Origin: Candidatus Ruminimicrobiellum caprinum
GTDB lineage: Bacteria; Elusimicrobiota; Endomicrobiia; Endomicrobiales; Endomicrobiaceae
Direction of reading: 5' to 3'
Assembly: GCA_017413305.1 (NCBI GenBank)
Contig: JAFPUA010000158.1
Span: forward strand, 1-39,049
DNA: 39,049 nt
Part shown: piece after piece, positions 1 to 39,049 of the stretch
Numbering within the stretch: the stretch's first letter is position 1
How the letters are laid out: the number at the start of each line of letters is the position of its first letter
The notes under the pieces: model-generated
The model's input: only the letters and a program-made list of their open reading frames with translations
Told to the model about the DNA's origin: nothing
The model's database searches: none
Program-made: the position numbers and the translations under genes

Positions 1-141
1 AGCAACCCTTCTGAAAGACAGCAACTTTATCAGCGCTGATAAGTTTGAAGCCGGTGTTGCTGTTAACGGTTCTATCGGTAAGATTGCCGGTGCTTGGATT
101 AAGAAATCCAAGAAGGTTGAAAAGCGGGATGCCGTTACCGC
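1..141. repeat. Terminal overlap, identical to 38909..39049 (circular closure or assembly redundancy)
   Basis: Direct comparison of the first and last lines of the sequence shows that 1..141 equals 38909..39049 base for base. The repeat lies inside one continuous ORF (major capsid). Confidence 0.95.
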
Positions 142-688
142 TGTTCAGGGTGTTTACACCGTGACCATTGCCGGTAATGTTGCTTCCGGTGATAAGATTA
201 CCGTGCTTGGTGTGGAAACCACCCTTGACGCTACTTCCGGTGCTTCCGTTACCGCCGCTGCAACCGCCGTGAAAACCGCCCTTGCCGCTGATACCGGCCT
301 TTCCGCAAAGTACACCTTTAGCAATAGCGCCGGTGTTATCACCATTACCGAGAAATCCGGTAAAGAGGGTGGCGCTGTTCCTACTGCTTCCGTGGTTGCC
401 GCTGCTACTAACGTGAAAGCCACTGTTGCAACTACCACCCCCGGTGTTGCCGCCGCTAACGCTTGCTACATGAACCCCATTATCAAGCTTGAACCGGACG
501 ATGCCGAAACCGAGTACACGGAAGATGAACTTCCCGCCCTTACTATCTTCATGAAGAAGGATACTCAGGTTGACCATGAATGGTTTCCCAAGAAACAGCG
601 TCATGATATTACCGCCGCTAAGTATTATGGTGTTGCGGTTACCAATGCCGCTAAAGTTGTGGTTGCTAAGTTCGGTGTTAGCGCCTAA
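1..688 (+). CDS. Major capsid protein, C-terminal part (continues 38361..39049 across the circular junction; joined length about 411 aa)
   Basis: The reading frame in phase with position 2 is open from the window start to TAA at 686..688. It is the same phase as the ORF starting at 38361 once the 38908-bp offset is applied. The gene follows the scaffold gene and precedes the head-tail joining genes. Confidence 0.75.
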   Translation, partial: ATLLKDSNFISADKFEAGVAVNGSIGKIAGAWIKKSKKVEKRDAVTAVQGVYTVTIAGNVASGDKITVLGVETTLDATSGASVTAAATAVKTALAADTGLSAKYTFSNSAGVITITEKSGKEGGAVPTASVVAAATNVKATVATTTPGVAAANACYMNPIIKLEPDDAETEYTEDELPALTIFMKKDTQVDHEWFPKKQRHDITAAKYYGVAVTNAAKVVVAKFGVSA

Positions 689-715
689 TTGACCCTAAGA
701 AGGGGGATATAAACC

Positions 716-1243
716 ATGATTGTTAATATTGAAACCTTGCAAGCTATACCGGTTTTTTCTGATCTATCAGAAGATGAACTTGTTAGCATGGCTAAAGGTA
801 TAGAGTTAGCAATCAGGGCATATACCAACAATAACTTCCAAAACCGCTATATCAGATTTGAAGCTGCTTCACTTTCTGATAAATGTTTTGGAAGTTCCCC
901 TTTCTTGAAGGTTGGTGATACAGTTCAAATTTCACAGTCAAATGTGAATGATGGGCTTTATGTAATCACCGAAATTACCAATGATTACATTACACTTGAT
1001 TCTGAATTGTTTGCTGTTGATTCTAACCTTATCACTAAAGTTGAATACCCGGTTGATGTTGTTCAAGGGGTAATAAACTTGATGAAATGGGAAGTTGAAA
1101 ACCGTGAAAAGGTTGGTATCAAGTCAGAAACACTATCAAGGCATAGTGTTACTTACTATGACCAAGATGCTAACAATACTGCTATGGGTTATCCCGTTGC
1201 GCTGCTTGGTTTCTTAAAGCCTTACATGAAAGTGAGGTTTTAA
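716..1243 (+). CDS. Head-tail connector/adaptor candidate (gp6-like)
   Basis: 175-aa ORF with an RBS (aagggggat) upstream. It sits immediately after the capsid gene. The assignment rests on position and size only. Confidence 0.45.
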   Translation: MIVNIETLQAIPVFSDLSEDELVSMAKGIELAIRAYTNNNFQNRYIRFEAASLSDKCFGSSPFLKVGDTVQISQSNVNDGLYVITEITNDYITLDSELFAVDSNLITKVEYPVDVVQGVINLMKWEVENREKVGIKSETLSRHSVTYYDQDANNTAMGYPVALLGFLKPYMKVRF

Positions 1244-1245
1244 CC

Positions 1246-1608
1246 ATGAAGCGGATTGGGGGTAATCTTAATGCCCTGTTACAGATTAATGTTGTAGGGG
1301 ATAAAGATAGTATTGGAAAGCGTCAATCTGATTGGGTTACCGTTCTTACTTTGAATGGTTGGCTTGATCTTTCTAACGGTGATTCCCATTACAATGTATT
1401 CAACACGAAAATTGAAGATAGTACACACATTTTCTTGTGTGATTATACTGATCTTTCAAATGTGACAAGGGATGAAGAAACTATATCAATCACAAGTAAA
1501 AATGCACGATTGGTAATTAAAGGGTTGGTGTATGATATTCTTCTGATTGATAACCCAATGAACATGAATGAACACCTTGAAATCTATCTTAGGTTTGTGG
1601 GTGATTAA
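1246..1608 (+). CDS. Head closure / head-tail joining protein candidate
   Basis: 120-aa ORF tightly packed after the previous gene, in the canonical position within the head-tail joining block. Confidence 0.45.
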   Translation: MKRIGGNLNALLQINVVGDKDSIGKRQSDWVTVLTLNGWLDLSNGDSHYNVFNTKIEDSTHIFLCDYTDLSNVTRDEETISITSKNARLVIKGLVYDILLIDNPMNMNEHLEIYLRFVGD

Positions 1609-1610
1609 TC

Positions 1611-2015
1611 ATGATTCAATACACTAACAATAGCGCAAAAGTTAAAACCGCTATAAATTCCGCTGTAAAGAACTTCCTAACAGAAGCCGGGGGAGAAATC
1701 CAAGCGGCGACAATCCGAAATTCCCGAACTGATACAGGGCAAACCAAAGGTTCTTATGAAGTAATGGTTGATGTTGGTACAGATGAAGGAACGGTTTACA
1801 TTGGGAGTAACTATCAAAACGCTATATGGGAAGAATATGGAACGGGTGAATATGCCCTTAAAGGGGGAAGAAAAACCCCATGGGTTTACCGTGATAGACA
1901 CGGTAAATGGCATAGAACAAGAGGTAAAACACCTAACCGCCCATTGTTTAAGGCTTTTACTTCCCTTTCCGGGAAAATGGAAGCCCGGTTAGCAGCGGTA
2001 TTGAAATCAATTTAA
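1611..2015 (+). CDS. HK97 gp10-like tail component
   Basis: 134 aa. The N-terminal ...AINSAVKNFLTEAGGEIQAATIRNS..TDTGQTKGSY... resembles the HK97 gp10 family, and the gene order fits. Confidence 0.55.
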   Translation: MIQYTNNSAKVKTAINSAVKNFLTEAGGEIQAATIRNSRTDTGQTKGSYEVMVDVGTDEGTVYIGSNYQNAIWEEYGTGEYALKGGRKTPWVYRDRHGKWHRTRGKTPNRPLFKAFTSLSGKMEARLAAVLKSI

Positions 2016-2029
2016 GGGGGTAGGTTGCT

Positions 2030-2404
2030 ATGAACATAAAGGGCTTTGTAAATCAGAAATTAGAAGCCGCTGGAATACCGTATGAATACGGGGAATGGAG
2101 TTCAAAAGCAACTTACCCCTATTTTGTCGGTTTATATACAGAAACAGATTATAGGTTTGAAGATAATTATTCCGCTGGTATCTTCAATATTGATGGTTGG
2201 TCAAGGGGTAATGATGCTGATTTAGTTCTTACCACTATGCAAGAAACTATTAAATCTGTTTTTCAAAATCTGAATGAAGTGGTTGATAACACCTTGTTTT
2301 TTATTAGATATGGTGGAGTTCAACCGATTCAAACGGATGAAGCGGAATTATCACACATTCAAATAACACTTTACACATATTTTTGGAAAGGAAATGAAGA
2401 ATAA
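2030..2404 (+). CDS. Tail completion/terminator candidate
   Basis: 124-aa ORF between the gp10-like gene and the major tail gene. Positional assignment only. Confidence 0.35.
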   Translation: MNIKGFVNQKLEAAGIPYEYGEWSSKATYPYFVGLYTETDYRFEDNYSAGIFNIDGWSRGNDADLVLTTMQETIKSVFQNLNEVVDNTLFFIRYGGVQPIQTDEAELSHIQITLYTYFWKGNEE

Positions 2405-3018
2405 TGTCTTTTTCTTTTAAGAAACATGGTATCACTTCCGAAACCGTGAAGAAAATGATTCTTGGTGCTGGCGTGATCTATAAGAACCTTGTTTATACCC
2501 CCGGTGAAGGTGGTGCGGCTGGTTCTTGGAGTGGTACGGTTCTTGGTGCAACTTCCGGTGGTATCACCTTCCACTATGAAATTCAGTGGTTGGAAGTTGA
2601 AGTTGACGGTGCAACCGTTCTTGTCAAGGGTGTTTCCCGTCAGAAAATCGGTGAATCTGCTTACCTTGAAGGTAATATGACTGAAATCACCGCTGATATT
2701 CTTGTTACCGCCCTTCATATGGAAGCGGCAACCGGTGACGATATTTCCGGGGATAACACTTACACCAAGTATGTTACCAAAAAGAATATTGGAAGTAGTG
2801 ATTATCTTACCAATATCGCTTATGTTGGTACGCTTTCCGATGGTAAGAATGTAATCATCATTCTTCCCAATGCTATTTGTCTGGAAGCCTTTGAAATCAA
2901 CCCGCAGAATGCAAATCAGACTACTTTTGCAGTTAAGTTTGAATGTACGGCTGATCTTGAAAAGGATGAACTTGATAAACTGGATGTTCAGATTTATTAT
3001 CCGGTATCACAGGCATAA
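2404..3018 (+). CDS. Major tail (tube) protein
   Basis: 204-aa ORF directly upstream of the chaperone and tape-measure genes, with a start overlapping the previous stop (ATAATG). This is the typical siphovirus gene order. Confidence 0.55.
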   Translation: MSFSFKKHGITSETVKKMILGAGVIYKNLVYTPGEGGAAGSWSGTVLGATSGGITFHYEIQWLEVEVDGATVLVKGVSRQKIGESAYLEGNMTEITADILVTALHMEAATGDDISGDNTYTKYVTKKNIGSSDYLTNIAYVGTLSDGKNVIIILPNAICLEAFEINPQNANQTTFAVKFECTADLEKDELDKLDVQIYYPVSQA

Positions 3019-3033
3019 CAGAAAGGAATTATC

Positions 3034-3264
3034 ATGAAGGTAATTGTGAAATCCATTTTTTCAGATAAATATACCGGTGTTCTTTATAATACCGGTGATG
3101 TTTTGGAAATTACGGAATCACGGTTTGCCGAAATTCAAGGGGTGGGGGATTTTCTTGAACCCGCCCCTGTTCCCCCGGTAAAGGAAAAGAAACCGGTGGA
3201 CGGTGAAAAAACGGAAACTACAAAACCAAGAACAAGAAAGGCCGCTAAGAAAGCGGATGGGTAA
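3034..3264 (+). CDS. Hypothetical protein with a Lys/Pro/Thr-rich basic tail
   Basis: 76-aa ORF with an RBS (gaaaggaa) upstream. Confidence 0.3.
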   Translation: MKVIVKSIFSDKYTGVLYNTGDVLEITESRFAEIQGVGDFLEPAPVPPVKEKKPVDGEKTETTKPRTRKAAKKADG

Positions 3265-3271
3265 GTAAACC

Positions 3272-3682
3272 ATGAAAGAAATCAAGTTTAATGATTTAAC
3301 GGTTGATAACGTCTTTGATTTTTGCGCTGTTCTGGATAAAATCGGGTTAGATAATATCCTTGGTGCATTTTCCAAAGATGAAATTTTGGCTATGCAAAGC
3401 GCCGGGGATGATTCTAAAACTATTGGTATTGCTCTTGCTATGAAGATGGGCGGTATTCTGATTAAACACCTTTCCGGTGCAAGGGATGAAATATATAACT
3501 TTTTCGCCCGGTGTATGGTTTGGGAAAGCGGGTTACCTGTTTCCCCGGAAGATGTACGGAATTTCAAACCGGGTTATTTTCTAAAGCTTCTGAAAGATTT
3601 CTTTAAAAAAGATGATCTTTCGGATTTTTTTGGGGAAGTAGCCGAATTTGTGGGTGTGGAACAGGAAGATTTGAAGAATTAA
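3272..3682 (+). CDS. Tail assembly chaperone (G-like, short product)
   Basis: 136-aa acidic ORF immediately upstream of the tape measure. It contains a T7 slippery run near its 3' end. Confidence 0.6.
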   Translation: MKEIKFNDLTVDNVFDFCAVLDKIGLDNILGAFSKDEILAMQSAGDDSKTIGIALAMKMGGILIKHLSGARDEIYNFFARCMVWESGLPVSPEDVRNFKPGYFLKLLKDFFKKDDLSDFFGEVAEFVGVEQEDLKN

Positions 3683-4002
3683 TTAATTCACGATATGGCA
3701 ACCCTTATGATTATCTAAATCGAACCATTAAGGGAAAAAGATTATATACAGCGGTTAACACAATTCTTCAACAGTATGATGAAGATAAATGTTGGTCGCT
3801 GTATTTGTCTTGTATAAGCAATCCATTTAGTGAACAGCAGAATGAAAGCTTTGAAGAATTCCTTTCCAGAGCAAACAAATCTAACACGGCTACAAATAAT
3901 CAAATGTCAGTGTTAGGAATGACTGATTCCGAAATGAAAAAACAAGTTGATAAAGCAAATAAAATCTTAGATGGGTTCATTCCACCTATGAAGGGGGGTT
4001 AA
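3272..4002 (+). CDS. Tail assembly chaperone, -1 frameshift-extended product (GT-like)
   Basis: The -1 frame is open from 3616 to 4002. The last -1-frame stop upstream is TGA at 3613..3615. The only slippery heptamer in the overlap is T TTT TTT at 3625..3631. The extension ends 6 nt before the tape measure start. Confidence 0.5.
3625..3631 (+). promoter_or_regulatory. Putative -1 programmed ribosomal frameshift slippery site (T TTT TTT)
   Basis: Seven T in X XXY YYZ phase relative to the 3272 frame (codons TTT 3626 and TTT 3629). Confidence 0.5.
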
Positions 4003-4008
4003 TCGGTT

Positions 4009-6474
4009 ATGGAAGTTTTTTCTTTGGTAGGAAAAATAGCTGTAAATTATTCGGATGCTATATCTAAGATTGATAAAGTATCAAATGCCGCCGATGATGC
4101 CGCCGATTCATTAAATGATGTTTCTGATGCAGCAGAAGATTCACAGAACCCTATTAAGGGTTCTGGAAATGCCGCTTCTGATGCGGATAGCAAATTTTCA
4201 GCATGGCAACTTACTCTTGCTAATCTTGCTGCAAATGCTATTCAAGGCATTATAAACAAGGTGGTTGAACTTGGTAAAAAATTAGGTGAATTTGCCGCTG
4301 CAAGTGTTTCTAATTTTGCGGAATTTGAACAGTTAGCCGGTGGAACTGAATTAATGTTTGGTGAAGCGGCTGAATATGTGATGAAGCAATCTGAAAAAGC
4401 TTATAAAACTGTTCAAATGTCACAGAATGATTATCTGCAACAGGTCAACGGTTTTGCTGTTGGCTTGAAAACCGCTTTGGGCGGTAATGAACAGGCGGCA
4501 GCGGAATTAGCCCATAAAATCATTACAGCGGAAGCCGATATTGTAGCCGCAACCGGCAACAGTCAGGAAGCGGTTCAAAATGCCTTTAATGGCATAATGA
4601 AAAGTAATTATACCATGCTGGATAACTTGCAGCTTGGTATTACACCGACAAAAGAAGGTTTTCAGGAAGTCATTGATAAGGTTAATGAATGGAATGCCGC
4701 AAACGGTAGAGCAACCCATTATCAAATTGAAAACCTTGCCGATTGTCAAGCCGCCCTTGTGGATTATGTAGAAATGCAAGGGTTAGCCGGTTATGCTTCC
4801 AATGAAGCCGGTTCAACTATTCAAGGTAGTTGGTCAAGCGTTTTAGCTTTATTTGATAATATAAAAACCAAAGTTGGTAAGCAGCTTGCCCCGGTGGTTA
4901 TGAATTTCCTTCAACAGCTATCCGCATGGATGGATAATGTTGATTGGGATGAATTCGCCGCTAAACTTGGTGAATCTTTCGGTGCTTTAACTGAATGGAT
5001 AAGCCAAATTGATTTTACAACTTTCTTCCAGAAAGCAAAGCAAGGTGTAACATCTTTTGTTGAAAAACTTGGTGATCTAATAACAAAGGTCGTTTCCGTT
5101 ATCAATTCAATACATGGTTTTTCAGAGAAACTAAAAGAAATTTGGCCTATTATCCTTGGAGTGGTAACGGCAATAGCAAGTTTTTCAGCGGGTTTGAAAA
5201 TTGTTAGTATCATTAAAGGTGTTGCAACCGCCCTTTCCGGTTTATGGGGTGTTCTTATGGCTAACCCCATTATTGCTATTGTTGCGCTGATTGCTGGTTT
5301 GGTGGTTGCCGTTATACATCTTTGGAACACCAATGAAGATTTCCGAAATGCTGTAATTGCTATTTGGAATGCTATCAAAGGCGCTTTTCAGTCTGTAGCG
5401 GAAGCAATTAAGAATGCTTGGAATTCTGTTAAGGAAAAAACTATTTCTATTTGGAATTCCGTTAAGGAAACGGTTACTAATGCTTGGAACACAATTAAAA
5501 GTGTTGTTCAAGTTGGTGTAATGCTGATTAAGGAAATTCTTACCGCTGCATTTAATCTTATCACTTTACCTTTCCGGTTTATTTGGGAGAACTGCAAAGA
5601 TGTAATAATTACGGTATGGAACGCTATTAAATCTTTTATTTCCAATGCAATTCAAAATATCAAAGATACTGTTACTGAAAAGTTCAATGCTGTTAAAGAT
5701 ACTGTTTCAACTATTTTTAATGCGGTCAAAACCTTTATTATAAGCGTCTTTTCCGCTATTTGGTCGGTAGTAAGTGATAAGCTGGAAAATATCAAAACTG
5801 CTTTTTCCACAAAACTTCAAGCCGCATGGTCAACAGTTAGTTCAATCTTTAATAGCATTAAATCAACTGTAACAAGTATTATTACTTCCGTTTGGTCGGT
5901 AGTAAGTGATAAGCTGGAAAATATCAAAACTGCTTTTTCCAGCAAGCTTAATGCAGCGCTTTCAACTGTATCTTCTATTTTTGAATCTATCAAAAGTACG
6001 GTACAGAGTAAAATTGATGCTGCTAAAGAAGCTGTAAGAAGTGGAATTGAACAGATGAAATCATTCTTTAATTTCACTTGGAGTTTACCACATATTAAAC
6101 TTCCGCATTTTTCAATAAGTGGAAGCTTTAGCCTTAATCCACCTTCCACACCGCATTTTAGCGTTGAATGGTATAGGAAAGGTGCTATTCTTACTAACCC
6201 GGCTATATTTGGGTTTAATCCTTATACCGGAAAGGCTATGGGTGCGGGTGAAGCTGGTAATGAAGCAATAGCCCCTATTGATACTTTGCAGAAATATGTG
6301 AAAGAAGCTGTTGCGGAAGAAAATACCGCAATGCTTGAAATACTCAGTGCAATTCTAAGCATTGTTTCAAGTATTGATGAAAATATGGCTGATAGCTTGT
6401 ATCATGCTTTGCTTGGATTGCAGTTCAAAGTGAATGATAGAGAATTTGCAAGGTTAGTAAAGGCGGTTAGTTAA
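4009..6474 (+). CDS. Tail tape measure protein
   Basis: The largest ORF (821 aa), helical and repeat-rich (W-N-x-I-K type repeats), with hydrophobic central segments. It sits between the chaperone and distal tail genes. Confidence 0.85.
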   Translation: MEVFSLVGKIAVNYSDAISKIDKVSNAADDAADSLNDVSDAAEDSQNPIKGSGNAASDADSKFSAWQLTLANLAANAIQGIINKVVELGKKLGEFAAASVSNFAEFEQLAGGTELMFGEAAEYVMKQSEKAYKTVQMSQNDYLQQVNGFAVGLKTALGGNEQAAAELAHKIITAEADIVAATGNSQEAVQNAFNGIMKSNYTMLDNLQLGITPTKEGFQEVIDKVNEWNAANGRATHYQIENLADCQAALVDYVEMQGLAGYASNEAGSTIQGSWSSVLALFDNIKTKVGKQLAPVVMNFLQQLSAWMDNVDWDEFAAKLGESFGALTEWISQIDFTTFFQKAKQGVTSFVEKLGDLITKVVSVINSIHGFSEKLKEIWPIILGVVTAIASFSAGLKIVSIIKGVATALSGLWGVLMANPIIAIVALIAGLVVAVIHLWNTNEDFRNAVIAIWNAIKGAFQSVAEAIKNAWNSVKEKTISIWNSVKETVTNAWNTIKSVVQVGVMLIKEILTAAFNLITLPFRFIWENCKDVIITVWNAIKSFISNAIQNIKDTVTEKFNAVKDTVSTIFNAVKTFIISVFSAIWSVVSDKLENIKTAFSTKLQAAWSTVSSIFNSIKSTVTSIITSVWSVVSDKLENIKTAFSSKLNAALSTVSSIFESIKSTVQSKIDAAKEAVRSGIEQMKSFFNFTWSLPHIKLPHFSISGSFSLNPPSTPHFSVEWYRKGAILTNPAIFGFNPYTGKAMGAGEAGNEAIAPIDTLQKYVKEAVAEENTAMLEILSAILSIVSSIDENMADSLYHALLGLQFKVNDREFARLVKAVS

Positions 6475-6476
6475 TT

Positions 6477-7328
6477 ATGTTGGAAAGATTGAAATTCACA
6501 AATCACATAAATGAAACCCTTGATTTTGGTAAGGGTGGGTTATTCGTGAATTCCAACAGTCTACATGATTATCTATGGGAATATTCCGATGATAGCAACC
6601 GGATTAGAAGCTTTGTAAGAGGTATTCAAACAAAATCTATTCCGGTTGTTATTATTTGTGATTCAGAAGAACAAGGAATTCTTTTGAAGAATCAGTTAAT
6701 GGAATATGCGGATAAAGATGTTTTAGCAAAGCAGCATGGAAAGCTAATCATAAATGGTTATTATATGCGCTGTTACATCATTGGTAGTAAAAAAAGCAAT
6801 TACCTTTGGTATAAAGGTCACCTTGAAACAACTTTAACCGTTGCAACTGATTTTCCCCAATGGATTAAAGAAAGCACTGTTTCTTTTCGTGTAGATGGTC
6901 GAGTAATTGACGATGATACACCAAGCGTTGTAACCGATAAAAGAAATCTGGATTACAATTATGATTTTCCATTTGACTATACTTCCGGTATGGCTGGAAA
7001 AACCTTAGTTAATACGGGTTTCACAGGAACTAATTTCAAACTTATTATTTTTGGCCCAGCTATAAACCCCGCTGTTCATATTGCCGGTCATACTTACCAA
7101 GTTAATTGCACTATTCAAGAAGGGGAATATCTTACTATTGATAGTTTAACAAAGGTAATTACTTTGACAAAGGTAAATGGAACAACTGAAAATCATTTCA
7201 ATGATCGTAATAGAACAAGTTATATCTTTGAAAAGATTCCAGCGGGAAACAATGTTGTAACGTGGGATAACACCTTTGGATTTGATGTTATCTTACTGGA
7301 AGAACGGAGTGAACCCAAATGGATTTAA
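6477..7328 (+). CDS. Distal tail protein (Dit-like)
   Basis: 283-aa ORF directly after the tape measure. Assignment by gene order. Confidence 0.55.
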   Translation: MLERLKFTNHINETLDFGKGGLFVNSNSLHDYLWEYSDDSNRIRSFVRGIQTKSIPVVIICDSEEQGILLKNQLMEYADKDVLAKQHGKLIINGYYMRCYIIGSKKSNYLWYKGHLETTLTVATDFPQWIKESTVSFRVDGRVIDDDTPSVVTDKRNLDYNYDFPFDYTSGMAGKTLVNTGFTGTNFKLIIFGPAINPAVHIAGHTYQVNCTIQEGEYLTIDSLTKVITLTKVNGTTENHFNDRNRTSYIFEKIPAGNNVVTWDNTFGFDVILLEERSEPKWI

Positions 7329-8281
7329 TCTATGCAACCGGCGAAAAAGTTGATATTGGTGTGATGAATAGTTTTAAATTTGATCTTGCTTTTGGTATTG
7401 ATGAAAATAATTTTGAACTAACCACAAGTACCAATAACCATGTTTGCCGGGAAGGGTACATTCTATATATTGAAGATACGGAATATGGCGGTATCATTCG
7501 GAAAATAGCGGTTAATACCCAAATTGGGGAATTGCTGTATAAGGGTGATACATGGCATGGAATAATTGCTAAAAAAATTCTTGAACCGGATGCCGGGGAA
7601 GATTATTTGATTTGTGATGGTGAAGCTAATTCAGTTCTTTCAAGTTTGATTGAAAGAATGGGGTTAGATGATCTATTCAAAGCTTCAACTGATCTTTCTT
7701 TAATTACAATCAGAAATTATAAAATGAATCGGTACATTGATGGTTATTCCGGTATTAAAAAAATGCTTGCTGCTTTTGGCGGGAAATTGAAATTAATATT
7801 TCAAGATGGTTTTGTAATTCTTTCCGCTGAACCCCTTGCCGATTATTCACAGGATGATGAATTTGATAGTTCACAAATTGATTTTGATATTGAAAAGAAC
7901 TATAAACCAACAAATCATGTGATCTGTTTAGGCCGGGGGGAACTTGCAGAAAGAACAGTTATCCACCTGTTTACAGATTCAGAAGGTAATATTTCCCATA
8001 CGCAAAGCCTTTTCGGTTTGGATGAAATAACTTTGACCTATGAAAATGCTAATTGTGAATCCGATGAAGAACTTGAAAACGGTGGTATTGAACTGTTAAA
8101 AGCAGAATGGAACACTGATAAACTGCAAATCAATTTTGATAGTACAAAAACCTATGATATTGGGGATATTGTAGGTGCAAGAGAAAATGTAACCGGTATT
8201 TTCATGGCTAAAGAAATTGTAAAAAAGATTGTTTCCATTGACGATGAAACAGTTACTATTTCACACAAAGTAGGAGAATAA
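7319..8281 (+). CDS. Baseplate/tail tip protein (Gp37-like or Tal-position protein)
   Basis: 320-aa ORF overlapping the Dit stop by 10 nt. It lies between Dit and the tail fibre. Confidence 0.4.
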   Translation: MDLIYATGEKVDIGVMNSFKFDLAFGIDENNFELTTSTNNHVCREGYILYIEDTEYGGIIRKIAVNTQIGELLYKGDTWHGIIAKKILEPDAGEDYLICDGEANSVLSSLIERMGLDDLFKASTDLSLITIRNYKMNRYIDGYSGIKKMLAAFGGKLKLIFQDGFVILSAEPLADYSQDDEFDSSQIDFDIEKNYKPTNHVICLGRGELAERTVIHLFTDSEGNISHTQSLFGLDEITLTYENANCESDEELENGGIELLKAEWNTDKLQINFDSTKTYDIGDIVGARENVTGIFMAKEIVKKIVSIDDETVTISHKVGE

Positions 8282-8284
8282 AAT

Positions 8285-10225
8285 ATGTCTAATCTTCATT
8301 TAGTTACCGGGTATGCCGGTGTTGAACACGTTACTTCCAATGACCACGGTTCACTTAATGCCGCTATCATGGGGAATGGTGAATTTGTTCTTGAACGGGG
8401 TAACCAATTTGCTGCAAGCATTCAATCTAATAATAAGGTTAGGGTTCTTGATGGTGATATGCTTATGCAAGGTAGGCATATTAGACTTAAAGAAAACACC
8501 TATGTTGATCTAAACTTTGATAACGGAACACAAGGTTACAAGCGCCTTGATTTAATTGTTGTACGTTATTCAAAGAGTTCAACCACAGATGTTGAAGAAG
8601 CAAATCTTGTAGTTATCAAAGGTACACCTTCTGAAACATCTTATAATGTACCTGATAAAATTACCGGGGATATTCTTAACGAAAGCGCACTTGAAAATGA
8701 TACCGTTCTTTACAGGGTGAAATTTGATGGGCTGAATATTCAGCCGCTTGAAAAGGTGTTTGAAACAATTACCACCTTGGAAACCCTTGAAGAAGATATT
8801 CAAGATACTATTGATGAAATGGTTGAAGATGCGGAAGAAAGGGTTTCAGAAGCAATAGGGCAGCTTTGCACCTTAACCATTACCACGGATGAAAGATTGA
8901 TTGGTTTATCTATAACCTGTACTAATGGGGAAGATACCTTTACCAAAACAGTTCCAGATACTAAAAAAGTTGTTTTCAATCTTCCTTCCCTTGGAACATG
9001 GACGGTTAATAACCCGGTTAAGCAGCAAACCAAAAGTGTTGTCATGCAGTATTACGGGGAATATAACCTTGAACTTTCTGGATATACAAAGCTTTCTGCA
9101 ATCATTGATTTCAGTAAGTCAAACCCTGATTCCATGGTTACTTATGCGGATGAACTTGAAGGATTTACCAAGAAAAGTGACGCAATTCTTAGCACCCCCA
9201 TTTTTGCAGCTTTGAAGAATTGTGTTCTTAACAATGGTGAAGTTGTAAAGTATTTGAACAAATCCAATTTCAGCAAGTATGAAGATGATACTTCTTCTGA
9301 CATTACCACTCTTGGTAATGATGTTATGCTTGAAATTGGGAAGCGTCTTGGTTATCTGATTGAATGGATTGATTCTAATAAGCTGAAAGTTTCCGTAACA
9401 GACAAACCCAATGATGCGGCTTATAAGTATGATGCTTTTTCACTGGATAGCTATAACGATTGCGATAAAATTTATATCGGTGTTTATAAAGGCTATGCAA
9501 GCGGAAATAAGGTTTATAGTTCCAGCGGTAAAGCGCCGACAGTTTCACAGACTATAACAACCTTCCGTTCTTGGTGTAGGGCAAGGGGTGACGGTTACCA
9601 ACAGCGCACATGGGGCAGCGTTAAACTCATGCAATGCCTGTATATTCTTTATACCGGAAACCTTAATTCACAGTCTGCTATTGGTTATGGCTATGTTAAT
9701 TCAAGTCATAATGCTGGCGTTAATACAGGTGGAACAAATGCTTATGGGTTCAATTCAGAAGTAATCAAAGGAACTAATCCTTCTTATATGACAGACCAAA
9801 ATCATCAAGTCAAGTGCCTTGGTATTGAAGATTTTTGGGGTAATTATTGGGAATTTGTTGATGGGCTTCATTCCGGGGCTAACAGGCAGATTCTTACTTG
9901 TGATATTGCCGCTAATTTCAATACAAGCGGTTCGGGATATGAAGATAATGGTAATGGCGGGGTTTCCGCTGATCTTGGAAATTATATGAGTATGGTTCAA
10001 GGCGGTTCAAATGCTGGATTTACCCCTAAAACTGTTAGCGGTTCTGAAACTACTTATCTATGCGATTATGCTTATTTGAGGGTGTCTTGTCTTGCTATTT
10101 TCGGTGGTGCGTGGAATAATACGGGTGGAGCCGGTGCTTTTCGGCTTGATCTTAGTTACGCTGATTCTTTATCCGGTGCCGGTGTCGCTTGTCGCCTGAT
10201 GTTTATGCACAAAGAAACAGCTTAA
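8285..10225 (+). CDS. Tail fibre / receptor-binding protein, DGR target (VR at its C-terminus)
   Basis: 646-aa ORF at the end of the tail block. The last ~47 codons (...YLRVSCLAIFGGAWNNTGGAGAFRLDLSYADSLSGAGVACRLMF...) match the downstream TR, with differences at TR adenines. Confidence 0.8.
   Translation: MSNLHLVTGYAGVEHVTSNDHGSLNAAIMGNGEFVLERGNQFAASIQSNNKVRVLDGDMLMQGRHIRLKENTYVDLNFDNGTQGYKRLDLIVVRYSKSSTTDVEEANLVVIKGTPSETSYNVPDKITGDILNESALENDTVLYRVKFDGLNIQPLEKVFETITTLETLEEDIQDTIDEMVEDAEERVSEAIGQLCTLTITTDERLIGLSITCTNGEDTFTKTVPDTKKVVFNLPSLGTWTVNNPVKQQTKSVVMQYYGEYNLELSGYTKLSAIIDFSKSNPDSMVTYADELEGFTKKSDAILSTPIFAALKNCVLNNGEVVKYLNKSNFSKYEDDTSSDITTLGNDVMLEIGKRLGYLIEWIDSNKLKVSVTDKPNDAAYKYDAFSLDSYNDCDKIYIGVYKGYASGNKVYSSSGKAPTVSQTITTFRSWCRARGDGYQQRTWGSVKLMQCLYILYTGNLNSQSAIGYGYVNSSHNAGVNTGGTNAYGFNSEVIKGTNPSYMTDQNHQVKCLGIEDFWGNYWEFVDGLHSGANRQILTCDIAANFNTSGSGYEDNGNGGVSADLGNYMSMVQGGSNAGFTPKTVSGSETTYLCDYAYLRVSCLAIFGGAWNNTGGAGAFRLDLSYADSLSGAGVACRLMFMHKETA
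10063..10204 (+). repeat. DGR variable region (VR)
   Basis: Gap-free 142-bp alignment to 10328..10469 (offset 265). By hand count there are 26 mismatches, and 25 of them fall at positions that are A in the TR. Confidence 0.9.
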
Positions 10226-10327
10226 TTACGTTCACGTTTTTTGTATATAGGTAGTACCGAAGTGACAAACAGCGTAAAAGGTTAGACCACATCACTTGAA
10301 TAATTGACAAAAACCACTTTTAAGAAA

Positions 10328-10469
10328 CGATTATGCTAATTTGAAGGTGTCTTGTCTTACTATTTTCAGTGGTAAATGGAATAATACGGGTAAAACCGGT
10401 ACTTTTCAACTTAATCTTAATAACACTGATTCTTTATCCAATACCAATGTCACTTGTCACCTATTGTTT
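10328..10469 (+). repeat. DGR template region (TR), non-coding template RNA
   Basis: Adenine-rich copy of the VR, containing AAT/AAC-type codons if translated. It lies 143 bp upstream of the RT gene. Confidence 0.9.
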
Positions 10470-10612
10470 TCCCAAAATAGGTATCTTCTTAGCAAGGTGA
10501 CGGTACTACCTTACCCCTTGGTAAAACAGGGAACTTAGAAATTCCCCATTATTCAGAACCGTATTAGTAACCGGTTCGCAGGTGAAAATTCGGGAAGGAA
10601 AACATCAAATAA

Positions 10613-11743
10613 ATGAAAAGGCATGGTAATATCTATGACAAAATCTGTTCTATAGAAAATTTGCGAGAAGCACACCGCAACGCAAGAAAGGATAAGTTGT
10701 TTTATAAAGAAGTTCAAATGGTTGATAGCAACCCTGATTACTACCTTACACAGATTCAAGAAATGCTATCAAGTGAAACCTATGAAGTTTCTGAATATAC
10801 TTATTCGGTCATTAATGACAAAGGCAAAAGCCGTGATCTTGCAAAATTACCATATTTCCCGGATAGAATTATTCAATGGGCTATTATGCTTCAAATTGAA
10901 CCCGTTTTCATGGAAACCTTTTGTTATCATACTTGTGCAAGCATTAAGCAAAGGGGAATAAGCCGGGTTGTTGATTTGATGCACGAATACTTAAAAGATA
11001 CGAAAAACACAACTTATTGTTTTAAGATGGATGTATCAAAATTTTATCCCAGTATTGACCATGATATTTTGAAGAAGCTGCTTAGAAAGAAATTCAAAGA
11101 TAAAAGGCTTCTTAAATTACTGGATAAGATTATTGATAGCGCAATTACAGAAACCGGTGTTCCAATAGGTTCTTATCTTTCACAATATCTTGCTAATTTC
11201 TACCTTTCATATTTTGACCATTGGATGAAAGAAGAATTACATCTTAAATATGTAGTTCGTTACATGGATGATATTGTTGTTTTATCAAGTTCAAAGCTGC
11301 ATTTACATATTGTTCAAGCGCAAGTTAAACAGTATTTGAACACGGAACTAAATCTAACAATTAAACCGAATTATCAAATATTCCCCGTTGAAAAACGGGG
11401 AATTGATTTTGTCGGATTCCGTTTCTATCATGGGAAAACCTTATTGAGAAAGTCAACCTATAAGAAGATGAAACGAAAGATGCGGAAGATATTGAAGAAG
11501 CAGATGAAGAATCAGCTAATCAATTATTCTGAATTCTGTTCAATCAATTCTTATGCCGGTTGGCTTAAATTATGTGATGGTTACCGCCTTTCACAGAAAT
11601 ACATTATTCCGGTAATACCTTCTTTATTGCGCTATTACAAAGAAATCATTCTTGGAAATAGCAAGAAATCCCCTATAAAGAAGGAAAATGCTTTTATCAA
11701 ATATAAAGAAAACTTGATTAAGAAAGGATTGCTTCAAGAATGA
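10613..11743 (+). CDS. DGR reverse transcriptase
   Basis: 376 aa with the YMDD catalytic box (VRYMDDIVVL) and the DGR-type motif 4, IGSYLSQ (VPIGSYLSQYLANFYL). Adjacent to the TR. Confidence 0.9.
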   Translation: MKRHGNIYDKICSIENLREAHRNARKDKLFYKEVQMVDSNPDYYLTQIQEMLSSETYEVSEYTYSVINDKGKSRDLAKLPYFPDRIIQWAIMLQIEPVFMETFCYHTCASIKQRGISRVVDLMHEYLKDTKNTTYCFKMDVSKFYPSIDHDILKKLLRKKFKDKRLLKLLDKIIDSAITETGVPIGSYLSQYLANFYLSYFDHWMKEELHLKYVVRYMDDIVVLSSSKLHLHIVQAQVKQYLNTELNLTIKPNYQIFPVEKRGIDFVGFRFYHGKTLLRKSTYKKMKRKMRKILKKQMKNQLINYSEFCSINSYAGWLKLCDGYRLSQKYIIPVIPSLLRYYKEIILGNSKKSPIKKENAFIKYKENLIKKGLLQE

Positions 11744-12027
11744 AAGATTTAGGTGTTGTTCATGGAAGCGGATTACAGGCTAAACCGGTAATCTATTCAG
11801 ATGATACGGTTTATGTTCACACTGATATTAAGCAGCTTGAAGAATATGGTGGTGAACCTGTTCAAGACTTCTTTGAATATCATGAATATCAATATGATGT
11901 TCAAGAATGGTTTGAATTAATCGGGGATGAAAACAGTTCCTTGAAAGCTGATCTTCTGGACACACAGGAACAGCTTACAGATACACAGCTTGCCCTTGTA
12001 GAAGTATATGAATTGATTGGGGGTTAA
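11740..12027 (+). CDS. Hypothetical acidic protein, translationally coupled to the RT
   Basis: 95-aa ORF whose ATG overlaps the RT stop (ATGA). Very acidic, with 4 Lys and no Arg. Confidence 0.4.
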   Translation: MKDLGVVHGSGLQAKPVIYSDDTVYVHTDIKQLEEYGGEPVQDFFEYHEYQYDVQEWFELIGDENSSLKADLLDTQEQLTDTQLALVEVYELIGG

Positions 12028-12031
12028 TGTC

Positions 12032-12142
12032 ATGGCTAAAGTGTATGCTGATCTAATTAGAAAGGGCTTAAAAACTCTTGACGATGTTCCCGAAAAGTTG
12101 CGGGAAGAAGTCAGAAAAATTCTTGAAGGTGATAACCGGTGA
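12032..12142 (+). CDS. XkdX-like small phage protein
   Basis: 36-aa ORF absent from the track (too short): MAKVYADLIRKGLKTLDDVPEKLREEVRKILEGDNR. This pattern is typical of XkdX-family proteins found after tail fibre genes in Firmicutes phages. Confidence 0.5.
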   Translation: MAKVYADLIRKGLKTLDDVPEKLREEVRKILEGDNR

Positions 12143-12186
12143 TAAACTGGATTATCATAATTCTGTTTGGAAAGAAGGTGTATGAA

Positions 12187-12327
12187 ATGGCTGTTGTCTA
12201 TGCAACCCTTATCATCAAGGGCAAGAAAACTATCAATGATGTTCCTATCAGAATTCGTGAACAGGTCAAACAGGTTCTAATTGATTTGGATTTGCCCGAA
12301 TTAGCAGAAGAAACCGAAGGGGTATAA
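12187..12327 (+). CDS. XkdX-like small phage protein (second paralog)
   Basis: An internal ATG with RBS gaaggtg gives MAVVYATLIIKGKKTINDVPIRIREQVKQVLIDL..., which parallels the 12032 ORF. Confidence 0.5.
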   Translation: MAVVYATLIIKGKKTINDVPIRIREQVKQVLIDLDLPELAEETEGV

Positions 12328-12348
12328 AAACATACTACCCTAACACCA

Positions 12349-12391
12349 AAAGCGCCTATATGAGCTTATATAAAGCTTACATAGGCGCTTT
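12349..12391 (+). terminator. Hairpin, possible terminator between the XkdX-like genes and the holin
   Basis: The arm aaagcgcctat (12349..12359) pairs perfectly with ataggcgcttt (12381..12391). The T tract that follows is short. Confidence 0.45.
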
Positions 12392-12417
12392 ACTCTTAAC
12401 AGAAAGGAATTATTAAA

Positions 12418-12837
12418 ATGAAAGCTTCAATTTGTGCGGGAATCGGGATTATTGGTGGTTTTATCGCTTCCCAATTTGGGGGGTGGGATGCCGCTTTGAC
12501 CACACTTATTATTTTTATGTGCGTTGATTACATTTCCGGTATTGTGGTTGCCGGGGTATTTCACGCTTCCAAGAAAAGTGAAACCGGGGCGCTTGAGAGC
12601 CGTGCCGGTTGGAAGGGTTTGATTAGAAAGTGTTTTACCCTTCTGTTTGTGCTGGTTGCTCATAGGCTTGATTTAGCTATTGGAGTTGAATATATCCGTG
12701 ATACCGTCATTATTGGATTTATGGCTAATGAACTGATTTCCATTGTAGAAAATGCCGGTTTGATGGGTATTCCGCTTCCCCCGGCTATTACCAAAGCTAT
12801 TGATATTCTTACCCGGAAACAGGAAGAAGGAAAATAA
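12418..12837 (+). CDS. Holin (phage_holin_4_1 / toxin secretion-lysis holin type)
   Basis: 139 aa with multiple TM segments. Motifs CVDYISGIVVAG and ANELISIVENAGLMGIP are typical of this holin family. It lies directly upstream of the endolysin. Confidence 0.8.
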   Translation: MKASICAGIGIIGGFIASQFGGWDAALTTLIIFMCVDYISGIVVAGVFHASKKSETGALESRAGWKGLIRKCFTLLFVLVAHRLDLAIGVEYIRDTVIIGFMANELISIVENAGLMGIPLPPAITKAIDILTRKQEEGK

Positions 12838-12840
12838 AAA

Positions 12841-13686
12841 ATGACCGCTGTTGAAAAAATTGTTGCCCTTGCAAATTCGGAAGTTGGTTATCATGAAAAA
12901 GCTTCCAATGCAAGCCTTGACGATAAAACAGCTAACAGCGGAACAGGCAATTACACCAAGTATGCCCGTGATCTTGATGCAATCCCCAATTTTTACAACG
13001 GCAAGAAAAACGGGTATGCTTGGTGTGATATTTTTGTTGATTGGTTATTTGTCAAGTGCTTTGGCGCTGCTTTGGCTATGCGGATGCTGTATCAGCCTAC
13101 TTACAGCGCCGGGGCGGGTTGTCTTTATTCAGCCCAATACTATAAGCAGAACGGTGCTTTTAACAATATCCCGGAAGTTGGTAATCAAATCTTTTTCAGC
13201 TACAGCGCCGGGGAAGTTTCCCATACCGGTATTGTGGTTGCTGTTGACGGGAACACGGTAACAACCGTTGAAGGTAATAGTTCTGATGGTACTTATCGAA
13301 GAACCTATAACCGGAACATTGGCAGTATTTACGGTTACGGAAAACCCAATTATGCCCTTGCTGGAAATGTAGATGAATCAGCGGAACAGGCTACAGGTGA
13401 AGCACAAACCCCCGTTACCCCTTCCACCCCTTCCACCCCGGTAACCGGAACAATGGTAACTGTTGAATTACCCCTTTTGAAAAAGGGCGCTATTAATGAT
13501 TCTGTTGAAGCAGTTCAAACCCTGTTAGAACATTGGGGTTACAGTTGCGGAAGATGGGGTATTGATGGTGATTTTGGAAATGACACAGAAGCAGCGGTTA
13601 AAGAGTTCCAGACACAGCACTATTTAACCGCTGATGGTGAGGTTGGAAATATGACCTATAAGGCGCTTTTTGGCCTTTTTTCGTGA
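12841..13686 (+). CDS. Endolysin: N-terminal CHAP amidase/peptidase plus C-terminal PG_binding_1 domain
   Basis: Catalytic-type Cys (YAWCDIFVDW) and His (GEVSHTGIVV). A Pro/Thr linker precedes the C-terminal ...AVQTLLEHWGY...IDGDFGNDTEAAVKEFQ... peptidoglycan-binding repeat. Confidence 0.85.
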   Translation: MTAVEKIVALANSEVGYHEKASNASLDDKTANSGTGNYTKYARDLDAIPNFYNGKKNGYAWCDIFVDWLFVKCFGAALAMRMLYQPTYSAGAGCLYSAQYYKQNGAFNNIPEVGNQIFFSYSAGEVSHTGIVVAVDGNTVTTVEGNSSDGTYRRTYNRNIGSIYGYGKPNYALAGNVDESAEQATGEAQTPVTPSTPSTPVTGTMVTVELPLLKKGAINDSVEAVQTLLEHWGYSCGRWGIDGDFGNDTEAAVKEFQTQHYLTADGEVGNMTYKALFGLFS

Positions 13687-13767
13687 TACTAATGTGTTAT
13701 TTTTACCCCTGTTTTGTGGGTGCTTGTGCAAGCTTGAAATGCTTGAAATACTGGACTTTTTAGCCCG

Positions 13768-13795
13768 TTGCAAACCTTAAAATTTATGATATAAT
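13768..13795 (+). promoter_or_regulatory. SigmaA-type promoter candidate (TTGCAA-16-TGaTATAAT)
   Basis: The -35 TTGCAA is at 13768..13773 and the -10 TATAAT at 13790..13795, preceded by TGa. Confidence 0.4.
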
Positions 13796-13803
13796 ATAAA
13801 CAG

Positions 13804-13846
13804 AAATAGCGGGAAATGCTTGTTTTTAGGGCATTTCCCGCTATTT
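13804..13846. terminator. Perfect 16-bp-stem hairpin, likely bidirectional terminator between the endolysin and the integrase
   Basis: The arm aaatagcgggaaatgc (13804..13819) pairs with gcatttcccgctattt (13831..13846) around an 11-nt loop. T-rich sequence lies on the plus side, and the gene ends are convergent. Confidence 0.65.
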
Positions 13847-13851
13847 TGTTA

Positions 13852-14889
13852 TTAATTAGTGATTAGTTCAATATTCTTTCTCAGTTCATCAATGTTTTTA
13901 TGGGTATAAACTCTTTCGCCGGTTTCCTTAGATTTATGACCCATTAACCTATCAATACAAACCTTATTTGCCCCGGCTGAATCAAGCCTTGATCTAAAGG
14001 TATGCCGGGTTTCATGGGGTGTATGTTCCATTTCAAGTTGCTGCATTAAGGTGTTCCAGATTTCCCGGTATTGACTAACGCTTAGTTTCTTTCCTTGGTA
14101 TTCAAACAGGTAACCGCTTTTAGATTGGTTTATCCGTTGTTCAACTATAGGTTGAATTTTTGAATGAATCGGAACAATCCGGTTCTTTCCCGCCGCTGTT
14201 TTAGTTCCCCCGGTAATAGTCTTTTCCTTTTGGTCAATATTTGAAATCTTAATTTCAAGAACTTCCGAAATTCTAAAACCGGTGTAAAGGAAGAAAGCTA
14301 ATGAATCTGCATAAGGTAATTGCTGGTTATCCCAAACCCGTTTTACTTCTTCATCTGTGAAAATCGTTTTAGTAGTTTCCGGGATGCTTTCAGAAGTCAG
14401 AAGGTCAGAACAGCATTTTTGAATAATGTCTAATTCAGAAGCAAACCGGTCAAGATGCCCCCAAAGGTTTTTAATTGCCCCTTGTGTGCTGTACCCATGT
14501 CCACAATTATCAATGCAATCTTGCATATGATAAGATTTGATTTGGTTATAGCGGTATTTTTCATATTTTTGACAATGCTTATAAGCTGATTTTAAAGAAC
14601 AAAGGTTTGATCTACCAAGTTTAATAGCACGTTTTTCAAGCCAAAGTTCATAAAGTTCTTTTAAGGTGATCTTTGCAGCGTCTATATCCCATGGGGATTT
14701 GTTGTATTCCGCAAGCATGATTAACCCGGCTTCTTTGGTTTCCGTATAGCCGATATTGATTAGAATGGGATAACCTTTTTCATTCTTCCCATTGCTTTTC
14801 CTTACCGCCCATGGTTTACGGCGATTTCCAGACAGCTTAACAACTGTACCATATCCATTAGGATTTTTCATGATTTCATTCCCTTTCAT
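13852..14889 (-). CDS. int: Tyrosine integrase
   Basis: Contains TGFRISEVLE (box I Arg), HETRHTFRS (HxxR), LMGHKS and VYTH (catalytic Tyr). The probable true start is the ATG at 14871 (MKNPNGYG), which has the RBS aaaggga. Confidence 0.9.
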   Translation of the reverse strand: MKGNEIMKNPNGYGTVVKLSGNRRKPWAVRKSNGKNEKGYPILINIGYTETKEAGLIMLAEYNKSPWDIDAAKITLKELYELWLEKRAIKLGRSNLCSLKSAYKHCQKYEKYRYNQIKSYHMQDCIDNCGHGYSTQGAIKNLWGHLDRFASELDIIQKCCSDLLTSESIPETTKTIFTDEEVKRVWDNQQLPYADSLAFFLYTGFRISEVLEIKISNIDQKEKTITGGTKTAAGKNRIVPIHSKIQPIVEQRINQSKSGYLFEYQGKKLSVSQYREIWNTLMQQLEMEHTPHETRHTFRSRLDSAGANKVCIDRLMGHKSKETGERVYTHKNIDELRKNIELITN

Positions 14890-15015
14890 TGACTTTTGGG
14901 GATGAAGTGATTATAATGAACAGTGCATAGCCCATAGAAATCATTTCATCCTTGGTTTCTTTGGTTATTCATCCCGCCCGGTTGACTGTTGCAGCAGTTG
15001 ACCGGGCAATTTTTT

Positions 15016-15219
15016 GTTCCGCTATGTTCCGTTGTTCCGCATGATTTCCTTATACTGTATATTATATATTTTCTTTTTATTTCCTTGAAAGGTTTTATAA
15101 GGTTCTTATAAGGTTATTTAATAAGAACATTGTAAGTTAATCGGAACAGCGGAACAAATTATAGATTTATTAGTATTTTAAGCGGAACAGGCAACGGAAC
15201 AACAGAGGAACAGCGGAAC
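15016..15219. repeat. GTTCCG/CGGAAC motif array A: 3 forward copies, AT-rich core, 5 exact plus 2 degenerate inverted copies
   Basis: GTTCCG occurs at 15016, 15026 and 15034. CGGAAC occurs at 15142, 15150, 15183, 15195 and 15214. Degenerate copies are aGGAAC at 15206 and CGGAAt at 15227. The region is an ORF-free intergenic stretch. Confidence 0.7.
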
Positions 15220-15221
15220 AG

Positions 15222-15653
15222 TTAAACGGAATTTCCCCGCTTATAAATTAAATATCTTTGATTTCTTTCATCCATATAGGGGGTATAAGGTTCAATATCA
15301 TCAAAGAATTTTTGAAACTTTCGCTTCTTTCCTTGTTCCGTTTTCATTTGATTAGCTTCTTCCCAAATTTTGTTATATGCCCGGATTATAAAATCATAAA
15401 TCATTTCTTGCTTATCTTTTTCAAAAGCCGTTTGCATTTCTTCCGGGTTCACAGTTAAAGGAACTTCTTTGGAAAGAACATCTAAAGTATTAATTGCTTT
15501 ATGGAACACTTTTATTCTGGAAAAGAAAACATCCGGGTTAGTTGTATTTTGAAGAATTTCAGAAGATTCTTGCAAAATTCTAATAGCGTTTTCCGCTTCT
15601 TTGGCGGTTAAGGGATTAATTGATTTCTTTTTATTAAACAATCCCATAATCAT
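15222..15653 (-). CDS. Hypothetical protein co-oriented with and coupled to the repressor gene
   Basis: 143-aa ORF. Its start overlaps the repressor stop (ATGA). No recognisable motif. Confidence 0.45.
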   Translation of the reverse strand: MIMGLFNKKKSINPLTAKEAENAIRILQESSEILQNTTNPDVFFSRIKVFHKAINTLDVLSKEVPLTVNPEEMQTAFEKDKQEMIYDFIIRAYNKIWEEANQMKTEQGKKRKFQKFFDDIEPYTPYMDERNQRYLIYKRGNSV

Positions 15654-16033
15654 TCCCTTTCATACTTACCGGAAGATAACAATGATTGAATTATACCGGT
15701 GACCGCTGATCTATCTTTTTCATCAAGCTTCATAAATAAAGAAGCAGCTTCAAGAGTTTCCCGCCCAAAGCATTCTTGAAACTTTTCAAGGGTTTCAACT
15801 TCTTTTTGAATTTTTAATTCTTCTTCCGTGGGTTCATCAAAACACATTAGTTCACATGGGGAAACCCCAAAGATTTCAGATAGGCGCTTTATAGTTGACC
15901 GCTTAATATTTTCAACCGTGCCTAATTCCCATTTGTTTACAGCAGCACGATTGACCCCGCAAAGTTTCCCTAATTCATCTTGTGAATACCCGTGTTGAAT
16001 TCTAAGCTGCTTGATGTATTCGCCCATTGTCAT
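15650..16033 (-). CDS. XRE-family HTH repressor (CI-like)
   Basis: The HTH is ...QHGYSQDELGKLCGVNRAAVNKWELG.... The start was chosen at the ATG at 16033 (MTMGEYIK) because the RBS aaaggggg lies upstream. The track ORF extends to 16075. Confidence 0.75.
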   Translation of the reverse strand: MTMGEYIKQLRIQHGYSQDELGKLCGVNRAAVNKWELGTVENIKRSTIKRLSEIFGVSPCELMCFDEPTEEELKIQKEVETLEKFQECFGRETLEAASLFMKLDEKDRSAVTGIIQSLLSSGKYERE

Positions 16034-16134
16034 AGGGCAAAACCCCCTTTCATGGTTGTATCTTGATTTTAACATATATTTTATTGAAGTTCAATTATTT
16101 TTGAAATTGTATCTTAAAAATATTAATTTACCTA

Positions 16135-16163
16135 TTGACAACTAAAAAGAGAAGTGTTATATT
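16135..16163 (+). promoter_or_regulatory. Early rightward promoter candidate (TTGACA-17-TGtTATATT)
   Basis: The -35 TTGACA is at 16135..16140, the spacer is 17 nt, and the -10 TATATT is at 16158..16163 with an upstream TG. Confidence 0.55.
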
Positions 16164-16183
16164 TGTATCGCAATCAGATACAA
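16163..16183. promoter_or_regulatory. Operator-like palindrome TTGTATC-N7-GATACAA
   Basis: Perfect 7-bp inverted arms abut the -10 element. The same TGTATC-N7-GATACA palindrome recurs at 18246..18264, and TTGTATC half-sites occur at 16056 and 16107. Confidence 0.5.
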
Positions 16184-16319
16184 GAAATTTTATCAGTATC
16201 TAAAAAGCGCACAATCCAAGTAATATTGCTAAATAAGAACAGAAACCAAGGATGAAACAAATACCCCCCCGCTGCTGCAACAGTGAGGGGGGAACGGAAA
16301 AAAAGAAAGGGGTATTTGA

Positions 16320-16949
16320 ATGATTAGCTTGCAACCCGTTATTGAACAGCTTGAAAACCTGTTTGAACACTTTAACAAACATTTCTTTGAAGGGAAGCTT
16401 CCCAAACCAGTTATCACGGTTAGCCCGGATGATACTTCATGTGGCGCTTATGGTTGGTGTACAACCTTTAAGATTTGGGCTGATAAGGCCGGGGCTAAAG
16501 AAGATGAAGGATATTATGAAATCAACCTTACTTCTGAAAACCTTTCTCGCCCTTATGAAGCTGTTGCCGGTACACTTCTTCATGAAATGGTACATCTTTA
16601 TAATCTGGAACAGAAAATTCAAGATTGTTCTCGAAAAGGCACTTACCACAATAAGAAATTCCGGGATGCTGCTATTGCACACGGCTTGAAGGTTGAACAA
16701 ACTGATAAATACGGTTGGAGCAAAACAAGCCTTACCGATGAAACCAAAGCTTACCTTGATACCCTTGGAGTAACTAAGTTTGATCTTTATCGGAAGCCCG
16801 TTCCCAAATTTGGAAAAGCTGCTTCAAAGAGCAATTCAAGAAAGTATGTTTGCCCGGATTGCGGCGCTATCGTGAGAGCAACCAAGGAAGTTCACATTAT
16901 TTGTGGTGATTGTGATACTGAATTTGTAGAAGAAACCGGGGAAGATTAA
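16320..16949 (+). CDS. SprT-like zinc metallopeptidase domain protein with C-terminal zinc ribbon
   Basis: HExxH in LLHEMVHLYN, and a C-terminal CPDCG...CGDC. Confidence 0.7.
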   Translation: MISLQPVIEQLENLFEHFNKHFFEGKLPKPVITVSPDDTSCGAYGWCTTFKIWADKAGAKEDEGYYEINLTSENLSRPYEAVAGTLLHEMVHLYNLEQKIQDCSRKGTYHNKKFRDAAIAHGLKVEQTDKYGWSKTSLTDETKAYLDTLGVTKFDLYRKPVPKFGKAASKSNSRKYVCPDCGAIVRATKEVHIICGDCDTEFVEETGED

Positions 16950-16982
16950 ACCCTTCCCCTTCTTCCAGAAAGGATATAATTA

Positions 16983-17171
16983 ATGGATAATTTTGAAAGA
17001 TGGGTAATTATCGGTGAAGATGGAAATGGGAAAATAAGTATCTTTTATAAAACCACGCTTCCCGGTGACCAATACACCCTTAACGAAGCTATCAAAGATA
17101 TTAAAACATTTGATGTAACTATACTTGCAGTTTTCCAAGAAAAAGATATTATCAGGCGTTGTCAATTATGA
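16983..17171 (+). CDS. Hypothetical protein
   Basis: 62-aa ORF with an RBS (gaaaggat) upstream. Confidence 0.3.
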   Translation: MDNFERWVIIGEDGNGKISIFYKTTLPGDQYTLNEAIKDIKTFDVTILAVFQEKDIIRRCQL

Positions 17172-17821
17172 AAGGAAAGGTGATCTTCATTAGGGTTTTA
17201 ATTGCTTGTGAAGAATCACAAGTAGTTTGTAAAGCTTTTCGGGAATTAGGGCATGAAGCATATAGTTGTGATCTGGAAGGGTGTTCCGGTGGTTACCCGG
17301 AATGGCACATTCAAGCGGATGCTTTAGAACTAATTAAAATCAAATGGGATTTGATAATTGCACACCCGCCGTGTACCTTCCTTAGTAATGCCGGGGCTTG
17401 CCGAATGTACCCACATAAAGGGGAAATTGATCTTGAACGGTATCAAAAAGCCCTTGAAGCAAAAGCCTTTTTCATACGGTTCTTAAATGCCGATTGCCCC
17501 CCGGATAGCGGTTGAAAATCCCCGCCCTTTGAAAGTGGTTGGATTACCGGAAGAAACGCAAAGAATACAACCTTATCAGTTTGGTGAACCTTTTTCAAAG
17601 TTAACTTATCTTTGGTTAAAAAATCCCCCCCCCTAATGCCGACAAAAATACTCAATTCTTATAAACCGTACGTTTCTTGTGGTACAAGTGCAAACAAAGG
17701 AAATCCAGATAAAGCCGGTGTTAGTCGTGCGGGTGGAGCGGCAAAAATTAGGTCAAAAACATTTCCCGGTGTAGCTAAAGCAATGGCGTTACAATGGGGA
17801 AATTTGGAAGGGGGTGTAAGT
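17159..17821 (+). pseudogene. C5 DNA cytosine methyltransferase-like gene broken into three frame segments at poly-C tracts
   Basis: Segment 1 (17159..17515) carries AHPPCTFLS (PC motif). Segment 2, in another frame, reads (IA)VENPRPL...IQPYQFGEPFSKLTYLWLKN. Segment 3 (from about 17633) reads PLMPTKIL...RSKTFPGVAKAMALQWG. The frame changes coincide with C6 (17497..17502) and C9 (17625..17633). Confidence 0.55.
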
Positions 17822-18019
17822 ATGAAGAAAATTAAAGTTGCTTGGATTGAACAGATTCTTGAATTTGATTCTGTTGAAGAAGCAACCGGGTACAGAAAAA
17901 GCTTGGAAACCGGTAGACCCCAAAAGTTCAAGATTCTTGATGAAAGAATCATTGAAAGTGGTAAGGTAGAAATCAGAATTAGAAAGCAGTATAACAACAA
18001 TGCTTTCCCGGATGATTGA
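17822..18019 (+). CDS. Hypothetical protein (internal ATG with its own RBS, in frame with the last methyltransferase segment)
   Basis: The RBS ggaaggggg lies 6 nt upstream of the ATG at 17822 (MKKIKVAWIEQ...). Homologous methyltransferase-like proteins, as I recall them, end near QWG. Confidence 0.3.
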   Translation: MKKIKVAWIEQILEFDSVEEATGYRKSLETGRPQKFKILDERIIESGKVEIRIRKQYNNNAFPDD

Positions 18020-18255
18020 AAGAAGGTGAACTAAAATTGAACAAGAAACTGTTAAGAAGTATCATGATTCTTCATGATGATAACAATGATCTGCTTGCCG
18101 CTGCATTGGGTATTACACCCCAAAGGCTTTCCGCTAAGATGAATGAAACCGGTGGAGCTGAATTCACACAGGGGGAAATCAAGATTATTGTTAAGCGTTA
18201 TAATCTTACCCCGCAACAGGTCATAGATATTTTTTTTAGTGAAGATGTATCTTAA
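18016..18255 (+). CDS. Small HTH regulator (DUF739/Cro-like)
   Basis: ...LAAALGITPQRLSAKMNETGGAEFTQGEIKIIVKRYNLTPQQVIDIFF resembles DUF739 phage regulators. The likely start is TTG at 18037, after the RBS agaaggtga. Confidence 0.5.
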   Translation: MKEGELKLNKKLLRSIMILHDDNNDLLAAALGITPQRLSAKMNETGGAEFTQGEIKIIVKRYNLTPQQVIDIFFSEDVS

Positions 18256-18264
18256 TTAGATACA
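18246..18264. promoter_or_regulatory. Second operator-like palindrome TGTATC-N7-GATACA
   Basis: Same arms as 16164..16182. It overlaps the stop of the 18016 ORF. Confidence 0.45.
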
Positions 18265-18278
18265 AAATTAAAGGAAGG

Positions 18279-18671
18279 ATGAATACCATGTTTAATGAAA
18301 TGCTGAAAACCGCTATGGAAGATGCCGGGATGAATGCAACCGCCCTTTCCGCTGCAACGGGAATTGGGAAATCTTCACTTAGTCAATATCTTTCCGGGAA
18401 AGTCATTCCCCCGGAAGGAAAGAAAAAACAGATTGCCCTTGCTATGGGGCTTGAAGCTGATTATTTCAAGAACAAACATCCTATTGAAATTAAGATTTCA
18501 AATCTTGCAGTTGAAACCGCTGCTAAGTTGATGGGAAAACCCGCCCGGTTTGTTTATCAGGGATTGCGGGAAGGTGTGCTTCCTTTTGGGTATGCCGTAA
18601 AGATGAAAGGAAGATGGAGTTATTACATTTCCCCGGTTAAGTTCACAGAATATACCGGGATTTCCATATAA
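18279..18671 (+). CDS. XRE-family HTH protein with a second C-terminal DNA-binding-like region
   Basis: The N-terminal HTH is ...MNATALSAATGIGKSSLSQYLSGK.... The C-terminal ...AAKLMGKPARFVYQGLREGVLPFGYA... looks excisionase/MerR-like. Confidence 0.6.
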   Translation: MNTMFNEMLKTAMEDAGMNATALSAATGIGKSSLSQYLSGKVIPPEGKKKQIALAMGLEADYFKNKHPIEIKISNLAVETAAKLMGKPARFVYQGLREGVLPFGYAVKMKGRWSYYISPVKFTEYTGISI

Positions 18672-18688
18672 GAAAGGAAGGTTCTGAA

Positions 18689-19630
18689 ATGGTCAAAGGT
18701 TATAAGGCTTTTGATAAAGATTGGGTTTGCCGCCCCTGTTCCGGTGTAAAGAAACAGTATTCTTGCCCCGGAATGTTTGAAACCACAACTAAACCTTCTG
18801 TTTGCAATCATGGAATGCACTTCTGCAAGGAACTGAAAGATGTGTTTGATTACTATTCCAATTCCCCGGAAGAAGTAAGGATTGCCGAAGTGATCGCACA
18901 TGGGGAAGTTGCAGAGCATGGGAACAAGTGCAGCACCAACAAACTTGAAGTTGTGCGGGAAATCCCATGGGAAGAAGTTTACCGCCTTGTGAATGAAGGA
19001 AAAGGCTGTTCTGGTATCTGCAACACCGGCGACTGCAACACCGGCAACCGGAACACCGGCGACTGCAACACCGGCAACCGGAACACCGGCGACTGGAACA
19101 CCGGCGACTGGAACACCGGCAACCGGAACACCGGCGACTGCAACACCGGCAACCGGAACACCGGCAACTGGAACACCGGCGACTGCAACACCGGCAACCG
19201 GAACACCGGCAACCGGAACACCGGCAACCGGAACACCGGCGACTGCAACACCGGCAACCGGAACACCGGCGACTGGAACAAAACAAGCTTTTCTTCCGGG
19301 TGTTTCTGTACAGAAGAACCGAAAATCATGATGTTCAATAAACCTTCTGATTGGACTATGAGAATGTGGTTTGAATCAGATGCCCGTTACATTCTGAATC
19401 AGATTCCTAAGAATGTTGTGGAATGGGTTTGGGAACAGGATATGACCGATGAAGAAAAGGCCGCTAATCCTTCCTATAAGACAACAGGCGGTTATTGCAG
19501 AATCCCGAATGAAAGCGAAAATGCACAACGCTTTTGGGATGGATTACCCGATAATCAGCGGGAAATCATTTATCAGCTTCCCAATTTTGATAAAGAAATC
19601 TTTGAAGCTTGCACCGGTATCAAAATTTAA
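18689..19630 (+). CDS. Pentapeptide-repeat protein (17 x NTG[DN][CRW]) with a Cys-rich N-terminal domain
   Basis: 313-aa ORF. The central region is NTGDC/NTGNR/NTGDW repeated 17 times, and an RBS (gaaaggaagg) lies upstream. Confidence 0.7.
   Translation: MVKGYKAFDKDWVCRPCSGVKKQYSCPGMFETTTKPSVCNHGMHFCKELKDVFDYYSNSPEEVRIAEVIAHGEVAEHGNKCSTNKLEVVREIPWEEVYRLVNEGKGCSGICNTGDCNTGNRNTGDCNTGNRNTGDWNTGDWNTGNRNTGDCNTGNRNTGNWNTGDCNTGNRNTGNRNTGNRNTGDCNTGNRNTGDWNKTSFSSGCFCTEEPKIMMFNKPSDWTMRMWFESDARYILNQIPKNVVEWVWEQDMTDEEKAANPSYKTTGGYCRIPNESENAQRFWDGLPDNQREIIYQLPNFDKEIFEACTGIKI
19022..19276 (+). repeat. 17 tandem 15-bp repeats (aacaccggcRacYgS) inside a CDS
   Basis: Exact 15-bp periodicity from 19022 to 19276. 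The units differ at only 3 positions. Confidence 0.9.
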
Positions 19631-19651
19631 GAAAGGAAGGTATTTCAAACA

Positions 19652-19810
19652 ATGAAAAATCCTAAATTCAAAGAAACCCACAAAGAGCGGGAGCAAACCA
19701 CAAACTATGCTCCGGACAAGCACAAGAAGTTTTGTGAACGGTGCTTTCTTCATAACGGTGGGTGCATTAACACCAAATCCAAGAAGATTGACCCGAATTG
19801 CAATCTGTAA
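19652..19810 (+). CDS. Small Cys-containing hypothetical protein (52 aa)
   Basis: Absent from the track (too short). RBS gaaaggaagg upstream. Sequence MKNPKFKETHKEREQ...FCERCFLHNGGCIN.... Confidence 0.4.
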   Translation: MKNPKFKETHKEREQTTNYAPDKHKKFCERCFLHNGGCINTKSKKIDPNCNL

Positions 19811-19826
19811 AAGGGGGGTGTGAAAA

Positions 19827-20033
19827 ATGAGTAGTGCAGTTAATCACCGGAAGCGCAGCCACAGAAGCAACGTAAAACACCTTTCCGCTGTCGGAAGCAT
19901 GAGCAGAACCCGCTATATCATTCAGGCACGGAAAACCGCCGCTAAACAGAGATTCAGCGTGAAGCGGTTCTTCCAGAAGATTATTCCCCAAATGGTGAAA
20001 AAGGCCGCTGTTGATGCCGTTAAACATGATTGA
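19827..20033 (+). CDS. Small, highly basic hypothetical protein
   Basis: 68 aa, rich in Arg and Lys. RBS aaagggggg upstream. Confidence 0.4.
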   Translation: MSSAVNHRKRSHRSNVKHLSAVGSMSRTRYIIQARKTAAKQRFSVKRFFQKIIPQMVKKAAVDAVKHD

Positions 20034-21351
20034 ACTGTATGAACACCAAAAGCGGGGTTTAGCTGAAACCGCCGATAAAAACCGGGTTGCCTATTATCTT
20101 GATATGGGGCTTGGTAAAACCTTTGTGGGTTCTGAAAAAGCTGCTTCCTTTCCGGAAAAAATTCTTGTGATTTGTCAACATTCAAAAATTCAAGATTGGA
20201 TTGAACACTTTAAGCAGTATTACCCCTTTACCGTGTTTGATCTTACAGAAAAGAAGCAGCTTACAGAATACCTTGTTACTATCGGGAAATGTGTTGGTGT
20301 TATCAATTATGATTTGGTGTTTAGAAGGTCAGATATAGCCCATATAAGCAACTTTACCTTGATGCTGGATGAATCTTCACTTATCCAAAACGAAACCGCT
20401 AAACGGTCAAAATTCATTCTAAAGCTTAATCCTAAAAATGTAATTCTTCTTTCTGGAACACCTACTTCCGGTAAGTATGAAAAGCTTTGGTCACAGCTTC
20501 ACCTATTGGGCTGGAATATTTCAAAGCAGCTTTATTATAAACAGTATGTTGTTCAAGAATGGATTGAAGATGGGGATTCCGGTTTTAGGATTCCGGTTGT
20601 AGTTGGTTATAAGAATGTTGACCGGCTGAAAGAAAAGCTTGCTTCTTATGGGGCGGTATTCATGAAAACAGAAGAAGCCTTTGATTTACCGGAACAGGTT
20701 GAAATACCAATTAAAGTTTCTGCTTCCAGTGATTACCGGCGATTCATGCGAAAAAGCCTTGTAACCGTGAACAAGCTGGATGTGAATGTTTCCGGGTTAA
20801 AAACAGGTATTGAAGCCGAATTGATTGGTGATACAAGCCTTACTAAGCGTTTATATGCCCGGATGCTATGCGGGATGTATTCGGTGAATAAGCTGCAAGC
20901 CTTTGAAGATTTGATTCAAGGAACTAATGAACGATTAATTGTGTTCTACAACTTCAAAGAAGAATTTCAACTTCTGCTTCAAATAGCCTTGAAACATGGA
21001 AAGAATGTTTCCTTTGTAAATGGTGATCGGAAAGACCTTGTTTGTTATGAACAGTTTGATGATTCGATTACCTTCATTCAGTATCAAGCCGGTGCAATGG
21101 GTTTGAATCTGCAAAAAGCAAATCAGGTTGTTTATTTCACCCTTCCAGAAAGACCGGATTTGTTTGAACAGTCAAAGAAACGGATTCACCGAATAGGCCA
21201 AGAAAAGCGGTGCTTTTACTATTATCTTCTTTGTGAAAACAGTGTTGAACTTGATATTCTGGAAAATCTCAAAATGCGGAAGGAATACAATGATGCACTT
21301 TTTCAAAAATACGATGAAGAAACCAAAAGAAAGGATGAAACCAATGGATGA
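20011..21351 (+). CDS. SNF2-family helicase
   Basis: Contains GLGKT, LMLDESS (DExx), SGTP, QAGAMGLNLQ and RIHRIGQ motifs. The start may be the ATG at 20014 or at 20026. Confidence 0.85.
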   Translation: MMPLNMIELYEHQKRGLAETADKNRVAYYLDMGLGKTFVGSEKAASFPEKILVICQHSKIQDWIEHFKQYYPFTVFDLTEKKQLTEYLVTIGKCVGVINYDLVFRRSDIAHISNFTLMLDESSLIQNETAKRSKFILKLNPKNVILLSGTPTSGKYEKLWSQLHLLGWNISKQLYYKQYVVQEWIEDGDSGFRIPVVVGYKNVDRLKEKLASYGAVFMKTEEAFDLPEQVEIPIKVSASSDYRRFMRKSLVTVNKLDVNVSGLKTGIEAELIGDTSLTKRLYARMLCGMYSVNKLQAFEDLIQGTNERLIVFYNFKEEFQLLLQIALKHGKNVSFVNGDRKDLVCYEQFDDSITFIQYQAGAMGLNLQKANQVVYFTLPERPDLFEQSKKRIHRIGQEKRCFYYYLLCENSVELDILENLKMRKEYNDALFQKYDEETKRKDETNG

Positions 21352-21676
21352 AGAAAAAAATGTTTTAAGTGATCTGGATTTGAACGATTTTCAAAAAACA
21401 TGGGATGAAATCTATGAAGAAACCAATACCCCGATACTTGAACCGGTAACGGTTTCCCATAGAAAACCCAAAAGCAGAAAGAAAGCTAAAACCGCTGCAA
21501 CGGTTATTAAAGCTGTTCTAATCGGTTTCTGTATGGGTTTCCTTCCTTATGTGCTGCTTAATCAGCAGACTAACCCCCGCCTTTGGGCTGTTCCACTTAC
21601 CCCGGTTGTGCTGTATCTGTTTTACAGCTTGATAACCGATTTGAAAGGATGGTTGAACAAAGATGAAGATTTGTAA
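21335..21676 (+). CDS. Membrane protein (two predicted TM helices)
   Basis: Internal ATG in the track ORF 21233..21676, chosen to limit overlap with the helicase. Hydrophobic segments are AATVIKAVLIGFCMGFLPYVLL and LWAVPLTPVVLYLFYSLI. Confidence 0.45.
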   Translation: MKPMDEEKNVLSDLDLNDFQKTWDEIYEETNTPILEPVTVSHRKPKSRKKAKTAATVIKAVLIGFCMGFLPYVLLNQQTNPRLWAVPLTPVVLYLFYSLITDLKGWLNKDEDL

Positions 21677-22109
21677 AGATGCGGTTCAATACGGTTCTGA
21701 TTGCGGGAAAACAATCTGTTGTTGTGAATGCCCGGAGTTTGGAACTTGCAAAACTGCTTGTGAGTTTGCCCCGGCTGATTGTGGAAATCTTGTAACAGAG
21801 GAAACCGCCCTTGAAACCTTCCAGAATACTAACCTTGCTGCTATTCAGCGAGTTACCAAGATTCTTGTTTTGAAGAAAAAGCTTGATGAACAGGAAGCGG
21901 AACTTAGAAAAGCCTTGGTTGAAGGTATGGAGAAATACGGTATTAAATTCTTTGAAAGTGACAAGTTGAAAATCACTTTCAAGGATGCTTATCAAAAATC
22001 CGGTGTTGATACTAAAAAGCTGAAAGCAGATTACCCGGATGTTTACCAAGCCTGTTACAAACCTTCCAATGTGAAAGCTTCTGTTGTGGTCAGTTTGAAA
22101 GATGGTTGA
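21663..22109 (+). CDS. Hypothetical protein with a Cys-rich N-terminus and a coiled-coil middle region
   Basis: 148-aa ORF with 9 Cys in the first 40 residues. Confidence 0.4.
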   Translation: MKICKDAVQYGSDCGKTICCCECPEFGTCKTACEFAPADCGNLVTEETALETFQNTNLAAIQRVTKILVLKKKLDEQEAELRKALVEGMEKYGIKFFESDKLKITFKDAYQKSGVDTKKLKADYPDVYQACYKPSNVKASVVVSLKDG

Positions 22110-22281
22110 ATTTCAAGCTGCTTATAACTGGTACAGATGCCGGGAATGTAAGAAGGTTTATCCCGCTGAATTCATAATCTTCTTCAATGAATGTGAGTAT
22201 AAGCCAAAGTTCCGGTTTTGTCCGAATTGCGGCAAACCAACAGAAGGGGGTGAATTTTATAGCAGCGGAAAAACAGTTTGA
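22102..22281 (+). CDS. Zinc-ribbon small protein (59 aa), or the N-terminal part of the VRR-NUC gene
   Basis: Absent from the track. Sequence MVEFQAAYNWYRCRECKK...FCPNCGKP, with two CxxC pairs. Its ATG overlaps the previous stop. Confidence 0.4.
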   Translation: MVEFQAAYNWYRCRECKKVYPAEFIIFFNECEYKPKFRFCPNCGKPTEGGEFYSSGKTV

Positions 22282-22678
22282 AAACCGGGTGAAGAAGTGG
22301 TTGCAGCAGCAAGGGATTTATCCCCTTGGTTATGCCGCTGATAAGATGGAGATTCCCCCCATTGGTTACTATGAAAAGCGGTGGGGCGGGGGTTATTCCA
22401 AAAAAGGGTTACCGGATATGCACCTTGTAGCAAATGGAATATCTGTTGATCTGGAACTAAAAGCCCCCAATGGTAAACCTTCTGATTTGCAGATACACAA
22501 TATCATTCAAATCAATCAAGCCGGTTCTATTGCGCTGCTTCTGTTCCCGGATGGATTTGAACAGTTCAAGGAAATCATGAAAGGGGTGATAAATTGCAAT
22601 TCAGTCATTCCGCTATTGAATGCTTTGAAAGCTGCAAACGCAAGTATAAATTGCGATACGTTGACAAGCTGGAAGTGA
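22250..22678 (+). CDS. VRR-NUC domain nuclease
   Basis: ...GLPDMHLVANGISVDLELKAPNGKPSDLQIHN... matches the VRR-NUC pattern (G.PD...E.K...G..S..Q). The start is uncertain (GTG at 22250; the track uses ATG at 22187). Confidence 0.6.
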   Translation: MNFIAAEKQFENRVKKWLQQQGIYPLGYAADKMEIPPIGYYEKRWGGGYSKKGLPDMHLVANGISVDLELKAPNGKPSDLQIHNIIQINQAGSIALLLFPDGFEQFKEIMKGVINCNSVIPLLNALKAANASINCDTLTSWK

Positions 22679-24354
22679 TTAATGATTATCCCGCTGATAA
22701 TGCGCTTGTGATCGGTACAGCACTTCATACCGGGATTGAAAAGAATGTTGAAACCGCTATCAGGGATTATTACTTTTCCTTCCCCATTATCACAGATGAA
22801 CATATCACAGAAGCTTTGAAACTGGAAATGCAAATTCAAAAAGCAAGGGCGGTTGTTCCAGAAGGTGAATTTGAAGTTCCAATATTCACTAAGCATTTCA
22901 AGGGGTTTATTGATCTGCTTTCCCCGGTAGGTGATAACTACTTTGATTTGTATGATTTCAAGTATTCAAACAATGTTGAACACTATTTGAATTCAAGGCA
23001 GCTTCACCTATACAAGTATTACTTTGAACGGATGCACCCCCGAAAAAAGATAAGAAAAATGTTTTTCTTGTTTGTTCCAAAGAATACTTCAAAGCAGAAA
23101 ACCGGTGAACCTTTACAGTCATACCGGGAAAGGGTGCTTTCAGAACTATCAACAGAACAACCTAAACTTGTAGAAATACCCTTTGATTATAAAAAAGTAA
23201 TTGAACATCTTGAACTTATATCAGATGTTCAAGCGGAAACAGATTATGAAGCTAATTACACATGGCTTTGTAGGTATTGCGAATTTAGTGATTTTTGTCA
23301 GAAAGGAAGTAATTACATGATTCTACCAAGTGCCGAAAGAAGAAATATCACCGAAACCAAGAAAAGAAAGATTTGGATTTATGGCGCTGCTTTCAGTGGT
23401 AAAACCACTTTTCTTGATGCCGCCCCTAATCCCCTTAACCTTAACACGGATGGAAACATTCAGTTTGTTACCATGCCTTATATCCCCATTAAGGATGAAG
23501 TTACCGTTGAAGGTCGGGTTACTAAACGTAAATTTGCATGGGAAGTATTCAAAGATACTATCACGGAACTTGAAAAAGGCGGGAATGAGTTCAAGACAAT
23601 CATCGTTGATCTTCTGGAAGATACACGGGAAATGTGCCGGGTTTACAAGTATAACGAAATGAAGATTCAGCATGAATCAGATTCCGGTTATGGTAAGGGA
23701 TGGGATATTATTCGCACAGAATACCTTTCCACTATTCGCCGCTTGTTCAATCTGGATTATGAAAATATTGTTGTGGTTTCTCATGAAGATGTTTCCAAAG
23801 ATATTACCAAGAAAAACGGTCAAAACATTACCCGGATTGCCCCCAATATTCAAGACGCCATTGCTAACAAGATTGCTGGCATGGTTGATATTGTTGCCCG
23901 TGTAGTAGTTGAAGATGATGGAGCAAGAACCCTTAACTTCAAATCCAATGAAGTTGTGTTTGGTGGTGGACGCTTGAAGGGTATCACGGAAACCACAATC
24001 CCCCTTGATTGGAATGAACTTATGAGGATTTACGATGAAGCTAATGCCGCTATTGCTTCCGGGAAAGTAGATGAAACCCCGGCAGCGAAACCCAGCAGAA
24101 GCAGAAAGGTAAAAGATAACCCCGATATTAACCGGGTAGTTGGTGCAACGCTGGAAGAACAGAAAGCAGAAGAAGCCCTTGAAGGTGCTATTTTGGGAGT
24201 AACAGAACCGGAAGAACCTTATGTATCAGATGAAGAACTTCCTTTTGACCCTAATACCGATAAGGTAGAAGAAACCCTTCCCCCGATAGAACCGGAACAG
24301 GAAGCGCCCCCCGCCCCCGGAAGAAGAACCCGTAGGAGTAGAAAAGCAGAATGA
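22594..24354 (+). CDS. Fusion of a Cas4-like PD-(D/E)XK nuclease and an AAA_24 (Sak4-like) ATPase, with an acidic/Pro-rich tail ending in a basic patch
   Basis: The N-terminus has ECFESC, DLYDFKYS, QLHLYKYY and CRYCEFSDFC (Cys-x-n-CxxCx5C, the Fe-S nuclease pattern). From about residue 255 it has Walker A GAAFSGKTTF and Walker B IIVDLLED. The C-terminus is ...PPAPGRRTRRSRKAE. The start is TTG, after the RBS aaaggggtga. Confidence 0.75.
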   Translation: MQFSHSAIECFESCKRKYKLRYVDKLEVINDYPADNALVIGTALHTGIEKNVETAIRDYYFSFPIITDEHITEALKLEMQIQKARAVVPEGEFEVPIFTKHFKGFIDLLSPVGDNYFDLYDFKYSNNVEHYLNSRQLHLYKYYFERMHPRKKIRKMFFLFVPKNTSKQKTGEPLQSYRERVLSELSTEQPKLVEIPFDYKKVIEHLELISDVQAETDYEANYTWLCRYCEFSDFCQKGSNYMILPSAERRNITETKKRKIWIYGAAFSGKTTFLDAAPNPLNLNTDGNIQFVTMPYIPIKDEVTVEGRVTKRKFAWEVFKDTITELEKGGNEFKTIIVDLLEDTREMCRVYKYNEMKIQHESDSGYGKGWDIIRTEYLSTIRRLFNLDYENIVVVSHEDVSKDITKKNGQNITRIAPNIQDAIANKIAGMVDIVARVVVEDDGARTLNFKSNEVVFGGGRLKGITETTIPLDWNELMRIYDEANAAIASGKVDETPAAKPSRSRKVKDNPDINRVVGATLEEQKAEEALEGAILGVTEPEEPYVSDEELPFDPNTDKVEETLPPIEPEQEAPPAPGRRTRRSRKAE

Positions 24355-24491
24355 GAATCTTTCTTGCTTGTGCGGCTTTATTGCTGCTTTGGGGAATGAT
24401 CGGTGATAAAGAAACCGATAACCGCCGCAATTACACACTTGGTTTTGTAATTTGCATTGTCGGTGTGATCTTACTTGAAATTTATAAATAA
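24351..24491 (+). CDS. Small membrane protein (46 aa)
   Basis: Absent from the track. Its ATG overlaps the previous stop (ATGA). Two hydrophobic segments. Confidence 0.35.
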   Translation: MRIFLACAALLLLWGMIGDKETDNRRNYTLGFVICIVGVILLEIYK

Positions 24492-24514
24492 CTAAGAAAG
24501 GTTAGGTATTAAAA

Positions 24515-24991
24515 ATGGCTGATATGTTTGATAAGTGGGATTCCGAAATTGATACGGAAGGTTTGCAGAAAGATGTTGAAGAAGCCGCTAAAAATGGTGG
24601 TACATACAAAGAAGTTCCCGATGGAACTTATGAAGTTGCCGTTGAAAAGATGGAATTGGTAGCTTCCAAGAAGGGTGACCCCATGGTTTCTATCTGGTTT
24701 AAGATTCTTGCCGGTGATTTTAAGAATTCCCGAATTTTCTATAATCAGATTGTTCAGAATGGGGTTGGAATTCACTTCAACAATGAACTGTTGCGTTCTA
24801 TGGGGCTTGATTGCATTTCCAGCATTGAAAGCCGGGGCGGTAAGCTGTTTCAGAGTTATAAGCAGTATGCAAATCTGCTTATGGATGCAGCGGAAGAAAT
24901 TGATTCTTCCAATCTTACCTTCCAACTTGAATATGGTACGGGAAGTAAGGGTTTTCATACTTACGCTATCGAAGATGTTTTTGAAAATTAA
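24515..24991 (+). CDS. DUF669-like phage protein (SSB-like partner of AAA_24 recombinases)
   Basis: ...YKEVPDGTYEVAVEKMELVASKKGDPMVSIWFKILAGDFKN.RIFYN resembles DUF669. It lies next to the AAA_24 domain gene. Confidence 0.55.
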   Translation: MADMFDKWDSEIDTEGLQKDVEEAAKNGGTYKEVPDGTYEVAVEKMELVASKKGDPMVSIWFKILAGDFKNSRIFYNQIVQNGVGIHFNNELLRSMGLDCISSIESRGGKLFQSYKQYANLLMDAAEEIDSSNLTFQLEYGTGSKGFHTYAIEDVFEN

Positions 24992-25010
24992 GGTTCAAAA
25001 ACAATAATAA

Positions 25011-25038
25011 TTCCCCCGGTGATCTAAAACCGGGGGAA
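25011..25038 (+). terminator. 10-bp-stem hairpin (ttcccccggt / accgggggaa), terminator-like but with no T tract
   Basis: Perfect inverted repeat with an 8-nt loop, between the DUF669-like and polymerase genes. Confidence 0.35.
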
Positions 25039-25052
25039 CTTCCAGAAAGGAA

Positions 25053-26825
25053 GTGATTACAATTCTATTCTATGATTTTGAAGTGTTCAAATATGATTGG
25101 TTGGTTGTAATCATGGATATGACCGAAAAGAAAGAAACCGTCATTGTTAATGATGTGGATGCCCTTGAAGCCTTTTATCAAAGCAAAATCAATGATATTT
25201 GGGCGGGGTTCAATTCCCGGAACTATGACCAATGGATTTTGAAAGGTTTGCTTTGTGGCTTTGACCCTAAGAAAATCAATGATTACATCATTGTGAAAGG
25301 TAACCCCGGATGGAAATACAGCAGCTTGTTTAGGGGTATGCAACTTTACAACTATGATGTAATGGCAAACATTGACCGGGGCTTAAAAGTTTTTGAGGGG
25401 TTCATGGGAAATAACATTAAAGAAACAAGTGTTCCTTTTGACATTGATCGGAAGTTGACCCCGGAAGAAATAGAACAGACGGTTTTTTATTGTAGGCATG
25501 ATGTACAGCAGACTATTGAAGTTTTCCTAAAGCGCAAGGATGATTTTACCGCCCATATGGGTTTAGTGAAGCTTGCTTGTGAAGGGCGGGAACTTGATTT
25601 GAACCTTTTGGGAAAAACTAAAGCCCAACTTGCCGCCGTTATTCTGGAAGCAACACAGAAACCCCATAAAGATGAATTTGATATAGATTTTCCAGATACC
25701 TTAGATATTCACAAATACACCCATGTTTTAGATTGGTACAATGACCCGGAACATAGAAAATATACCTTCACTGTTCCCGGAAAGAAAACCCCGGAGAAAA
25801 TGCAGCTTCAAACCACTATTGCCGGTTGTCCCCATGTTTTTGCATGGGGCGGAGTACATGGGGCGCTTGAAAAATATCATGGTAAGGGATATTTCCTAAT
25901 GGCTGATGTTGCTTCCCTATATCCTTCCTTGATGATTCGTTACAATCTTCATTCCCGAAACATGAAAGACCCTAAGAAGTATGAAGAAATCTATCATACC
26001 CGGCTTAAATATAAGGCTGAAAAGAACCCGCTGCAAGCGCCTTTGAAGTTGGTGCTAAATTCTACTTATGGAGTTATGAAAGACCCAAATAATGGGTTAT
26101 ATGACCCAAGACAGGCAAACAGGGTTTGCATTTACGGTCAGTTGCTTATTCTGGATTTGATAGAACATCTTGAAGTGATTCCCGGCTTGCAGCTTATTCA
26201 ATCAAACACAGATGGTATTTTAATCAAAATGGCTAATGCAGATGATTATTACCGGGTGGATGATATTTGTGCAACATGGGAAGAAAGAACAGGGTTGAAT
26301 TTGGAATTTGATGAATATTCAGAAGTGTTTCAGAAGGATGTAAACAATTATCTGATTCTTCCCCATGGTGATTTGTACGATGAAAAAGGAAAACCCCGGT
26401 GGAAGTCTAAAGGTGCTTATGTGAAGAAATTAAACCCGCTGGATTATGACTTACCTATTATAAATCAAGCTTTGGTTGATTATATGGTGAAGAAAATTCC
26501 GGTGGAAAGAACAATAGCCGCTTGCAATGATCTAAAGGAATTCCAACTTGTAACTAAGATTTCCGGTAAGTATGAAGTAATTCTTCATGGTGGAAAACCC
26601 TTAAATGAAAAGTGTATTAGAATCTTTGCTTCAACAGATGAAGCGGATGGGGGAGTTTATAAAGTACACGCTGAAACACATAAACCCGCAAAGATTCAAA
26701 ATAGCCCGGAACATTGCTTTATCTTCAATGATGAAGTGAACGGGGTTAAATGCCCTTCCAAGCTGGATAGAACTTGGTATGTTGCCCTTGCAAACAAGCG
26801 GTTGAAAGATTTTGGGGTGATCTAA
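25053..26825 (+). CDS. Family B DNA polymerase
   Basis: Exo motif FYDFEV; motif A DVASLYPSLM; motif B KLVLNSTYGV; motif C QSNTDGILI. GTG start after the RBS gaaaggaag. Confidence 0.85.
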   Translation: MITILFYDFEVFKYDWLVVIMDMTEKKETVIVNDVDALEAFYQSKINDIWAGFNSRNYDQWILKGLLCGFDPKKINDYIIVKGNPGWKYSSLFRGMQLYNYDVMANIDRGLKVFEGFMGNNIKETSVPFDIDRKLTPEEIEQTVFYCRHDVQQTIEVFLKRKDDFTAHMGLVKLACEGRELDLNLLGKTKAQLAAVILEATQKPHKDEFDIDFPDTLDIHKYTHVLDWYNDPEHRKYTFTVPGKKTPEKMQLQTTIAGCPHVFAWGGVHGALEKYHGKGYFLMADVASLYPSLMIRYNLHSRNMKDPKKYEEIYHTRLKYKAEKNPLQAPLKLVLNSTYGVMKDPNNGLYDPRQANRVCIYGQLLILDLIEHLEVIPGLQLIQSNTDGILIKMANADDYYRVDDICATWEERTGLNLEFDEYSEVFQKDVNNYLILPHGDLYDEKGKPRWKSKGAYVKKLNPLDYDLPIINQALVDYMVKKIPVERTIAACNDLKEFQLVTKISGKYEVILHGGKPLNEKCIRIFASTDEADGGVYKVHAETHKPAKIQNSPEHCFIFNDEVNGVKCPSKLDRTWYVALANKRLKDFGVI

Positions 26826-27226
26826 TGGAAGAAAAAAAAGAAACCATAATCAAAATAAATTGGGGTTCTGGAAACATGGTTTTCATTGCTGAAAAGTTCT
26901 TTCCGATTACCGCCGAAAAAATGACAAAGCTTTATAAAAAGTGTATTCGTCATGATTGGAAACACCAAGATGAAATTGTAAAGCAGATTTTTGAAGCGCT
27001 AAATTGGAAAGAACAGGATTTGAAAAAAACCTTAGAATTTCAGATTACCCGAAAAGCAGATATTGAACAGGAATTAGCCCTTTTAAGGGGTAGAAGCTTG
27101 GAAAAAGACCAAGTTAAAAACAAATTAGCCAACATAAAAGAACAGGTCAGATTGACAAATCAAGAGTTGAAACAGGTTCAAAAGAATATTGAACTTTTAA
27201 CCATGCTTTCAACACCTAAGAAGTAG
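26825..27226 (+). CDS. Hypothetical coiled-coil protein
   Basis: ATG overlaps the polymerase stop (TAATG). Sequence MEEKKETIIK.... Confidence 0.4.
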   Translation: MEEKKETIIKINWGSGNMVFIAEKFFPITAEKMTKLYKKCIRHDWKHQDEIVKQIFEALNWKEQDLKKTLEFQITRKADIEQELALLRGRSLEKDQVKNKLANIKEQVRLTNQELKQVQKNIELLTMLSTPKK

Positions 27227-27234
27227 GTGGAATT

Positions 27235-29163
27235 ATGGGTTGGACTGGAAACAATACCGCTTTCAGAACTTACATAAAGGGGAAAGATAAAGCTTCCGCA
27301 GAAGCACACAAAGGGAAAGACCATGTAAGAACCTTTGAAGATGCTTCTCAATTCCCTTCCTTTGGTGCTGCTTTGAATGATGGGTTTGTTGATATTTCCT
27401 TTGATACGGAAGAACTTTCAAACAAGTTCCTTGATATTGCCGATAAACACGGCTGGAACTGCTTGATTCTGGAAAACATTGAAAATGGTCACATTCACAG
27501 CATTTGGAAAGATACCAAGCACCGAATTATTAAAGATGGGAGAGATAAAAAGCTTGCTGTTGGCTTAATAGCCGATATTCACAGCGGTTCAACCTATATC
27601 CCTTTACGGGTAAACGGTGTTGATAGATTTCCCCCGTATTTTGACCCGGAAAACACCTTTGATGAAGTTCCTAATGAATTGCTTCCTGTTTCAACTACTA
27701 TTGATCTGCTTGGAATGGAAGAAGGGGATGGAAGGAATGATACCCTTTACCGCTATATTCTGATTCTTCAAAATCAGCTTTATCTTGAAGATGAAGCTAT
27801 TAGGGCGGTTATTCGGAATATCAATGAATTCATCTTAAAAGAACCGCTTTCAGAAGAAGAACTAAGTGTAATCTTACGGGATGAAAGCTTTCAAAAACCT
27901 TCTTTCTTCAAAGGTAATACATTCCTGTTTGATAAATTCGCTGCTTACATTGTCAATATAGCCCATGTTGTTAGTATCAATAATCAGCTTCACATTTACC
28001 GGGATGGGGCTTATGTAACTGGCTATAGAGCAATAGAGAAAATCATGATAAAAAGCATTCCCAATTTGAAGAAAACACAGCGCCGGGAAGTAATTGAATA
28101 CATGGAACTGATAGCAGAAACCTTGAAACCCGCTGATGCCCGGTATATTGCTTTTCGGAATGGAATTTACAACATAGTTGAAAATAGTTTAACACCCTTC
28201 ACCCCTAACTTGGTTATCACTAATAAAATAGATTGGGATTATAACCCAAATGCCTATTCTGAATTAGCTGATACAGTTCTTAACCGGATTTCCTGTAATG
28301 ATCGGGAAGTAAGGCTTTTGCTGGAAGAATGTATTGGTTACTGTTTTTATCGCCGCAATGAACGGGGAAAAGCTTTCATCTTGACCGGTGCAAAATCAAA
28401 CGGTAAATCAACTTTTTTGGACTGTATCAAAACGGTTCTTGGAGCGGATAACATTTCTGCTTTGGAATTGAAAGAATTAGGTGATAGGTTTTCTTCCGCT
28501 ATGATGTTTGGAAAGCTGGCTAACCTTTCGGATGATATAGCAGATGATTTCTTACAGGGAAGCCAAATAAGCACCTTTAAGAAAGTGGTAACCGGTAACC
28601 GGATAAAAGCGGAACGGAAAGGGCAAGACCCCTTTGAATTTGAACCTTATGTGAAAATCATTGCTTCCGCTAATGATATTCCAAGAACAAAAGACAGAAC
28701 CGGGGCAGTTCTTAGGCGCTTGGTGATTATCCCCTTTAACGCAAGCTTTGAACCGCTGCTTCCAGATGGAACACCTAACCCAAACTATGATTCTGAAATC
28801 AAGTATAAGCTGTTTGAACAGGATTGTATTGAATACTTCATTAAGGTTGGTATTGAAGGGTTGCAACGGGTTATAAAGAATGATCGTTTCACAGAACCGC
28901 AAGTTGTAACAGAAGCCTTGAAAGGATATGAAGAAGAAAATAACCCCATTATTGGTTTTCTGGAACAAACGGAACTTGATGAAATCGAAAATGAACCTAC
29001 CCCCGATGTTTACCGGCTGTATCAGGTGTTTTGTGCTGAAAACGGTATGAACCCCATGGGCGCTAAAGAATTCACCAAACAGGTTTGCAAGCGGTTGAAC
29101 ATGGATGTAAAAGATGCAAGGGTGAACGGAAGAAAAACCCGGATTTATGTTAGAAAGGATTGA
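27235..29163 (+). CDS. Primase-helicase (prim-pol-like N-terminus plus P4/D5-family NTPase)
   Basis: 642 aa with Walker A LTGAKSNGKSTFLD and Walker B-like NLSDD. The overall architecture is typical of phage/plasmid P4-family primases. Confidence 0.8.
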   Translation: MGWTGNNTAFRTYIKGKDKASAEAHKGKDHVRTFEDASQFPSFGAALNDGFVDISFDTEELSNKFLDIADKHGWNCLILENIENGHIHSIWKDTKHRIIKDGRDKKLAVGLIADIHSGSTYIPLRVNGVDRFPPYFDPENTFDEVPNELLPVSTTIDLLGMEEGDGRNDTLYRYILILQNQLYLEDEAIRAVIRNINEFILKEPLSEEELSVILRDESFQKPSFFKGNTFLFDKFAAYIVNIAHVVSINNQLHIYRDGAYVTGYRAIEKIMIKSIPNLKKTQRREVIEYMELIAETLKPADARYIAFRNGIYNIVENSLTPFTPNLVITNKIDWDYNPNAYSELADTVLNRISCNDREVRLLLEECIGYCFYRRNERGKAFILTGAKSNGKSTFLDCIKTVLGADNISALELKELGDRFSSAMMFGKLANLSDDIADDFLQGSQISTFKKVVTGNRIKAERKGQDPFEFEPYVKIIASANDIPRTKDRTGAVLRRLVIIPFNASFEPLLPDGTPNPNYDSEIKYKLFEQDCIEYFIKVGIEGLQRVIKNDRFTEPQVVTEALKGYEEENNPIIGFLEQTELDEIENEPTPDVYRLYQVFCAENGMNPMGAKEFTKQVCKRLNMDVKDARVNGRKTRIYVRKD

Positions 29164-29717
29164 TAATGATGGATGTGAATAAAAGGATTGAATTTTTCAG
29201 AAATTTTCTTAACCCGGCTATGCCTATGGAAAGTATTGAACGGATTGAAACAGGGTTGAAAGATTTAGATTTTTTCAATAAACCCGCTTCCATTTCACAT
29301 CATGGAATGAATACCGGTGATCTGTTTGAACATTCCCTTGATGTTGCCCGGAACTTGGTTGATCTGACAAAGCGGTTGGAACTGAAATGGGATAGAAGTT
29401 CTTCCCCTTATATTGTTGGTTTGCTGCATGATCTTTGTAAATGTGATAATTACATTCATCCCCCAGCAGACACAGACCCGGAACATTGGGAATATAACAA
29501 TGCAACCATTCTAACCGGTCACGGGGAAAAATCGGTAATTATGGCCTTGAAGATTCTTCCCCTTACGGATGAAGAAATTGCTTGTATTAGATGGCATATG
29601 GGCGCTTTCGATGATAAAGGGAACTGGAACAATTATGGTCATGCCGTGACCGTTTACCCCAATGTTCTTTTTACCCATACCGCTGATATGATCGCCGCCC
29701 GGATTCATGGTATTTGA
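29160..29717 (+). CDS. HD-domain phosphohydrolase
   Basis: Contains H...HSLDVA, GLLHDLCK and GHGEKS motifs. Confidence 0.7.
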   Translation: MIMMDVNKRIEFFRNFLNPAMPMESIERIETGLKDLDFFNKPASISHHGMNTGDLFEHSLDVARNLVDLTKRLELKWDRSSSPYIVGLLHDLCKCDNYIHPPADTDPEHWEYNNATILTGHGEKSVIMALKILPLTDEEIACIRWHMGAFDDKGNWNNYGHAVTVYPNVLFTHTADMIAARIHGI

Positions 29718-29931
29718 TATGGAGAATCAGAACCCTAAGAAAAATAGTGAAGGTTATGCAGACCCTACCGCCTATAACGGGTTAAAGACCATAATCAAGG
29801 AAGAATCTGAAAGCGAAAAACGAAACCGGGAACTGATACATATTTTCAGAACAATAGCCTATCTTGCCGGTTTTGAAATCGTTGGAAGAATTACCTTGAA
29901 AGATAAATTTAATGGAAAGGTGTACAAATGA
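29707..29931 (+). CDS. Hypothetical protein
   Basis: 74-aa ORF. The start may be the ATG at 29719 (MENQNPKK). Confidence 0.35.
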   Translation: MVFDMENQNPKKNSEGYADPTAYNGLKTIIKEESESEKRNRELIHIFRTIAYLAGFEIVGRITLKDKFNGKVYK

Positions 29932-30122
29932 TGGATGAAACCTATACTATTGAAATCCATTTTGTGAATGGAGATAAGAAAGAAATCCCCGGTGCTTCAA
30001 ATTGGGGTTATCAGAAAGCAGCGGAAGGGAACTATTGCTTTTTCGTTGAAAAGGACAAGCACAGGGATTACTTTCCTTCCGTCAATGTAAACGCTATTGG
30101 AAAGGCCGGTGATTTTAGATGA
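29928..30122 (+). CDS. Hypothetical protein
   Basis: 64-aa ORF with overlapping start and stop codons on both sides. Confidence 0.35.
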   Translation: MMDETYTIEIHFVNGDKKEIPGASNWGYQKAAEGNYCFFVEKDKHRDYFPSVNVNAIGKAGDFR

Positions 30123-30772
30123 TTAAAGTTGAAAAAGTTCAAGTTTGGGGATTTGAACACGCTGTTAGAGGAATGCGGAATCCATATGATTCATGGGAAA
30201 AATCTGATAGCACCTTTTGTAAAGTAACTGATTGTTATAATTGCGATAATACTTATTTGGGGAAACCGTGCTTTGTAATTGGTGCAAATGATCTAAAATT
30301 GATGCGTCAACTTTTCGCCGCTGGAACAGAACACAGGAAGTTTCTTAGACAGATTGTTGTCAGCATGGATATTATCGCCCCTTTCTATTGGTGGAAAGAA
30401 TTTGATACCTATAAAGTTGGCACGGTTGCTAATAGCTGTTCTACCATGCACACGATAGCCAAGAAAGAATTTACCCTTGATGATTTCAGCACGGAACACC
30501 TTACCAATACTTCAATTAAGGTGCTTGGTGATCTGATAAGAACTATGAATGTTTTCCGGGATTCATACCTTAGAAACGGAAACAAAGTTGATTGGTGGCA
30601 GCTTATTCAGCTTCTTCCTACTTCTTATAATCAGAAAAGAACTGTTACTTTCAATTATGAAAACGCTGCAACTATTATCAAGCAGCGGAACAATCATAAG
30701 CTGAATGAATGGAATGATTTCATTGAAGAACTGCTTAAGCTTCCGAATTTAGCAAAAATCATAGGAAAATAG
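30119..30772 (+). CDS. ThyX-like (flavin-dependent thymidylate synthase fold) protein, tentative
   Basis: RGMRNPYDSWEKSDS...EHRKFLRQI.VSMDIIAPFYWWKEFDTYKVGT.ANSCSTMH resembles phage ThyX-like proteins from memory. No canonical RHR motif was seen. Confidence 0.4.
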   Translation: MIKVEKVQVWGFEHAVRGMRNPYDSWEKSDSTFCKVTDCYNCDNTYLGKPCFVIGANDLKLMRQLFAAGTEHRKFLRQIVVSMDIIAPFYWWKEFDTYKVGTVANSCSTMHTIAKKEFTLDDFSTEHLTNTSIKVLGDLIRTMNVFRDSYLRNGNKVDWWQLIQLLPTSYNQKRTVTFNYENAATIIKQRNNHKLNEWNDFIEELLKLPNLAKIIGK

Positions 30773-30781
30773 GCCGTTTTT

Positions 30782-31059
30782 GTTCCGCTGTTCCGCTGAT
30801 TGTTCCGTTAAAGTTGTTTTAGCGGAACAGAGTAAAAGCCTTAATTTACTTATGTTTTTAAGATGCTTGTTCCGCTGTTCCGCTGAATGGTTAATGTTCT
30901 TATATAAGACTTTAGTATATTAAAGTATATAAAAATAATAATATATAGAATATAGGCGATTTTTGCGGAACAACGGAACAGAATGTTAAAAAAGCCTTGA
31001 TTTTACAGGGTTTTTAAGGTGTTCCGCTAAAATCAGCAGCGGAACAAGCGGAACGGAAC
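30782..31059. repeat. GTTCCG/CGGAAC motif array B: 6 forward and 6 inverted exact copies around an AT-rich core
   Basis: GTTCCG occurs at 30782, 30790, 30802, 30869, 30877 and 31021. CGGAAC occurs at 30823, 30966, 30974, 31040, 31049 and 31054. The 18-mer GTTCCGCTGTTCCGCTGA is repeated exactly at 30782 and 30869. Confidence 0.75.
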
Positions 31060-31084
31060 AGATTCTATAGAAAGGGGTGTTAAT

Positions 31085-31504
31085 GTGACTTTCTTTGAAG
31101 CAAAGAAGTATTTGCAGCAAGTAAGGATTCTGAATCAGAACATCAATATAAAAATGCAAAGGCTTTACGAAATGAAGCAACAGCGGCTTTGTATTCCGGC
31201 TAATGACTATTCTAAAGATAAAGTTCAATCTTCTTTGAATGGTGATAATCTTGAAAAATTAATTTCAAAAATCGTTGATCTTGATGAAGAAATAAATACT
31301 TTGATTGATTCTTATGTTTCGTTAAAATGGGAAATCATTAAAAAGCTGGAACGGTTAGAGAATAAGAAGCAGCGAGAAGTTTTGCTTCTAAAATACATAG
31401 ATGGTGAATCTATTTCAGAAATAGCCTTTGAAATGAATTTATCCGCAAACCGGATAAAACAGATAACAAATGATGGAATTATGAACTTTGCAAAAATATC
31501 TTGA
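31085..31504 (+). CDS. Sigma-70 region 4-like late transcription regulator (RinA/DUF1492-like)
   Basis: The C-terminal ...REVLLLKYIDGESISEIAFEMNLSANRIKQITNDGIMNF is a sigma region-4 type HTH. GTG start after the RBS aaagggg. It lies immediately upstream of the packaging genes. Confidence 0.6.
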   Translation: MTFFEAKKYLQQVRILNQNINIKMQRLYEMKQQRLCIPANDYSKDKVQSSLNGDNLEKLISKIVDLDEEINTLIDSYVSLKWEIIKKLERLENKKQREVLLLKYIDGESISEIAFEMNLSANRIKQITNDGIMNFAKIS

Positions 31505-31528
31505 CTTACCAAGCAAATGTGATATTAT
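31501..31528 (+). promoter_or_regulatory. Promoter candidate TTGACT-16-TGaTATTAT upstream of the late operon
   Basis: The -35 is at 31501..31506 (overlapping the sigma-like gene's stop) and the -10 at 31523..31528, with an upstream TG. Confidence 0.5.
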
Positions 31529-31556
31529 GTCAATGTGAAATTTTATATGTAATCAG

Positions 31557-31588
31557 AAACCCGCCTATCATGCTCAGTAGGCGGGTTT
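31557..31588 (+). terminator. Leader hairpin 1 (11-bp stem, terminator-like)
   Basis: The arm aaacccgccta (31557..31567) pairs with taggcgggttt (31578..31588). It is followed by gtctt. Confidence 0.5.
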
Positions 31589-31595
31589 GTCTTAT

Positions 31596-31671
31596 CCCCC
31601 GGAAGGTTTTCCATAGCCGGTTGATTGGTCGGGCAATCGGTGAACCTCCTTCCTTCCGGGGGAACTTTTTT
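31596..31671 (+). terminator. Leader hairpin 2 (11-bp GC-rich stem, 45-nt structured loop, T6 tail)
   Basis: The arm cccccggaagg (31596..31606) pairs with ccttccggggg (31652..31662). It is followed by aacTTTTTT. An inner gattg/caatc stem lies within the loop. Confidence 0.45.
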
Positions 31672-31679
31672 AGAAAGGG

Positions 31680-32108
31680 ATGATTGCCGTGAATAGAAAA
31701 CAAAAGAAGTTTGCAGATGAATACTTGATTGATTGCAATGCTACACAAGCGGCAATCAGGGCGGGTTATTCACCTAAGACAGCTAAACAGGTTGGTCAAA
31801 GGCTGTTGACAAATGTTGACCTTTCAACCTACATTGAACAGCAACTTGAACAGATTCACAATGAAAAAACCGCTGACGCTCAAGAAGTTCTTGAATATCT
31901 TACCGCTGTTATGCGGGGTGAACACACAGAACAGGCGCTTAGATTAGTTGGTGAAGGTATTCAAACAATAGATACTATGGAAGTTTCAGCTAAAGACAGA
32001 TTGAAAGCCGCTGAATTGATCGGTAAGCGCTATGGAATGTTCAAAGATAATGTGAATGTTGCCGGTTCTATTCCGGTTGTAATTGCGGATGATCTGGAAA
32101 CCGATTAA
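31680..32108 (+). CDS. terS: Terminase small subunit (Terminase_2 type)
   Basis: KQKKFADEYLIDCNATQAAIRAGYSPKTAKQVGQRLL is the characteristic N-terminal HTH of this family. Confidence 0.85.
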   Translation: MIAVNRKQKKFADEYLIDCNATQAAIRAGYSPKTAKQVGQRLLTNVDLSTYIEQQLEQIHNEKTADAQEVLEYLTAVMRGEHTEQALRLVGEGIQTIDTMEVSAKDRLKAAELIGKRYGMFKDNVNVAGSIPVVIADDLETD

Positions 32109-32172
32109 TAACGGGTTAATAACACTATAACAAAGAAAACCCGGTATAATTGGATTCTGTTTCTATGTAACG

Positions 32173-33528
32173 ATGAAAACAAGAAATGAAGTCAGAATTT
32201 CCCTTAAAGAAGCTGTTGGAAAAGGCTATTATGATTTCTGGCATTTCAAAGGAAGGTATAGAGTAGTCAAGGGAAGCCGTGCTTCAAAGAAATCTAAAAC
32301 CGCTGCTTTGTGGTACATCGTGAACTTGATGAAATACAAAGAAGCTAACCTTCTGGTAATCCGCAAAACCTATAGAACCCTGAAAGATTCCTGTTACACG
32401 GAATTGAAATGGGCTGTACACAGGTTACAGGTTGATGATTTTTGGGATTTCAAGGAAAACCCGCTTGAAGCAACTTACAAGCCAACAGGCCAAAAGATTT
32501 ACTTCCGGGGCTTGGATGATCCGTTAAAGGTTACTTCCGTGACTGTTGATGTTGGTTATCTTTGCTGGATGTGGATTGAAGAAGCTTATGAAATCCTGAA
32601 AGAAGAAGATTTTGAAACCCTTGATGAATCTATCAGGGGTTTTGTTCCCCCGGAACTATTCAAACAAATTACCTTTACTTTTAACCCATGGAATGAAAAA
32701 CATTGGATGAAACACCGATTCTTTGATGATCTGGTTGGTTATGATTCCGATGGTAAGCCCATTTACAAAGCACGGGAAAATCCGCTTTCGGAAGATGAGG
32801 ATATTTTAGCCCTAACAACCAATTACCTTTGTAATGAATTTCTGGATGAAGCAGATATAAAGGTTTTTGAGAAGATGAAAAAGAACAACCCCCGCCGCTA
32901 TGCCGTTGCCGGTTTAGGTGGATGGGGTGTTGTTGATGGGCTGGTTTATGAAAATTGGGTTGAACAAAGCTTTGAACTGATAACCAAGAAAGATTTCTTA
33001 AAGCTGGATGAAGCACAACAGAAATCTAAGAATTGGGTGTTCCGGGATAATCTGCAACCGGCTTTTGGTTTGGACTTTGGTTATACAAATGACCCTTCTG
33101 CTTTGTTTGCCGGGTTGATTGATCTGGAAAACCAAATAATCTATGTACTTGATGAACTGTATGAACAAGGATTATCAAACAAGCGGATTTATGAACGGAT
33201 CACCGGGATGGGCTATGGAAAAGAAGCAATCACCGGTGATTCAGCAGAACCCAAAAGCATTGATGAATTGCGTGGTTTAGGTTTGAGGATAACCGGCGCT
33301 AAGAAAGGTAAGGATTCTGTAAACAACGGAATTCAATGGATTCAAGAATACAAAATCATTGTACACCCCCGGTGTGTAAACTTCCTTACCGAAATCAGTA
33401 ATTACCAATGGCAAAAAGATAAGTTTGGGAAAAAGTTGAATGTTCCCATTGACGATTTCAATCACCTTATGGATGCTATGCGCTATGGCCTTGAAAAATA
33501 CATTCTTGGTGGGCGCTGGATGTTTTAA
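32173..33528 (+). CDS. terL: Terminase large subunit (PBSX/Terminase_3-like, headful type)
   Basis: 451 aa with a Walker A-like VKGSRASKKSKTAAL. An acidic nuclease region lies in the C-terminal half. Position follows TerS. Confidence 0.85.
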   Translation: MKTRNEVRISLKEAVGKGYYDFWHFKGRYRVVKGSRASKKSKTAALWYIVNLMKYKEANLLVIRKTYRTLKDSCYTELKWAVHRLQVDDFWDFKENPLEATYKPTGQKIYFRGLDDPLKVTSVTVDVGYLCWMWIEEAYEILKEEDFETLDESIRGFVPPELFKQITFTFNPWNEKHWMKHRFFDDLVGYDSDGKPIYKARENPLSEDEDILALTTNYLCNEFLDEADIKVFEKMKKNNPRRYAVAGLGGWGVVDGLVYENWVEQSFELITKKDFLKLDEAQQKSKNWVFRDNLQPAFGLDFGYTNDPSALFAGLIDLENQIIYVLDELYEQGLSNKRIYERITGMGYGKEAITGDSAEPKSIDELRGLGLRITGAKKGKDSVNNGIQWIQEYKIIVHPRCVNFLTEISNYQWQKDKFGKKLNVPIDDFNHLMDAMRYGLEKYILGGRWMF

Positions 33529-33571
33529 TTAATATCGAATTGATAACAGGTTAATATCATGCAAGCCGAAT

Positions 33572-33600
33572 AAGCCCTATATTTCAAGGGCTTGTTTCTA
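33572..33600 (+). terminator. Hairpin with a T-rich tail after terL
   Basis: The arm aagccct (33572..33578) pairs with agggctt (33587..33593). It is followed by gtttctattt. Confidence 0.45.
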
Positions 33601-33622
33601 TTTAGCAATAGAAGGGGTTTCA

Positions 33623-33778
33623 ATGTATCTTCATGAAGTGCTTTCAGATGTAAGAATTCATTTAGTGGTTGCTATTTATATGGTTGGAGTAGCAACCGGA
33701 TTAATCCCTTCAACCTTGCTTTTATTTCTGGAAGAATGGAAAGCAAGTAAAAAGAAAGGTAAACACCAAAAGGATTAA
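33623..33778 (+). CDS. Small membrane protein (51 aa)
   Basis: Absent from the track. RBS gaagggg upstream. One TM segment (VVAIYMVGVATGLIPSTLLLFL) and a basic tail. Confidence 0.35.
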   Translation: MYLHEVLSDVRIHLVVAIYMVGVATGLIPSTLLLFLEEWKASKKKGKHQKD

Positions 33779-33782
33779 GGGT

Positions 33783-34109
33783 ATGCAGATTGTAATTAAC
33801 GGGTTGACTTGGAAAGTTCTAAATGCAAACCCGAATAGTGATAATTTGAAAGATTCAAGGGATGTTCCATGTTTCGGAATTACAAGCTTTCCCCGGTTGA
33901 CTATTTATCTTAGGAACGACCAAACAAAAGCCTTATACCGGCAAACACTGATTCATGAACTTGTTCATGCTTATACTTTTTCTTTCGGTGTTCATCTTTA
34001 TGCTGATGATAATACAGAAGAAAGCGTGTGTGATTTCTTTGGGGCTAATGCCGATAAAATAATCACACACGCTAATCAAATTATGGAAAAACTATTTAGA
34101 AAGGGGTGA
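33783..34109 (+). CDS. Small HExxH protein (minimal zinc metallopeptidase-like)
   Basis: 108 aa with LIHELVHAY. It lies between terL and the portal gene. Confidence 0.45.
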   Translation: MQIVINGLTWKVLNANPNSDNLKDSRDVPCFGITSFPRLTIYLRNDQTKALYRQTLIHELVHAYTFSFGVHLYADDNTEESVCDFFGANADKIITHANQIMEKLFRKG

Positions 34110-35593
34110 AACCAATGCTTAGTATTCAAGAAATCAAGCGTTTTATGGAAGAAGATTTTTCAAGTGAAAAGAAGCGCTTTGCAAGACAGGGTTTGAAATA
34201 TTATGAAGGTGAACATGATATTCTGAATTATCAGATTTATTACTATGATGCAGATGGTCAGTTACAGCTTGATAAATTCAAATCCAATATCCGTATTTCA
34301 CACCCCTTCTTTACTGAATTGGTAGACCAACAGATTCAATATATGCTTTCCGGTGATGGTAATATAATCCGGTCGGATAATTCAGCCCTTCAAACGGAAC
34401 TTGATGATTATTTCAATGATGATTTCTATTCTGAAATCTATGAACTTTTACAGGGTACGGTTTCCAAGGGCTTTGAATATATGTATGCTGTTACTGATTC
34501 AAAAGGAAAGACCCGGTTTGAATGTGCCGATTCTATGGGTGTGGTTGAAATCCGTGCTAAAGATACGGATGATAAATGTGAATACTACATTTATTGGTAT
34601 ATTGATCGGATTGAAAAGGGTAAGAAGGAAATCAAAAGAATACAGGTTTGGGATAATCAACAGGTTTATTTCTATGTTCAAGATGGAAAAGGTAAGATTA
34701 AACTTGATGAAGATGCCGAATTAAACCCCCGCCCCCATACGATTTACACCGATAAGAAAGGTGAAAAGTTTGGGAAGGGCTTTGGTTTTATTCCCTTCTG
34801 GCGGCTGGATAACGGAAGAAAGCAGTTTTCCGGGTTGAAACCTATTAAAACCCTTATTGATGATTATGATTTAATGGCTTGCAGCCTTTCCAACAACCTT
34901 CAAGATTTCACGGATGCTCTTTATGTGGTTGCCGGTTTTCAAGGTCAAAATCTGGATGAAATGATTCAGAACATCAAAGCTAAAAAGCATATTGGCGTTG
35001 ATGGGGGTGGAACGGTTGATATAAAAACCGTTAATATTCCGCATGAAGCCCGAATTGCAAAGCTTGAACTTGATGAAAAGAACATTTACCGGTTTGGAAT
35101 GGGATTCAATAGCGCTCAGTTAGGGGATGGAAACATCACTAACATTGTTATTAAATCCCGGTATGCGCTGCTTGATCTGAAATGTAATAAGCTTGAAATT
35201 CGCTTGAAGCAGTTCCTTAGAAAGTTGATTTCCGTTGTTCTGGATGAAATCAATACCCGGAACAAAACGGATTATCAGATGAAGGATGTTTATTTTGTGT
35301 TTGATCGTGAAGTTATGACCAATGCACAGGATAATGCAACCATTGAAAAGACAGATGCCGAAAAGCAGCAGATTCAGATTAATACCCTTCTTACTTTGAC
35401 TAATGTCTTTGATAAAGAAACCCTTGTTCAAATGATCTGTGATATTCTGGATATTGATTATGAGGATATTAAAGATAAGCTTCCCAAAGGTGAAGAAGAA
35501 CCGGAAAAGGATATAACCGATGCTGAAAACCTGTTGAATGGAGTTGGTGCAAATGGCATTGAACAAACGGGAACAGGAAGTTCAACAGGCTAA
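34106..35593 (+). CDS. Portal protein (SPP1 gp6-like)
   Basis: 495-aa ORF after the terminase and before the MuF-like gene. The size and acidic C-terminus are typical. Confidence 0.8.
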   Translation: MKPMLSIQEIKRFMEEDFSSEKKRFARQGLKYYEGEHDILNYQIYYYDADGQLQLDKFKSNIRISHPFFTELVDQQIQYMLSGDGNIIRSDNSALQTELDDYFNDDFYSEIYELLQGTVSKGFEYMYAVTDSKGKTRFECADSMGVVEIRAKDTDDKCEYYIYWYIDRIEKGKKEIKRIQVWDNQQVYFYVQDGKGKIKLDEDAELNPRPHTIYTDKKGEKFGKGFGFIPFWRLDNGRKQFSGLKPIKTLIDDYDLMACSLSNNLQDFTDALYVVAGFQGQNLDEMIQNIKAKKHIGVDGGGTVDIKTVNIPHEARIAKLELDEKNIYRFGMGFNSAQLGDGNITNIVIKSRYALLDLKCNKLEIRLKQFLRKLISVVLDEINTRNKTDYQMKDVYFVFDREVMTNAQDNATIEKTDAEKQQIQINTLLTLTNVFDKETLVQMICDILDIDYEDIKDKLPKGEEEPEKDITDAENLLNGVGANGIEQTGTGSSTG

Positions 35594-37313
35594 TCTTGAT
35601 GCTGAAAAGGTTCTTCTGAAACAACTGCAAGCTTGTTACCGCAAAGCCCAAAGTGATTGTGTTGCCCGGATTCAAGAATTAGCCGGTAGAACTGATATGG
35701 AAAACATTCAGGCTATTGTTTTCCAAGTACAGTATCAGAAAGCTATCATGCAGCAGATAGGCGGTATTCTGGACACGCTGCAAACAACCCAATTTACTTC
35801 CGTTGCGGATTACCTAACTACTTCCTATGAAAATGGGTGGGTTGGTGCTTTCTATGATCTGCAAGGGCAAGGAATACCGCTAATCTTTCCGGTAAATCAG
35901 GAACAGGTTGTTCAAGCAATTCAAAATGATGCTAAACTTTCCAAGTCTTACTATGATAGGCTTGGTGAAGATGTGGCCTTTCTGAAAAAAGCGGTAAAGG
36001 CACAAGTATCACGGGGGATTGCAAACGGTTCTTCATGGTTTCAGGTAGCACAGGAATTACATAACAAAATGACAAACCCTTTCGGTAACGCTTTGTATAA
36101 CGCTATGCGGATTGCGAGAACGGAAGGGCATAGGGTTCAACAGCAATCCCAATGGAACGCTATCAATGAAGCGAAAAAGGCCGGGTGTGATATTGTCAAA
36201 CAGTGGGATTCCACCCTTGACGGAAGGACACGTTCAACCCATGCCCGGTTAGATGGTCAAATCCGGGAAATTGATGAACCCTTTGAAGTGGACGGTAAAA
36301 AAGCAATGTACCCCGGCGCTTTCGGCAGACCGGAAGAAGATATACATTGCCGGTGCTGTTGCGCTCAAAGGGCAAAATGGGCGCTTGATGAAGATGAACT
36401 AAAGATTCTTCAAGAAAGGGCTGATTTTTACGGCTTAGATAAAACCGCTGATTTTGAAGAATTTAAGCAGCGGTTCAATATCGCAACCACTAAGATTCAG
36501 CTTCCTATAGGAAACCCAAACGGGAATTTAGCTGTTGGTTATGGTCAGGATTTCTATTCTGAAATCAGGCAGCGGGTAGCAGATTGCCCCGATGATGCAG
36601 CGGTAAGACTTTGGGAACAGTATGAAGATGCTGTTAAGGTTGGTGACCCCAATTATAAAGGTCGGGCTTATGCACAAGCGGGAAGGGTTTACATTGATAA
36701 GGGTGTTGCCGAAAAAGGAACTTCTTATCAAAACCCGTTTCAGGTTGTTTTCCATGAATGCGGTCATGCTATAGATTACCTTGCCCGGAAGCTTGGTGTT
36801 GGAAGCGGATATTTCTATTCAAGCACCTATGAAAATGGGAAGTTTCCAAAAACAATCCGGGATGAGGTTTCAGCGTGGGTGTCAAGGCTTGATAAACAAT
36901 TCAAAGCAGAGTTCAAAGCCCATAAAGGGGATTATGTTTGGTTACACGACAACGGTTATATTGATGATTGGTTGTTTAGAGTAATGTACCAAGATGGGGT
37001 TTGGACGGGTGGAGATGTAACATATTCTAAAGCACACGCATATGCAGCGGTTGAACGGGAAATAAGAAGTATTCCCGCATTGTCAAGGGCTGATTTATCT
37101 GATATAGTGGAAGGTGCGACAAAAGGCCGGGTTCAAGCTGGGTTTGGTCATGGTAAAAGCTATTGGAGCGGTTCAGATGAAAACTTAGCTACAGAAGCTT
37201 TTGCAGAAATGTTAGATTCCACTTTCGGTAACCCGGATTCCCTTGAAGTAATCAAGAAATACCTTCCTGAATCCTATCAGGTATTTCAAGAAATGCTTGC
37301 CGCTATACCGTGA
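35538..37313 (+). CDS. MuF/SPP1 gp7-like head morphogenesis protein fused to a C-terminal HExxH domain
   Basis: The MuF core is ...ARTEGHRVQQQ...WDSTLDGRTRSTHARLDGQ...DIHCRCC. The C-terminal ~270 aa contain FHECGHAIDY (36753..36767) and ATEAFAEML. The likely start is the ATG at 35553 (MALNKRE). Confidence 0.8.
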   Translation: MELVQMALNKREQEVQQANLDAEKVLLKQLQACYRKAQSDCVARIQELAGRTDMENIQAIVFQVQYQKAIMQQIGGILDTLQTTQFTSVADYLTTSYENGWVGAFYDLQGQGIPLIFPVNQEQVVQAIQNDAKLSKSYYDRLGEDVAFLKKAVKAQVSRGIANGSSWFQVAQELHNKMTNPFGNALYNAMRIARTEGHRVQQQSQWNAINEAKKAGCDIVKQWDSTLDGRTRSTHARLDGQIREIDEPFEVDGKKAMYPGAFGRPEEDIHCRCCCAQRAKWALDEDELKILQERADFYGLDKTADFEEFKQRFNIATTKIQLPIGNPNGNLAVGYGQDFYSEIRQRVADCPDDAAVRLWEQYEDAVKVGDPNYKGRAYAQAGRVYIDKGVAEKGTSYQNPFQVVFHECGHAIDYLARKLGVGSGYFYSSTYENGKFPKTIRDEVSAWVSRLDKQFKAEFKAHKGDYVWLHDNGYIDDWLFRVMYQDGVWTGGDVTYSKAHAYAAVEREIRSIPALSRADLSDIVEGATKGRVQAGFGHGKSYWSGSDENLATEAFAEMLDSTFGNPDSLEVIKKYLPESYQVFQEMLAAIP

Positions 37314-37326
37314 AAGGATGAAGCTT

Positions 37327-37488
37327 ATGGATGATTTGTTACTTGAATACCGTGATAAGTTCGGTGAAAACTTCCCTATTTTCTGCTTTATGGGGATTGA
37401 TGAAGAAGAAGTGAAAAAGGTAATCCGTGAATGTCTGGATGAAGGGGTTGCTTTTGATACTGATTCAATCCCGAATGAAGTTTATTGA
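37327..37488 (+). CDS. Small acidic protein immediately downstream of the MuF fusion
   Basis: ATG at 37327 after the RBS gaaagga. Sequence MDDLLLEYRDKFGENFPIFCFMGIDEEEVKK.... The track ORF begins at 37297. Confidence 0.4.
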   Translation: MDDLLLEYRDKFGENFPIFCFMGIDEEEVKKVIRECLDEGVAFDTDSIPNEVY

Positions 37489-37503
37489 ACTTCATATTTC
37501 AAT

Positions 37504-37540
37504 AAAACCCGTCTTTTCCTTTTGGGAAGGGCGGTTTTTA
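37504..37540 (+). terminator. Imperfect hairpin with a T-rich 3' arm (terminator-like)
   Basis: The sequence aaaacccgtcttttcc-tttt-gggaagggcggtttt folds with one bulge and G:U pairs. Confidence 0.4.
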
Positions 37541-37677
37541 TATGCCCGAAAACAGATTAAAGGCGCTTAAACTATGATCTGAATATTACCGCTTGGAACA
37601 GCGGATATACAAATAGTTCCTTGCCGGTGGAAGAAACCACACTTAAAAACAAGGGCAATAAAGAAAGGGTGAAAACC

Positions 37678-38340
37678 ATGGAATTTCTGAAAGCTATTTT
37701 GGGTGATGATCTGTATAAACAGATTGAAACAGCGTTGAACACCTATAACGGCAACCCGGAAAACAAGGATAAGCAGATTAAGCTTGCTAATCTTGCAACC
37801 GGTGAATATGTCGGAAAGGGTAAGTATTCGACACTGGAAGCAGAAAAGGCAACCGCTGATTCCAAGCTTGCGGAAGCTAACACCCTTATTGAGCAGCTTA
37901 AAAAGGCCGCTAAAGGGGATGAAGGCTTACAGGGCAAGGTTACCGCTTATGAAGCGAAGATTACCGAGTTGGAACAGCAGCTTGCCGAAACTAAGCTTGA
38001 TGCCGCTATCAAGGTTGGTTTGCTTGCTGAAAAGGCTGTTGATGTGGATTACCTTACCTTCAAGCTGAAAGAAAAGGATGAAAAACTTGAACTTGATGAA
38101 CAGGGTAATATCAAGGGATGGGCTGATAAGGTAGCTGCTTTGAAAACCCAGCTTCCCGCCCAGTTTAACACCGATGCCGGGAATGGTAGTGGTTTTGAAG
38201 GGTTTAGGCCGCTGGATAAGGACGGTAAACCCGCTGAAAAAGCACTTACCAAGGAAGAATTTTTGAAAAGACCTTACCGGGAACAGTTAAAGTATTACAA
38301 CGAAAACCCCGAAGGTTATGCAGAACTAATGAAATCTTAA
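37678..38340 (+). CDS. Scaffolding protein (GP20-like)
   Basis: ATG at 37678 after the RBS aaagaaagggtg. Sequence MEFLKAILGDDLYKQIE.... Coiled-coil, rich in Ala, Glu and Lys. Directly upstream of the capsid gene. Confidence 0.6.
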   Translation: MEFLKAILGDDLYKQIETALNTYNGNPENKDKQIKLANLATGEYVGKGKYSTLEAEKATADSKLAEANTLIEQLKKAAKGDEGLQGKVTAYEAKITELEQQLAETKLDAAIKVGLLAEKAVDVDYLTFKLKEKDEKLELDEQGNIKGWADKVAALKTQLPAQFNTDAGNGSGFEGFRPLDKDGKPAEKALTKEEFLKRPYREQLKYYNENPEGYAELMKS

Positions 38341-38360
38341 TTTTGAAAGGATAATGAAAA

Positions 38361-39049
38361 ATGGCTAACTCTTATACTCACCTTTCCGATGTAATCAACC
38401 CCGAAGTAATGGGCAATCTGATTGAAGCTAAGATTGCCGCCCTTTGTAAGCTGCTTCCTTATGCCAAGGTAGATACAAGCCTTGTCGGTGTTCCCGGTGA
38501 TACCAAGACTGTTCCCGCATGGAACTATATTGGTGATGCCGAAGATTTTGACGTTGAAGCCCATTCCGATGCCGGTACGGAAATGGAAACCACCCGCCTT
38601 ACCGCTGGTAAGACCACTTTCACTATCAAATGTGCGGGTAAGTCTGTTTCCATTCTTCAGACCGCTATCAATTCTGGCCTTGGTGACCCGGTTGGTCAGG
38701 CCAATGTTCAGCTTGCCAAATCCATTGTTGGTAAGACCGACAATGATCTTATGGCGGCTATTATTGCCGGTGCGGATGGTGCAACCATTCAGGTTGTCGG
38801 CGCTGGCGCTTCCGTTATCAGCTACAACGGTATTGTCGATGCCGTGACCAAGTTCCTTGATGAAGAAGATGGTGTTGACAAGGTTCTGTTCATCCACCCG
38901 GAACAGGAAGCAACCCTTCTGAAAGACAGCAACTTTATCAGCGCTGATAAGTTTGAAGCCGGTGTTGCTGTTAACGGTTCTATCGGTAAGATTGCCGGTG
39001 CTTGGATTAAGAAATCCAAGAAGGTTGAAAAGCGGGATGCCGTTACCGC
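38361..39049 (+). CDS. Major capsid protein, N-terminal part (runs off the window end and continues at 142..688)
   Basis: ATG at 38361 after the RBS gaaaggat. The frame has no stop to the end of the window. The track misses it because it is open-ended. Confidence 0.8.
   Translation, partial: MANSYTHLSDVINPEVMGNLIEAKIAALCKLLPYAKVDTSLVGVPGDTKTVPAWNYIGDAEDFDVEAHSDAGTEMETTRLTAGKTTFTIKCAGKSVSILQTAINSGLGDPVGQANVQLAKSIVGKTDNDLMAAIIAGADGATIQVVGAGASVISYNGIVDAVTKFLDEEDGVDKVLFIHPEQEATLLKDSNFISADKFEAGVAVNGSIGKIAGAWIKKSKKVEKRDAVT
38909..39049. repeat. Terminal overlap, identical to 1..141
   Basis: See the feature at 1..141. Confidence 0.95.

Follow-up and report, generated by a model that had tools for sequence, protein, structure and literature searches.

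The diversity-generating retroelement (DGR) of Bordetella phage BPP-1 (mtd-avd-TR-brt) is phage-borne and acts on the C-terminal C-type-lectin-fold tip of the tail fibre. Its elements occur in the order VR, TR and reverse transcriptase (RT), transfer from TR to VR is adenine-specific, a TR-RT spacer of ~140 nt contains a structured RNA, and VR and TR have fixed 3' ends that differ from each other. BPP-1 additionally has avd between VR and TR and a G+C-rich inverted repeat after the VR. Avd is essential in this phage, where it positions the template:primer duplex (bioRxiv 10.1101/2023.10.23.563531). Accessory genes of this type (Avd, HRDC, MSL, CH1) are found in most, but not all, DGRs; Architecture A, accounting for 75 of 372 DGRs, is without them, and Lineage 3 is without avd (PMC5758913). 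Elements of Architecture A1/Lineage 3, in which a TR-RT core follows an upstream target and avd, HRDC, MSL and CH1 are all missing, occur frequently in Firmicutes and in phages (Wu et al. 2018, PMC5758913).

The locus described here lies in a window of 39,049 nucleotides (the whole stretch of DNA that was analysed) and is carried by a temperate, siphovirus-like phage with a genome of 38.9 kb, whose hosts are gut Clostridia. We consider the element, with a probability of about 95%, to be a functional and recently active DGR (target/VR-TR-RT) that operates without an accessory gene. All the features listed above for BPP-1 are shared, except that neither avd nor the inverted repeat is present, and the two RTs are homologous. 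Further differences are that the spacer RNA belongs to the RT-17 type, whereas that of BPP-1 is RT-10 (PMC5737381), that the C terminus of the RT is extended by ~50 aa, that the N-terminal part of the 646-aa target is unlike that of BPP-1 and that a Gram-positive gut anaerobe takes the place of Bordetella as host. The element is clearly a further instance of a system that is already well known and does not represent a new kind. In layout, as distinct from tree placement, it resembles Architecture A1/Lineage 3 (PMC5758913), to which it adds evidence of activity from natural alleles and a spacer RNA supported by covariation.

The defining asymmetry of the element is found in its repeats. An earlier note on this DNA had claimed, from a hand alignment, a gapless 142-bp VR/TR pair with 26 mismatches, 25 of them at adenines of the TR. 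The computed ungapped comparison of VR (10063-10204, + strand) with the non-coding TR (10328-10469, + strand) reproduces these figures exactly over 142 columns at an offset of 265, with a VR-TR gap of 102 nt. The TR contains 41 A in 142 bases, and the chance of at least 25 of 26 mismatches falling at A is 5.3e-16 (hypergeometric/Fisher); a table of mismatches by TR base, which the note had suggested as a check, thus shows them enriched at A. Most of the substitutions at TR adenines are A>G (22), with two A>T and one A>C, and the sole mismatch elsewhere is a TR T that is A in the VR at 10199, close to the 3' end. Substitutions relative to the TR extend over 10073-10198, and the VR as a whole encodes residues ~594-640 of the target. 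The homology has abrupt limits at both its 5' and 3' ends, and the same pair was found independently by a repeat finder (family D4, 82% identity). When the whole window was scanned on both strands with the TR, treating A as N, no further VR was found; a VR-like match at 1361-1385, considered as a second target, proved to be a chance 25-mer. No match was obtained when IMG/VR was searched for exact occurrences of a 134-nt TR pattern with N in place of each A, and relatives of the locus were subsequently retrieved by protein search.

The enzyme that would be responsible is encoded at 10613-11743 (+ strand, 376 aa) and matches Pfam RVT_1 (E 5e-22) and PHROG 1423 (E 1e-122). DGR RTs are distinguished by [I/V/L]GxxxSQ in place of QGxxxSP, together with YxDD, and R74 and I181 of the BPP-1 enzyme bRT promote adenine mutagenesis (PMC7826257). 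The window RT has R74, D140, IGSYLSQ at 185-191 (in the context PIGSYLSQ) and YMDD at 217-220 (RYMDDIVVL), the latter two as the earlier note had stated. A phmmer search of the PDB returned bRT (8ub7_A) as the best solved-structure match (E 9.8e-35, 123.7 bits), with 34% identity across 294 aa, and residue mapping shows that R74, I185 (the counterpart of bRT I181), IGSYLSQ and YMDD are conserved between the two. Assignment of the RT to the DGR type is therefore supported by the bRT match and the motif, as opposed to a formal phylogeny.

The suggestion that the RT is instead that of a different retroelement or of a defence system, be it a group II intron, a retron or Abi/DRT, and that the repeat arose independently as a partial copy of the tail-fibre gene's 3' end, could draw on several database matches. 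The top NCBIfam match is the group II intron RT/maturase model TIGR04416, PADLOC lists DRT-type RT models, and homologues are labelled 'retron-type RT' or 'LtrA' in some database sources. However, all of these model scores are far beneath their curated cut-offs (TIGR04416, 127 bits against 300; retron St85 RT, 62 against 235; Drt3a, 74 against 200; Drt2, 60 against 390), the PADLOC hits are generic RT-domain matches only, and an identity based on either source was rejected. The best group II RT in the PDB, GsI-IIC (E 7e-17, 64.9 bits), scores 59 bits below bRT, the motif is IGxxxSQ and not QGxxxSP, and Rfam detects neither a group II intron RNA nor a retron RNA family in 9800-12100. The neighbouring genes, moreover, are those of tail and lysis, and a plain duplication can explain neither the concentration of 25 of the 26 mismatches at A nor the recurrence of this layout in all 36 related loci that could be tested. 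We regard such an origin as having a negligible probability, and the match scores and motif point away from the group II intron, retron and Abi types that the note had named as alternatives.

In DGRs generally, the VR sits inside a target gene, mostly at its 3' end, and the encoded fold (C-type lectin or Ig) tolerates variation. The gene diversified by the DGR (8285-10225, + strand) encodes a protein of 646 aa, the exact open reading frame that had been proposed as a tail fibre, with a stop codon 21 nt beyond the VR. Upstream of it are genes with PHROG matches to tape measure (4009-6474), Dit (6477-7328) and, directly adjacent, minor tail (7319-8281) proteins, and residues 273-643 of the target itself match PHROG 5302, 'tail protein' (E 2e-50). 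Single-sequence AlphaFold2 gave a pLDDT of 29 for the C-terminal half, and a 58-sequence alignment was used instead, giving a model with a mean pLDDT of 90.3. Among PDB folds it comes closest to two variable proteins of DGRs, TaqVP (5VF4, E 2e-9) and Mtd (1YU0-1YU4, E 3e-4 to 1.5e-3), in which, as in the target, the VR is at the C-terminal end of a lectin-like domain, and these matches uphold the proposed tail-fibre or receptor-binding identity. Sequence identity to the two proteins is a mere 10-18%, although a weak collinear alignment with TaqVP takes in the motifs GiEDfWGNvWEwV and GGxW. The low TM-scores of the whole 646-aa model (0.2-0.3) arise because just the C-terminal part is held in common; the N-terminal 270 residues are unlike TaqVP and Mtd and resemble phage RBP/baseplate modules. 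Structural neighbours in BFVD are tail fibre, tail collar fibre and RBP proteins. Among them are the tail fibres of the DGR-carrying crAss-like gut phages cr55_1, cr6_1, cr7_1 and LMMB. In annotated phage genomes the closest RTs are those of Psychrobacillus phage Perkons (54% aa identity) and crAss-like phages (44-46%), which belong to other lineages with genomes of 94-137 kb compared with 39 kb here. No nucleotide-level relative of the window phage was found in the phage record collection.

Evidence that the DGR has been at work in nature comes from assemblies of the same phage. In two of these, L082 and L083, 18 positions depart from the window sequence; each is a TR-adenine site of the VR between 10094 and 10181, and outside the VR there is no difference in about 15.5-15.7 kb (L082) or about 13-13.1 kb (L083). 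A third (L084) has the same 18 VR differences and 2 elsewhere, and the TR is identical in all of L081-L084. With 18 of 18 allele differences at TR adenines and none in the other ~15.5 kb, the event must postdate every point mutation of the flanking sequence. The alleles are those of assembly consensus sequences; the eight contigs of the phage contain two of them, one of which is common to three assemblies. A strain that is 96% identical (L166) has a third VR, in which 27 of 29 mismatches are at TR adenines, and a TR that differs at 3 of 142 positions, and in an 84% identical relative (L085) VR/TR mismatches show the same preference for TR adenines. Across a broader set of loci (L001-L040), with RTs 45-71% identical to that of the window, the VR-TR-RT layout with A-only mismatches was present in all 36 that could be tested, i.e. 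those with enough upstream sequence. The claim that the phage diversifies its receptor-binding tip is thereby borne out by near-identical genomes whose sole differences are at VR positions corresponding to TR adenines.

The same observations bear on whether the element might instead be decayed and inactive, the asymmetry being a fossil and the allele differences a product of recombination between long-diversified phage strains. Such a view can appeal to the small number of alleles, just two in eight contigs with one common to three assemblies, and to the lack of both Avd and a hairpin after the VR. Against this, the RT open reading frame is uninterrupted and retains every catalytic and DGR-signature residue, the TR is identical between alleles that differ exclusively at its adenines, and the structure of the spacer RNA and the IMH-like end have been maintained by selection. 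We therefore consider decay highly improbable and retain the reading of a functional, recently active DGR.

The 142-bp repeat of the earlier note is correct in extent, but its last ~21 bp behave less like mutagenized sequence than like a fixed IMH/IMH*-like end. The VR terminates in GTCGCTTGTCGCCTGATGTTT (10184-10204, + strand), which is G+C-enriched relative to the corresponding TR end, GTCACTTGTCACCTATTGTTT (10449-10469, + strand). The two differ at 10187, 10194, 10198 and 10199, and these four differences are invariant among all alleles and kept in the 84% identical relative. The ends look like IMH and IMH*, elements that bound mutagenesis on the 3' side in DGRs, and a putative function can be assigned to them by analogy with the IMH of BPP-1 (PMC5758913). 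No G+C-rich inverted repeat, hairpin or cruciform follows the VR, the DNA fold of 10182-10330 being less stable than that of shuffles (z = +1.84), and no terminator-like site was found in the same interval. In this the element resembles most DGRs surveyed, which have a putative IMH/IMH* and no inverted repeat; an inverted repeat downstream of the IMH was found in just 34% (PMC5758913). Upstream of the IMH*-like end, the TR has 38 adenines spread over 24 codons, including 8 AAY, and the theoretical repertoire is 4^38 = 7.6e22 DNA variants or about 5.6e20 protein variants.

The spacer between TR and RT (10470-10612) contains a structured RNA at 10504-10595 (+ strand) that we identify as a diverged form of Rfam RT-17. 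It consists of a P1 hairpin (10512-10523), a lineage-specific inserted hairpin (10529-10546) and a P2 helix (10559-10564 with 10588-10593, with a central U.U) that encloses UAGUAA, a P3 hairpin (10571-10582) and UGAAA. RT-17 (RF03020; Weinberg et al. 2017, PMC5737381) occupies the same strand and place, directly upstream of an RT gene, and in both RNAs a 5' hairpin is followed by AAAAC; its original description gave no function (PMC5737381). The window spacer scores 22.8 bits with the RT-17 model (E 0.021 on 201 nt), below the gathering score of 40.4, and 18.9 bits with RT-18, whereas at the homologous place in 10 relatives the RT-17 gathering score is reached (40.4-52.7 bits). The window copy is thus a diverged relative rather than a threshold-passing member of the family, probably because of its extra hairpin at 10529-10546 and longer P3.

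Covariation supports this structure. In one alignment (A4), paired cells make up 95.4% and both sides have changed in 8 of 9 pairs, a result reached by 0 of 500 shuffles and compared with 25-46% for slid controls; in another (A6), 94.9% of cells are paired, again with double changes in 8 of 9 pairs. A covariance model built from the RT clade (R1) finds a single match in the window, at 56 bits, and 31 other loci, in each case upstream of RT. Covariation thus provides evidence for identifying RT-17, an orphan Rfam motif, as the spacer RNA in a clade of DGRs that lack Avd. This group fell outside the published RNA-element survey because only Avd-containing DGRs were analysed there. The IMH*-like TR end can also pair with the spacer (10454-10462 with 10495-10503, 9 bp), which we offer as a suggestion for a template:primer duplex; in a longest-contiguous-helix test the window gave p = 0.03 and the 31 loci a combined p = 0.32, and an unconstrained duplex energy test was uninformative (mean z +0.16).

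A mechanism can be proposed on this basis. The TR and the spacer downstream of it would be transcribed, probably by read-through of the late tail operon, since all the components are on the + strand with no terminator in between; no convincing promoter for a TR RNA was found, promoter-like sites being within shuffle expectation. The RT would bind the P1/P2/P3 RNA and begin cDNA synthesis near the 3' end of the TR, with cis-priming and a start at ~10448 as the predicted mode and site. The TR would be copied faithfully except opposite adenines, where any nucleotide may enter, and the mutagenized cDNA would replace the VR of the tail-fibre gene. Directionality would be conferred by the difference between the putative IMH of the VR and the IMH*-like end of the TR. 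The predicted outcome is up to 24 variable codons on the ligand-binding face of the C-type-lectin-fold tip and, with these, a changed receptor specificity.

The likeness to BPP-1 drawn in the earlier note holds for the adenine-specific retrohoming system and ends at Avd; neither an Avd nor an HRDC Pfam domain was found in any predicted protein of the genome, and the search brought up no other accessory gene. To our knowledge, no Avd-less DGR mechanism has been reconstituted so far. Given that Avd is indispensable in BPP-1, the DGR could be active and yet dependent on an unrecognized accessory factor in its place, either a host protein or the product of an RT-coupled gene. The obvious candidate for the latter is an open reading frame of 95 aa (11740-12027, + strand; PHROG 18126, function unknown), the start of which overlaps the RT stop codon (ATGA) and which is syntenic with RT in the closest relatives (L001-L007, L085 and L166). 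It does not follow RT in the wider clade, most of which lacks it and still has A-specific VR/TR pairs. Its product is strongly acidic, whereas Avd is basic, has no functionally characterized family match, no match in Pfam, NCBIfam or PADLOC, and none in the phage record collection. It was rejected as an Avd substitute on these grounds and is more likely to be a gene of the tail/lysis module than part of the DGR. Architecture A, furthermore, has no conserved accessory gene (PMC5758913). Dependence on such a factor is, in our estimation, unlikely, but it deserves to be kept in mind.

We infer independence from Avd, as we do an effect on host range. The possibility that mutagenic retrohoming in this RT lineage requires no Avd-like protein, and only the RT together with a spacer RNA of the RT-17 type, is advanced tentatively, at somewhat less than even odds. 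If true, the P1/P2/P3 RNA, possibly together with the lysine-rich C-terminal extension of the RT, would replace the positioning role of the Avd pentamer of BPP-1. The element would then be a naturally minimal DGR active in the wild, a compact tool for targeted hypermutation and a test of the generality of the BPP-1 ribonucleoprotein mechanism.

The added value for the DGR field is modest but concrete. The locus provides a clean natural case of recent Avd-less DGR activity, with 18 differences at TR adenines and, in two assemblies, nowhere else, and its compact ~1.7-kb cassette (10063-11743) is a candidate minimal diversification system. For the phage itself, it means that an uncultured inhabitant of the gut can re-target its receptor-binding tip, which bears on host range and on the dynamics between gut phages and their hosts.

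The stretch 10063-11743 carries a real diversity-generating retroelement (DGR), composed of a variable region (VR), a template region (TR) and a reverse transcriptase (RT). That it acts on a tail fibre, as the earlier note proposed, is supported by adenine-specific mismatches, by the likeness of the RT to that of Bordetella phage BPP-1 and by natural VR alleles. A computed alignment of the VR (10063-10204) with the TR (10328-10469) spans 142 columns without gaps and contains 26 mismatches, 25 of them at adenines of the TR, reproducing what had been counted by hand. Adenines make up 41 of the 142 TR bases, and tabulation of the mismatches by TR base, a check proposed in the same note, gives the expected enrichment (P = 5.3e-16 for at least 25 of 26 on A by chance). 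The pair was also recovered by a repeat finder, and similarity between the two copies stops sharply at either end. The ORF details first reported were correct throughout: the target ORF (8285-10225, + strand; 646 aa) carries the VR as its 3' end, finishing 21 nt 5' of the stop codon, and the downstream RT ORF (10613-11743, + strand; 376 aa) contains YMDD and IGSYLSQ. Scanning the genome with the TR on both strands, with A as a wildcard, revealed no further VR.

Grouping of the RT with group II intron, retron or Abi enzymes had been named as an outcome that would count against a DGR, and by sequence similarity the RT instead comes closest to that of BPP-1. Its best match among all solved structures is 8ub7_A, a 328-aa 'Reverse transcriptase' (E 9.8e-35, 123.7 bits) that we take to be the BPP-1 enzyme, bRT; group II intron RTs are next at 62-65 bits. 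Curated NCBIfam scores for group II intron RTs, retron RTs and Drt2/Drt3a are all far below their cut-offs, and PADLOC matches are to the generic RT domain only. The window RT is 34% identical to bRT over 294 aligned residues. R74 and I181 of bRT promote adenine mutagenesis, and [I/V/L]GxxxSQ is the signature of DGR RTs (PMC7826257); all are kept in the window RT, as R74, I185 and IGSYLSQ (185-191), as are the catalytic residues D140 and YMDD (217-220). Residues ~330-376 extend some 50 aa beyond the C terminus of bRT in a lysine-rich tail (…KKSPIKKENAFIKYKENLIKKGLLQE). Distant members of the clade match residues 1-330 only, and this tail is therefore specific to the lineage of the window RT.

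The exact RT sequence is present on eight contigs of other assemblies, and the VR was compared at four representative places among them (L081-L084). L081 has the VR of the window, and the other three share a second allele. It departs from the window VR at 18 sites, every one of them a TR-A position within 10094-10181, which changes 12 amino acids in the span 604-633. The TR is identical in all four. Outside the VR, no differences occur across 15,666 bp of L082 or 13,140 bp of L083, and two occur in L084. The 5'-most substitutions, 10073 (A>T) and 10080 (A>G), are common to both alleles, the 18 variable sites lying further 3'; such a pattern is compatible with a most recent retrohoming event whose 5' boundary fell between 10080 and 10094, or else with selection at those codons. 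A 96% identical strain, with a TR that differs at 3 of 142 positions, provides a third VR (27 of 29 mismatches at A), and an 84% identical relative (L085) has its own adenine-specific VR-TR pair. Forty IMG/VR loci with RTs 45-71% identical were also taken; the VR-TR-RT order and adenine-only mismatches are found in all 36 with enough upstream sequence, the remaining four having <450 nt 5' of the RT.

Substitutions at TR adenines are A>G in 22 of 25 cases in the window allele and 14 of 23 in the second, and number 381 G, 173 T and 83 C across the clade (L001-L040). In vitro, bRT misincorporates dATP more often than any other nucleotide (PMC7826257), from which A>T would be expected. Either selection acting on the fixed VRs or another misincorporation preference could account for the surplus of G.

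Of the 26 mismatches, the four at 10187, 10194, 10198 and 10199 (the last not at a TR adenine) are constant across alleles and kept in L085, with the result that the VR ends in GTCGCTTGTCGCCTGATG and the TR in GTCACTTGTCACCTATTG. Fixed, differing 3' ends of this kind constitute the IMH/IMH* pattern (PMC5758913), and we place the mutagenised part at about 10063-10182 and a putative IMH-like element at 10184-10204. The TR 5' of its IMH*-like end contains 38 adenines spread over 24 codons, of which eight are AAY and only three could become stop codons, giving a theoretical repertoire of 7.6e22 DNA variants and 5.6e20 protein variants.

Whereas the DGR of BPP-1 includes avd, neither an Avd nor an HRDC domain was found among all predicted proteins of this genome, in which the VR-TR gap is 102 nt. 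The window DGR thus has the published Architecture A, without an accessory gene, which accounts for 75 of 372 DGRs; one DGR RT lineage lacking avd has also been noted (PMC5758913). No inverted repeat was found 3' of the VR, a feature similarly absent from two thirds of DGRs (PMC5758913). Four of the IMG/VR loci (L028 3250-3621, L033 4264-4785, L035 749-1153 and L037 1009-1425) contain an ORF of 123-173 aa in a VR-TR gap of ~500 nt, with the common motif KTFEDAC...W.P.W...YKYYPWF...GSRLC. It is positioned as avd is in BPP-1, yet is unlike Avd, and may be an unrecognised accessory or a neighbouring gene.

The 143-nt spacer between TR and RT holds a structured RNA. On the + strand, a P1 hairpin (10512-10523; stem 10512-10515 with 10520-10523) is followed by a P2 helix (10559-10564 with 10588-10593) with a central U.U, enclosing a conserved GGUAR-type junction, a variable P3 hairpin and GAA. 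In an alignment of 17 spacers 95.4% of cells are paired, a value reached by none of 500 shuffles (slid controls gave 25-46%), and eight of nine pairs have changed on both sides. The covariance model derived from it has one match in the 39-kb window and identifies 31 loci outside its training set, each directly 5' of an RT; the alignment of model matches, which is fitted to the model and so biased towards the structure, gives 94.9% pairing with eight of nine pairs compensatory. The Rfam motif RT-17 scores only 22.8 bits on the window spacer, below its gathering score, which ten relatives do attain at the homologous position. RT-1 to RT-19 are motifs described near RT genes by Weinberg et al., who located RT-10 in the interval from TR to brt in BPP-1 and raised the possibility that others of these motifs act in DGRs (PMC5737381). 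Taken with this literature, the matches in relatives identify the window element as an RT-17 RNA that has diverged and carries an inserted hairpin at 10529-10546 (+ strand). The comparative RNA survey published with the bRT-Avd-RNA structure covered Avd-containing DGRs only (bioRxiv 10.1101/2023.10.23.563531).

With all parts of the DGR on the + strand and no terminator found between target and RT, TR RNA would most simply come from read-through of the tail operon. If priming works as in BPP-1, the TR 3' end would anneal to the spacer as a template:primer duplex, with cDNA synthesis beginning immediately 5' of the duplex. TR 10454-10462 and spacer 10495-10503 can form a 9-bp helix in the window (p = 0.03); neither of two tests for such a duplex across the clade was significant, so the priming step is one that we infer. 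Use of this helix would place the initiation site a few bases 3' to the last variable adenine, in keeping with the fixed 3' end.

The target protein has no match in Pfam, and its residues 273-643 match the PHROG 5302 'tail protein' family. A model predicted from 58 homologues has a mean pLDDT of 90.3 (at least 95 across most of the C-terminal half), and its PDB matches with E <1e-3 are DGR variable proteins only: TaqVP (5VF4, E 2e-9; identified in bioRxiv 10.1101/432187) and Mtd, the BPP-1 tropism determinant (E 3e-4 to 6e-4). A sequence profile also matches TaqVP weakly, via three collinear motifs. Neighbours in a viral structure library are tail fibres, 'tail collar fibre' proteins and receptor-binding proteins, including tail fibres of crAss-like phages, the RTs of which are the closest annotated RT homologues.

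Bases 1-141 recur unchanged as 38909-39049, and the window is thus a complete phage genome of 38,908 bp, either circular or terminally redundant. Its genes include those for small and large terminase, for MuF-like and scaffold proteins and for a replication module; tape measure, Dit-like and minor tail proteins precede the target gene in that order, and a holin and a CHAP/PG-binding endolysin lie 3' of the RT. The phage is siphovirus-like and, given an integrase (13852-14889, - strand) and a Cro/CI-type repressor (15650-16075, - strand), temperate. The phage is present in samples such as SRR12529388, SAMN15829922, SAMN15829940, ERZ28018883 and SRR33917144. No nucleotide-level relative was found in the phage record collection. 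The nearest terminase relatives (<=72% identity) belong to prophages of gut Clostridia, mostly Lachnospiraceae, which suggests a host in that group.

Several other features of the genome and its relatives were observed. Within the tape measure gene lie three tandem 33-nt units and a tandem duplication of 132 nt (72% identity), at 5400-5498 and 5713-5976; tape measure proteins typically have internal repeats of this sort. In 11740-12327, a 95-aa acidic ORF (start 11740) overlaps the RT stop codon and precedes ORFs of 36 and 46 aa, then the holin gene. The two shorter ORFs are called in sister assemblies (L081 11420-11530 and 11575-11715), synteny of the 95- and 36-aa ORFs with the RT extends to the closest relatives (L004-L007, L085, L166), and no family match was found for the 95-aa ORF. 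At 18689-19630, a gene encoding a DUF7666 and pentapeptide-repeat protein includes about 17-25 tandem 15-nt units (NTGDC/NTGNR repeats) at 18968-19340; L081 has a 15-nt indel in this array and the L084 alignment breaks there, which points to a varying number of repeats or to collapse of the array during assembly. In L085 (8071-10359), a response regulator and a histidine-kinase fragment, rather than the integrase, come straight after the lysis genes, which suggests that the prophage ends here or that the relative has another integration module.

DGRs on phage tail fibres, accessory-less ones included, are well documented, and that of the window is no surprise to the specialist. Modest extra interest attaches to the clean natural evidence, from comparison of sequenced alleles, pointing to recent activity of a DGR without Avd, and to the tying of an orphan RNA motif, RT-17, to the DGR spacer of this RT clade.

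What the first reader, a model, noticed from the sequence alone, without database searches (positions are those of the whole stretch)
15016..15232. GTTCCG/CGGAAC motif array A between the integrase and the repressor operon
This ORF-free intergenic region carries three forward GTTCCG copies at 15016, 15026 and 15034. A ~100-bp AT-rich core follows, with its own repeats: ttataaggtt occurs twice and gttcttat/ataagaac forms an inverted pair. Then come five exact and two degenerate inverted CGGAAC copies, two pairs of which are in 8-bp tandem (CGGAACAGCGGAAC). From rough base composition I expect well under one copy by chance. Just upstream, a long hairpin with a T6 tail (14977..15016, gcccggttgactg...cagttgaccgggc) sits where no plus-strand gene ends. 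The convergent iteron-like layout around an AT-rich core suggests a multi-site binding platform. It could be an origin, a partition-like site, integrase arm sites or a regulator array. It is mirrored at 30.8-31.1 kb.
Basis: seen in the sequence. Interest (0 to 1): 0.65.

Follow-up and report, generated by a model that had tools for sequence, protein, structure and literature searches.

The report
Paired iteron replication-origin modules of a phage
The repeat array between the integrase and repressor genes is real, and is most likely one of two copies of a replication-origin module bound by the phage's own primase-helicase, a known kind of origin (as in satellite phage P4 and staphylococcal SaPI islands) not yet described for this phage group.

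Summary
GTTCCG occurs 57 times against 10.8 expected. Eight exact copies lie in array A (15016-15219) and 12 in array B (30782-31059). Each array flanks a core of about 20% GC.

The window is a circular 38.9-kb temperate phage from ruminant gut. The attP crossover lies about 1.2 kb away, at roughly 13784-13800, so array A is not a set of integrase arm sites.

More than 30 related phage and prophage loci carry the same architecture with near-invariant spacing: F-F-F-21-R-46-F-F, about 90 bp of AT-rich DNA, then R-R-47-F. The repeat word differs by lineage (GTTCAAG, TGTTACA, GTGTCAC and others). In several genomes arrays A and B share the same word. In three cultured relatives the array sits directly 3' of the primase-helicase gene.

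The word does not track the integrase, repressor, TerS or the sigma-like protein. It does track the C-terminal winged-helix wing of the primase-helicase, a homologue of SaPI PriRep5 (PDB 7OLA) and of the P4 alpha family.

Best reading: a SaPI/P4-type iteron origin present twice, like P4 ori plus crr. The function is inferred, not shown. It is a new member of a known kind, of moderate interest.

The parts
14889..14917 (+). Promoter-like site TTGACT-17-TATAAT (11 of 12 matches), pointing towards the hairpin and array A. Together with the terminator it could give a transcript of about 90 nt.
   Evidence: Its function is not shown. There is a weak sub-threshold Rfam hit to sar RNA at 14952-15011.
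14976..15013 (+). Hairpin with a 14-bp stem plus a T6 tract at the left edge of array A. A homologous hairpin with T7 precedes the first iteron of the same array in relatives L006 and L003. Other hairpins sit at the left edge of B-type arrays in L017 and L041.
15015..15041 (+). Left iteron set of array A: three forward copies TGTTCCGCT, TGTTCCGTT and TGTTCCGCA, spaced 10 and 8 bp apart.
15042..15141 (.). AT-rich core of array A (20% GC), the putative DNA-unwinding element. It contains TTATAAGGTT twice and the inverted pair GTTCTTAT/ATAAGAAC, which relates to the constant element ACTTCTTATATA seen in array B and in relatives.
15142..15156 (-). Proximal right iteron pair of array A: two reverse copies in 8-bp tandem (CGGAACAGCGGAACA). 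With the left set this forms the F-F / AT / R-R dyad.
15183..15232 (-). Distal right iterons of array A. Three are exact (15183, 15195, 15214) and two degenerate (15206 AGGAAC, 15227 CGGAAT). The set overlaps the stop codon of the 143-aa ORF (15222-15653, minus strand).
30781..30829 (.). Array B, outer left set: three forward iterons (30782, 30790, 30802) and one reverse (30823). It starts 9 nt after the stop of the preceding gene.
30834..30865 (.). Array B, conserved spacer element (AAAAGCCTTAATTT...). This AAAGCCTTGAT-type element recurs at 30990-31021 and in all relatives. It keeps the R-to-F distance at 46-47 bp.
30868..30884 (+). Array B, inner left iteron pair (TGTTCCGCTGTTCCGCT, 8-bp tandem).
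30885..30964 (.). Array B AT-rich core (17.5% GC), bounded by GTTCTTATATAAG on the left and ATATATAGAATATAGG on the right. Both boundary elements are conserved across motif classes.
30965..30980 (-). Array B, inner right iteron pair (GCGGAACAACGGAACA).
31020..31060 (.). Array B, outer right set: one forward iteron (31021) and three reverse (31040, 31049, 31054). It ends 25 nt before the start of the sigma-r4/DUF1492 gene (31085-31504).
27235..29163 (+). Primase-helicase, the proposed initiator. It has D5_N, DUF5906 and Pox_D5 domains and is homologous to SaPI5 PriRep5 (PDB 7OLA). Its C-terminal winged-helix region spans about residues 560-642 (window 28912-29160). The wing sequence is VKDARVNGRKTRIYV.

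Best explanation
Array A is one of two copies (A at 15015-15232, B at 30781-31060) of an iteron-type replication-origin module. The 8-9-bp word TGTTCCGC(T) is the iteron.

The proposed binder is the C-terminal winged-helix domain of the phage's own self-loading SF3 primase-helicase (27235-29163). Tandem iterons point towards each other across an 80-100-bp core of about 20% GC. This would let two helicase rings assemble head to head and melt the core, after which the enzyme primes and unwinds in both directions.

The two modules bracket the lysogeny-plus-early region. A lies next to int. B lies at the early/late boundary. This is the same topology as crr and ori of satellite phage P4, which share one octamer (TGTTCACC) bound by the alpha primase-helicase.

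Shown here: the arrays exist, they are highly non-random, they are conserved in architecture across many relatives, and the word changes by lineage.

Inferred: that the helicase is the binder, that the AT core is melted, and whether A fires as an origin or acts as a crr-like auxiliary site.
For: 1. Statistics and anatomy.

2. Conservation. More than 30 related loci from IMG/VR, bacterial genomes or MAGs, and three cultured phages carry the same layout. The spacing is nearly invariant: F~10F~11F-21-R-46-F-8..10-F, then about 90-100 bp at 7-21% GC, then R-7..8-R-47-F. The word itself differs: GGTTCAAG, TGTTACA, GTACAAG, GTGTCAC, GGACAAG, AAGTAGGCGG, GTAACAGA, GGTTACAG, CATAAGACA.

3. A and B share one word within a genome. 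This holds in the window, in the L003/L052 contig, and in L019, L020 and L045.

4. Position in cultured relatives. In Paenibacillus phage Wanderer, Bacillus phage BMBtp15 and Staphylococcus phage PI-Sepi-HH2 the array lies immediately 3' of the primase-helicase gene. That is where SaPI origins lie (PMC9371898).

5. Homology of the helicase. It matches PriRep5 (7OLA) at E = 1e-40, and the match runs into the C-terminal domain. A profile of the C-terminal domains alone hits 7OLA residues 653-749 at E = 4e-10, with weak hits to RFX5 and to the Cdc6 winged helix. PMC9371898 states that these C-terminal winged helices bind 5-6-nt iterons. It also states that there are 6-12 iterons, an AT-rich centre, and at least two iterons on each side pointing in opposite directions.

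6. Covariation. The wing signature D[KR]K[IV].[GN][KR]K.R[IV][FL] is present in 22 of 22 loci with GTTCAAG arrays and in 0 of 12 loci with other words. The window and L052 share the word and also share FTKQxCKRL..DAR..KTRIY, although they are only 52% identical overall and 30% in the N-terminal domain.

7. Other DNA-binding proteins do not track the word. This was checked for int, the repressor, TerS, the DUF1492 recognition helix and the 130-aa HTH protein.

8. The P4 record annotates ten type-1 repeats in crr and six in ori, with the same topology.
Against: - There is no experimental or read-depth evidence of initiation. Only assembled contigs were available, so no coverage peak or read ends could be examined.
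- GC skew follows transcription and does not locate an origin.
- The covariation is confounded by phylogeny. The C-terminal domain evolves fast in all lineages, and the Fisher test is not phylogeny-corrected.
- In the gut clade the B array always directly precedes a sigma-r4-like late-regulator gene, while variable cargo separates it from the helicase gene. The A array directly precedes int. A role in transcription therefore cannot be excluded and may coexist with an origin role.
- Why two modules are needed is unexplained.
- The AlphaFold model of the C-terminal domain was of low confidence (pLDDT 55).
Confidence: 0.66

Rival explanations
1. The arrays are transcription-control regions. An unidentified lineage-specific DNA-binding protein occupies the repeats and controls promoters inside or next to the AT-rich cores. 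These would be the int promoter at array A and the promoter of the sigma-r4-like late regulator at array B, so that excision and late expression are coordinated.
For: - B-type arrays always lie directly upstream of a sigma-r4-like gene. In relatives, cargo genes are inserted between the helicase gene and the array, never between the array and that gene.
- A-type arrays lie directly upstream of int.
- The conserved ATATAGAA element at the right edge of the core resembles a -10 box.
Against: - No candidate regulator tracks the motif. The DUF1492 recognition helix is nearly the same in L036 (TGTTACA) and L024 (GTTCAAG).
- Two non-orthologous regulator types follow arrays that carry the same motif.
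- The 130-aa HTH protein of L031 is very similar to that of L017 although the two phages use different motifs.
- The repressor is only 25% identical between two genomes that share a motif.
- No consensus sigma-70-type promoter was found in either core.
- The dyad of tandem repeats across about 90 bp of roughly 20% GC DNA matches origin anatomy.
- In cultured relatives the array abuts the helicase gene.
Confidence: 0.15
2. The arrays are packaging-recognition (pac/cos) or partition (centromere) sites, bound by the small terminase or by a ParB-like protein.
For: - Array B lies about 620 bp upstream of terS (31680-32108).
- An unrelated contig (L005) has a GTTCCG array just upstream of terminase genes.
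- The motif resembles half of a Firmicutes parS site. This last point is recalled from memory, not tested.
Against: - TerS does not track the motif. The window and L017 TerS are 60% identical, yet their motifs differ.
- In Wanderer the array lies about 1.7 kb from the deposited genome ends.
- Array A is nowhere near the packaging genes.
- No ParA or ParB was found among the ORFs scanned.
- The phage integrates, so it does not need a partition system.
Confidence: 0.05
3. Array A is a set of integrase arm-type sites of attP.
For: It is adjacent to int. Convergent repeats around an AT-rich centre superficially resemble the P and P' arms of attP.
Against: - Homology between the phage and integrated or remnant contigs breaks at 13784-13800, between the lysin gene and the 3' end of int. 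A short shared core (TATCA) is present at both L012 junctions, and a CNNM-domain host gene lies beyond.
- Contig loose ends at 13779 and 13797 in run X5 point to the same site.
- Array A is therefore about 1.2 kb from the core, with the int gene in between.
- The same motif forms a second array 15.7 kb away.
- The motif does not follow integrase similarity.
Confidence: 0.02

Closest known systems
Satellite phage P4: ori and crr, bound by the alpha primase-helicase
   Same: - Two separate non-coding regions carry the same 8-bp iteron in both orientations. In P4 the word is TGTTCACC, with 10 copies in crr and 6 in ori. Here it is TGTTCCGC, with 8 exact copies (plus 2 degenerate) in A and 12 in B.
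- Tandem copies are 8-11 bp apart.
- One region lies next to int/attP and the other at the boundary with the late genes, so the pair brackets the early/replication operon.
- The initiator belongs to the same family (D5_N, Pox_D5 PF03288) and has a C-terminal winged helix.
(PMC2777425, PMC8628076)
   Different: - P4 crr consists of two 120-bp direct repeats. No such repeats are present here.
- P4 crr abuts the 3' end of alpha. Here neither array abuts the helicase gene.
- The P4 arrays are about 4.7 kb apart in an 11.6-kb satellite. Here they are 15.7 kb apart in a 38.9-kb autonomous phage with its own DNA polymerase.
- The N-terminal primase domain here gives no Pfam hit, whereas P4 alpha has a DnaG-type primase.
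- Whether both sites are needed in cis is unknown.
SaPI / PICI replication origins, bound by Rep / PriRep self-loading helicases
   Same: - Short iterons lie in two sets flanking an AT-rich centre, with at least two iterons on each side pointing in opposite directions.
- The initiator is an SF3 helicase whose C-terminal winged helix gives ori specificity.
- The window's protein matches PriRep5 (7OLA) at E = 1e-40.
- In cultured relatives the array lies immediately 3' of the gene.
(PMC9371898, PMC6092414)
   Different: - SaPIs have one ori, directly after rep. Here there are two modules, both displaced from the gene.
- Iterons here are 7-9 bp rather than 5-6.
- Array B has extra outer iteron sets and conserved hairpin spacers at fixed distances of 46-47 bp.
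- The element is a complete temperate phage, not a satellite.
Predicted origins of Streptococcus phages (downstream of the replication module) and the SPP1 oriL/oriR pair
   Same: - A non-coding repeat region at the end of the replication module of Firmicutes siphophages is taken as the origin (PMC13575424).
- From memory, not checked here: SPP1 has two distant regions, oriL and oriR, bound by the same origin-binding protein G38P.
   Different: - The SPP1 initiator is a different protein family, with a separate helicase and loader.
- The Streptococcus phage origins are single.
- Sequence-level comparison was not done.

Membership tests
SaPI/PICI-type (Rep/PriRep) iteron origin | The element encodes an SF3 self-loading helicase/primase homologous to Rep/PriRep, including the C-terminal winged-helix domain. 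| tested here: met
   Pfam D5_N, DUF5906 and Pox_D5. phmmer against 7OLA gives E = 1e-40 over residues 251-617. A profile of the C-terminal domains hits 7OLA 653-749 at E = 4e-10.
SaPI/PICI-type (Rep/PriRep) iteron origin | Six to twelve short iterons, an AT-rich centre, and at least two iterons on each side pointing in opposite directions. | tested here: met
   Array A reads F-F-F, 102 bp at 21% GC, then R-R-R-R-R. Array B reads F-F, 83 bp at 19% GC, then R-R, plus outer sets.
SaPI/PICI-type (Rep/PriRep) iteron origin | The ori lies immediately downstream of the rep ORF. | tested here: not met
   In the window, B starts 1.6 kb after the helicase stop with two genes in between, and A is about 12 kb away. 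The feature is met in the cultured relatives Wanderer, BMBtp15 and PI-Sepi-HH2.
SaPI/PICI-type (Rep/PriRep) iteron origin | The initiator's C-terminal domain binds the iterons specifically, and the region supports replication. | not testable with these tools
   Only indirect evidence exists: the wing signature tracks the motif, 22 of 22 against 0 of 12, and the class-1 pair shares wing residues.
P4 ori/crr system | The same octamer iteron occurs in two separate cis regions that bracket the early operon. | tested here: met
   for the window. for the P4 record.
P4 ori/crr system | crr is built of two 120-bp direct repeats directly 3' of alpha. | tested here: not met
   No long direct repeats occur within A or B. 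Neither array abuts the helicase gene.
P4 ori/crr system | Both regions are required in cis for replication. | not testable with these tools
   This needs deletion and complementation experiments.
Tyrosine-integrase attP arm-type sites | The repeats flank the crossover core within a few hundred bp. | tested here: not met
   The core lies at about 13784-13800, downstream of int. Array A is about 1.2 kb away.
Tyrosine-integrase attP arm-type sites | The repeat word follows the integrase. | tested here: not met
   Integrases 57-62% identical to the window's go with GTTCAAG, whereas a 34%-identical integrase goes with GTTCCGC.
ParB/parS-type centromere | A cognate ParA/ParB pair is encoded by the element. 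| tested here: not met
   No such domains were found in the ORFs scanned with Pfam and PHROGs. The structural-gene ORFs were not scanned.
pac/cos packaging site | The site is recognised by TerS and lies at or next to the genome termini. | tested here: inconclusive
   TerS similarity does not follow the motif. The Wanderer array lies about 1.7 kb from the deposited ends. No raw reads were available to map termini of this phage.

The most novel reading that the evidence does not exclude
The two origin modules may not be redundant. They could form a functional pair that the primase-helicase bridges, by looping or handcuffing across the 15.7-kb lysogeny-plus-early region. In that case helicase loading at A (next to int) and at B (next to the late-regulator gene) would couple replication initiation to int expression and to late-gene switch-on. 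Alternatively, it could drive in-situ amplification of the bracketed early region before excision. The conserved 46-47-bp hairpin spacers and the short promoter-terminator unit at 14889-15013 would be parts of this control.
Probability: 0.12. Interest if true: 0.7.

Novelty: new member of a known kind. Interest (0 to 1): 0.42.

Why it matters
- It gives a concrete origin annotation for a widespread group of temperate Firmicutes phages. The group includes the cultured phages Wanderer, BMBtp15 and PI-Sepi-HH2, whose records as read here annotate no origin.
- The family offers a natural specificity-swap series. The architecture and spacing stay fixed, at least ten different iteron words occur, and the winged-helix wing changes with them. 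This series could be used to work out how RFX-like winged helices of SF3 initiators read DNA, and to design orthogonal origin-initiator pairs.
- The pairing of two modules around the early region extends the P4 ori/crr arrangement to full-size phages. It makes the question of why two sites are needed testable in a second system.

Tried and rejected
- Megablast of 24 kb against INPHARED phages gave no relative.
- The only tRNA call (19078-19163) lies inside the coding tandem repeat and is spurious.
- GC and AT skew follow the transcription strand and give no origin signal.
- All public runs that hold the phage are kept as Logan contigs, including the one metatranscriptome. No depth gradient, read ends or transcription starts could be read.
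- Rfam gave nothing above threshold. The sar hit scores 27.8 bits against a gathering score of 43.
- A single-sequence AlphaFold model of the C-terminal domain had pLDDT 55, so no fold search was run.
- The P4 papers (PMID 8253092, PMC413647) are not held. The P4 GenBank record was used instead.
- Four of the six IMG/VR hits to the 18-mer share no protein with the window: L001, L002, L004 and L005. L005 has a true GTTCCG array, but in an unrelated podovirus-like contig.
- The DUF1492/sigma-like protein, the 130-aa HTH protein, the repressor, the integrase and TerS were each considered as the binder. Each was rejected for lack of covariation with the motif.
- Pairwise identity by domain did not isolate the C-terminal domain sharply. 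Only the wing signature did.

Full report
**The observation**

- There are three forward GTTCCG copies (15016, 15026, 15034).
- A 100-bp core follows (15042-15141) at 20% GC, against 39% for the genome. It holds its own small repeats.
- Five exact CGGAAC copies follow (15142, 15150, 15183, 15195, 15214), with two degenerate copies (15206, 15227).
- A strong hairpin with a T6 tail lies at 14976-15013 (-25.2 kcal/mol, z = -6.4).

One detail is off. Only the first 8-bp tandem is exact.

GTTCCG occurs 57 times in the window against 10.8 +/- 3.0 in dinucleotide-preserving shuffles. Eight copies are in array A and twelve in array B (30782-31059). Eight more lie in a coding 15-bp tandem repeat. Of the remaining 29, 28 are inside genes, mostly as the codon pair GGA-ACx, and one is intergenic. 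The fuller word is TGTTCCGC(T), with 11 of its 14 occurrences in the two arrays.

**Context**

The window ends in a 141-bp overlap, so it is a circular contig of 38.9 kb. It is a temperate siphophage-like genome found in goat, sheep, bovine and other gut metagenomes.

The gene order, is:
- tail genes;
- a diversity-generating retroelement;
- holin and lysin (12841-13686);
- int (13852-14889, minus strand);
- array A;
- a 143-aa ORF and an XRE repressor (minus strand);
- SprT, a split methyltransferase and HTH proteins;
- a pentapeptide-repeat protein;
- SNF2 helicase, PD-(D/E)XK/AAA_24, DUF669 and a DNA polymerase;
- a D5/P4-alpha-type primase-helicase (27235-29163);
- an HD protein and phrog_6721;
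- array B;
- a sigma-r4/DUF1492 protein (31085-31504);
- TerS, TerL and portal.

The two arrays therefore bracket the lysogeny-plus-early region.

**Array A is not attP**

Contigs that carry exactly this integrase include rearranged or integrated forms. Their homology to the phage stops at 13784-13800, between the lysin gene and the 3' end of int. A short shared core is present at both L012 junctions, and a CNNM-domain host gene lies beyond. Contig loose ends at 13779 and 13797 in another run agree. Array A is about 1.2 kb from this core, with the int gene in between.

**Conservation with a changing word**

A scan of IMG/VR for the 18-mer found relatives L003 and L006. There the same word forms an array between int and the repressor, including a hairpin with T7 directly before the first iteron. 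Their int is only 34-35% identical to the window's, and their repressor only 22-25%.

Thirty IMG/VR loci have primase-helicases 44-54% identical to the window's. Eight further loci come from bacterial genomes or MAGs: one has a 93%-identical helicase and the other seven are 45-52% identical. Among these loci the same architecture appears with other words:
- GGTTCAAG in most;
- TGTTACA in L036 and L046;
- GTACAAG in L029;
- AAGTAGGCGG in L037;
- GTGTCAC in L058;
- GGACAAG in L059.

The spacing is almost invariant across word classes. It runs F~10F~11F-21-R-46-F-8..10-F, then about 90-100 bp at 7-21% GC, then R-7..8-R-47-F. Constant elements sit at fixed places: ACTTCTTATATA, ATATAGAA and an AAAGCCTTGAT-type hairpin.

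An A-type array between int and the repressor, carrying the same word as that genome's B array, is present in L019, L020 and L045 and in the L003/L052 contig. L028 also has an A-type array.

Three cultured relatives have the module immediately 3' of the primase-helicase gene. They are Paenibacillus phage Wanderer, Bacillus phage BMBtp15 and Staphylococcus phage PI-Sepi-HH2.

**Who binds?**

The word does not follow the integrase. L019 and its relatives have an int 57-62% identical to the window's but use GTTCAAG. L006 has an int 34% identical but uses GTTCCGC.

It does not follow the repressor or TerS (the window and L017 TerS are 60% identical).

It does not follow the sigma-like protein. Two non-orthologous types follow arrays with the same word. 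The DUF1492 recognition helix of L036 (TGTTACA) is nearly that of L024 (GTTCAAG).

It does not follow the 130-aa HTH protein. That of L031 is very similar to that of L017, yet the extended L031 contig (L046) carries a TGTTACA array.

The primase-helicase is homologous to SaPI5 PriRep5 (7OLA, E = 1e-40), and the match runs into the C-terminal domain. A profile of the C-terminal domains alone hits 7OLA 653-749 at E = 4e-10, and weakly hits RFX5 and a Cdc6 winged helix. A low-confidence model gives helix-helix-beta-hairpin at the very C terminus.

The beta-hairpin ('wing') sequence sorts with the word. The signature D[KR]K[IV].[GN][KR]K.R[IV][FL] is in 22 of 22 loci with GTTCAAG arrays and in none of 12 loci with other words. 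L041 has a near-signature and a degenerate, mixed array. The Fisher p-value is 1.6e-8, but it is not corrected for phylogeny.

The window and L052 share the word and also share FTKQxCKRL...DAR..KTRIY. They are only 52% identical overall and 30% in the N-terminal domain.

This evidence is suggestive, not proof. The C-terminal domain evolves fast everywhere.

**Comparison with known systems**

PMC9371898 describes SaPI origins. They consist of 6-12 short iterons immediately downstream of rep, with an AT-rich centre and at least two iterons on each side pointing in opposite directions. The iterons are bound by the winged helix of the Rep C-terminal domain. PMC6092414 reports the same layout for PICIs.

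The P4 GenBank record annotates ten type-1 repeats (TGTTCACC) in crr. This region lies 3' of alpha, next to attP and int. The record annotates six more in ori, next to the late genes. P4 thus has two arrays of one octamer bracketing its early operon, as here. P4 alpha has a C-terminal RFX-like winged helix (PMC2777425) and is defined by the same Pfam family, PF03288, that hits the window's protein (PMC8628076).

The window departs from these systems in four ways. Neither array abuts the helicase gene. There are no crr-type 120-bp repeats. Array B has extra outer iteron sets. The element is a full-size phage with its own polymerase.

**Verdict**

Array A is most likely one of two iteron origin modules recognised by the phage's self-loading primase-helicase (confidence about 0.66).

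The main rival is a transcription-control role at the int and late-regulator promoters (about 0.15). It cannot be excluded and could coexist with origin function. Packaging or partition (about 0.05) and integrase arm sites (about 0.02) are poorly supported or contradicted.

Nothing here shows initiation directly. No raw reads were available for coverage or end mapping, and GC skew is uninformative.

It is a new member of a known kind. The value lies in annotating the origin for a broad phage group and in the natural iteron/wing swap series.

Noticed in passing
window 10047-10220 (VR), 10310-10480 (TR), 10613-11743 (RT): This is a diversity-generating retroelement. An RVT_1 reverse transcriptase sits beside a template repeat. 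Of the 42 mismatches between the template repeat and a copy at the 3' end of the tail-fibre-like gene (8285-10225), 30 fall at template adenines.
   Followed up: partly
window 13784-13800; loci L012, L013, L014; run X5: This is the likely attP crossover core (TATCA region), between the lysin gene and the int terminator hairpin. At the same point, L012 and L013 continue into non-phage sequence that encodes a CNNM-domain gene. L014 also breaks here, but into a different sequence.
   Followed up: partly
L054 (Clostridia MAG contig JAZQCS010000114.1), L012, L013: These are deletion and rearrangement derivatives. The end of TerL (window 33610) is joined to an inverted lysogeny module (16239 to 13784). 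L054 keeps the replication genes, both arrays, the sigma-like gene, TerS, TerL, the repressor and int, but no virion genes were found within the 17.9-kb locus held. It may be a defective prophage or a satellite-like element.
   Followed up: partly
window 14889-15013: A strong plus-strand promoter-like site (TTGACT-17-TATAAT) is followed about 60 nt later by the terminator hairpin, divergent from int. It may encode an RNA of about 90 nt. There is a sub-threshold Rfam hit to the P22 antisense RNA sar (27.8 bits, gathering score 43). L006 has a TATAAT at a similar distance. A-type arrays of L028 and L019 lack the hairpin.
   Followed up: partly
window 19020-19280 (gene 18689-19630): A 15-bp coding tandem repeat encodes pentapeptide repeats (Pentapeptide_2 plus DUF7666). 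Near-identical phages carry shorter products at this position (243 aa or a 100-aa fragment in L008, L010 and L011, against 313 aa here). The repeat causes a false tRNA-Arg call and 8 of the GTTCCG hits.
   Followed up: partly
window 17159-17515 and 17612-18019: Two adjacent ORFs match the N- and C-terminal parts of one DNA methyltransferase family (phrog_757). The gene appears split or frameshifted.
   Followed up: no
L015 1-40; run X1 loose ends at window 15083 and 15170; run X5 joint 30939 to 31214: Some contigs diverge inside the arrays. In L015 the distal part of array A is replaced by sequence that resembles array B. The arrays may be hot spots of variation or recombination, or of assembly branching.
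   Followed up: no
L048 (Paenibacillus phage Wanderer) 36190-36454 and 39654-39700: Wanderer has two further repeat arrays with other words. TGAAGG/CCTTCA occurs about 9 times upstream of the primase operon, with the same AAACCCTTGAT element. GAGAC occurs 5 times as direct repeats downstream of a transcriptional-regulator gene and upstream of the HNH and terminase genes.
   Followed up: no
L005 1-400 (IMGVR_UViG_3300005805_001555): An unrelated contig of about 50% GC, with podovirus-like terminase and portal genes, starts with an array of 9 GTTCCG/CGGAAC copies plus CCTTATAAGG. It shares no protein with the window.
   Followed up: partly
window 27235-27835 (helicase residues 1-200) and 26774-27226: The N-terminal domain of the window's primase-helicase is only about 30% identical to that of all relatives, which are 50-84% identical to each other. 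It gives no Pfam hit. An extra 150-aa ORF precedes the gene here and in L054, but not in more distant relatives, where the polymerase gene abuts the helicase gene.
   Followed up: no

Follow-up and report, generated by a model that had tools for sequence, protein, structure and literature searches.

The question raised by this locus is what reads two clusters of one short repeat in a phage genome, and to what end. The window, by which we mean the whole stretch of 39,049 nucleotides that was analysed, is a temperate siphovirus-like genome, and two places in it, 15.6 kb apart, are occupied by arrays of a hexamer present in both orientations (GTTCCG and CGGAAC): array A, at 15.0-15.2 kb, and array B, at 30.8-31.1 kb. 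An earlier note on this DNA did not recognise the arrays as any described regulatory or origin element, and suggested that they could mediate looping or coordinate the control of lysogeny and late genes. Their build, however, matches that of the SaPI-type and P4-type iteron origins (PMC9371898; P4 GenBank annotation), and the two arrays are most likely an origin of this already known kind, present in two copies. On the evidence of the sequence comparisons described below, we consider it probable, with some room for doubt, that these iterons are bound by the P4-family primase-helicase encoded in the early operon and that array B serves as an origin of replication.

Layout of the two arrays and their gene context

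The 12 exact hexamers counted in the earlier note were all recovered in the 278 bp from 30782 to 31059, six of them forward (at 30782, 30790, 30802, 30869, 30877 and 31021) and six inverted (at 30823, 30966, 30974, 31040, 31049 and 31054); about 0.08 are expected in a segment of this length. The window as a whole has 57 hexamers, against 10.8 ± 3.0 in 100 dinucleotide-preserving shuffles of it, none of which reached 57; by this composition-matched null the arrays are not random. The repeat unit is longer than the hexamer: it is the 9-mer TGTTCCGYT, found 21 times in the window (0.55 expected); array B accounts for 10 of these and array A for six.

In array B, the iterons follow the order 3-1-2, AT-rich centre, 2-1-3, with six on the left and six on the right, and the two sides are oppositely oriented, both in the inner pairs (++ versus --) and in the outer triplets (+++ versus ---). 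The centre is 81 bp long, has an AT content of 81% (61% in the window), carries AGTATAT twice and forms the weakest 40-, 60- and 80-bp duplex of the 39-kb window (z = 3.7-4.4). The 18-mer described as exact at both 30782 and 30869 is there, as is the direct repeat AAAGCCTT(A/G)ATTT; the latter belongs to the two spacers, which are direct and not inverted repeats of one another (75% over 32 nt).

Two further candidate sites were rejected. The supposed degenerate single copy at 37595-37605 reads TGGAACAGCGGA, which does not match the iteron and is at chance level, and a cluster of CGGAAC at 19049-19264, considered as a third array, is the coding sequence of a pentapeptide-repeat protein with a 15-nt periodicity, unrelated to the arrays. 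A search for structured RNA matched no Rfam family.

Array A has three forward hexamers (15016-15039) and five inverted ones (15142-15219), plus the degenerate GAGGAACAG. Its centre is the third weakest duplex segment in the window, after the cI/early intergenic region. Array A had been said to mirror array B, and this holds for the site itself, for the AT-rich core and for the opposed sides, but not for the finer layout, which is simpler in array A (+++, core, ------) and has no interspersed lone inverted sites. The positions of all these elements are collected in Table 1.

Table 1. Elements of arrays A and B, and the genes around them, in the window
Feature	Position	Strand	Basis or remark
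Integrase gene	13852-14889	-	array A next
Array A, three forward iterons	15015..15041	+	motif scan
Array A, AT-rich centre (79% AT, ~102 bp)	15042..15141		duplex stability
Array A, five exact inverted iterons and one degenerate	15142..15220	-	motif scan, repeat search
Unknown ORF and CI-like HTH_3 gene, beyond array A		-	gene order
Rightward early operon: SNF2 helicase, PD-(D/E)XK/AAA_24, DUF669, 642-aa helicase, HD protein, small ORFs			
P4-family primase-helicase, 642 aa, proposed iteron-binding initiator	27235..29163	+	Pfam D5_N, DUF5906, Pox_D5
C-terminal winged helix of the helicase: recognition helix AKEFTKQVCKRL, then beta-hairpin wing	28960..29160	+	AlphaFold model
Array B, outer left, three forward iterons (TGTTCCGCT, TGTTCCGCT, TGTTCCGTT)	30781..30809	+	motif scan
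Array B, lone inverted iteron, 42 bp after the first site	30821..30829	-	motif scan
Array B, left spacer with AAAAGCCTTAATTT box; direct repeat of the right spacer	30834..30865		repeat search
Array B, inner forward iteron pair TGTTCCGCTGTTCCGCT	30868..30884	+	columns invariant in alignment A1
Array B, AT-rich centre, proposed DNA unwinding element	30885..30963 (30965 for AT content)		81% AT, duplex stability
Array B, inner inverted iteron pair GCGGAACAACGGAACA	30964..30980	-	motif scan, alignment A1
Array B, right spacer with AAAAGCCTTGATTTTACAGGG box	30990..31019		repeat and box search
Array B, lone forward iteron, right half	31020..31028	+	motif scan
Array B, outer right, three inverted iterons, overlapping in part	31038..31060	-	motif scan
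Sigma70_r4/DUF1492 gene, after array B	31085-31504		Pfam
Terminase_2 small subunit gene	31680-32108		then large terminase

Arrays A and B enclose, as proposed, the entire early/replication module. A DNA_pol_B match within the early operon, between the DUF669 and helicase genes, is weak and sub-threshold. Array B starts 1.6 kb past the stop codon of the helicase gene, with four small ORFs in between; the gene upstream of it (30119-30772), which had been called ThyX-like, has no Pfam match and no significant sequence match in the PDB, and the sigma-like character of the gene downstream is borne out by its match to Sigma70_r4/DUF1492. Both arrays lie directly upstream of a gene start, that of int at 14889 and that of the sigma-like gene at 31085. 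This arrangement would suit clusters of operator or activator sites, bound by a phage regulator such as the CI-like repressor, the second HTH_3 protein or the sigma-like protein itself, for the int promoter (array A) and for the late-regulator promoter (array B), with the promoter in the AT-rich centre looped out. Neither centre contains a sigma-70 consensus promoter, however, and GTTCCG is absent from the cI/early intergenic region (16076-16320).

Arrays of the same build in relatives

We fetched 112 relatives of the helicase, 32 of them 44-54% identical to it and 80 closer ones (52-65%) taken, by profile scan, from the 556 or more helicase relatives found in IMG/VR. Most of the 112, where the locus is long enough, have an array on the 3' side of the helicase gene, at a distance of 0.2-5.8 kb; among the closer 80, most arrays lie 0.2-3 kb 3' of it and fall into at least ten iteron classes. 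The 32 more distant relatives lack GTTCCG and have, at the same place, an array built from other motifs, mostly GGTTCAAG(G/A)T, but TGTTACA in L042, TGTTCA(A/T)G in L047 and GTGTCTGTTTA in L043. Site offsets in this set are about 0/10/20/43/88/97, followed by an AT centre and a mirror half, as in array B. The lone inverted site is kept at 42-44 in L005, L066, L023 and L044, and the outer group of three sites, with offsets of 0/~10/~20, occurs also in relatives with other iterons. Overall, the iterons of the relatives include GGTTCAAGG, GGTTACGGTT, GGTAACGGTT, GTTACAGTT, GTCTACGGTT, TGTTACA, TGTGACGCA and others. Boxes related to AA(G/C)CCTTGAT recur in arrays of different iteron classes, and AAGCCTTGAT, which sits about 220 bp into array B, is found likewise in L005, L047 and two published phages described below (Wanderer and PI-Sepi-HH2).

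The arrangement in two arrays is also conserved. A scan of IMG/VR for double iterons identified L005/L010 and L014/L019, with both arrays in the same two places and proteins that are only 22-67% identical to those of the window; the pair is present as well in L024, L051 and L043. Within one phage the iterons of A and B are identical, and between phages they differ (three iteron classes). Because the two arrays share their iteron in each phage while the iteron itself changes from phage to phage, they are conserved functional elements and not, as the earlier note had allowed, the decaying remnants of one duplicated segment. In L066, a Clostridia MAG, array B is nearly identical to that of the window and the flanking genes are the same, and the host of the phage is therefore probably a member of the Clostridia.

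Three published phages carry an array of the same build directly 3' of their primase gene: Paenibacillus phage Wanderer (iteron CTGTTAC), Staphylococcus phage PI-Sepi-HH2 (GTCTTATGT) and Bacillus phage BMBtp15 (GGTTACAG). The array is just as close to the helicase gene in L064, L070, L006, L126 and L009. No annotation of such an array was found in the stretches of the three genomes that were examined, and at least three published phage genomes would thus contain an origin of this build that has gone without annotation. The same phages bear on a reading of array B as a packaging site (pac or cos), with the iterons as small-terminase sites flanking the cut in the manner of pacL and pacR of SPP1. 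Array B lies 0.6 kb upstream of the small terminase gene, and GTTCCG arrays occur near terminase genes in several unrelated contigs. In Wanderer, however, the linear record starts at the small terminase gene and has the array 1.7 kb from its right end, where it directly follows the primase gene, an arrangement that disfavours a cos site and led us to discard the packaging reading. Moreover, arrays with the same iteron are accompanied by different families of small terminase, the second full copy beside int would amount to a second packaging start, and the type of iteron follows the wing of the helicase (see below). We regard a role in packaging as extremely unlikely.

Arrays of GTTCCGCT with a similar build also adjoin SF3 primase-helicases of other families (RepB_primase-DUF5906, PrimPol-VapE and phrog_35358), in Alphaproteobacteria and in high-GC viral contigs, where they again lie directly 3' of the helicase gene. 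The C-termini of these helicases have no detectable sequence similarity to that of the window helicase, and a search by phmmer for a protein common to the window and to the high-GC and alphaproteobacterial GTTCCG arrays found none; only a class of gene, an SF3 primase-helicase directly upstream, is shared. That one iteron is used in Clostridia phages, in Alphaproteobacteria and in high-GC contigs whose helicases differ in their C-termini could mean that a conserved host factor, rather than a phage protein, occupies the arrays, or that they are partition or centromere-like sites, and the AA(G/C)CCTTGAT box common to the iteron classes could be the site of such a factor. A host factor would not explain, however, why close relatives with near-identical flanks use different iterons, and among the window genes scanned no ParA/ParB-like gene was seen. 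We infer instead that the same iteron has recurred in unrelated lineages within a constrained space, (T/G)GTT(C/A)NNN, to which the iteron of P4, TGTTCACC, also belongs; such recurrence is to be expected if the space is so constrained. A host-factor or partition site is, in our judgement, very unlikely.

The primase-helicase and the iteron

The 642-aa helicase scores 206.7 bits against TIGR01613 (phage/plasmid primase, P4 family; cut-off 108.7), a model on which P4 alpha itself scores 108.7 bits. It matches PDB entry 7OLA, which is PriRep5 of SaPI5 (PMC9371898), at 1e-40, and P4 alpha, by BLASTP, at 2e-13; a profile of its last 122 residues matches residues 653-748 of 7OLA, in the C-terminal region (3.8e-8). 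In the AF2 model of the last 102 residues (pLDDT about 88-92 over residues 40-100), two helices are followed by two strands, and the best matches found by Foldseek, none of them at E <= 0.001, are winged helices, including Orc1/Cdc6 on origin DNA (prob 0.98) and the RFX DNA-binding domain (prob 1.00, rmsd 2.3 Å). The origin-binding domain of P4 alpha has itself been likened to RFX. The corresponding structure, 1KA8 (the C-terminal 100 aa of P4 alpha, residues 671-770), is absent from the top 50 fold matches of the model, and an alignment by hhalign of the C-terminal profile of the window family with 1KA8 was not significant (E = 0.2). The helicases L173 and L174, which are 65% identical to that of the window and have the same FTKQVCKRL helix, would be expected to be accompanied by GTTCCG arrays; the sequence of L173 stops 0.8 kb after its helicase gene, and in L174 the 3.8 kb of available sequence has no array, with only extra coding sequence in its first 1.5 kb.

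The residues that co-vary with the iteron are those of the helicase wing. In silico, the iteron class follows the last 18-40 or so residues of helicases that are otherwise 98-99% identical, and identical helicase C-termini are paired with identical iterons across many contigs. The helicases of L206 and L209 are identical at 615 of 628 positions, and of the 13 differences eight are concentrated in the final 18 residues, in the terminal wing, a localisation drawn from a comparison that covers the helicase itself; their arrays are 90% identical, with an AT centre that is identical over about 95 bp, and at least eleven aligned iterons switch from GGTAACGG in L206 to GGTTACGG in L209 (GGTAAC to GGTTAC). 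Likewise, L188 and L200 are 99% identical in the core, 100% over residues 541-600 and 82% in the last 40 aa, and have TTACGG and TTACAG iterons, respectively, and L184 and L179, with three changes in the first strand of the wing, have AACTACGG and AGTTACAG. These pairs are metagenomic contigs, several of them from one sample. As all sites of an array change in concert, and the change is matched by changes in one small segment of one protein, the iteron and the helicase wing bear, as far as can be judged from sequence, the mark of a cognate protein-DNA pair, and the series of pairs forms a clear natural record of their co-evolution. Such pairs provide a data set for the DNA-recognition code of the winged helix in self-loading helicases of the P4/SaPI type (GGTAACGG versus GGTTACGG, with eight residue changes in 18, being one example), and could be used in the design of orthogonal origin/initiator pairs.

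In a coarser comparison, the only genes found to be closer within the GTTCCG class were those of a block formed by the helicase, the HD gene and orf74. The HD-domain gene and orf74, which are located beside the helicase gene, thus also segregate with the iteron class, and linkage may account for part of the association in a comparison of this coarseness.

Other candidate binders do not co-vary with the iteron. The integrase of the window (for which the iterons might have been arm sites) is 57-58% identical to those of phages with GGTTCAAG iterons and 35% identical to those of the GTTCCG phages L010 and L019, and the CI-like repressor behaves in the same way (38-41% versus 22-23%). The gene that follows the array in the relatives is, as in the window, that of a regulator, a position in favour of operator sites, but the regulator is either of the DUF1492 type or of a second type of about 180 aa, and both types are found after arrays with the same iteron. 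Iteron variants such as CGGAAC, TTGAAC and TGTAAC resemble the -35 elements of ECF sigma factors, and could on that account be sites for the sigma-like protein; this possibility was set aside since two unrelated types of regulator follow identical arrays. Moreover, the array follows a primase-helicase gene in the Alphaproteobacteria, in high-GC phages and in the three published phages. Taken with the lack of a sigma-70 consensus promoter in the cores, these observations speak against the control of lysogeny and late genes as the main role of the arrays, and we hold the operator reading to be improbable. A secondary effect on transcription, through occupancy of the arrays by the helicase next to the int and late-regulator promoters, may nevertheless exist.

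Comparison with known origins and a proposed mechanism

In SaPI origins, 6-12 iterons directly follow rep and are divided equally between the two flanks of a roughly central AT-rich region, with at least two on either flank in opposed orientation; the SaPI Rep is a self-loading SF3 helicase that recognises the iterons through the winged helix of its C-terminal domain, and two hexamers are thought to self-load, one per side (PMC9371898). The window resembles them in the number of iterons (12 in array B; eight and one degenerate in array A), in the central AT-rich region of array B (six iterons, 81 bp, six iterons) and in the opposed orientation of its two sides, in encoding an SF3 helicase with a C-terminal winged helix and, as an in silico result, in the match between C-terminal domain and iteron, both of which vary between relatives in either system. 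It differs in that array B is 1.6 kb away from the helicase gene instead of immediately downstream, in the 9-bp iteron, in the fixed 3-1-2/core/2-1-3 layout with conserved spacer boxes, in the second array 15.6 kb away, and in the setting, which is a full temperate siphovirus-like genome and not a satellite.

In the GenBank record of P4, two regions carry the annotation 'ori type 1 repeats' (TGTTCACC/GGTGAACA): crr (4291-4590), just 3' of alpha and beside attP/int, and ori (9310-9413), which separates the early operon from the late sid operon. In both P4 and the window, therefore, an early operon with a helicase of the alpha type (TIGR01613) is bracketed by two regions with the same iteron, one by int and the other at the early/late boundary. 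The iterons themselves (TGTTCCGC in the window, TGTTCACC in P4) are octamer-like, share TGTTC and are used in both orientations, with three of eight bases different; the spacing of sites in P4 ori, 0/10/21/43/86/96, is nearly equal to that in the left half of array B, 0/8/20/42/87/95, and the middle of array B (++, T/A-rich, --, +) is similar to a single unit of crr. However, crr consists of two 120-bp direct repeats, whereas both arrays of the window are inverted-symmetric around an AT centre; ori is one-sided, whereas the arrays are two-sided and have a long central AT stretch; read along the 3-1-2 order, the sites of array B have the opposite polarity to those of ori; and the C-terminal domain of the window helicase has, as described above, no significant similarity to the origin-binding domain of P4 alpha.

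On the model that we favour, of an iteron origin in two copies, the helicase would read the 9-bp TGTTCCGYT through its C-terminal winged helix, assemble on the two oppositely oriented sets of iterons, probably as one hexamer per side by analogy with the SaPI Reps, melt the AT-rich centre and then load itself. We infer each of these steps (binding, melting and initiation), as well as the contact between arrays considered next. Array B, where the early operon ends, 3' of the helicase gene, would be the probable main origin; array A, beside the integrase gene, would be either a second origin or a cis-acting partner comparable to crr, and might contact array B through bound helicase. If so, the model gives a position for the origin or origins from which an uncultivated temperate phage of the Clostridia type replicates.

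For P4, where replication needs both ori and crr in cis, binding of alpha to the two regions, and looping between them, have been reported, and by analogy the looping between arrays A and B that the earlier note had raised is plausible. A more elaborate version would have the helicase, bound to both arrays, bring the two ends of the 15.6-kb early module into synapsis and gate, in addition, the integrase gene and the sigma-like late regulator, with the AA(G/C)CCTTGAT box as the site of a second factor; it seems to us rather unlikely. Were it correct, the paired device would link late transcription and the expression of the integrase to the start of replication. An orientation of the AT centres towards the downstream genes common to both arrays was sought by alignment, and the scores were weak. 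The conserved arrangement in two arrays would nevertheless offer a testable analogue, in phages of Gram-positive bacteria, of the ori-crr pair of P4.

Two other systems share part of this design. Phage SPP1 has two distant origins, oriL and oriR, with the same G38P-binding boxes next to an AT-rich region; G38P, however, is not an SF3 helicase, and both the sequence and the layout of the boxes differ from those of the window. The iteron origins of theta-replicating plasmids (those of RepA, pi and TrfA) combine short repeats with a winged-helix initiator and an adjacent AT-rich unwinding element, and plasmid DNAs that carry iterons can be handcuffed or looped together. Plasmid iterons are usually one-sided direct repeats of 17-22 bp and their initiator is not the helicase, whereas the iterons of the window are 9 bp long and two-sided, and the proposed initiator is the helicase itself.

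A spacer box common to different iteron classes

Array B contains the box AA(G/C)CCTTGAT, which is also present in the arrays of five related loci (L005, L047, Paenibacillus phage Wanderer, Staphylococcus PI-Sepi-HH2 and Bacillus BMBtp15); some arrays carry the form AAACCCTTAT instead. The box lies about 205-237 bp into the arrays, the iterons of which are quite different; read on the opposite strand, it is similar to the IHF consensus, WATCAANNNNTT. In Wanderer, a second repeat cluster, with the motif TGAAGG/CCTTCA, was found 5' of the primase gene (36240-36427), and a AAACCCTTGATATGAC box lies inside it.

Arrays of GTTCCGCT, with a two-sided build like that of the window's arrays, were found directly 3' of SF3 primase-helicase genes from other families. 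The six loci (L064, L070, L126, L141, L006 and L009) come from Alphaproteobacteria MAGs, one Methylobacterium contig and high-GC viral contigs.

Coordinates of the box, the pentapeptide-repeat gene and the arrays of other loci
Feature	Sequence	Position
AA(G/C)CCTTGAT box, array B	window	30834-30848 and 30990-31010
DUF7666 + pentapeptide-repeat protein gene	window	18689-19630
GTTCCGCT array	L064	1716-1998
GTTCCGCT array	L070	590-837
GTTCCGCT array	L126	4743-4998
GTTCCGCT array	L141	3801-3974
GTTCCGCT array	L006	4430-4709
GTTCCGCT array	L009	844-1116

Neighbourhood of array B and the likely host

An array B nearly identical to that of the window is present in a prophage of the Clostridia MAG JAZQCS010000114.1 (L066, 5860-6200), flanked by homologues of orf217 and of the sigma-like gene; this suggests that the host of the window phage belongs to Clostridia. 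The gene upstream of array B (30119-30772) had been described in the earlier note as ThyX-like, a label that finds no support, as Pfam gave no match and a PDB sequence search no significant one; the gene is a member of phrog_6721, a family without an assigned function.

CGGAAC outside the arrays

A third CGGAAC cluster in the window was rejected, since it arises from the coding repeat of the pentapeptide-repeat gene, which is AACACCGGCGACTGC-like and has a period of 15 nt. Comparable one-strand repeat runs, the period aside, occur 5' of the helicase gene in the relatives L033, L035, L038, L039 and L047. Beyond the two arrays and this run, the + strand of the window has 24 CGGAAC vs five GTTCCG, in coding regions, and the commonest context of the scattered copies is CCGGAAC; the excess may reflect codon usage or strand composition.

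Signals beside int and in the early region

In the interval that separates array A from the start codon of int (14889-15015), a near-consensus + strand promoter (TTGACT-17-TATAAT, 11/12 match) is followed by a strong terminator, formed by a 14-bp stem (14976-15007) and a T-run; as read from these elements, an RNA of about 90 nt, antisense to the int leader, could be produced. Segment 16056-16135, in which a hexamer search detected no GTTCCG site, ranks second in the whole window for low duplex stability. It is intergenic, with the CI-like gene on one side and the first rightward early gene on the other, and therefore presumably contains the lysis/lysogeny switch promoters. Further on, the neighbouring ORFs 17159-17515 and 17612-18019 match separate parts of a single DNA methyltransferase family, phrog_757 (16-108 and 194-224 of its 247 positions), and may represent a split or frameshifted methyltransferase gene.
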